DNA of 32,000 bases. Origin: Candidatus Calditenuaceae archaeon. Lineage in GTDB: Archaea > Thermoproteota > Nitrososphaeria_A > Caldarchaeales > Calditenuaceae. Position 1 is the first letter of the stretch, and every line of letters starts with the position of its first letter. Below the pieces are notes generated by a model, which was not told where the DNA came from, did no database searches, and was given only the letters and a program-made list of their open reading frames with translations. Below are positions 1-32,000 of the stretch, piece by piece. The translations under genes and the position numbers were made by a program. The stretch lies in contig JANXEU010000005.1 of assembly GCA_025058055.1 (NCBI GenBank), positions 45,467 through 77,466 of the forward strand. Direction: 5' to 3'.

Positions 1-660
1 TAAGAGTATTGTTACGGCCACACCGTCTGAGAAGTTCATCGAATAGTACACGACTATCGCGAGCAGGGCGATCGAGCCGACAGCCGACATGAGCAGGTTT
101 CCGTAGAGTGACTCAGACTTCAACCCCAACCTCTGATGCGCGAAGAGCAACAACGACGTCAGAGAGATCGCCATCATGGGTACGAAGGGCCCCATGATCG
201 AAGGGTCCAGCGACCCCTGTCCCCCTGTCTGCCCCCTCAAAAGCGATGATACGAGCACGTAAAGAAGAGCTCTCGGGTTGCCCTCGGCGAGCTGCATGCC
301 GAACAGGCCCACCATGCTGACCACAATTGAGGACAAGTACGAACCCACGAGCCCCGAGATCGTACGCGCTTGTAGTGCAGACGACAACACGAGCATCGGT
401 AAGGAGATCACGTATCCTCCGGCGAGGTCCAAAAGGAGTAGATCCCTCGAGGTCACGAGGTCATAGACAGCGTACATCGCCGGGACATAGATCACCGTCA
501 GCGTAAGCCACTGATACCTCGGTGGAAGCAGCGTTGTCGAGAGAGACACGAAACCAAGCACCGATATGAGGGTCCATTCGACCGATGTTACTGTAACGAC
601 GAACATGTAAATTGAAGGTAAGAGGGCCAGCAGCCCGAAGAGGCGCGCCTCAATCTTCAC
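1..660 (-). CDS. Polytopic membrane protein, N-terminal 220 codons only (continues past the window start); last gene of the MoxR/DUF58 operon
   Basis: This ORF is not in the supplied track because it has no stop in the window. My own minus-strand translation from GTG 660 (alternative ATG 606) is open down to position 1: MKIEARLFGLLALLPSIYMFVVTVTSVEWTLISVLGFVSL... It contains several hydrophobic helices. The GTG overlaps the DUF58 stop codon region by 11 nt. Confidence 0.55.
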   Translation of the reverse strand, partial: MKIEARLFGLLALLPSIYMFVVTVTSVEWTLISVLGFVSLSTTLLPPRYQWLTLTVIYVPAMYAVYDLVTSRDLLLLDLAGGYVISLPMLVLSSALQARTISGLVGSYLSSIVVSMVGLFGMQLAEGNPRALLYVLVSSLLRGQTGGQGSLDPSIMGPFVPMMAISLTSLLLFAHQRLGLKSESLYGNLLMSAVGSIALLAIVVYYSMNFSDGVAVTILL

Positions 661-1909
661 GGGTCACCGACCTGGTCGCAACTCTGAAGCTCGGCACCCC
701 CTCAAGCTCCTCGATGTTACACTCCTCCGGGAAAGAGGCGAGGTCACGCTCCTTGATTGACTTCAGACGGTTCCTGACAAGTTCCATAGCCGGACCTAAG
801 TAAGACTCCAAGCGTGGATAGATGATCAAGACTCTACACCCCATAGAGGTTGCGGCCCTTGCAACTTCAGAGAGCTCGCCGATTTGGGCAGACGCGAACG
901 AAGTCGCCAGTATCAGGAGAGTTCCGCCAGTTAGAGACTCCACTACCTCAGAAGCGTACCTGCTACTCGTCACCTCAGAGACCTCAAGGGCCCTCAGGAA
1001 AGCTTCAACCTCTGACCCTGACCTCGGTTTCAACGATAACAGGCCGTCTCCCGTCACGGCGAAGACCCTCAACGCGTTTCCCTGCTCTACGAATTGAGAG
1101 AACAGAGGCTCTAAGAAGGCTAGGACATCGTCGAAATAATCGGGCGAGGTGCCGAACCTCATCTCTGGAGAACAATCAATCACAGCCACTACATTGCCTC
1201 TCGCGAGCCTCTCGAACTTCTTCACGAGCACTTCGTTATCGGTGAGAGTTGCGGTCTTCCTCCAGTGAACGCTGCGCAGCTTGTCTCCTGGCAGAAAGGG
1301 CCTCACGCCCGAGAAGTGCACGTCCTCTCCGATGAAGGGATTGGTGACCGTTCCGAACGCTGGACCCAAGAGCACTCCGGAGGTCTCCAAGTCGGTGGAC
1401 CTAGCTCTTTCCCTCGAGAGCCTGATCTCTCCCGCGCAGGGTACGTAGACGGTCTTCACGACTAGCTCCCAAGGATCCGAAAGCGTGCAGGCAACTTCCT
1501 TGAACCTCACGGCCCTCATGCCTCGCCAGAGGGAAGCTTTGTAGGACAGGTCGAACGCTCCCCTACCCTTTACGACGGACTTCACGTGGCTCGTGCCCTC
1601 GATCAGCCTGAGGCCTAGTGGGAGAACATCGCGAACTTCAACACGACCTTCCCAATCCAACTCCACGCGAACTCTGATCTCTGCAGGCGACCCTTCAGGC
1701 AATTCCTCTGCGGACAGCCACCTGTGTACGTCTATTGAAGACCCATTGAGAGACGAGAACCTCCTTACAGTTAGAATGATGTAGATTGAAAAGAAGAACA
1801 CTAGAAAAGTGGTGGAGATGAACATAGTTGGATTCGGGAACACCGCTCCGAAGAGAAACGACGATACCGCCGTCTCTATCAGTAGAATCTTTGCGCGTGT
1901 AGAAATCAT
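650..1909 (-). CDS. DUF58 family protein (VWA-like, MoxR-associated) with two N-terminal TM helices
   Basis: The VHWRKTA motif is typical of DUF58. VVAVIDCSPEM is a degenerate MIDAS-like DxSxS segment. The N-terminus is hydrophobic. The start overlaps the MoxR stop as ATGA (1906-1909). Confidence 0.8.
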   Translation of the reverse strand: MISTRAKILLIETAVSSFLFGAVFPNPTMFISTTFLVFFFSIYIILTVRRFSSLNGSSIDVHRWLSAEELPEGSPAEIRVRVELDWEGRVEVRDVLPLGLRLIEGTSHVKSVVKGRGAFDLSYKASLWRGMRAVRFKEVACTLSDPWELVVKTVYVPCAGEIRLSRERARSTDLETSGVLLGPAFGTVTNPFIGEDVHFSGVRPFLPGDKLRSVHWRKTATLTDNEVLVKKFERLARGNVVAVIDCSPEMRFGTSPDYFDDVLAFLEPLFSQFVEQGNALRVFAVTGDGLLSLKPRSGSEVEAFLRALEVSEVTSSRYASEVVESLTGGTLLILATSFASAQIGELSEVARAATSMGCRVLIIYPRLESYLGPAMELVRNRLKSIKERDLASFPEECNIEELEGVPSFRVATRSVTRED

Positions 1910-2892
1910 ATGGGAACATCCACCTCCTCCAGCGTTCTCCGGATCAATTCGAACTCTGACCAGGACGTGAAGGGCCCTTTCCTCCTAGACCTCAGAATGA
2001 CTCTGTGGTTTAGAACGAGCGGCGCGACAGACTTCACGTGATCCGGTGTGACGTAGGGACAGCCTGAGATGGCTGCCTTTGCCTTCGCGGCGTACATCAG
2101 CGCCACCTCCGCCCTAGTGCTGGCACCGAGATAGACCTCGGGCATCTGGCGCGTCTTTCTCACGATATCTACTATGTACTCCATGATTGAGTCATCGACC
2201 CTTATGGAGGATATCGCGGTGATCCCTCTCAGTACCAATTCTTCCTCGACGACTGGTCTGAGGTCTGGTTCCTCCCCCGAGAGCTGCTTCATTTTGAGCA
2301 CCTCGATCTCTTGATCACGCTCGGGATGGGTGACGATTACACGCACGAGGAAACGGTCAAGCTGAGCTTCCGGCAACGGGAAGGTCCCCTCCAGTTCGAT
2401 CGGGTTTTGAGTCGCGATGACCATGAAAGGCCTAGGTACCTCGTAGCTCACTCCCTCTACCGTGACTTGGCGCTCCTGCATAACCTCGAGAAGTGCGGAT
2501 TGAGTCCGCGGAGGGCCTCTGTTGATCTCGTCGGCCAGAACGATGTTCGCAAATATGGGTCCCTTCCTGAAGACGAACTGCCCCGTAGCCCTGTCGTATA
2601 CAAGGGAACCTGTTATGTCAGATGGCAGTAGGTCGCTGGTGATCTGAATCCTGCTGAAGCTGAGGTTGAGGGTCCTGGCGAAGTACTTGGCCAAGTACGT
2701 CTTCGCGAGTCCTGGGACGCCTTCCATAAGCACGTGCCCCTCTGTCAGAAGGGCGATGATGAGGGCCTCAATCGCGTCGTCCATGCCGACGATGACTTTA
2801 TGGATCTCGGTCACTACTTTCTGGACCACGTTCTTCAGCTCGTTGAGACTCAGCAGGTCTATACTCTCCTCATCGCCCACCGGAGGAACCAC
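1906..2892 (-). CDS. MoxR-family AAA+ ATPase
   Basis: Walker A is GVPGLAKT and Walker B is LADEINR. The 328-aa length and overall pattern are typical of MoxR. The start is GTG. Confidence 0.9.
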   Translation of the reverse strand: MVPPVGDEESIDLLSLNELKNVVQKVVTEIHKVIVGMDDAIEALIIALLTEGHVLMEGVPGLAKTYLAKYFARTLNLSFSRIQITSDLLPSDITGSLVYDRATGQFVFRKGPIFANIVLADEINRGPPRTQSALLEVMQERQVTVEGVSYEVPRPFMVIATQNPIELEGTFPLPEAQLDRFLVRVIVTHPERDQEIEVLKMKQLSGEEPDLRPVVEEELVLRGITAISSIRVDDSIMEYIVDIVRKTRQMPEVYLGASTRAEVALMYAAKAKAAISGCPYVTPDHVKSVAPLVLNHRVILRSRRKGPFTSWSEFELIRRTLEEVDVPI

Positions 2893-3197
2893 CTCTTTCC
2901 CATTGGAAAGAGGGAAACCACTGTCACGTAGAGCCTCATCACTCCCACGGACCTTTCACGTCCTTCGCCCGAACCAGCACTCGGCTCCGCGACCAGCCAC
3001 TCGACGTCCTTAGCGTCAATGGACTCCTCCTCTCCCAAAGCGTAACGGAGGGCCCTGGACACTCGATGAACGGGTAGCGCACGAGCACGGGGCTTAGGCG
3101 ACTTGGGTCTGATCAGAAGCAACAATATCAGAGACGCGGCAAGGAAAAGGATAGGAAGGTAAGGGCCGCCCGGGAGTTCCGCGACCGTTCCCCTCAT
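2859..3197 (-). CDS. Small membrane-anchored hypothetical protein
   Basis: It has one clear TM helix (PYLPILFLAASLILLLLI) followed by a basic stretch. Its ATG overlaps the stop of the upstream MoaD-like gene as ATGA, and its 3' end overlaps the MoxR start by 34 nt. I recognised no family. Confidence 0.35.
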   Translation of the reverse strand: MRGTVAELPGGPYLPILFLAASLILLLLIRPKSPKPRARALPVHRVSRALRYALGEEESIDAKDVEWLVAEPSAGSGEGRERSVGVMRLYVTVVSLFPMGKRWFLRWAMRRV

Positions 3198-3517
3198 CTA
3201 TCGATCATCTCTGTGAGGTACATTTTAGCGCTTGCCCACCGTAACGAGGAGGAACCTCCGTGTATCATCGGGACGATCGAGACTACGTCCTCGTCTCTCA
3301 CGGTAACCCTGTAATTATAAACCGTCCTAGCGTCAATACCGTTCACCAGTACTAAGAGCCCGGACCTGATGGAGCCGTATTCGTCCAACACGAGTTCCCT
3401 GATGCCCTCTGGGAGAAGCTTCAGAGCCTCCTTCAGAGGGACTTCTCCTTCAACCTTGACCTCTACCGTTCCTGAACCTGCGGCCCGTCTCAGGTGGCTG
3501 AACAGCTCTATCCTCAT
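3194..3517 (-). CDS. MoaD/ThiS-family ubiquitin-fold (beta-grasp) small protein with a C-terminal extension after the GG
   Basis: The pattern is MoaD-like: MRIELFSHLRRAAG...VEV...LLVLVNG...DEDVVSIVPMIHGG. The diglycine is followed by SSSLRWASAKMYLTEMIDR before the stop. Confidence 0.7.
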   Translation of the reverse strand: MRIELFSHLRRAAGSGTVEVKVEGEVPLKEALKLLPEGIRELVLDEYGSIRSGLLVLVNGIDARTVYNYRVTVRDEDVVSIVPMIHGGSSSLRWASAKMYLTEMIDR

Positions 3518-3539
3518 CCTAGCACCATAAGCCCTCTCG

Positions 3540-3548
3540 AATATTAAA
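3540..3548 (-). promoter_or_regulatory. TATA-like box (minus strand TTTAATATT) about 22 nt upstream of the ATG at 3517
   Basis: This is the only AT-rich element in the 83-nt gap between the dnaG stop and the MoaD-like start. The spacing fits a leaderless archaeal promoter. Confidence 0.35.
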
Positions 3549-3600
3549 CGTGTAATTCGATCTCTGAAAGAGTCACGCGTTCATCTCGTAGAGACGAAGG

Positions 3601-4767
3601 TCACGCTGCTCTCCTCACCGACTCGAAGTTGTAGACTCTTACGTTGCCCGCTTTCTGGAGGTTATCAGCGACCCTCGCTCCGACAATCAGCACCTCGCGC
3701 CCCTTTTCCTTCAACATGTCCACGAGCCTCTGAGTCACTACGCCGTCGAAGACTACGTACTTGACCTGACCGTCAGCTGAGAGCCTCTGGTAGAGTTCGC
3801 TTACGGGCACCCTGAAGACCTCTGAGAGCTCGTCCGAAAGTCCGACGGCCATCAGACTACCCTCTACCTCTTCGATGTATTTCTTCAGCCTTTCAAGCGG
3901 TGCAGGCGCATGCTCGCCCCTCTCAGCTTCCACATGGGCACCGATTCTCCTCAAAGCGTCAGCGAGCGGTGTCGTGTTGGCGAGGGCCTCAGCGATCTCC
4001 TTCGCTCCCAGCGACTCCACTTCCTTTCCAGGTGGCGCCCTCGCAACCGAGTCGATCTTTATCCTTCTGGCCAGCTCTCTCAAGATCATGTCGCCTCCCC
4101 TATCACCGTCGAGGAACGCAATCACCTTCTTTCTGCTGACTAGCTCCTCAAGAGAATAAGGCACTTTGACTCCCTCAACGCCTATCGCGTTCAGATAACC
4201 GTGTCTCAGTAGGTTGACGACGTCAGCCCTACCCTCAACGATGATCACCTCCTCGCTGGTAAGGGCCTCTGGTCCAGCGGGCAGGTTGTCAGGGCCGACC
4301 TCGACTACTCGAGCCTTAGCGATGGTCTCCTCGAGCTCCTTAAGTGCCTCGTCAACCTCTGGGACTCTCCTTCTCTCCCACTCGATCAACAGGGACCTAG
4401 CTCTCTCGACGATCCTCTTCCTCTTCTCGGCCCTGACGTCCTCAATCTTCTCGATCGAGACCCTCGCAGAATACGGGCCAACGCGATCGACGCTCTCGAC
4501 CATGGCCGCTATCAACGCGGTGTGAAACCTGTCGACGTTGGTGGGCACGAGGACCTTCCCGACGGTACGGTCGCCCTGTCCTTGAATGTGGACCTCGATC
4601 CTTCCAATCCTCCCGGTCTTCTGGAGCTCCCTGAGGTCTAGATCGGCGCTGAAGATGCCCTCGGTCTGACCGAATACCGCTCCTATTACGTCGTTCTTGT
4701 CAACTGCTCCGTCGACTTCCACCCTAGCCTCAATCACGTACTTCACTGAAGTCTGTTGTGAGGTCAA
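3601..4767 (-). CDS. dnaG: Archaeal DnaG primase-like protein (Toprim domain)
   Basis: The Toprim signature is IIVEGRADVVNLL...FLDGDRGGDMI. The N-terminal domain pattern KYVIEARVEVDGAVDKNDVIGAVFGQTEG is typical of archaeal DnaG. Confidence 0.85.
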   Translation of the reverse strand: MTSQQTSVKYVIEARVEVDGAVDKNDVIGAVFGQTEGIFSADLDLRELQKTGRIGRIEVHIQGQGDRTVGKVLVPTNVDRFHTALIAAMVESVDRVGPYSARVSIEKIEDVRAEKRKRIVERARSLLIEWERRRVPEVDEALKELEETIAKARVVEVGPDNLPAGPEALTSEEVIIVEGRADVVNLLRHGYLNAIGVEGVKVPYSLEELVSRKKVIAFLDGDRGGDMILRELARRIKIDSVARAPPGKEVESLGAKEIAEALANTTPLADALRRIGAHVEAERGEHAPAPLERLKKYIEEVEGSLMAVGLSDELSEVFRVPVSELYQRLSADGQVKYVVFDGVVTQRLVDMLKEKGREVLIVGARVADNLQKAGNVRVYNFESVRRAA

Positions 4768-4878
4768 CCTTCAACCCTATCCCCACTGCGCTCTGTTCAT
4801 TTTTAAGGTTGCATAATACCTCAGCATCTTTTCCTTCTTGGGAACGGTTTTTAACGACCTAGGGCCGAGGGGAGGGAG

Positions 4879-5337
4879 ATGGTGGCCCGACAGAAGGAGA
4901 CCAAGTTGATTGTCAGGTTGTTGGGGACTGACCTAGACGGCACGCGGCACGTACCCTTCGCCCTAGCGGAGATTGACGGCGTCGGCGTGAACTTCGGGTA
5001 CGCTCTAACGAGGGCCCTCGGCATCGACCCCACGATGAGACTGGGTCAGCTCACCGAGCAGCAGCTCGCCCAGATCGAGGACGCGATAAAGAACCCTGCG
5101 AAGCACGGCATACCGGTTTGGATGTTCAACAGGAGAAGCGATCCCGTAACGGGCAAGAACCTTCACCTTCAAGGCCCTGACCTGAACCTGACGATCAGGG
5201 AGGACATTGAGAGGGAGAAGAAGATCAGATCGTGGAGGGGTGTGAGGCATTCGTTAGGTCTTAAGGTGAGGGGTCAGAGGACTCGGACAACTGGAAGGAA
5301 GGGAGGGCCGATCGGGGTCGCGAAGAAGACGAAGTAA
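4879..5337 (+). CDS. rps13: 30S ribosomal protein uS13
   Basis: The sequence IVRLLGTDLDGTRHVPFALAEIDGVG...SWRGVRHSLGLKVRGQRTRTTGR matches uS13. A purine-rich GGAGGGAG sits directly upstream of the ATG. Confidence 0.9.
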   Translation: MVARQKETKLIVRLLGTDLDGTRHVPFALAEIDGVGVNFGYALTRALGIDPTMRLGQLTEQQLAQIEDAIKNPAKHGIPVWMFNRRSDPVTGKNLHLQGPDLNLTIREDIEREKKIRSWRGVRHSLGLKVRGQRTRTTGRKGGPIGVAKKTK

Positions 5338-5341
5338 CTTC

Positions 5342-6469
5342 TCAGGTGAGAGCTCGTCTCGCCAAATCTGCACCCTTCACCAGACTTCGCTCCTTCTCGA
5401 ACGCCACCTCCCATCTCCTAGTTCTGAAGCCGCAATCGCTGCAGGCTATCACTTTCGTCGGATCGTCCATCATTTTCGCTGAGTAGAGAAGCCTGTCTCT
5501 CACCAACTCAGGAGGCTCCACGAAGTCCGTGTGAACGTCGATCACGCCCGGCGCGACCTTGAACTGAACTCCGTGGTCTCTGAACTGCCTTAGGACGGAG
5601 TAACTCCTTCTCGACCGCGCGTCAACTCCTAGGTCAGCCGTGTCTCTATTCGCGCACTCAATAGAGAGCTCGTGTATCTTCATCTCGGTCACGTGGGGGA
5701 GGAGAAGTGAGTAGTCACTGTAACAGATATGTAAAGTCCATGTAACGTTAAGCCCTTTGACCATCTCGTTGAAGGCCTCGACGTAATCTCTCACCTCATC
5801 AGGCTTTGAGGTCAATGCTGGTTCGTCGATCTGGATTCGCGTCGCACCGGCCTCGACCAGTGTCCTGAGCTCAGGCTTCATAACGTTCTCGACCAAAGCG
5901 TAGAGTAAGTCTAGTCTGGACCTCCTTCTCCTCTCTAACGGGTCATCGAGGTGAGCATAGCGCTTCGCGAAGAACTCATCGAAGCTCCAGTCCATTATGG
6001 TATAGGGCCCCGTGACGGGTACCTTCAGCTCCCTTCTGGCCTTTGACTTGGCGAAGAGGAACTCCTTGAGGTAAGCGCTGTGCTTGAGCCTCGGGATCCC
6101 GATTACCTTCGCCTTGTTGTAGGTCTCCGCGTCCCAGACCTTCACTCTCCCCACGAACTCGAAGTTCTCTACTGTCCTCAGAGGATACTCGTACATCTCT
6201 ACTCGCCCCTGCTCACCGTCCCAAACGACGTCGAGGCCAACCGCTTCGTGAAACCTTATTCCGTACAGGGATGCCCACGGCAGCAACTCGGCCTGCGATG
6301 CGCCGTTTCGTATCAATCTCACCAAATCGTCGAAGCCTTCTACACCCAACTTCAACCCCCAATAACGAGCTTGGACGGCCCTCTCCTCGGGATTGTCGCC
6401 TTTGAGGAAAGGTGCCCTCGAGAGGCTCCCGACTTCCTGAGTCCTGAGCAACCCGTCACCAGCCCCCAT
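5342..6469 (-). CDS. metE: Cobalamin-independent methionine synthase, catalytic (MetE C-terminal-like) domain protein
   Basis: Zinc-ligand motifs are HICYSDY and CSDCGF. The overall pattern is Meth_synt_2-like. I prefer the ATG at 6469, which overlaps the upstream stop as TGATG, over the track start at 6502. Confidence 0.75.
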   Translation of the reverse strand: MGAGDGLLRTQEVGSLSRAPFLKGDNPEERAVQARYWGLKLGVEGFDDLVRLIRNGASQAELLPWASLYGIRFHEAVGLDVVWDGEQGRVEMYEYPLRTVENFEFVGRVKVWDAETYNKAKVIGIPRLKHSAYLKEFLFAKSKARRELKVPVTGPYTIMDWSFDEFFAKRYAHLDDPLERRRRSRLDLLYALVENVMKPELRTLVEAGATRIQIDEPALTSKPDEVRDYVEAFNEMVKGLNVTWTLHICYSDYSLLLPHVTEMKIHELSIECANRDTADLGVDARSRRSYSVLRQFRDHGVQFKVAPGVIDVHTDFVEPPELVRDRLLYSAKMMDDPTKVIACSDCGFRTRRWEVAFEKERSLVKGADLARRALT

Positions 6470-7434
6470 CACGCCAAGACCCCCTTCAAATGCTCTGCGC
6501 ACTTCAGTAGCGAACTCACTTTCTCTTTCGCCACCTCCATGGGCAGATAGTCAAGGTCGGTGTTCGTTGTCAGGTGAACCCTCTTTGCGCCGGTTGCGTC
6601 AAGGACTTTCCCGACTAGAGATGCATGCTCAACTGGGTCCTCAACTATGACGCTCCTCGAATCGATTATCCCGAGTGCCAACTCACGGTCGACGCTCAGG
6701 CCCCTCAGAGCCGAGACAGGTGTTGCGTGGAGGTCTATTCCTAGTACGTCAGCGCCGGTGTCCAACAAAGATCTGAGAGCTTTCGCTGCGGAAAAGAAAA
6801 AAGTGTGTAGCTGAAGTGGGCACCCGAGCCGCCTCTTGAACAACCTCACGACTTCGCGGACCAATGAGAGCTCGTCCTCGCTCATGCCCCTCGCCATCTC
6901 TGGAGCCGTCAACTGAACTAGCTCAACCTTCAATCCCCACTTAGAGATCAACCTTGAGGCCTCTACCGAGATGACTTCTGCTAGGTCCATCACGAGCTCT
7001 GAGACATCCGAATACGCGTCGTTGAGGGACAGCCTTTGCATTGTCAAAGGATCAGGAAGAATAAGTTTGACTCTACTTCCCGAGAGAACTGAGGGGAAGA
7101 GATAACGATCTAAAAACGGACCTTCTAGTTCGAGTCTCCCTTTAATCAACGGGACTTTGTAGAACATGTTGTTATCATACCAGCGTGATAATCCATTGAC
7201 ACTTAAGCCCTTAACGTTCTCCGCAAACGGTCTGAAGAGGTCATGCCACAGGAGCATCGGATCCGTGATGAGGGTCATCCCTCTCCCTGCGATCCTAACC
7301 CACTCTATGGTCTCCCGCTCTGCGACTGCTCTCAATTCGTTCCATTCAGTTTTGCCTCTGAAATGCTTTCGAATCAATCTGAACAGCTCCTCGCTCCTTG
7401 GCAAATTGCCGGACAGATGTACCTCGACGACCAC
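6469..7434 (-). CDS. MetE N-terminal-domain-like protein (the non-catalytic half of a split MetE)
   Basis: It is a TIM-barrel-like sequence without zinc ligands. It lies immediately upstream of, and is translationally coupled to, the catalytic half. Split MetE is known in Crenarchaeota. Confidence 0.6.
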   Translation of the reverse strand: MVVEVHLSGNLPRSEELFRLIRKHFRGKTEWNELRAVAERETIEWVRIAGRGMTLITDPMLLWHDLFRPFAENVKGLSVNGLSRWYDNNMFYKVPLIKGRLELEGPFLDRYLFPSVLSGSRVKLILPDPLTMQRLSLNDAYSDVSELVMDLAEVISVEASRLISKWGLKVELVQLTAPEMARGMSEDELSLVREVVRLFKRRLGCPLQLHTFFFSAAKALRSLLDTGADVLGIDLHATPVSALRGLSVDRELALGIIDSRSVIVEDPVEHASLVGKVLDATGAKRVHLTTNTDLDYLPMEVAKEKVSSLLKCAEHLKGVLA

Positions 7435-7555
7435 CCTTTAACGCACCGCTCTAACTGAGGGGCCCTCCATTAAAAGCCGTGCCTGACGTCTGGGGGCTGA
7501 AATCGGCAGAATTTTAAGCGGTTTGACCGGTCTACGAACACTACATTAAAAACTC

Positions 7556-7801
7556 ATGATAAAGGTGAATGAGTGGCCCTTGATATTCCCGATTAGGTGC
7601 TTCAGCTGCGGTAAACCTCTCGCCCACTTATGGGAGAAGTACAGGTCTGAGGTAGCGTCTGGAAGGCTGCCCGGTGAGGTCCTTAACGAGCTGAACGTCA
7701 GGAGGTACTGCTGCAGGAGGATGTTCCTAACCCATGTCGAGTACATCGATGAGCTGATAGCGTACGAGATTCAGTCCAGACAGAAACCAATCCGCAGGTG
7801 A
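7556..7801 (+). CDS. rpoN: DNA-directed RNA polymerase subunit N (Rpo10/Rpb10)
   Basis: The zinc-bundle signature is IFPIRCFSCGK...RRYCCRRMFLTHV. The true start may be the TTG at 7580, giving MIFPIRCFSCGK. Confidence 0.9.
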   Translation: MIKVNEWPLIFPIRCFSCGKPLAHLWEKYRSEVASGRLPGEVLNELNVRRYCCRRMFLTHVEYIDELIAYEIQSRQKPIRR

Positions 7802-7842
7802 GCTGGAGGCAGGGTTAAATCACGACCGGACATTCGCAGGTC

Positions 7843-9099
7843 ATGTCACCCGGCAAGAGATTGGAGCGGATAGCTGCGAGAGTAGTCTTCGACAGCAGGG
7901 GTGACAAGACCGTTGAGGTCGAGGTTACGGTGGAAGGCTACACGTCAAGGGTGTCGGCCCCCTCCGGCAAGAGCCGAGGGAAGAGAGAGGTCGTCCCATT
8001 TCCCGAGGGAGGCCCAGAGGCCGCCGCGAGGGTCGCGAGAGAGCGGGTCAGCAGGCTTACTGGGACAGAGCTCGAAAGTTTACTGGCTCTTGACCGAAGG
8101 CTCATCGAGATGGACGGCACTCCGAACTTCTCTCACATCGGCGGCAACACTTCAATCGCCCTCTCGGTCGCATGTGCTTCCGCCTACGCGGCCTCCGAAG
8201 GCAAGCAGCTCTACGCTGCGCTCGCACAGCTTACAGGCCAAGACCCTGCTCTACCTCTTCCGCTCTCGAACGTTCTGGGAGGCGGTGCGCACGCCGCCCC
8301 TGGCGCGCCAGAGATACAAGAGTTCCTGATCATACCTCTCGGCGCTAGGACGATCAAGCAGGCCGTTGAGGCGAACGTCGCTGCCTATCGGAAGCTCGGC
8401 AAGCTCCTTCAAAGAGAGCTTCCCGGATTCCCGCTAGGTAAGGGAGATGAGGGGGGATACGCGCCGCCTATCGGCAATAGAAAGGCCTTGGAACTCGTGA
8501 GGGCCGCAGCGGACGAGGTTTACGACGAGACCGGAGTCGAGATGGGTGTCGGCATCGATGTGGCTGGAAGCAACATCTACGACCCAAATTCGAACAGATA
8601 CGCCCTCAGGTCCGAGGGACTCTACCTCACCGGTCGCGAGTTCAAGGAGTACTTGGCCGATCTCACGGACGAGTTCAGGTTGGTCTACATAGAGGACCCC
8701 TTCTCAGAGGACTCTCCACAGCTCTACGCCGACCTTCAACGCGACCTGAAGTCGGTTCTTGTATGCGGAGACGACCTTGTAGTCACTAGGGCCGAGCTGA
8801 TAGAAGAGGAGGTAAGGAGAGGAGCGATCAGGGCTGCCATCATAAAGCCGAACCAAGTTGGCACGGTTTCGTTGACGGTTGACGCCGTCGCGGCCTGCAT
8901 TGTCAACAGTGCAGTGGCGGTCGCATCCCATAGGTCTGGTGAGACGACGGATGCCTACATCTCGCAGATCGCAGTCGGCCTGGGGTGCAAAGTTATAAAA
9001 TGCGGCCTGATCGGAGGAGAAAGGGTGGCGAAGCTGAACGAGCTGCTGAGGATCGGGGAGGAGATCGGTGAGGGCAGGATGAGGAGGTTGCTGATTTGA
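7843..9099 (+). CDS. eno: Enolase (phosphopyruvate hydratase)
   Basis: Motifs seen are SHRSGETTD, IKPNQVGT and SRGDKTVEVEV. The length is 418 aa. Confidence 0.9.
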   Translation: MSPGKRLERIAARVVFDSRGDKTVEVEVTVEGYTSRVSAPSGKSRGKREVVPFPEGGPEAAARVARERVSRLTGTELESLLALDRRLIEMDGTPNFSHIGGNTSIALSVACASAYAASEGKQLYAALAQLTGQDPALPLPLSNVLGGGAHAAPGAPEIQEFLIIPLGARTIKQAVEANVAAYRKLGKLLQRELPGFPLGKGDEGGYAPPIGNRKALELVRAAADEVYDETGVEMGVGIDVAGSNIYDPNSNRYALRSEGLYLTGREFKEYLADLTDEFRLVYIEDPFSEDSPQLYADLQRDLKSVLVCGDDLVVTRAELIEEEVRRGAIRAAIIKPNQVGTVSLTVDAVAACIVNSAVAVASHRSGETTDAYISQIAVGLGCKVIKCGLIGGERVAKLNELLRIGEEIGEGRMRRLLI

Positions 9100-9731
9100 C
9101 TTCCGATGCTACAGTGTCTCCGGAGTTAGAGGTCGCAGAGATCTTAGTGAAGTCGAACGCTCACCTTGGCGCGAAGGTCAAGGTATCTCATATGGAGCGG
9201 TTCGTCTTCAGACAGAGGTCCGACGGCGTACACCTCTTCGATGTCAAAAGGACGTTAGAAAGGCTCAACCTCGCAGCTAGACTGATCGCCCTCTTTCCAC
9301 CTGAGAAGGTCGTGGCTGTATCGACGCACATCTACGGCACCAAGGCCGTTCAGAGGTTCGCCGAAGTCACAGGGTCTCATGCTATCTCTGGTAAGATTCC
9401 AGCAGGCGCTTTCACCAACAGGGCCCTGCGATACTACTCGGAGCCTGAGGTCATCGTTGTCTCTGATCCACGATTCGACGCACAGGTCGTCAACGAGGCA
9501 CGAATAGCGAAGATACCTGTCATAGCTATGTGCAGCAGCGACAACACCACTTCCAACGTCGACCTGGTCATACCCATCAACAACCGAGGTAGGTTATCAC
9601 TTCCCTTCGGTTTCTGGTACCTATCAAGGCGCGTATTGATCGAGAGGGGTCAGGCAACTCCTGAGCTCCTCACCAGAATAACCCTTGAACAGTTCGTCAC
9701 AACCGCTGCAGTTGAGGGCGTTGAGGAGTAA
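9096..9731 (+). CDS. rps2: 30S ribosomal protein uS2
   Basis: The sequence LLVKSNAHLGAK...MERFVFRQRSDGVHLFDVKRT matches uS2. The rpoN-eno-rps2 order is the conserved archaeal arrangement. It overlaps the eno stop by 4 nt. Confidence 0.9.
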   Translation: MTSDATVSPELEVAEILVKSNAHLGAKVKVSHMERFVFRQRSDGVHLFDVKRTLERLNLAARLIALFPPEKVVAVSTHIYGTKAVQRFAEVTGSHAISGKIPAGAFTNRALRYYSEPEVIVVSDPRFDAQVVNEARIAKIPVIAMCSSDNTTSNVDLVIPINNRGRLSLPFGFWYLSRRVLIERGQATPELLTRITLEQFVTTAAVEGVEE

Positions 9732-9752
9732 CTCAGATGCTGAGGAAGGGCT

Positions 9753-10475
9753 GTGAACCCACTCGAGCTCGTGAACGCAGCAATCGCCTCGCTCATGCTG
9801 GCAGTCGCCTCTTACATGGACCTGAAGAGAAGAGAGGTGGACGACTGGGTGTGGATGTTGCTCTCGTCGCTAACTCTTCCCTTGACCTTGTACCTCTGCT
9901 TGCTGCGTTGGGACACTCAGTATCCGCTTATAGTCGCGGCGTCCGTAGCCCTCTCTAGCCTCTTGGCGTTGATCTTCTATAAGTTCGAGTTCTACGGCGG
10001 CGCCGACGCTAAGGCCGTCATATCTCTCGCGCTCGCCCTTCCTGCCTCGTTCTACGGCAACAGGTTTCACCCCTTCTACCCTATCACGACCCTCCTCAAC
10101 GGCCTGTTGGTCTCCCTCTCCGTACCGGTATCCCTCTTAACCTACAACTTAGTCGTCCGGCCCGTCCTCCGGGGAGAGCCTGTCTTCGCAGGACTGGAAG
10201 GTCTCCCGCTTCACAAGAGGATCGGGGCCCTTTTCCTTGGAACGAGGGTCGACTGGCCCAAGACCTTTTGGGCGAAGATCCTCCTTAAGAACGGCGAGCG
10301 GCTTTCCCTCTCTCCCCCCCTCGAGAACTACTTCCCAAACCCGTTGAGCGGAACTCCAGAGAGAACGTGGGCCACACCCGGAATACCCTTGATAATCTTC
10401 ATAGCTTTAGGCCACGCGCTGAACGTCCTCTACGGCGACCTGCTCTTTCCCGTTGTCACTCTGTTGTCGAGATAG
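9753..10475 (+). CDS. A24-family aspartic peptidase (prepilin/preflagellin peptidase, PibD/FlaK-like)
   Basis: It is a polytopic membrane protein. The first catalytic Asp context is SYMDLKRREVDD and the GxGD-type motif is YGGADAK. Confidence 0.7.
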   Translation: MNPLELVNAAIASLMLAVASYMDLKRREVDDWVWMLLSSLTLPLTLYLCLLRWDTQYPLIVAASVALSSLLALIFYKFEFYGGADAKAVISLALALPASFYGNRFHPFYPITTLLNGLLVSLSVPVSLLTYNLVVRPVLRGEPVFAGLEGLPLHKRIGALFLGTRVDWPKTFWAKILLKNGERLSLSPPLENYFPNPLSGTPERTWATPGIPLIIFIALGHALNVLYGDLLFPVVTLLSR

Positions 10476-10800
10476 CCTTCTCTATCTCCCTCATTGCGAT
10501 TCCCAGCCTCAGGGCCTCCTTAAGCCTCGGCATGATACTCTCGAGGATCCTCTCGGCCTTGGCTCGGTTCCTTGCTAATACCACGCCGCGCCTTGTAAGG
10601 CTGAACTTCCTGTTCCTCTTCGCTTTGTCGCTTAACACCAGACCGTTCTTAACGAGCCTGTTCAGAGAGAGGTAAAGCGTAGGTTTCTTTATCTTAGTTT
10701 CCCTCTCAAGTTGCGAAACAGTCATAGGTGATTTCAATAGAGATTTCAATATTATCGGTTCCGAATAGCCCTTAGGATTTCTCTTGAGCTTCCTAACCAT
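10456..10800 (-). CDS. Small winged-helix transcriptional regulator
   Basis: The sequence ILKSLLKSPMTVSQLERETKIKKPTLYLSLNRLVKNGLV is a typical wHTH. An AT-rich TATA-like tract (10824-10836) lies upstream. Confidence 0.5.
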   Translation of the reverse strand: MVRKLKRNPKGYSEPIILKSLLKSPMTVSQLERETKIKKPTLYLSLNRLVKNGLVLSDKAKRNRKFSLTRRGVVLARNRAKAERILESIMPRLKEALRLGIAMREIEKAISTTE

Positions 10801-10860
10801 CGATATAGATATAGTTAAACCTCTATATATTTTTAATTCAACCTAGATTTCTGGTAAAAA

Positions 10861-11397
10861 TCAGGTTCTAATCATGGTTAAGGTTTGAACGGATTCCAAT
10901 ATCAGAAATTCTAATAACGCCGCGACGAACAGTACGAGTACTCCGAGTCCTATCATGTAAGCTACTAGTCTTATTTGGGATTTGAGTTCTCTTTTGATCA
11001 CCGACAAAAGAATTCTAATGCCTTCGTTGAAACATATTCCATAGGCAAAAAACTCTAATGCACCATATATAGCAAGAATGGGGACGAGAGCAAGCGCGAT
11101 GGGAGGGACGCCCGTGGTTATTGCAATCGCCGATACGTAAAGACCAGTGTTGTAAATGACGTAGATCCCCGCAGCCGTTCCGATCAAGGGCACGGACATC
11201 AGCAAAGCAATCGCGGCGTTGTTAGCGAAGATCGTCAAGGGTGAGTCGATGGAGACAGCGATAGACGTCAGCTCATCAGCCATGCGTTGTGCGACATCCC
11301 GGTCGAGTGGTTCGTGTGCTGTAACTGCGAAGATCGCGTACAAGATAGCTGTGGAGATCGCAGCCCACTTAAGCCTGATTGTTACCCACAAACTCAA
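10861..11397 (-). CDS. Integral membrane protein, SpoIIM/DUF95-like
   Basis: It has 5-6 TM helices and a pattern resembling the stage II sporulation protein M family (ALEFFAYGI...). The call is tentative. Confidence 0.45.
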   Translation of the reverse strand: MSLWVTIRLKWAAISTAILYAIFAVTAHEPLDRDVAQRMADELTSIAVSIDSPLTIFANNAAIALLMSVPLIGTAAGIYVIYNTGLYVSAIAITTGVPPIALALVPILAIYGALEFFAYGICFNEGIRILLSVIKRELKSQIRLVAYMIGLGVLVLFVAALLEFLILESVQTLTMIRT

Positions 11398-12428
11398 CCG
11401 CCCTCGATGGCGCGCCTGATTCTACTGATCGTTGGGATCTCTCTGGGATCGACGTTCCTCAGAGCAGCCGCGTAGAGGCTAACGGCGTCTGCCCACATGA
11501 TCGCAGACATCAGCTCGTACACCACGCTACCCGTGAACGTGAAGTTGTGCTCAAGGTCCAGCAACGAACTGAGTACGTTGAACTGCAAGGAAACGTCATG
11601 AGGCTCGTTCCTTGACCTCAAGGCTATGTGTTTGAGTCCCCTGAAAACTGACAAACCCTCAACAGTGTTGTGTAAGTTCTCAGGAACTTCGTGGACGACA
11701 CACGGGAGCTTAGCGTTCTCAGCGAGCTGGTTCCGCAGCCTCAAGGCTGCCACACTGAGGTGTCCCCAGGCGAAGACGCTCAGCACTCCCTCTGAAATCA
11801 TTACTGCGCATTTCTTCGCTTCGTTCTCCTCTAACTTCACTTCAGGAGATATTCGTCTCCAAAAGGTTGTAAGCCTCTCGGCAGCTGAGGAGATGGTCTC
11901 GGAGGACAGCTCCTCACAGTCGGAAACCCTGTGGTAGATCGCCGCTAGCACACCGAACATCTCTGGCAACGACATCCTGGGAGTCATGCCTGCCGTCAGC
12001 TTAAGGACCGACAGTCCCTGCTCCTCCGCGAACTGCAAGAGATTGCCTCCACTGGCTACCACCAGCGGCCGCACTCCCTTCTTCGTCAGCAGGTCAAGAG
12101 CCCTGATAACCTCCTGTGTCTTGCCGGAATAGCTTACGAGAGCTACGAGGTCTTGTCCTCCTATCCATGAGGGTGGATGTGATCCGCTCGAGACGATCAC
12201 AGGTGTCTTTGCGAAGGTAGACGAAAGAGACGCAAGCATCGTGCCAGGCATCGCGGAACCACCCAAACCGTACACGACGAAGGCCCTAATCGGCCGCTCC
12301 TCAACGGCCACCTTAGCACCTTTCACAAGTCCTATCTTGTAGAGGACAGGTTGATCGGAGACCTGCTTGATCATGGGGCCATATCTCTCATCGTTCATGA
12401 GATCGGTGAATTCGAAGGTTGACCTCAA
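11394..12428 (-). CDS. Bifunctional phosphoglucose/phosphomannose isomerase (SIS domain)
   Basis: The YGLGGSAMPG and SYSGKTQE motifs indicate a SIS domain. Size and pattern match crenarchaeal PGI/PMI. Confidence 0.7.
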   Translation of the reverse strand: MRSTFEFTDLMNDERYGPMIKQVSDQPVLYKIGLVKGAKVAVEERPIRAFVVYGLGGSAMPGTMLASLSSTFAKTPVIVSSGSHPPSWIGGQDLVALVSYSGKTQEVIRALDLLTKKGVRPLVVASGGNLLQFAEEQGLSVLKLTAGMTPRMSLPEMFGVLAAIYHRVSDCEELSSETISSAAERLTTFWRRISPEVKLEENEAKKCAVMISEGVLSVFAWGHLSVAALRLRNQLAENAKLPCVVHEVPENLHNTVEGLSVFRGLKHIALRSRNEPHDVSLQFNVLSSLLDLEHNFTFTGSVVYELMSAIMWADAVSLYAAALRNVDPREIPTISRIRRAIEGG

Positions 12429-13288
12429 CTTCCGCTCTTCACCTCAATCCTCTCGATAGAGTCCGGCATAAGTCTCTTGACCCGGTCGTGAAGTTCTCTG
12501 AGCACCGACTCTACCAACTTCTCCACCTCTCCTTCACTACTCCCCTCACCGTGAACGATCACTTCCACAACCGAACGGCCTGCCTCGATACCTTTAGGGT
12601 GAGACTTGATGTACACCAGCTTTGACTTCTTGCTTACGGAGCTTAACAAAGGAGCCAGAGTCGACTCAGGAACTCCCCTCACCACCAACCCGCCCACGTA
12701 ACGATAAACACGCTTCGCGTTCCTTAAAATCAGGGGCTCAACCTCGTTCTCGTAGATGTCCTTCATCTCCGATGGAACCCCTGGCAACGAGACTATCCAA
12801 GACCTCCCGTGCTTTAGGAGCGATCCGGGAGCGGATCCGACGCGGTTCCGCAACGCCTTCGCCCCCCTCGGCAGCATAGCCATCTTCAATCTCGCCGGCG
12901 TGAGCTCCCTCTCCCTCACGACCCCCATCTCGTAGAGCTTAGCGTAACGCTCTCTCAGCATTTCCAACCCCTCGGAGTTCAAGGTCAACTTCCTCCTAGT
13001 TGCGAAGGAGACTCCCTGAAGCGTCATGTCGTCATCGGTCGGCCCCAATCCGCCGGTGGTGACAACCCACTCAGTACCCCTCCTTAAGGCTTCCCTGATA
13101 GCTGTCGCAATTTCACGCAGGTCGTCTCTCACCAAAGTGATCCGCCTCACGTGAAGACCCGATGCGTAGAGGCGCTTCGCCAACCAGTTGCTGTTAGTGT
13201 CTAGGACCTCCCCGTTCAGGACCTCGTTACCCACCACAATTATCTCCACGCTGGACGACTTACCCCTCCCCATCTGCTCATTGACCAA
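12425..13288 (-). CDS. CinA-like / MoCF-biosynthesis (MoaB/MogA-like) domain protein
   Basis: The sequence IIVVGNEVLNGEVLDTNSNWLAKRL...VVTTGGLGPTDDD is characteristic of the CinA N-terminal domain. Confidence 0.7.
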   Translation of the reverse strand: MVNEQMGRGKSSSVEIIVVGNEVLNGEVLDTNSNWLAKRLYASGLHVRRITLVRDDLREIATAIREALRRGTEWVVTTGGLGPTDDDMTLQGVSFATRRKLTLNSEGLEMLRERYAKLYEMGVVRERELTPARLKMAMLPRGAKALRNRVGSAPGSLLKHGRSWIVSLPGVPSEMKDIYENEVEPLILRNAKRVYRYVGGLVVRGVPESTLAPLLSSVSKKSKLVYIKSHPKGIEAGRSVVEVIVHGEGSSEGEVEKLVESVLRELHDRVKRLMPDSIERIEVKSGS

Positions 13289-13315
13289 CTCGGAACCTAT
13301 TATCTTCTTTTTGAA

Positions 13316-14035
13316 GTGCGCGAGTTCTCCTTCGAATTGCGCATCGCCGTGTCGTGGAGCACCGGAAAGGACAGCGCCCTTGTTCTACACGAGCTCATCA
13401 GCGACCGCCAAGAGGTCGTATGCTTGTTGACGACGCTCACCGAGAGTTACGACAGGGTGACGATGCACGGCGTTAGGAGGGAGCTTCTCCTGCAACAGGC
13501 TGAGTCGCTCGGAGTAGAGCTAATGGAGGTCTGGATACCGCCGAACGCGTCAAACGAAGTATACGATAGAAGGATGTCTGATGCTCTGATGCGTCTCAGG
13601 AGAGATTACGGCGTCGAGGCCATCGCCTTCGGTGACATATGGCTCGAGGACGTCCGACGGTACAGGGAGGAGAGGATGAGAGGGACTGGAGTTGAGTTGA
13701 TCTTCCCGCTCTGGGGCAGAAAACCTCTCGATGTGGTCGAGCGGGTTGTAAGGCTTGGCTACAAAGCGAAGATATGCGTCGTGGACGGGTCCCTAGCCGA
13801 CCCAGCTGCTCTTCTTGGACGGGAACTGAACGAAGAACTTCTGAGATCGTGGTTCGAAGGCATAGATCCAGCGGGTGAGCGTGGTGAGTTTCACACGTTC
13901 GTCTACGACGGTCCCACCTTCAGGTTTCCCGTGCGGTTCGAGGTAGGTAGGGTCGTCGTGAGGGAGGGAAGGTTTCACTACGTCGACCTCCTTCCAATAC
14001 CACGCGACCTCAACTCGCGTCCTGAAGGTTTTTGA
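13316..14035 (+). CDS. PP-loop ATP pyrophosphatase, MJ0570/Dph6-like (COG2102)
   Basis: SWSTGKDS is an SGGKDS-type PP-loop. GERGEFHTFVYDGP is typical of the diphthine-ammonia ligase-like family. Confidence 0.65.
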   Translation: MREFSFELRIAVSWSTGKDSALVLHELISDRQEVVCLLTTLTESYDRVTMHGVRRELLLQQAESLGVELMEVWIPPNASNEVYDRRMSDALMRLRRDYGVEAIAFGDIWLEDVRRYREERMRGTGVELIFPLWGRKPLDVVERVVRLGYKAKICVVDGSLADPAALLGRELNEELLRSWFEGIDPAGERGEFHTFVYDGPTFRFPVRFEVGRVVVREGRFHYVDLLPIPRDLNSRPEGF

Positions 14036-14036
14036 T

Positions 14037-14789
14037 GTGGCCGCCTGCTTTTCGGGTAAGGTGACTCGCTTGGGTTTCAGGAACTCGACCCTCAGGACCC
14101 TCGTGGTCTACGAACCGGACATGAAAGGTTACCGCCTCGACGGGGCTACCTTCATCGAGGGGCTACCGGGCATCGGAATGGTCTCCAAAGTGGCCATAGC
14201 GCACATCCTAGGAGTTGTAAATGCGAGACGGGTCTGCAGGCTGTACTCCCCAGAGTTTCCGACCTCTGCTTTCATCTCCGATGGAAGGATCGTCCTGAAC
14301 TTCGCCGATATCTACGCGGTCGAGGATCCGTCACCGACGCTGATAATGTATGGGACTTCTCAGCCTTCATCCAGTTACGGACAGTACGAGTTCTGCAGCA
14401 CCATTATAGAGCTGGTAAAAGGGATGGGCGCTGGGAGCGTGTTCACGATCGGAGGTCTCGGAGGTAGGGAAAGCGTAACGCCCAGACGCGAGGTCTATTG
14501 CTCTTCCACCGACAGATCGACGCTTCAGAAGTACGTTAAGCTGATCGACGGCCAGGTCTACTCAGGTCAGATCGTCGGTGCCGCGGGGATACTGATGAAC
14601 TTGGCAGGAATGGAAGGAATGGAGAACATGGGCATGCTGATAGAGGTCTCAGAGTCCACGCCCGATTACTACGCCTGCAAGAGGGCAGTGCAGGTCCTCG
14701 ATAAGCTGACGAGATTGAGGATAGGTGACGTGACCGTAGACGATGTCATCTCGGTCTCCTCTAAGACTATCGCACGTCTCGAGCATTAG
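14037..14789 (+). CDS. PAC2-family (proteasome assembly chaperone-like) protein
   Basis: The FIEGLPGIGMVSKVA motif and the overall pattern match PAC2. The start is uncertain (GTG 14037, TTG 14070 or ATG 14121). Confidence 0.65.
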   Translation: MAACFSGKVTRLGFRNSTLRTLVVYEPDMKGYRLDGATFIEGLPGIGMVSKVAIAHILGVVNARRVCRLYSPEFPTSAFISDGRIVLNFADIYAVEDPSPTLIMYGTSQPSSSYGQYEFCSTIIELVKGMGAGSVFTIGGLGGRESVTPRREVYCSSTDRSTLQKYVKLIDGQVYSGQIVGAAGILMNLAGMEGMENMGMLIEVSESTPDYYACKRAVQVLDKLTRLRIGDVTVDDVISVSSKTIARLEH

Positions 14790-14795
14790 CCCCTT

Positions 14796-15254
14796 TCATG
14801 TGACGCTCTTCTCGGCCTCTTCTTTCCTCCACTCCTCCCAGACCCTCTGAACCCTCTGAGCCGCCGTACCGGTTCCCTCCACGACGCCGTCCTTGGTAAC
14901 ACGTATCCTGTCCATCACCACTATCACGCCCGCATCCCTCAAGTACCTGACCATGTTGGGGAAAGACCTGCTTAGCCTCTCATACAAAGTGTCGAGCTCC
15001 GGGCCCTTCTCCAACACCTCTATAGAGGAGACCTCGCTGCCCGCGACGAACAGCTTCTTCGATGACCTGCCGTCGGATGAAGTGACTTCTGCCAGCCAGA
15101 GGCTGTAATCGGCCTGATTGAAGGCCACAAGCCTCCCCGTCAACCTGAGACCTGACTTGAGCAGCACCGAGACAGACCTGTCAAGCGTAGAAGCGAACTC
15201 CTCCGTGAACCTCTTCGCTGCAACCGCCGACACCTCCAGCACCCTATAAACCAA
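14796..15254 (-). CDS. Sm-like (LSm) domain protein with a C-terminal extension, SmAP3-like
   Basis: The Sm-fold pattern is VSVLLKSGLRLTGRLVAFNQADYSLWLAEV...KLFVAGSEVSSIEV. The 152-aa length matches crenarchaeal SmAP3. Confidence 0.45.
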   Translation of the reverse strand: MVYRVLEVSAVAAKRFTEEFASTLDRSVSVLLKSGLRLTGRLVAFNQADYSLWLAEVTSSDGRSSKKLFVAGSEVSSIEVLEKGPELDTLYERLSRSFPNMVRYLRDAGVIVVMDRIRVTKDGVVEGTGTAAQRVQRVWEEWRKEEAEKSVT

Positions 15255-15299
15255 AAGAGAGCTAGTACGTAACGTTTAACACGAGAACTCCTCAGTTCA

Positions 15300-17267
15300 T
15301 CACTTGCCTCTCGTGGCGACTAACTTCTTGACTCCCGACCTGATGACCGTCTTGATCGCGTCCCTCACCTCGGTCATCGTGAAGGGCCGGCCGTTGAACT
15401 TAAGCACGTAATTGGTCGGCTCGAGTCCAGCGTTCATCCTCATCAGCAGCGCCATCTGGCCCATGTAGTTCTGCTCGAGATCGATCACCCTTTTCGCGTT
15501 CTTGAGGGTCTCCTTGATCAATTCTCCGGGGAAAGGCCAAAGCAACTTCACCTGAAGGAAAGCTATGTCCTGCTCGAACCCCTCCTCCCGTAGGAGTTCG
15601 AGTGCGTCCAGTATGGGGCCCTTCGTTGAGCCCCAACTGATTATCCAGTTCTCAGCTGAAGCGTTGCCGTATACGGAGACCTTTTCATCCGCGGGTATCT
15701 CCTTGTCGGCCAGTTCCAGTTTCTTCATCCTCTTCTCCATCATTCTAACCCTGTTTACCGGATCCTCGGATATGTGGCCGTGTTCGTCGTGCTCGTCACC
15801 CGTGTTCCAGAAGACCGCGTCCTTCGTTCCTAGCGGAATCCTCGGTGAGATGCCTGAATCCGTAGGCTCGAACCTTCTGTAGTCCTTGTTCGAAACCCCC
15901 ATCAGAAGACCTCTGTCGATCACGACCTTGTTCAGGTCTGGAAACGGCACGCTCTGAGTCGAGTTAGCTATCGACTTGTCTAGCAGATGAATTACCGGCA
16001 TCTGATAGCGCTCCGCGTAATTGAACGCTTTGATCGTGTCGTAGAAGGCCTCCTCGATGTCCCCGGACGCTAGAACGATCCTCGGAGCCTCACCGTGCCC
16101 CGCGAAGACGCTGAAGAGCAGGTCTGACTGCTCGTGTCTGGTCGGAAGGCCCGTGCTCGGCCCTCCCCTCGAATAGATCGTGATCACGACCGGCACCTCA
16201 TTGATGCTCGCCCAATCGAGGCCCTCCGGCATCAGCGAGAACCCTGGACCAGAGGTCGCGGTGGCTGACCTGATACCTGCCAAAGAAGCCCCTATAGCCA
16301 GGTCTATGGCTGCGAGTTCGTCCTCTGTCTGGAAGACCACAATGGTCCCCTTCTCCGAGATGAACTTCGACTCGGTGAGTGCGGGTAGATCAGGCTCTCC
16401 GTCCGGCCTTATGCCGAACTCCATCTCGTCCTCGAGGTAAAAGCTTTCATCGGCCGCAGGTGTTATCGGGTAATACGACTGCACCCTACAACCTGAGGCG
16501 ATCTTCGCGATACCGACCATCGATGTGCCGGAGATCAGAACCCGTCTGCCGTTGTTGCCGTTGGGTATGGGCCTGAGGTTGACGTCGAGCCTTACACCTC
16601 CGAACTCAGCACCGACGTACTCGTAGGCGACTTGACATGCGATCATGTTGTTCCTAACTATCGCTTTCTTGGCTCTGAAGGCGTAACTGAGCCCTTTCTC
16701 AAGGAAGTTGAGCTCGCCGTTCAGGAGCTTGAAGGACGACGCGACCGCGAGCGTGTTTACCATCCTAGTCAAGGCGCTGAGCTGGGACTCACCGATTATC
16801 TCACCGACACGCTTGAGGAGGTCCATGTACGGCATCGGAATCACATTAACACCACTCTCCTCAACAGCCCTAACCACGTCCTTGAGTGTCCCCGATACTC
16901 CTCTCTCATCCAGATCCTGTTCGATCCGCTCGATCTCAGGAGGTTCCAGCATGGACTGGTTCTTGAGCCGCTCACCTTCCAAGTATTTGTCGTAGATCAA
17001 GACGCCGCCTTTCATCACTTCGAAGGCATGCCTGAAGACGGTCTCAGCGTCGAAGCTTGTGAGCACGTGCACCTCGTCGGTCACACTTCTGACTGCACCG
17101 TCTGAAGCGACCACCGTGAAGTAGCTGTGTCGGCCCTTGATGTTGGAGAAGTACTCCCTTTTGCCGTAAACGTTGTACCCTGATGAGGCGACCGAATACG
17201 CGAAGAAGTTCGCAGACGAGTCGACTCCGCTTCCCTGGGCCCCTCCTATCATCCACGAAACTCGCAT
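15300..17267 (-). CDS. 2-oxoacid:ferredoxin oxidoreductase, alpha subunit (fused gamma/alpha type)
   Basis: Motifs seen are GGAQGSGVDSSANFFA (gamma-like N-terminus), SYYPITPA and TATSGPGFSLM. The 655-aa length matches two-subunit crenarchaeal OFORs. A TATA-like TTAAATA (17292-17298) lies 25 nt upstream of the ATG. Confidence 0.85.
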   Translation of the reverse strand: MRVSWMIGGAQGSGVDSSANFFAYSVASSGYNVYGKREYFSNIKGRHSYFTVVASDGAVRSVTDEVHVLTSFDAETVFRHAFEVMKGGVLIYDKYLEGERLKNQSMLEPPEIERIEQDLDERGVSGTLKDVVRAVEESGVNVIPMPYMDLLKRVGEIIGESQLSALTRMVNTLAVASSFKLLNGELNFLEKGLSYAFRAKKAIVRNNMIACQVAYEYVGAEFGGVRLDVNLRPIPNGNNGRRVLISGTSMVGIAKIASGCRVQSYYPITPAADESFYLEDEMEFGIRPDGEPDLPALTESKFISEKGTIVVFQTEDELAAIDLAIGASLAGIRSATATSGPGFSLMPEGLDWASINEVPVVITIYSRGGPSTGLPTRHEQSDLLFSVFAGHGEAPRIVLASGDIEEAFYDTIKAFNYAERYQMPVIHLLDKSIANSTQSVPFPDLNKVVIDRGLLMGVSNKDYRRFEPTDSGISPRIPLGTKDAVFWNTGDEHDEHGHISEDPVNRVRMMEKRMKKLELADKEIPADEKVSVYGNASAENWIISWGSTKGPILDALELLREEGFEQDIAFLQVKLLWPFPGELIKETLKNAKRVIDLEQNYMGQMALLMRMNAGLEPTNYVLKFNGRPFTMTEVRDAIKTVIRSGVKKLVATRGK

Positions 17268-17361
17268 CTGTGGGTTGCCGGCCCACTCGTCTATTTAACG
17301 CATATTCAGCTCCCCATGTGTGGTAGATCGCTCTACAGAGACCCTCGCTGAGGACGACTCG

Positions 17362-17973
17362 TCAGTCGACCTTGATCTGTCTGGCAGGACGTTTCGCGAC
17401 CTTCTTGGGTAACGTGACCTCGAGGACGCCGTTGTTGTAGCTGGCCTTCGAGTTGTCGGCATCCACCTCAGCCGGTAAGTCAACCTCCTTGTAGTACCTG
17501 CGCTGCTCGGTTTCGACCCTTATGACGAGCTTGGAGTCTGAGACGTTCAGGCTTATGTCCTCCTTCCTCACACCGGGGACCTCTGCGACCACCCTCACCT
17601 TGTCCTCCTCGTCGAGGACATCAACAAGTGGCTCTCTTTCCACCTTCAGCATCGGCGGCTCCCCTCTCCTCCCGGGTCTGACGTTTCCGAACTCCCTCAC
17701 GATCGGTCTGCCGTCAGGGCCGATGGTGATGGAGTACCCGTAGACTATCGGGCCGATCTCCCTTCTCACGCCGGTCGGTGTCCTCACTTCCCTCACTAAA
17801 TCCTTGGGCAACTCCCTCTCGAACCTCCTGAACTCCTCTTCAAACCAACGCTCGAACTCCCTCATCATCTCATCGATGAGCTCGAAGGGCCTCCACCGCC
17901 TCCTCCACCAAGGAGGGTAATCTTCACTCACGTATAGTTTGATAGTGTTCACACTAATAAATCTTTCTTTCAA
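17362..17973 (-). CDS. Hsp20/alpha-crystallin small heat-shock protein
   Basis: The ACD pattern is LVDVLDEEDKVRVVAEVPGVRKEDISLNV...ASYNNGVLEVTLPK. The track start is a TTG. An alternative GTG at 17931 sits 24 nt downstream of TTTATTA (17955-17961). Confidence 0.85.
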   Translation of the reverse strand: MKERFISVNTIKLYVSEDYPPWWRRRWRPFELIDEMMREFERWFEEEFRRFERELPKDLVREVRTPTGVRREIGPIVYGYSITIGPDGRPIVREFGNVRPGRRGEPPMLKVEREPLVDVLDEEDKVRVVAEVPGVRKEDISLNVSDSKLVIRVETEQRRYYKEVDLPAEVDADNSKASYNNGVLEVTLPKKVAKRPARQIKVD

Positions 17974-18143
17974 ATTCGATACAACAAGAGAAAATTAGCG
18001 CAAGGTCGCGGCATGCATCGTCAACCGACGTGCGGCAACGTGATCGGAGCGGATCGCTGCGGTCGATTCGAGCTGTCGTCACCGTAAACGAGGGTGCGCC
18101 GATATCGAACGACTATTGATTAAGTGAGTCAAGCTTAATTCGC

Positions 18144-18620
18144 GTGTCATCGCTAGATGGAGCGGGTTTGATGGAGGCCGCGATTTACGGACTGCTCGCA
18201 GGCCTTGTCGCGACCGCGGTGATGAGCGTCCCTCAGTACTTCTTCTGGAGGCGATGGTCCACGATCGGCATCCTCGAGTGGCACGAGAACCAAGTGATCG
18301 CCTCAAAGTTGACGGGTCGAGGTCCCGAGGACTCCTTCCTCATCGGGTTCCTCTTCCACTTCGCGAACGGGGGGATAGCGGCGATGGCGTACGGTGTGGT
18401 GATCGCGCTTCTGCCCCAACTCTCCCAGCTAGGGCCCCTGATCCTCGGTTCAGGGTTCGGGGTGCTCCTCTGGGTCTTCACCCTCGCGTTGATTCACTGG
18501 CCGCTGACCGGCGTCTCGATCAGGAAGCACCCGCTCGGATGGAGGCCCTCGGTCCTTAGCATCGCGCTCCACATCCTATACGGCACTGTAGTCGCATACA
18601 TTGTCGACGTGAACCTCTGA
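18144..18620 (+). CDS. Hypothetical integral membrane protein (about 4 TM helices)
   Basis: The evidence is the hydrophobic helix pattern and genome-typical GC3 codon usage. The start is probably the ATG at 18171 (MEAAIYGLLAG...). Confidence 0.5.
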   Translation: MSSLDGAGLMEAAIYGLLAGLVATAVMSVPQYFFWRRWSTIGILEWHENQVIASKLTGRGPEDSFLIGFLFHFANGGIAAMAYGVVIALLPQLSQLGPLILGSGFGVLLWVFTLALIHWPLTGVSIRKHPLGWRPSVLSIALHILYGTVVAYIVDVNL

Positions 18621-18632
18621 CATCTGGCTCTG

Positions 18633-19116
18633 GTGAAGACCTCCGTAGGGCCTCAAGTCCGCCATCAGGGTCAGGATCGCTAACCTACGCCTCGAGGTCG
18701 AGACGTTCCTAGACCTGAAGAAGAACATCGAAGACCTCCGCCTCAGGACGGCCCTCCTCAACACAGCCCTGTGAGTCCACGACGAGTTCGTCATCAGCAC
18801 GCTACCCCTAGACAGACTGGAGGTCCTCCACCTAGACCACTCCGAGATCAGGGAGAAGGCGCTCTTCCAGACCAAGCTGACAGCGAGGACGCTCTTCAGG
18901 AACTTCGACGTCGGAACCAGAATGGACCAGTACATGAGTCACATCGCGGACAGGAGGCTGCGGGCGCTGGGGCTCGAGCCGGCCTTCGGAGTCGAGAGCA
19001 ACCCGCTCAAGTGGCTGGCGGTGCAGGTCGACGTCCCCGAGCTTACCAACTTCTTCGAGGCGAGGTACGTGCGCTACCAGGTCGGCCTTAGGAGGTCCGA
19101 CCTCGGAGGGATCTGA
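18633..19116 (+). pseudogene. Decayed gene of unknown family, with an in-frame TGA at 18772-18774 and a probable frameshift near 18660
   Basis: The frame of 18649-19116 shows strong genome-typical GC3 codon usage on both sides of the TGA (...LRLRTALLNTAL*VHDEFVISTLPLDRLEVLHLDHSEIREKALF...GLRRSDLGGI). The only plausible start (GTG 18633) is in another frame. The other frames give R/P/G-rich nonsense. Confidence 0.35.
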
Positions 19117-19151
19117 GTTAGATGGCCGTTCAAGCCGCGGCCCTGGCATCG

Positions 19152-19694
19152 TCAGGCGTCATTCCGCCCTATCAGACTCACGATCCACTTGACGGCCCTC
19201 CTGTACCTCGCCATGTCCTTGAAGATCCAGCCGTTGATACCGCTCATGAAGACGGGCTCCGTCTCGAGGACCTCGATCACCTCTTCCCTCGGGAACGCTC
19301 TCACATAGTGCGCCGGGTCCTTCACCAGCAGTACTCTCCGGTACTCCAGCTCGTGGATCCGTGTGATCGGCGTACCCTCCGTACCCTCAACCCTCGCGAG
19401 CAAGTGCGATATGTCGCTCAGGTCGATCGAGTTCCTGAAGCCACGGTTTACCCACTCCTGCACGCAGGCGTTGAAGAAACCCACTATGTCTCGGACGTAG
19501 GGTTTCCCAGAGTTGTAGTAAAGCAACCCGATCGGGTGATTCAACCACCCTTTACGGCCGTCGTTTATCCATCCGAGTTTTCGTAGAATTACGTTCAGCA
19601 CCTGCATGCACTCGACCCGCTGCTTTCCGAGCCTCCTGTCGTCTAACACGTCCGCTGATCTTCGCCAATCAACATAGGGCCGAAAGATCTGCAT
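19152..19694 (-). CDS. Pyrimidine-dimer DNA glycosylase / endonuclease V-like protein (tentative)
   Basis: The N-terminus MQIFRPYVDWRRSADVLDDRRLGKQRVECMQVL...GWLNHP...EWVNRGF resembles, from memory, the bacterial Pyr_excise-like family. The preferred ATG at 19694 lies 27 nt downstream of TTTATC (19721-19726). Confidence 0.45.
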   Translation of the reverse strand: MQIFRPYVDWRRSADVLDDRRLGKQRVECMQVLNVILRKLGWINDGRKGWLNHPIGLLYYNSGKPYVRDIVGFFNACVQEWVNRGFRNSIDLSDISHLLARVEGTEGTPITRIHELEYRRVLLVKDPAHYVRAFPREEVIEVLETEPVFMSGINGWIFKDMARYRRAVKWIVSLIGRNDA

Positions 19695-19794
19695 CCTAAA
19701 ACGTCGTTGAGGAGCCGCATGATAAATCACGCTCGACCGCGGAGTAACTCGCCTCTTGGAAAGGGGTAAAGCGTGCTCGAGTTAGCTGAGGCCG

Positions 19795-20682
19795 ATGGTG
19801 CGGGTTGGTTTTATCGGTCTGGGACTTATGGGGAAACCGATGGCGAAGAGGCTACACCAACACGGCCATGAGCTCACGGTTCACAGCAGAAGTCAAGGAC
19901 CCGTAGAGGAGCTAGTGGCTATAGGCGCTCATGCGGGAACGACTCCCTCAGATGTCGCTGAGAGATCAGAGGTGATATTCCTGATGCTCCCCGACTCGAA
20001 AGATGTGCTAGAGGTGGCCCTCGGCGAGCGCGGCCTGATCAAAGGACTGAACTCCGGGTCGATAGTCGTCGACTGTTCGACCGTATCGCCCTGGACTGAG
20101 CGCGAGATAGCCAGTAAGTTCGCGAAGATCGGAGTGGGTTACCTAGACGCACCGGTTACAGGAGGGACAGTGGCCGCTGAGAAGGGCACCCTCACCTTCA
20201 TGGTCGGTGGCGACAAGGAGGCCTTCGAGAGAGTGGTACCAATACTCGAGTGCATGGGGAAAAGGATCGAGTATATGGGCCCGTCTGGCTCAGGTCAGCT
20301 CACAAAGCTAGCGAATCAGATCGCGGTAGCCGGGACGTTGCTCGCATCGGCTGAGGCCCTTGTCTTCGCGAGAGAAGTCGGGTTAGACGCAAGTCGAGTC
20401 CTTTACGTGATAGGTTCCGGGGCGGCGGGGTCGTGGCAACTGAACAACTTGGGCCCTAAGATGCTAACACGAGACTATTCCCCGGGGTTCAAGGTCGAGC
20501 ACCTTAGAAAGGACCTGAGGATAGTGTTAGAGGTAGCCGAAGATGTTGGTGTTCCGATGTTTAGCGCGTCAATCGTACACCAACTGACTAAAATCCTTTC
20601 ATCGAGGGGATTCAATAAGTCTGGAACTCAAGCCATAATAGAAGTTCTGTCCAGTTTTGGTTCGGAGAACTCATCGCGATAA
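19795..20682 (+). CDS. NAD(P)-dependent 3-hydroxyisobutyrate / 2-hydroxy-3-oxopropionate reductase-family dehydrogenase
   Basis: The Rossmann motif is VGFIGLGLMGKPMAKRL. DAPVTGG and the C-terminal 6PGDH-like helical domain pattern are also present. Confidence 0.8.
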   Translation: MVRVGFIGLGLMGKPMAKRLHQHGHELTVHSRSQGPVEELVAIGAHAGTTPSDVAERSEVIFLMLPDSKDVLEVALGERGLIKGLNSGSIVVDCSTVSPWTEREIASKFAKIGVGYLDAPVTGGTVAAEKGTLTFMVGGDKEAFERVVPILECMGKRIEYMGPSGSGQLTKLANQIAVAGTLLASAEALVFAREVGLDASRVLYVIGSGAAGSWQLNNLGPKMLTRDYSPGFKVEHLRKDLRIVLEVAEDVGVPMFSASIVHQLTKILSSRGFNKSGTQAIIEVLSSFGSENSSR

Positions 20683-20707
20683 AGGGATCGCGAATCGAGA
20701 TCGGGAC

Positions 20708-22279
20708 TCAACTCTCCATCACTTTAGTTATGCGGCCCATCCCTTTGATGCGACCCTCGCGAAGTATGAAGACGTCTCCCTCCCTAACGAACTCTGGTCT
20801 ATACTTGAAGGAAAAGGTCACTCTTCCCTGCTCTCCGGGTGCGATGAAACCGTCGTTCTGAACCAGTGTCTTGACGGACTGAGCGATCGTATGGCAGTGA
20901 AATATCGGTTCGTAGCCCGTCGCGACTCTGGTCGGGTGATTTAGGACAAGCAGCTCGCCCTCGAAACGGCGAACGGCCCTCGGACGAACCTCGAAATCGC
21001 TGAGCGCCATCCCTCTCCTGACGACTTCGTGTGGAACGCCTCTGATCGCGATACCGACTAGTTGGCCTGCCGACGCCTCATCGACTTTGGAGTGGTGAAC
21101 CTCAATGCTTCTAGCTCTAACCTCTAGGAACCCTCCCTTGTTGTCTGGACCCAGCAGCAGCGCGTCTCCACTTCGCAAAACTCCCTGCAGTATCGTGCCT
21201 GAGACCACAGTCCCTGCTCCCTCGACGTTGTAGACGCGATCGACGTACATCAGGAAGGGATCGTTCAGCTTTTTGGGCCTCGGAGGGAGGACCGCAAGGA
21301 GGTCGTAGAGCAAGTCGAACCCCTGCCTCGTAGCCGAGGAGACCTCTACGATCGGTACCACGGGGTTCATCTTGTCTGCTACGACGTCCACATCAGACCT
21401 GTCCCTCAGGGGATAAGGGACTCGGCCGACGCGTTTAATGAGCCTCGATACTTCATCCCTAACCTCCTCCAACCTCCTTCTTCCCACCTTGTCGACCTTC
21501 GTTAAACAGACTATTACCGGAACGCCAGAACCGAACATGATGCCTAAGTGCTCACGTGAGATGTGAGTGGGGCCGTCGTCCGCGGCGACCACTAGTAAGC
21601 CGTAGTCCAGCTCTTGACCGAGAAGGCCCCTGATAGTAGTCCTTAGCCAAGGCTCGTGACCTACTGTGTCGACGATGCTCACTACCTTCTCTGCCTCCCG
21701 GACGACTCTGGACTTCTCGTGTCTGTCCCTTGGGCTCTTCAGGAACAACGGTCTTCCTCCCCTGAAGCCCAGTACCGTGAAGTGGAGGTCCGCCGAGAGG
21801 TTCCGGGAGATCTCGTGAGGAAGCGTGTCCATGTAGAGCCACTTGGTTCCGTCGTCCCTCTCACCAGTGACTAAACAGGCTATGAGGGTTGACTTGCCGT
21901 GATTTACATGCCCCGCAATTCCGACGGTCAGGTGGTTTCTCGGCGAGCCAGCGACGCTCACTATCACAACCTTCGCCATGTGGCCCCTCTCTGTCGAGTA
22001 CCTCTCCACCTTCCTCACCTTGGCACCGCACTCCGCGGCCAAGGAGCTGATCACTGCTAGGCTCTCCTCCAACTCCACCTCGCTGAGCCCGGAGACCTCA
22101 CCGTCGTCGTTCACACCGAGCACGTAAACCGCGACACCGTTTCCCTCCATCAGCTTTGACTTCATCTGCGCCACGAGCTGTTGCCGCCTCTCGGTCCTGA
22201 GGTGAACCGAAGCCAGAAGCCTCGACTTGAACTCGATGTACCTGTCCTCCGAGGCCGGCAGCGAGAACCGCTCCCCCAC
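20708..22279 (-). CDS. GTPBP1-family translational-type GTPase (EF-1alpha-like)
   Basis: G1 is GHVNHGKST, G3 is DTVGHE and G4 is TKVDK, followed by EF-Tu domain II/III-like beta-barrels. The track ORF extends to 22771, but that part is antisense to the neighbouring gene. I prefer the GTG at 22279 (MGERFSLPASEDRYIEF...). Confidence 0.8.
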   Translation of the reverse strand: MGERFSLPASEDRYIEFKSRLLASVHLRTERRQQLVAQMKSKLMEGNGVAVYVLGVNDDGEVSGLSEVELEESLAVISSLAAECGAKVRKVERYSTERGHMAKVVIVSVAGSPRNHLTVGIAGHVNHGKSTLIACLVTGERDDGTKWLYMDTLPHEISRNLSADLHFTVLGFRGGRPLFLKSPRDRHEKSRVVREAEKVVSIVDTVGHEPWLRTTIRGLLGQELDYGLLVVAADDGPTHISREHLGIMFGSGVPVIVCLTKVDKVGRRRLEEVRDEVSRLIKRVGRVPYPLRDRSDVDVVADKMNPVVPIVEVSSATRQGFDLLYDLLAVLPPRPKKLNDPFLMYVDRVYNVEGAGTVVSGTILQGVLRSGDALLLGPDNKGGFLEVRARSIEVHHSKVDEASAGQLVGIAIRGVPHEVVRRGMALSDFEVRPRAVRRFEGELLVLNHPTRVATGYEPIFHCHTIAQSVKTLVQNDGFIAPGEQGRVTFSFKYRPEFVREGDVFILREGRIKGMGRITKVMES

Positions 22280-22305
22280 GTCTGAAGCTACGACCTCCGA
22301 GTGAG

Positions 22306-22311
22306 TTATAT
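22306..22311. promoter_or_regulatory. Single TTATAT/ATATAA element in a 57-nt divergent intergenic region
   Basis: It lies 26 nt from the GTG at 22279 (minus strand) and 25 nt from the ATG at 22337 (plus strand). It is the only AT-rich hexamer in the gap. Confidence 0.3.
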
Positions 22312-22336
22312 CGGTATCATGCAAACCCAGACATGC

Positions 22337-23128
22337 ATGAGAGTAATAGGCTTCCTCTCCGATTACGGCTCGAGAGATCCCTACGTCGGCGAGGTCAAAG
22401 CGGTTTTGATCGGTCGGTGTCCCGACGCGATCGTGATTGACATCACGCATGAGGTTGATCCGTTCAACGTCCTTCAGGGGGCCTTTCTCCTCCGCACTGC
22501 CTACAGGTTCTTTCCGAAGGGGTCGATCTTCCTCGCGGTCGTCGATCCGGGAGTCGGGACGGAGCGTCGAGGCGTCGTCATAAAGACAAAGAACTACTGG
22601 TTCGTCGGCCCCGACAACGGCCTCCTCTACCCCTCTGCCGTCGAGGACGGGATCGAGGAGTGCTTTGAGGTTCAGCTGTCCGGTTACGCGCGGTACGGCT
22701 GCGAGACTTTCCACGGGCGCGATGTCTTCGCACCGGTCGTGTGCGAGCTTCACTCGGGCCTCACACCTCACGTCAGGCCGTTGGATCCGAAGGAGTTAGT
22801 GACGCTCGAGCTTGAAGGGCCTAAGTCCTCTGAGCGTGAAGTCATCGCAAGGGTTCTACACGTCGACAGGTTCGGAAACTGCATCACGAACGTCGGCCTT
22901 TCGTCGCTGCCGCCTTGGATGGAGTTCGGCTCAAGGTACAAAGTCAGTGTCGGATCGAGGACAATAGAGGCTTCTCTGGTGCGCGCGTACGGTATCGTGG
23001 GGAGCGGTGATTTCCTTCTCACCCTCGGAGGTACGGGCTACTTGGAGCTTTCTGTGAACCGAGGAAGCGCAGCTTCCGAGCTGGGAGTAAAGGCAGGGGA
23101 CGTTTTGAAGATCAAGAGGACAGCCTGA
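22337..23128 (+). CDS. S-adenosyl-L-methionine hydroxide adenosyltransferase family protein (DUF62)
   Basis: MRVIGFLSDYGSRDPYVGEVKAVL is the family-typical N-terminus. Also present are VVDPGVGT, GPDNGLL and FHGRDVFAP. Confidence 0.75.
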   Translation: MRVIGFLSDYGSRDPYVGEVKAVLIGRCPDAIVIDITHEVDPFNVLQGAFLLRTAYRFFPKGSIFLAVVDPGVGTERRGVVIKTKNYWFVGPDNGLLYPSAVEDGIEECFEVQLSGYARYGCETFHGRDVFAPVVCELHSGLTPHVRPLDPKELVTLELEGPKSSEREVIARVLHVDRFGNCITNVGLSSLPPWMEFGSRYKVSVGSRTIEASLVRAYGIVGSGDFLLTLGGTGYLELSVNRGSAASELGVKAGDVLKIKRTA

Positions 23129-23132
23129 GCTC

Positions 23133-24908
23133 TCACACTAGGATCTCGGGTTTCAGGGCCGAGATGGTAGCCTTCACTTCCTCCTCGAGCGCAGCTATCT
23201 TGTCGAGCTCCTCGTTCCTGTACTCGGCCTTGGACCTAACGATCTTGGAGATTATCGGAAGCTGTCTGATCTTGATCAGGGGTACTCCCTTCCTTAAGAC
23301 GTCCTCTGCGTAGCGGTGGAACGTTACGAAGAGCCTCATCAAAGCGTACTCCTTCTTCGGCGAGCAGTAAGAGTCCACCTCGTCGAAGGCGCTCTGCTGG
23401 AGGAAGCCCTCCCTGATCATCCTGCCCACGTCGAGGATCAGCTTCTCCTCGTCAGCGAGCGATTCGGGCCCTAGGAGCCTCACCAGCTCCAGCAGCTCCT
23501 CCTCCCTCCTCAGAAGTCTGTAGATGTAGGCACGCAGGTCGTACCACTCCTCCTTGACGCTCGTCGCCCACCAGTCCTTGACCGTTTCGACGTAGCCGGA
23601 GTAGGACATCATCCAGTTGATCGCGGGGTAGTGCCTCGTGTAGGCGAGGTTCGGGTCGAGGGCCCAGAAGGTCCTCACGAACCTGAGCGTATGCGTGGTC
23701 ACAGGTTCCGTGAAGTCACCGCCGGGAGGCGATACGGCTCCCACCAGCGTCATGCTTCCTATCCTCTCGGGCCTTCCAAGCACTTCGACGCGGCCGGCCC
23801 TCTCGTAGAACTCTGCCAGCCTGCTGGCAAGGTAGCTGGGATAACCCTCCTCCGCAGGCATCTCCTCCAGCCTACCACTGATCTCCCTGAGGGCCTCTGC
23901 CCACCTGCTGGTAGAGTCGGCAACCAGCAGTACGTCGTACCCCATGTCCCTGTAGAACTCGGCGATCGTAGCACCGGTGTAGATGCTGGCCTCCCTCGCC
24001 GCGACGGGCATGTTGCTCGTGTTGGCGATAAGCACGGTCCTCTCCATCAACGGCCTCCCCGTGTACGGATCCTTGAGGTGCGGGAACTCCGTCAGCACCT
24101 CGGCCTCCTCGTTGCCCCGCTCACCGCAACCAATGTGGAGTATGACCTTCGCATCGCTCCACTTCGCGAGCTGATGGAGTGTCACGGTCTTCCCGGTTCC
24201 GAAGGCTCCAGGTATGCATCCAGTTCCTCCCTTAGCCATGGGGAAGAGCGTGTCTATCACTCGCTGACCCGTTATCAAGGGCACAACAGGGTCAAGCCTT
24301 TTCCTGAAGGGCCTGGGCGTCCTCACCGGCCACCTGTGGGCCATCCTGATCTCCTCAACCCCCTCTTTCGTCTTCACCAAGGCAACGACGTCTTTCACGG
24401 TGTAATCTCCTTCCGGGGCGATCTCTTGGACGGTACCTCTAGCAACTTCCGGAGGGATCATGACCTTCATCGTGACCAGAGGAGTCTCCTGTACCTCTCC
24501 TATCACGCTGCCCGCCTCAACATCATCGCCTCGCTTGACCGTGGGAACGAAGCGCCACTTCTTCTCTTCTGGTATAGGTGGAACATCTACTCCTCTCCTC
24601 ACGAAGGGCCCCACCCTCTCGGCCACCCTGTCCAGCGGCCGTTGAACCCCATCATAGACGCTCCCCATCATTCCGGGTCCAAGGTTCACGGAGAGCGGTG
24701 CTCCAGTCCCCACAACGGGTTCGCCCGGGGAGAGACCCGAGGTGTTCTCGTAGACTTGAACGAACGCAACGTCGCCCGTGAGCTTGATCACCTCACCGAC
24801 CAGACCCTCCTTCCCCACCCTGACGACCTCGTACATCTTAGCTCCCATCATTCCGTCTGCCTTCACGGCAGGCCCAGCTATCCAAACAATCCTACCCTTG
24901 GCCGGCAT
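23133..24908 (-). CDS. atpA: A-type (A1A0/V-type) ATP synthase catalytic subunit A
   Basis: Walker A is GAFGTGKT. Motifs [25 protein letters not shown] and YPAINW are present. The length is 591 aa and there is no intein. Confidence 0.95.
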
Positions 24909-24995
24909 CTCGACGTCTCTGCACAGAGGTCTCTAAAAAAGATCGTTCGCAACCTTGAGAGCAGTCTGACAATGTAAAATCCGAGCAGGAGGCAC

Positions 24996-25697
24996 GTGCA
25001 GCGGATGTCGGTCGAGCTGCTTAGGGCAAGATTGAAGGAGCGGATCTCGAGCTTTCCAGAGCTCGGTGAGCTATGCGATCGTTGCCTCTCTTCGAGGAGG
25101 TGGGGAGGTAGCGTGGTGCTGATGGTGCTAGACGCGTCTTTCACCTCGATAGGCATGAGCTACTTCAGGTCTGTCGTGCCTGCTGTGGACAAAATCAGGA
25201 GGGACCTAGTAGAACCTGGTGTCCTGAAGAACCTTGAGGACTTGAATAGCGTCGACTTGGATCGCGTAAGGCCCTACTGGAGGAACGTAAGGTCTTGGGA
25301 GGTGGCGAAGAGCGTCGCGGGCTCCCTGCTGCAGCGAGACGGTGACGACGTATCGAGGTTGAGGAGATGGGCCTCTTCTGCCACACTCGAGGGCTGGCGA
25401 AGTGACTCCATAGGGTCTCTGAAGGGCGTGGGCCTAGTGACCTATCAGTATCTGAGGATGATGGGAGGAGTCGATACGGTCATGCCGGACAAGATCGTGA
25501 AGCGTGTGCTCAACGACATTCTGAAGGAGTGCGGCTTCGAAGTCGTCAGGGACGACCTTGAGTTCGTCAGACAGGTTGAGAGGATAGCCCACCTCACAGG
25601 ATACAGACCCATCGAGCTCTGCTGGTTCACTTGGCTCTTCAACGAGACCGAGCTGATGAAGAGACCGAGCTACCGGGAAGTCGTACACATGATCTAA
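24996..25697 (+). CDS. Hypothetical protein with a helix-hairpin-helix, HhH-GPD-like segment
   Basis: LKGVGLVTYQYLRMMGGVDTVMPDKIVKRVL resembles the HhH plus Asp motif of the endonuclease III/AGOG-type glycosylase superfamily. The rest is not recognisable. The start is probably the ATG at 25005. Confidence 0.4.
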   Translation: MQRMSVELLRARLKERISSFPELGELCDRCLSSRRWGGSVVLMVLDASFTSIGMSYFRSVVPAVDKIRRDLVEPGVLKNLEDLNSVDLDRVRPYWRNVRSWEVAKSVAGSLLQRDGDDVSRLRRWASSATLEGWRSDSIGSLKGVGLVTYQYLRMMGGVDTVMPDKIVKRVLNDILKECGFEVVRDDLEFVRQVERIAHLTGYRPIELCWFTWLFNETELMKRPSYREVVHMI

Positions 25698-26087
25698 TCA
25701 GTAGACGTATCCGAGGAGCTTCCCTCCCAGCCCCTTCTGTTTGGCCTCCCTGTGGGACATCACTCCCTGGTTCGTTGTCACCACGAGTATGCCGACGTCC
25801 CTGCTCGGAAGGTATCGCTTCTCGAATTCCTCGTAACCGTCCTTGTTGACGCTGAACCTCGGCCTGATCGGCCCTGCTTTGTTGATCCTGCCCAACAGCT
25901 GGATCACGACCTCCCCTCCCCTCCCGTCCTCGAGGTACTCGAAGGCACCAACGTAACCGTGCCTCTGCAGCGTCCTCAGGACCTCCACCACGAGCTTCGA
26001 GTACTTGTGGACGCACTCCTTGTTCCTGACCATCTCGTTGTTGTAGAGCTTCGTGAAGAGCCCGCTCACCCAGTCGAACGTCGCCAT
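25698..26087 (-). CDS. rps8: 30S ribosomal protein uS8
   Basis: The sequence LRTLQRHGYVGAFEYLEDGRGGEVVIQLLGRINKAG...VVTTNQGVMSHREAKQKGLGGKLLGYVY matches uS8. Confidence 0.9.
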   Translation of the reverse strand: MATFDWVSGLFTKLYNNEMVRNKECVHKYSKLVVEVLRTLQRHGYVGAFEYLEDGRGGEVVIQLLGRINKAGPIRPRFSVNKDGYEEFEKRYLPSRDVGILVVTTNQGVMSHREAKQKGLGGKLLGYVY

Positions 26088-26136
26088 CTCCTTCAGTCCG
26101 CCGTGCCGTCCCTCCTAAAATACGTGGGACCGTCAG

Positions 26137-26436
26137 TTATGGGACTCTGCCGCAGAGGTCACAGTACAGCTCGATCGCTAACCGATGGTCCAAACCTCTG
26201 ATGACGCTCACTGTTCGCAAGGCCTTTCCGGCATGCGGCTTGCGTTTCAACGGTTCTAGTATCCTGTCGTAATCTTCCTGCGACTTGACTCGGAGCCTCT
26301 TCCACCCCTCTTCGGCGTTAGTCGCTATCACGAAGAACTTCCTCTTGCAGCCCATCTGTGCGATCCTCCTGCCGCCCTGCTTCATAATTTTCCACCCGGT
26401 GTAAATCGTCTTCATCTCGACACCCGTCCTCTCCAA
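26137..26436 (-). CDS. Hypothetical small basic protein
   Basis: The support is an ORF with host-like composition. A more likely start is the ATG giving MKTIYTGWKIMKQGGRR... I recognised no family. Confidence 0.3.
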   Translation of the reverse strand: MERTGVEMKTIYTGWKIMKQGGRRIAQMGCKRKFFVIATNAEEGWKRLRVKSQEDYDRILEPLKRKPHAGKALRTVSVIRGLDHRLAIELYCDLCGRVP

Positions 26437-26665
26437 ATCGGCGAGGCCCTCAGGTATGCATCGCCCTCTCGAAGGAAGACCTAATCACCTCGGGGAAACT
26501 CGACGCGGCGAACCAAGCAGGGTACTCCAACTCTTGCCGCATAGGAGTAGGCGACCTGCGAATAGTCTACACTTTCAACTGCGCTAAAATTGATGAAACT
26601 AATTCACCCTGTTGAGCCAAGGGAAAGAGTACTAGATTCATTCAAGGTGAACACAACTTATTATC

Positions 26666-26730
26666 TGCGGAGGTGGGATTAGAACCCACGAGCCCCTGCG
26701 GGAGCAGGTCTTGAACCTGCCGCCGACGGC
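26666..26730 (-). tRNA. tRNA-Leu(CAA) 3' fragment: anticodon arm, long variable arm, T-arm and 3' acceptor strand, with no 5' acceptor or D-arm
   Basis: The minus strand reads GCAGG-TTCAAGA-CCTGC (anticodon CAA at 26711-26713), then TCCCGCAGGGGCTC (class II variable arm), then GTGGG-TTCTAAT-CCCAC (T-arm), then CTCCGCA. The complementary 5' strand (plus-strand CCTCCGC) is absent in the next 130 nt (26731-26860). Only 7 nt follow the T-stem, one fewer than canonical. Confidence 0.55.
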
Positions 26731-26783
26731 TTTACACAGCTTGTGCTTTTTTGCTACGAAACTTGTAATTAATAGTTCGTGTA

Positions 26784-26805
26784 AATTGGAAATCAATTGG
26801 AAATC
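26784..26805. repeat. Perfect tandem duplication of the 11-mer AATTGGAAATC
   Basis: This was read directly: gtaAATTGGAAATCAATTGGAAATCtac, in the AT-rich spacer between the tRNA fragment and the EVE-nuclease gene. Confidence 0.9.
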
Positions 26806-26862
26806 TACTGCGTGCAGAACAATTCCAACAATAACCTAAGTAATTGTAATTCTCAAGAACGT

Positions 26863-27751
26863 TTAGATCTGTAAGCCTATTTTTTCCCTAAAACCTGTAA
26901 GAGTCTTCAATAAATTGTACGCATCATTAATCTCTTTGATTGATAAGAACCTCAACTTTTTCTTGAAATCCTCTGAAAGCGTAGTTGTTTCGTCTTTTAT
27001 GCGCTCGAGTTGGTCCGGGTCAGAAATGACCACACAGGCCCTAACTGTGGGATTCTGACTCGCCCTAAGAAGATTGAGAATCAGCGAATCCACGCTGCCT
27101 CGCAACTGAACTTCAAAGACATATCTAATTTCACCTAGGTTGGCTATGCTCAGTTTCCAAACAGCGTCAACCACTGCGCCCCTAGCTATTCTAGTATCCT
27201 CCTCAGCATCAGATGCAGAGAAACCCATAAGGCTTCCTATTTCCAGAATTTTGGCTACAATTTCATCATGCTCCTCTATGTTCTCTTCTGACCTTTGTGG
27301 AGTTTCGGTAATCGTTGAGGACATGGCGTCTACGATTTTCTGGTAGTCGGACAAAGGTATGGGTCTGCCAAAATTAGCCGGTCCCCCGTGCGTCCCCCTT
27401 AAATACGCCCCGGGAAGACCTTTGTTTTCTATGAAAGACAGTTCGTTTACAAGTTGAGCTAATGGAACTTCACCTAATTTGATCTCTTCAAGTCGACATT
27501 CATGTAAGTACTTTTTTTTGGTTTTCTTGGTATTCATCGGGCCAAACTAATTCACGATTTTCATACCAGTCATTTATCAGCCTGAATGAGCCACTGAACA
27601 CACCCTCACCCACTAAGTAAAAAACAATAAAGTGCCCTTTTCGTACCTTTTTTGTGGCGCTCTCGCTGTATGTGGCCCAAATTTTATTGTTCTTGACGAT
27701 GTTCCAATTAGTCACCGAAACAGGCCAAACCCAGTATTGAACCTCTGACAC
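26863..27751 (-). CDS. EVE (UPF0310/PUA-like) domain protein fused to a PD-(D/E)xK-like nuclease domain, interrupted by a frameshift in an A8 run; candidate modification-dependent (type IV) restriction enzyme
   Basis: Track ORFs 27500..27751 and 26863..27537 overlap in different frames. Removing one A from the A8 run (plus-strand T8 at 27512-27519) joins them into about 295 aa: ...VWPDEYQENQKKYLHECRLEEIKLGEVPL... The N-terminus matches the UPF0310/EVE pattern (YWVWPVSVTNWNIV...IWA...VRKGHFIVFY...LSFIENKG...IPLSDYQKIV). The C-terminus has an alpha-beta-beta-beta pattern with E (ILEIGSLMGF), D (VVDAVW) and ExQ (FEVQLRGS). TTTATC (27776-27781) lies 25 nt upstream of the GTG start. Confidence 0.6.
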
Positions 27752-27855
27752 GTCGGTGACCTTACCGTACTGGTTGATAAACTTTCTAAACTATTCAATT
27801 CAGTAAGACTAGCCATAAAATAATCCACTATCAGCCAAAAAAATGTTTTTAGCAG

Positions 27856-28644
27856 TTAGTGTTGCAGGTTCGCATGTAATGTTATCGCAGCTGCTACTAC
27901 AACACTCGTTATTAGTAGGTAGAGGCCTCCGAAAGTTGTTTGCAGCGTTGGAATGATGACGAACGTGATGTTGTTCATGGTGTGGAACAGCATGGCGGCC
28001 AGTATGCTTTGGTTGGTATTGTTGTATATCCACGTGAAGAGAATGCTGCCGCTTACGATGAGGATTGCGAAGCCCCACCAAGGTTGTTGGGACTGCATTG
28101 TTCCGGGGATAAGGAACAGCGGTGTGTGCCAGAGGCCCCACACTATTCCAAGCATCAGGCTTGACATGAGGGCGTTCCAGCGGTTCTGCAGCCTTTCGAG
28201 AGCGTAGCCACGCCAGCCCCACTCCTCTTGGAACGGGCCTCCGAGGAAGAAAATGTATACGAATGCAACCGCCACGAAAACAGGATTTGACACCGCGTCG
28301 AACACGGGTAAGGAATCTCCGCTGACCACGGCTAGAAGTAGGGAGGCTCCAGCTATGGCGGGATGAGTCAGAAAAATCGGGAGCAGCCATGTTTTCCCGA
28401 ACCTGAGGTGGAATTTTCTGAGAAGGGTTTTGACTCCTGTTTTGCCGTGATTGAGGTAGCTTAGTGTGAATGCTGCGACGGCTGGACCGAAGGCAGCTGG
28501 GTTGAACGGGCTCTGTAAGAAACTGGTCAAAGCATCAGGCAGGGTCAGCAACCCGTTGGAAATCAAGGCCTGCGGAAACCAGAACAACCACGAAAACCCG
28601 AAGGCTATAAGGAAGAAAACCCAAAGGCGGTATTGCTCCCGCAC
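27856..28644 (-). CDS. CPBP-family intramembrane glutamic endopeptidase (CAAX protease/Abi-like)
   Basis: The motifs are EEWGWRGY (EExxxR), LWHTPLF (FxxxH-like) and FHTMNN (HxxxN), within a polytopic membrane protein. Confidence 0.8.
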   Translation of the reverse strand: MREQYRLWVFFLIAFGFSWLFWFPQALISNGLLTLPDALTSFLQSPFNPAAFGPAVAAFTLSYLNHGKTGVKTLLRKFHLRFGKTWLLPIFLTHPAIAGASLLLAVVSGDSLPVFDAVSNPVFVAVAFVYIFFLGGPFQEEWGWRGYALERLQNRWNALMSSLMLGIVWGLWHTPLFLIPGTMQSQQPWWGFAILIVSGSILFTWIYNNTNQSILAAMLFHTMNNITFVIIPTLQTTFGGLYLLITSVVVAAAITLHANLQH

Positions 28645-28748
28645 GGCTAAAACCAGATCAACAACACCTACGCCATATTCTTCATCAACTCGATTTATGT
28701 GTGTTGCTTCTTGAAGGTTTTTATGATTGTTTCCAGCCGTTAAAGGCC

Positions 28749-28997
28749 ATGGCTGTAGTCAAGCCTGTTCTAACAGTTGATGTCAAGGGTGAGATGTGTC
28801 CGATGCCCGTGCTGAAGACACGTGAAGCAATTCAGAAAGTTAAGGTAGGCGAGGTCATCGAAGTCGTCGCAACAGACCCCGCCTCCAAACCCGACCTCGA
28901 GTCGTGGGCTAGGAAAACGGGAAACAAGCTCCTGTCAGTCGAGGCAGTCGGCTCAGAACCCATCGTCTACAGGTTCCTCATCGAGAGGGTGAAGTGA
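28749..28997 (+). CDS. tusA: TusA-family sulfurtransferase
   Basis: The CPxP active-site motif is VKGEMCPMPVLKTREAI. It is about 82 aa from the ATG at 28749. The track start at 28701 looks too early. Confidence 0.8.
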   Translation: MAVVKPVLTVDVKGEMCPMPVLKTREAIQKVKVGEVIEVVATDPASKPDLESWARKTGNKLLSVEAVGSEPIVYRFLIERVK

Positions 28998-29422
28998 AGG
29001 TGGCTGAGGAGAAAAACAGGCTGGTTATCGTCGCAAGCCGTGGAACCGCCGACGGCCTCTACCCCGCCTTAATCCTTGCAACTACTGCTGTTGCGCAAGG
29101 AAAGGAGGCTTACGTCTACTTCACGTTCGGCGGGATGAAGCTGTTGACGAAGCAGATGGCTCAGACAATCGGCCCCTCCGTCGACCTCGGCGTGAGCAAG
29201 GAGCAGCTGGAGCAGCTTCTCAGCAAAGGCGGAATGCCCAGCCTGTTCGACATGCTGAAGATGGCTAAGCAAAGCGGTGTCAAAATCTACGCATGCTCGC
29301 CGACCATGAACCTCTTCGGCATGCGTAAGGAGGACTTAGTTGACGTGGTTGACGACATCATCGGTGCGTCGACGTTTCTCGAAATAGCCTCAGACCCGAG
29401 GACCTTGGCCATCTTCATATAG
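28994..29422 (+). CDS. DsrE/DsrF-like (DsrE3/COG2210-type) sulfur-relay protein
   Basis: The sequence LVIVASRGTADGLYPALILATTA...KIYACSPTMNLFG contains the conserved Cys. Its GTG overlaps the tusA stop as GTGA. Confidence 0.7.
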   Translation: MKVAEEKNRLVIVASRGTADGLYPALILATTAVAQGKEAYVYFTFGGMKLLTKQMAQTIGPSVDLGVSKEQLEQLLSKGGMPSLFDMLKMAKQSGVKIYACSPTMNLFGMRKEDLVDVVDDIIGASTFLEIASDPRTLAIFI

Positions 29423-29430
29423 CGTGGTGG

Positions 29431-29884
29431 ATGACGCATGGATGTTGGGCAGCTGGCCTTGCTGATGGCTGGGTCGGTGCTCGTCATCATGGGTTTGGCA
29501 TTGAGCTGGACGCCCACTGCCTCCATCTTCCGCAGGACTGCAGGGTCGGCCGGGCGAGGAAAATTGTCCGCGAGGGGAAAGCTGTAGGAGTTTCTGCGCA
29601 TTCATTATACGAAGCCCTACACGCGGAAAAAGAAGGTGCCGACTACGTGACCCTGTGTCATGCCTTTCCTTCAATAAGCAAACACGGCTACCCACAGGGG
29701 TTAGGGCTGGATGCCTTGGCTTATTTCATCAACACTAAGAATTTCCGCAGTGGTTCTGGGCGGAGTAAGGCCTAGTAACCCCGCCGCCTGTCTGCAGAAC
29801 GGAGACAAGGCCGTTGTTGTTTTAGAAGCGCTGTCTGAAAACTTCCCTCTAGAACAGTTATGCGGCAAATTATCGGCGAGTTAA
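29431..29884 (+). pseudogene. Thiamine-phosphate synthase (ThiE/TenI)-like remnant, 5'-truncated and frameshifted near 29740-29748
   Basis: The sequence ...LHLPQDC...GVSAHSLYEALHAEKEGADYVTLCHAFPSISK... aligns with the ThiE core (GVSAH, GADYV). The C-terminal part (ISAVVLGGVRPSNPAACLQNGDKAVVVLEALSE, compare IPVVAIGGI...GADGVAV.SAI) continues in another frame to the TAA at 29882-29884. The N-terminal third of the family is missing. Confidence 0.55.
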
Positions 29885-30087
29885 AGCAAGGCGTGTGACT
29901 GATGAGACCAAGCCTAGGCATGACTCATTAATGAGAACTGGGTTCGAAACAACTCTGTGGTAGGGAGAAAAGCCGCTACGCTGTATTCCTCGGGCTGTGC
30001 CGAGCCTCACCTCACCAGTTCAACTTCTCCTCCCTCAACACCACTGCCCATCAGCAAACATTAACGCACGTAACGTCATGAGAAGCC

Positions 30088-30528
30088 CTATGCAAAAATG
30101 CCTGACCCCGTTTTTTCATGGAAAAGTTTGACAGCGTTCTCGAACACATGCTTTGCGTTTTTCAGGCTGTTGGATGCTTCAGCTTCGTCGAAAAGCTCGC
30201 TGGGGCTCATTCCGGATGCTTCGACGCCGTACATGCTGGGAGCTCTCTTGACGGTGAGCTCTGCTGATATCCGGTCGAAGTCGGCGACGAGTGCTTGGAA
30301 CCATTCAGGAAACCTTTCGCTATGAAACTTGAGAACGTCTCCGACGTGATGGGTTTTCGGATACTCGATGCCTACGAGCCTAAGACAAGCCTTCAGCGAG
30401 AGCTCTACCAGCTCCTGACAGTACCTGACCACTTCGGGGTAGTCTCCTCTTGCGAAGGCCGCTTCGGCGTCAATCAGCCTTGCACGAGCTCTTCTGATGT
30501 AGTCAGCGGCCAGCTTCTCCATCTTCAT
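30088..30528 (-). CDS. HEPN-domain protein (PF05168-like), partner of the upstream MNT
   Basis: The sequence AADYIRRARARLIDAEAAFARGDYPEVVRYCQELVELSLKACL...YPKTHHVGDVL is HEPN-like. The preferred ATG at 30528 overlaps the MNT stop as ATGA. I could not find a canonical Rx4-6H motif. Confidence 0.7.
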   Translation of the reverse strand: MKMEKLAADYIRRARARLIDAEAAFARGDYPEVVRYCQELVELSLKACLRLVGIEYPKTHHVGDVLKFHSERFPEWFQALVADFDRISAELTVKRAPSMYGVEASGMSPSELFDEAEASNSLKNAKHVFENAVKLFHEKTGSGIFA

Positions 30529-31238
30529 GGCGCCATTTTTTGAGGCATAACCCAGTACCATTTCCCGTCCATAAGCTGTATGCGTTGCACTCCTTCAGCA
30601 GCCAGCCGGCTTCGAAGCGTTTCAAGCTTCTCAGCCATGAACCCTCCCTTGTCGTACATGATGACGGCTTCGTGAACCAAGTCAAGGTAGAAGGGCTGAG
30701 ATGTGTCAACCTCCTCCGTGTCGAGCAGAAGCATCTCGGGAACTGGGTGGACGCCAAACCTTCTGCCGATGCTGTTTTTCACCTCCTCCCACCCTTCGAC
30801 CATGTTCAGGACGAGTCGAACTCTGTCGCCGTAGCGGGACGGCATGCCGTCGGCGACTACCAGAAGGTCTACGTCGCTGTTTTCAACCGCCTTTCCCCGG
30901 GCGACGGAGCCGAACAGAAGCACAGTCCTGAGTCTTCCGCCGAAGCCTTCCCAAAGCCTAGCCAAAACAAACTCCAGCAAAGGCAGGTAAGCTTTCTGCA
31001 CCACCCTACTCCGCCAACCATACATGACATCAGTCAGCACCGCAAGAGGATGAACAACCCTATATTCACCCCGTCCCACCCTTTCAACCCATCCAAGCTT
31101 CACAAGCCTCGACAGAACAACCCTAGGGCTCTGGACACCGACAGCCGCAGCATCCGAAGAAGTAAAAACCCCCGTCCAGAAGCGGCTCAGCAGCAGGCCG
31201 TACTGCCAACCCAGCCAAGAAGGCACCCAATCAGCCAC
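30525..31238 (-). CDS. Winged-helix plus minimal nucleotidyltransferase (MNT, Pol-beta superfamily) fusion protein
   Basis: The NTase motif is LFGSVARGKAVENSDVDLLVV. The N-terminal wHTH is VVLSRLVKLGWVERVGRGEY. The GTG start at 31238 was chosen because the first 29 residues then align without gaps to the paralog at 31467 (W4, LG9-10, Y13, RF19-20, FTSSD25-29). TTATAT (31262-31267) lies 24 nt upstream. Confidence 0.75.
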   Translation of the reverse strand: MADWVPSWLGWQYGLLLSRFWTGVFTSSDAAAVGVQSPRVVLSRLVKLGWVERVGRGEYRVVHPLAVLTDVMYGWRSRVVQKAYLPLLEFVLARLWEGFGGRLRTVLLFGSVARGKAVENSDVDLLVVADGMPSRYGDRVRLVLNMVEGWEEVKNSIGRRFGVHPVPEMLLLDTEEVDTSQPFYLDLVHEAVIMYDKGGFMAEKLETLRSRLAAEGVQRIQLMDGKWYWVMPQKMAP

Positions 31239-31309
31239 AATAACCAAATAGCTTACAAAACATATAAGCGTAACATCGGCCACAGACAACAAACAACTGA
31301 GCAGCGCCT

Positions 31310-31327
31310 CACGGCATCAAAGCCGTG
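31310..31327. promoter_or_regulatory. Perfect inverted repeat CACGGC-N6-GCCGTG in the divergent MNT/MNT intergenic region (possible operator)
   Basis: This was read directly: CACGGCatcaaaGCCGTG. A second palindrome, CCCATGGG, is at 31342-31349. Both flanking genes encode wHTH domains. Confidence 0.3.
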
Positions 31328-31340
31328 CAGAAAACAGGGT

Positions 31341-31374
31341 TCCCATGGGCAGAAACCCACGAACCCCGGCGGGA
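31341..31374 (-). other. Degenerate tRNA-like segment (T-arm plus variable-arm region) in the same orientation as the fragment at 26666
   Basis: 31351-31374 (AGAAACCCACGAACCCCGGCGGGA) matches 26681-26703 (AGAACCCACGAGCCCCTGCGGGA) with 2 mismatches and 1 indel. A GTGGG/CCCAT stem with a 6-nt loop replaces the T-arm. The flanks do not align. Confidence 0.3.
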
Positions 31375-31466
31375 CGACCGTGAAGGGCGGCTGCATGTCT
31401 CAGCATTCACGGCCAGACCGTTTCGGCTGATACTGTTAAATGTGAGCGTTACGGGGTTTGTAATGG

Positions 31467-32000
31467 ATGGTTAAGTGGCTTTCAAGACAGCTCGGCATGT
31501 TGTATGCGGGTCTGTACCGAAGGTTTGGCGGCGAAGGGTTCACGTCCAGCGACGTGGCTGAGCTGCTGGGTGGGGCTGGAGCTGCTAGGGTGGCGTTGCT
31601 GAGGCTGAGGAAGGCTGGTGCGGTCTACGTTCATGAGAAGACGCATCGTGGATGGGTTTACAGGCTCGCCGACCCGGACGTTTACGTTCTGAGCGTAGCC
31701 GGAGCGTTGCAGAGCCTTGAGAAGATACCGCAGCAAAGGTACAGCCGGCTTGTGGGAATCTACTGCGTGGAGGCGTTGCGGAACGTCAAAGGCCTGCGGA
31801 GCGTCGTCGTCTTCGGCTCCGTGGCAAGGGGCGACGCCAGAGTTGACAGCGACTTGGACCTGCTGGTTGTGTTGGATGGGTTCGAATCGCTGGGCGAGGC
31901 GGTTGACATGCTCGTAAACATCGAATACTCCCCCAGAGTTGTCCGTGAGCTGGAGTGGCTTGAGGAGAAAGGAATATCGACTCATCTTTCCTTCCACCCA
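31467..32000 (+). CDS. Second wHTH plus MNT nucleotidyltransferase paralog, partial (runs off the window end)
   Basis: This ORF is not in the supplied track because it has no stop in the window. My translation is MVKWLSRQLGMLYAGLYRRFGGEGFTSSDVAELL...VVVFGSVARGDARVDSDLDLLVVLDG..., open to 32000. TTAAAT (31436-31441) lies 26 nt upstream of the ATG. Confidence 0.7.
   Translation, partial: MVKWLSRQLGMLYAGLYRRFGGEGFTSSDVAELLGGAGAARVALLRLRKAGAVYVHEKTHRGWVYRLADPDVYVLSVAGALQSLEKIPQQRYSRLVGIYCVEALRNVKGLRSVVVFGSVARGDARVDSDLDLLVVLDGFESLGEAVDMLVNIEYSPRVVRELEWLEEKGISTHLSFHP

Follow-up and report, generated by a model that had tools for sequence, protein, structure and literature searches.

A frameshifted EVE–nuclease gene in an AT-rich islet of a thaumarchaeal genome, a probable decayed relative of modification-dependent type IV-like nucleases

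Introduction

Fusions of an EVE domain to a PD(D/E)XK nuclease have been established as a predicted class of type IV enzymes (Bell et al. 2020, BMC Biol 18:159, PMC7641849), which bears out what the sequence-only reading of the DNA studied here had said about such fusions. Two EVE–nuclease fusions, VcaM4I and TspA15I, have been characterised and act on modified DNA, and in these modification-dependent endonucleases the EVE domain is the sensor of 5mC/5hmC (PMC7897488, PMC6765204). A different sensor is found in END-Mag (MDV2503288.1), in which an inactivated EndoIII/OGG domain is fused to a NucS-like PD-DExK nuclease and which restricts phages that carry modified guanine (Yee et al. 2025, PMC12191111, bioRxiv 2025.03.31.646159).

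Here we describe a gene on the minus strand (26863-27751) of a thaumarchaeal stretch of DNA of 32,000 nucleotides, which is called the window below. The gene combines an N-terminal EVE/UPF0310 domain with a C-terminal domain of about 140 residues, and its repaired reading frame shows the type IV feature of a reader joined to a predicted nuclease without a cognate methyltransferase. With the fusions described by Bell et al. it shares the single polypeptide made of an EVE reader and a putative restriction-endonuclease-fold domain, the lack of a cognate methyltransferase and relatives that are located in defence or mobile contexts, including the association of archaeal EVE proteins with DUF499/COG1743/SNF2. 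It differs from them as its nuclease domain matches no Pfam PD-(D/E)xK model and carries E-x-Q/H and not (D/E)-x-K, and as the copy in the window is frameshifted. VcaM4I and TspA15I have the same type of sensor, whereas their catalytic domain is HNH and not of the restriction-endonuclease fold. MspJI (4f0p), the best structural neighbour of the nuclease domain in the PDB, follows the logic proposed for the window protein with an N-terminal base-flipping reader of the PUA superfamily and a C-terminal restriction-endonuclease-fold cutter, but this bacterial enzyme of ~450 aa has an SRA reader and the catalytic motif D...Q-x-K, and shows no detectable sequence similarity to the window domain (9% identity).

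We regard the window gene as belonging, in decayed form, to a class of modification-dependent nucleases that is already known. The reading that we favour, and that we hold to be reasonably likely without being certain of it, is that an integrated mobile element has decayed at this locus and that the only gene left in it codes for a modification-dependent (type IV-like) nuclease consisting of one polypeptide, which would be a sensor-swap form of the END type and has most likely been inactivated here by a frameshift.

Results and Discussion

The features of the locus are collected in Table 1. All sequence motifs quoted in the sequence-only reading were found within the gene on the minus strand. 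The gene is split into two open reading frames. After about nine residues of out-of-frame translation the second of them, ORF-C, runs through the final third of the EVE domain and a disordered linker into the nuclease-like domain.

Table 1: Features of the EVE–nuclease locus (positions in the window).
Feature	Position	Strand	Basis
tRNA-Leu(CAA)-like 3' fragment, 55 nt	26667..26721	-	read from sequence; ARAGORN with synthetic 5' third
AT-rich islet, 1.3 kb	26600..27900	n/a	composition profiles, repeats, flanking genes
ORF-C, 224 aa, GenBank hypothetical protein NZ988_01230	26863..27537	-	identical to P0001
C-terminal restriction-endonuclease-like domain (best reading), repaired residues 158-295	26866..27279	-	AF2, Foldseek, conservation
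A8 homopolymer with +1A frameshift between ORF-N and ORF-C	27512..27519	- (T8 on plus strand)	
EVE/UPF0310 (PUA-like) domain, repaired residues 4-142, frameshift-interrupted	27325..27742	-	NCBIfam, PDB, Foldseek
ORF-N, 83 aa, GTG start	27500..27751	-	first two-thirds of EVE domain
TATA-like TTTATC with upstream purine-rich AGAAAG, putative promoter	27776..27787	-	read from sequence

The N-terminal domain is an EVE/UPF0310 domain, as had been claimed before. Its residues 4-142 matched positions 1-144 of the 146 positions of NCBIfam PRK00809 (UPF0310) with E=3e-23, the score of 82 bits being under the cut-off of 139 bits, which is meant for stand-alone proteins, and sequence matches in the PDB were 2p5d (E=1e-7) and 1wmm (E=6e-6). 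In the AF2 model (pLDDT 91) the domain forms a PUA-like beta-barrel together with the EVE-specific elements, and Foldseek matched it to 2hd9, 1wmm and 2p5d with E values from 1.6e-10 to 1.1e-9 and a TM-score of ~0.8 normalised to the target; YTH domains were the next matches after these UPF0310 structures. The closest relatives in both sequence and structure are the stand-alone archaeal UPF0310 proteins PH1033 and MJECL36 (Foldseek E ~1e-10), which differ from the window protein in being single-domain proteins of ~145 aa without a nuclease module. A match of residues 1-150 to Pfam PF01878, suggested as a check, was obtained for the relatives but not for the window copy: the latter gave no match at E<=1, while the intact homologues P0002, P0005 and P0008 were matched at ~1e-10, above the gathering score. 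The aromatic residues W62, W70, Y116 and F106 are invariant among the EVE fusions.

The C-terminal domain is best read as a restriction-endonuclease-like fold. In its AF2 model (pLDDT 95.2, pTM 0.88) a helix is followed by a beta-meander and by helix-strand repeats, and the core alpha-beta-beta-beta-alpha-beta elements are present in the expected order. The best structural neighbours are almost all PD-(D/E)xK nucleases, but all structural matches are weak with TM-scores of 0.4-0.6. The top matches in the PDB, none of them at E<=1e-3, were MspJI (4f0p, the best one with E=0.018 and a probability of 0.93), MUS81, BamHI (probability 0.97), Can2, EcoT38I, OkrAI, YaeQ, MunI, HamA and Cap4, and those in BFVD (best match 1.7e-3) included Mrr-like proteins, 'restriction endonuclease', PD-(D/E)XK, endonuclease I and Cas4. 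The N-terminal domain of RPB5 was also among the structural matches, and NucS was absent from the top 50. The restriction-endonuclease fold is also found in non-catalytic proteins. Searches of Pfam, NCBIfam, PADLOC and PHROGs gave no match for the C-terminal domain with the repaired protein, with the domain alone or with 88 family members taken singly, and no PDB sequence was matched when the domain was used as a single sequence. Profiles built from the alignment of the full family and from that of the domain only were also run against the sequences of the PDB; they resulted in noise only for this domain and in a weak OGG match for the long relatives, in their N-terminal part. The assignment of the C-terminus to PD-(D/E)xK families, likewise suggested as a check, is thus backed by weak structural neighbours but by no sequence-profile library.

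An alignment of 278 relatives revealed which residues of this domain are conserved. D195 (271/271; codon 27166-27168) opens one strand and E213 (273/278; codon 27112-27114) closes the next one, and the position of the canonical (D/E)xK lysine is occupied by glutamine or histidine (residue 215, codon 27106-27108: Q in 239, H in 38 and K in 1 of the relatives). From the proposed E / D / E-x-Q layout D195 and E213-x-Q215 could be retained, but the glutamic acid of the helix is not conserved and the invariant helix residue is H161 instead (243/246; codon 27268-27270).

Intact homologues of the window protein with 294-295 aa were identified with E values from 1e-72 to 1e-110, and such intact EVE fusions are rare (~10 clusters). 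The C-terminal domain had been called unrecognised, and it does match no curated profile, but it is common to a few hundred clusters of proteins with an inactivated OGG/EndoIII-like domain: with 40-50% identity and E values down to 1e-31 it is homologous to the C-terminus of PF21790 proteins of ~360 aa. PF21790 (OGG-like) was matched in the N-terminal part of 40 of the 88 relatives, and the positions of the glycosylase Lys and Asp read 'GPA' and 'WN' in this domain. These ~360-aa relatives, PF21790 proteins without the catalytic Lys and Asp, match the published architecture of 'iEndoIII' and a NucS-like PD-DExK nuclease, and the modular design of sensor plus nuclease is shared by the END nucleases and the window protein. 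The C-terminal domain probably represents the PD-DExK branch of the END nucleases, the comparison with END-Mag being based on its described architecture. We do not class the window protein as an END nuclease, as it has EVE for its N-terminal domain and gave a match neither to PF21790 nor to HhH. The iEndoIII sensor is absent and EVE is found in its place, and since the module is normally attached to an inactivated OGG/EndoIII-like sensor, the window protein looks like a sensor-swap version with EVE for iEndoIII.

The homologues had been expected in defence islands, and defence or mobile contexts were indeed found. One EVE fusion is encoded on a virus-like contig that also codes for a terminase, a portal protein, two methyltransferases and a DCD-domain protein, and other relatives adjoin a type III restriction-modification system, have a type III CRISPR locus on one side and a DUF499-DUF1156-SNF2 (Hma/BR) system on the other, or adjoin a DDE transposase and an HSDR_N protein. 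GenBank phages gave no match, and when representative genomes were scanned with the alignment of the fusions only two loci emerged, the back-translated pattern being narrow.

For the intact 295-aa form we propose a mechanism in which the EVE domain would flip a non-canonical base of the invading DNA into its pocket and bind it, and would thereby tether the C-terminal domain of putative restriction-endonuclease fold, which would cut the DNA nearby. D195 and E213-x-Q215 together with H161 might form the metal site, and the enzyme would probably be a dimer or a higher oligomer, as MspJI-type enzymes are. We infer that the intact form is a nuclease, that it depends on modified DNA and that it acts in defence. 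A more far-reaching version, which we consider unlikely, takes the C-terminal domain as an unannotated self-sufficient effector nuclease (D...E-x-Q/H) that is plugged onto interchangeable sensors and also onto other conflict modules (OLD ATPase-TOPRIM, ParE-like). The sensor would be EVE in Thaumarchaeota and Bathyarchaeia as well as in their viruses, and inactivated OGG/EndoIII in other lineages. According to it restriction of the END type would reach a different spectrum of DNA modifications through the EVE version, which archaeal viruses would use too, and the A8 run of the window copy would be a reversible off-switch.

The 295-aa frame is restored only if one A is deleted from the A8 run, and ORF-N terminates at a TGA four codons past this run. 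This frameshift was implied by the word 'repaired' in the earlier reading. A Logan contig (L004) that was assembled independently and is 100% identical over 1862 bp has the A8 as well, and the Logan assembly carrying it was seen in two samples. The coding sequence in the window is not intact but carries a +1A frameshift that is reproduced in an independent assembly. As the expansion from A7 to A8 in this thaumarchaeal genome would split the gene inside the EVE domain, the enzyme has most likely lost its function, and what had been proposed as a candidate modification-dependent restriction enzyme has the right architecture but is present in the window as a frameshifted and probably non-functional copy. 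That the gene is functional here appears improbable to us. In this case the extra A would be an assembly or sequencing artefact, or a low level of full-length protein would result from transcriptional or +1 ribosomal slippage on A8, and the run would then turn a potentially self-toxic nuclease on and off by phase variation. Slippage is classically seen at homopolymer runs, and judging from the sequence tRNA-Lys could shift its pairing from AAA to AAG in the +1 frame. Both halves are also still open over a long stretch and have kept all conserved residues, which points to a recent lesion. However, the independent assembly shows the same A8, eight A residues are few for slippage to be efficient, neither a stimulatory stop nor a rare codon comes directly after the run, and the two homologous genes examined (L001 and L005) have no A-run at this site. 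The A8 is thus not a conserved recoding site, and for the same reason programmed frameshifting was judged unlikely.

The genomic contexts also allow a reading that we find slightly more doubtful still, namely that the C-terminal domain is no autonomous nuclease but a DNA-binding, oligomerisation or partner-recruiting module, the proteins being accessory sensors for neighbouring multi-gene systems (Hma or BREX-related DUF499-methyltransferase-helicase). Both the EVE fusion P0008 and the OGG-like fusion P0035 adjoin DUF499-DUF1156-SNF2 systems, a copy on a Natronosalvus plasmid adjoins a helicase and a methyltransferase, and the recurrent association of EVE with the DUF499 system has been noted by Bell et al. 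(PMC7641849). In addition the canonical catalytic lysine is missing, and in the OLD ATPase-TOPRIM protein P0171 the domain is appended to a protein that already has a nuclease. On the other hand D195, E213 and H161 are near-invariant, which is typical of a metal site, and variant sites do occur in active enzymes as shown by BglII with E-x-Q and BamHI with E-x-E. Many family members including the window copy have no such system nearby, and END-Mag works as a single gene, which would apply here if it belongs to the same family.

UPF0310/EVE proteins are often annotated as RNA-binding, which counts against the preferred reading, and some PD-(D/E)xK effectors cleave both RNA and DNA, e.g. Can2, which is found among the structural matches. 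An EVE/YTH-like RNA reader with a PD-(D/E)xK-type RNase directed against modified RNA (viral or cellular transcripts or tRNAs with m6A-like marks) would also fit the m6A-RNA-binding YTH domains as the closest structural relatives after UPF0310 and the JGI name 'predicted RNA-binding protein' of the homologues, but we regard it as the least probable of all these readings, as VcaM4I and TspA15I act on modified DNA (PMC7897488, PMC6765204), as the sensor of the sister architecture is derived from a DNA glycosylase and END-Mag restricts phages with modified DNA (PMC12191111), and as the neighbours of the relatives are DNA methyltransferases, restriction-modification systems and helicases.

Our preferred reading remains the decayed single-gene nuclease. 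As a probable broken leftover of a mobile element the window copy is of little import to its host. If its intact relatives are active, however, they would add an archaeal and archaeal-virus branch to the single-protein enzymes that destroy modified invader DNA and would show that the END nuclease module works with a second, unrelated sensor. With this knowledge it might become easier to predict the DNA modifications of thaumarchaeal viruses, and the fusion could also offer a new scaffold for modification-specific DNA cutters.

The mobile origin is suggested by the surroundings of the gene. Between ~26600 and ~27900 the GC content drops from ~0.56 to 0.32-0.47 (composition profiles in 500-bp bins), the gene itself having 0.43 compared to 0.56 in the flanks, and the bins of this islet are the lowest of the window, in agreement with the earlier observation. 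The islet is flanked by the genes for ribosomal protein S8 and a CAAX/CPBP protease and holds nothing besides the tRNA fragment, the split gene plus promoter region, and a spacer in which AATTGGAAATC occurs twice in tandem (26784-26805); the neighbours of the gene in the window are the tRNA fragment, a 99-aa ORF, ribosomal protein S8 and the CAAX protease, with no methyltransferase adjoining it. From the postulated tRNA-flanked island the tRNA piece is real, but it is only a fragment and is found on one side only. It comprises the anticodon arm (CAA), a long variable arm, the T arm with an atypical TTCTAAT loop and the 3' acceptor strand, and it lacks the 5' acceptor strand and the D arm. When a synthetic 5' third was prepended ARAGORN called a tRNA-Leu(caa), compared to 0 of 200 shuffled controls. 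The unmodified fragment was called neither by ARAGORN in default and intron modes nor by Rfam with gathering and E-value thresholds, including a search of the cropped stretch; at the lowered threshold -ps80 the output of ARAGORN comprised 103 spurious genes and was set aside. Neither an intact tRNA nor a partner repeat nor an integrase was found in the window, an attachment-site-like direct repeat of the fragment is absent from the other edge of the islet, where an 11-nt match at chance level was the sole candidate, and an exact 36-nt search with the fragment gave no match in metagenome contigs. Frameshift aside, the low GC content and the tRNA-Leu 3' fragment at one edge indicate that the gene is horizontally acquired. 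The ORF at 24996-25697, which by eye has an HhH-like motif, was considered as an OGG-like or nuclease relative, but it is unrelated according to hhalign and showed no PDB or family match. Upstream of the split gene, the TATA-like TTTATC (27776-27781) is located 24 nt before the GTG start codon and is preceded by AGAAAG, a spacing that is consistent with a leaderless transcript.

Results and Discussion

The minus-strand stretch 26863-27751 does not hold a single gene but two overlapping ORFs, and removing one A from an A8 run leads to a fused protein of 295 aa, with the junction reading ...PDEYQENQKKYLHECRLEE... where intact homologues have ...DEIRENTKKYPFEC.... ORF-C is identical to the GenBank entry 'hypothetical protein NZ988_01230' from a Thaumarchaeota MAG. 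As the same A8 is present in the Logan contig L004, a separate assembly of run SRR15826900 that is seen in 2 samples and shows 100% identity over 1862 bp, the frameshift is reproducible and no artefact of a single assembler. Alleles may still be mixed within the population. The two homologous genes readable at this position have no A-run, which marks A8 as a lineage-specific slippage lesion rather than a conserved recoding signal. A TATA-like TTTATC 24 nt upstream of the GTG, read from the sequence, fits a putative promoter of a leaderless mRNA. The gene might still be expressed if the A-run were artefactual or corrected by slippage, which we regard as unlikely with both assemblies agreeing. 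Contig L004 corresponds to 26103-27964 and breaks on both sides just beyond the AT-rich islet, a pattern that may stem from strains differing in whether they carry the islet, or only from local polymorphism.

Features of the split gene, the AT-rich islet and its surroundings
Feature	Coordinates	Strand	Remark
Second GC dip	10456-11000		GC 0.43 in 10501-11000
ArsR/TrmB-type HTH ORF	10456-10800	minus
Helix-hairpin-helix-like ORF	24996-25697	plus	233 aa
AT-rich islet	~26600-27900		GC falls from ~0.56 to 0.32-0.47
tRNA-Leu(CAA), 3' two-thirds	26667-26721	minus	low-coordinate edge of islet
Perfect tandem duplication, AATTGGAAATC x2	26784-26805		AT-rich spacer between tRNA fragment and stop codon of the gene
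ORF-C	27537..26863	minus	224 aa, overlaps ORF-N
A8 run (T8 on plus strand)	27512-27519
ORF-N	27751..27500	minus	83 aa, GTG start
HEPN-domain ORF	30088-30561	minus	PF05168, E=1e-19
NTP_transf_2 + AbiEi_4 ORF	30525-31292	minus	overlaps HEPN-domain ORF

The N-terminal domain is securely an EVE (PUA-like) domain, in agreement with the sequence-only reading. The NCBIfam UPF0310 model PRK00809 is matched along its entire length by residues 4-142 of the repaired protein (E=3e-23), and among PDB sequences the protein matches MJECL36 (E=1e-7) and PH1033 (E=6e-6). The proposed match to PF01878 was found for the intact homologues P0002, P0005 and P0008 (about 1e-10) but not for the diverged window copy at E<=1. 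An AlphaFold2 model of the repaired protein, based on an 88-sequence alignment, has a mean pLDDT of 91 and shows two well-defined domains, with residues 146-157 forming a disordered linker. In a Foldseek search against the PDB, PH1033 and MJECL36 are on top (E 1.6e-10 to 1.1e-9, TM ~0.8), and dozens of m6A-binding YTH domains rank next.

For residues ~158-295, the window protein and 88 relatives scanned singly gave no match in Pfam, NCBIfam, PADLOC or PHROGs, and the domain profile matched none of the PDB sequences. Modelled alone (pLDDT 95.2, pTM 0.88) the domain shows helix 161-174, short strands, a beta-hairpin (196-202 and 206-215), helix 220-230, strand 236-243, a helix, a strand and a long helix. 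Foldseek found no strong neighbour (lowest E-value 0.018 for PDB, 1.7e-3 for BFVD), but restriction-endonuclease-fold proteins dominate the top of both lists of weak matches. The PDB neighbours are MspJI, MUS81, BamHI (probability 0.97, rmsd 3.5 over 95 columns), Can2, EcoT38I (TM 0.50), OkrAI, YaeQ, MunI, Hachiman HamA and Cap4, and those from BFVD are Mrr-like proteins, several 'restriction endonucleases', a PD-(D/E)XK protein, endonuclease I and Cas4.

Conservation was counted over 278 family members. H161 (243/246), D195 (271/271), W198 (all 272) and E213 (273/278) are kept, position 215 is Q in 239, H in 38 and K in 1 of the 278, and a conserved helix G-S-x-D-S-L-x-x-N follows. At the hairpin, D195 comes just before one strand and E213-V-Q215 closes the next, and these are the places of the PD and (D/E)xK residues of the superfamily. 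The helix glutamate E170, in contrast to the other predicted catalytic residues, is not conserved. Active enzymes lacking the Lys exist, as BglII has E-x-Q and BamHI E-x-E, and the domain can thus be read as a probable metal-dependent nuclease from its predicted fold, the weak structural matches and the conservation rather than from a profile match. The EVE plus PD-(D/E)xK-like architecture proposed earlier is therefore essentially correct, and nothing that had been named as speaking against it was found.

When the domain profile was run with HMMER against the full set of 1.84 billion cluster representatives, 779 clusters scored at E<=1e-3, 409 of them at E<=1e-10. Most members have 350-370 aa with the domain as C-terminus, and the N-terminal part matches Pfam PF21790 ('OGG-like') in 40 of 88 sampled relatives; only about 10 clusters carry EVE in its place. 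The HhH motif of the OGG-like part reads K-G-x-G-P-A...E-I-L and its glycosylase Asp position W-N, so that neither catalytic residue of Ogg2-type glycosylases is retained. This part matches the 'iEndoIII' sensor of END nucleases, which is joined to a PLD nuclease, McrB or a 'NucS-like PD-DExK nuclease'; END-Mag, one metagenomic example of the last type, was shown to restrict phages whose guanines are modified (Yee et al. 2025, PMC12191111). It is a strong lead, drawn from the described architecture, that the nuclease family described here may be that of END-Mag. For the class of EVE-PD(D/E)XK fusions, a role as type IV restriction enzymes had already been predicted (Bell et al. 2020), and EVE-HNH enzymes are already characterised (PMC7897488, PMC6765204). 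Within this predicted class the locus is a decayed member, and its one useful addition is to tie the EVE fusion to the END-type nuclease module. Further partners of the C-terminal domain are an OLD-like ATPase-TOPRIM of 553 aa (P0171), a TOPRIM-containing protein (P0153) and a ParE-toxin-like protein (P0221), which makes it a promiscuous conflict-system module. A second disrupted example, an OGG-like/nuclease gene, was seen on the Natronosalvus amylolyticus plasmid NZ_CP101159 (locus L014, 6479-7543), cut by a stop codon into 164 aa and 187 aa and adjoining a DEAD/DEAH helicase and a large DNA methyltransferase.

Homologues are found in defence or mobile surroundings. The virus-like contig that encodes P0005 (46% identical) also holds a terminase, a Mu-type portal, two DNA methyltransferases, a UvrD-Cas4 helicase-nuclease, a DCD-domain protein, AGOG and UDG. 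P0006 adjoins a type III restriction-modification system, P0262 a DDE transposase and an HSDR_N protein, and P0008 (Bathyarchaeia and Methanomethylicia) has a type III CRISPR-Cas locus on one side and on the other a DUF499-DUF1156-SNF2/NOV_C system, known as Hma or 'BREX-related' (PMC12839542). OGG-like versions adjoin the same DUF499 system in Caldarchaeum and giant helicases in Pseudobacter, and occur on archaeal plasmids and in an IMG/VR viral contig beside a putative terminase large-subunit ORF (unscanned, recognised by eye). The family clearly is a mobile, conflict-associated module. The virus-like contig L001 (JGI 3300035179 contig Ga0373630_0001090, 1-20885) holds an intact EVE-nuclease homologue, a DCD-domain protein, AGOG, UDG, DUF6884, two DNA methyltransferases and a UvrD-Cas4 fusion, a set of base-modification and base-excision genes unusually dense for a single archaeal virus.

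The intact protein was probably a single-chain modification-dependent nuclease: EVE would take hold of a flipped non-canonical base, the restriction-endonuclease-fold domain would then cleave the DNA close by, and the gene would have been inactivated in this genome. A C-terminal domain acting as non-catalytic adaptor for the neighbouring Hma/BR-type systems is a rather doubtful alternative beside the invariant D195. Modified RNA as target, despite the YTH matches of the EVE domain, is quite improbable next to contexts of relatives that include DNA methyltransferases.

The tRNA-flanked AT-rich island proposed earlier stands in part: the drop in GC and the tRNA-Leu(CAA) fragment at its edge are present, but no intact tRNA, partner repeat or integrase was found in the window. 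ARAGORN and Rfam do not call the fragment as it stands, which lacks the 5' acceptor strand and the D arm and has an atypical T loop; after adding a generic 5' third ARAGORN calls it (0/200 shuffles called). The GC of the split gene (0.43) is similar to that of its homologues (0.39-0.47), and housekeeping genes lie on either side of the islet (ribosomal protein S8, A-type ATPase A subunit, CAAX protease, TusA/DsrE). Most simply, the islet can be read as an integrated element that has been almost erased, leaving only one attachment-site fragment and one broken cargo gene.

About 2.5 kb from the islet, the HEPN and nucleotidyltransferase ORFs look like a HEPN-MNT type toxin-antitoxin pair. The 233-aa ORF, with a helix-hairpin-helix-like motif seen by eye (LKGVGLVTYQYL...VDTVMPDKIVKRVL), has no match in Pfam, NCBIfam or PDB, and hhalign shows no relation to the OGG-like/nuclease family. 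The HTH ORF in the second GC dip weakly matches the Sulfolobus plasmid regulator family pRN, and this dip may be another small foreign insert.
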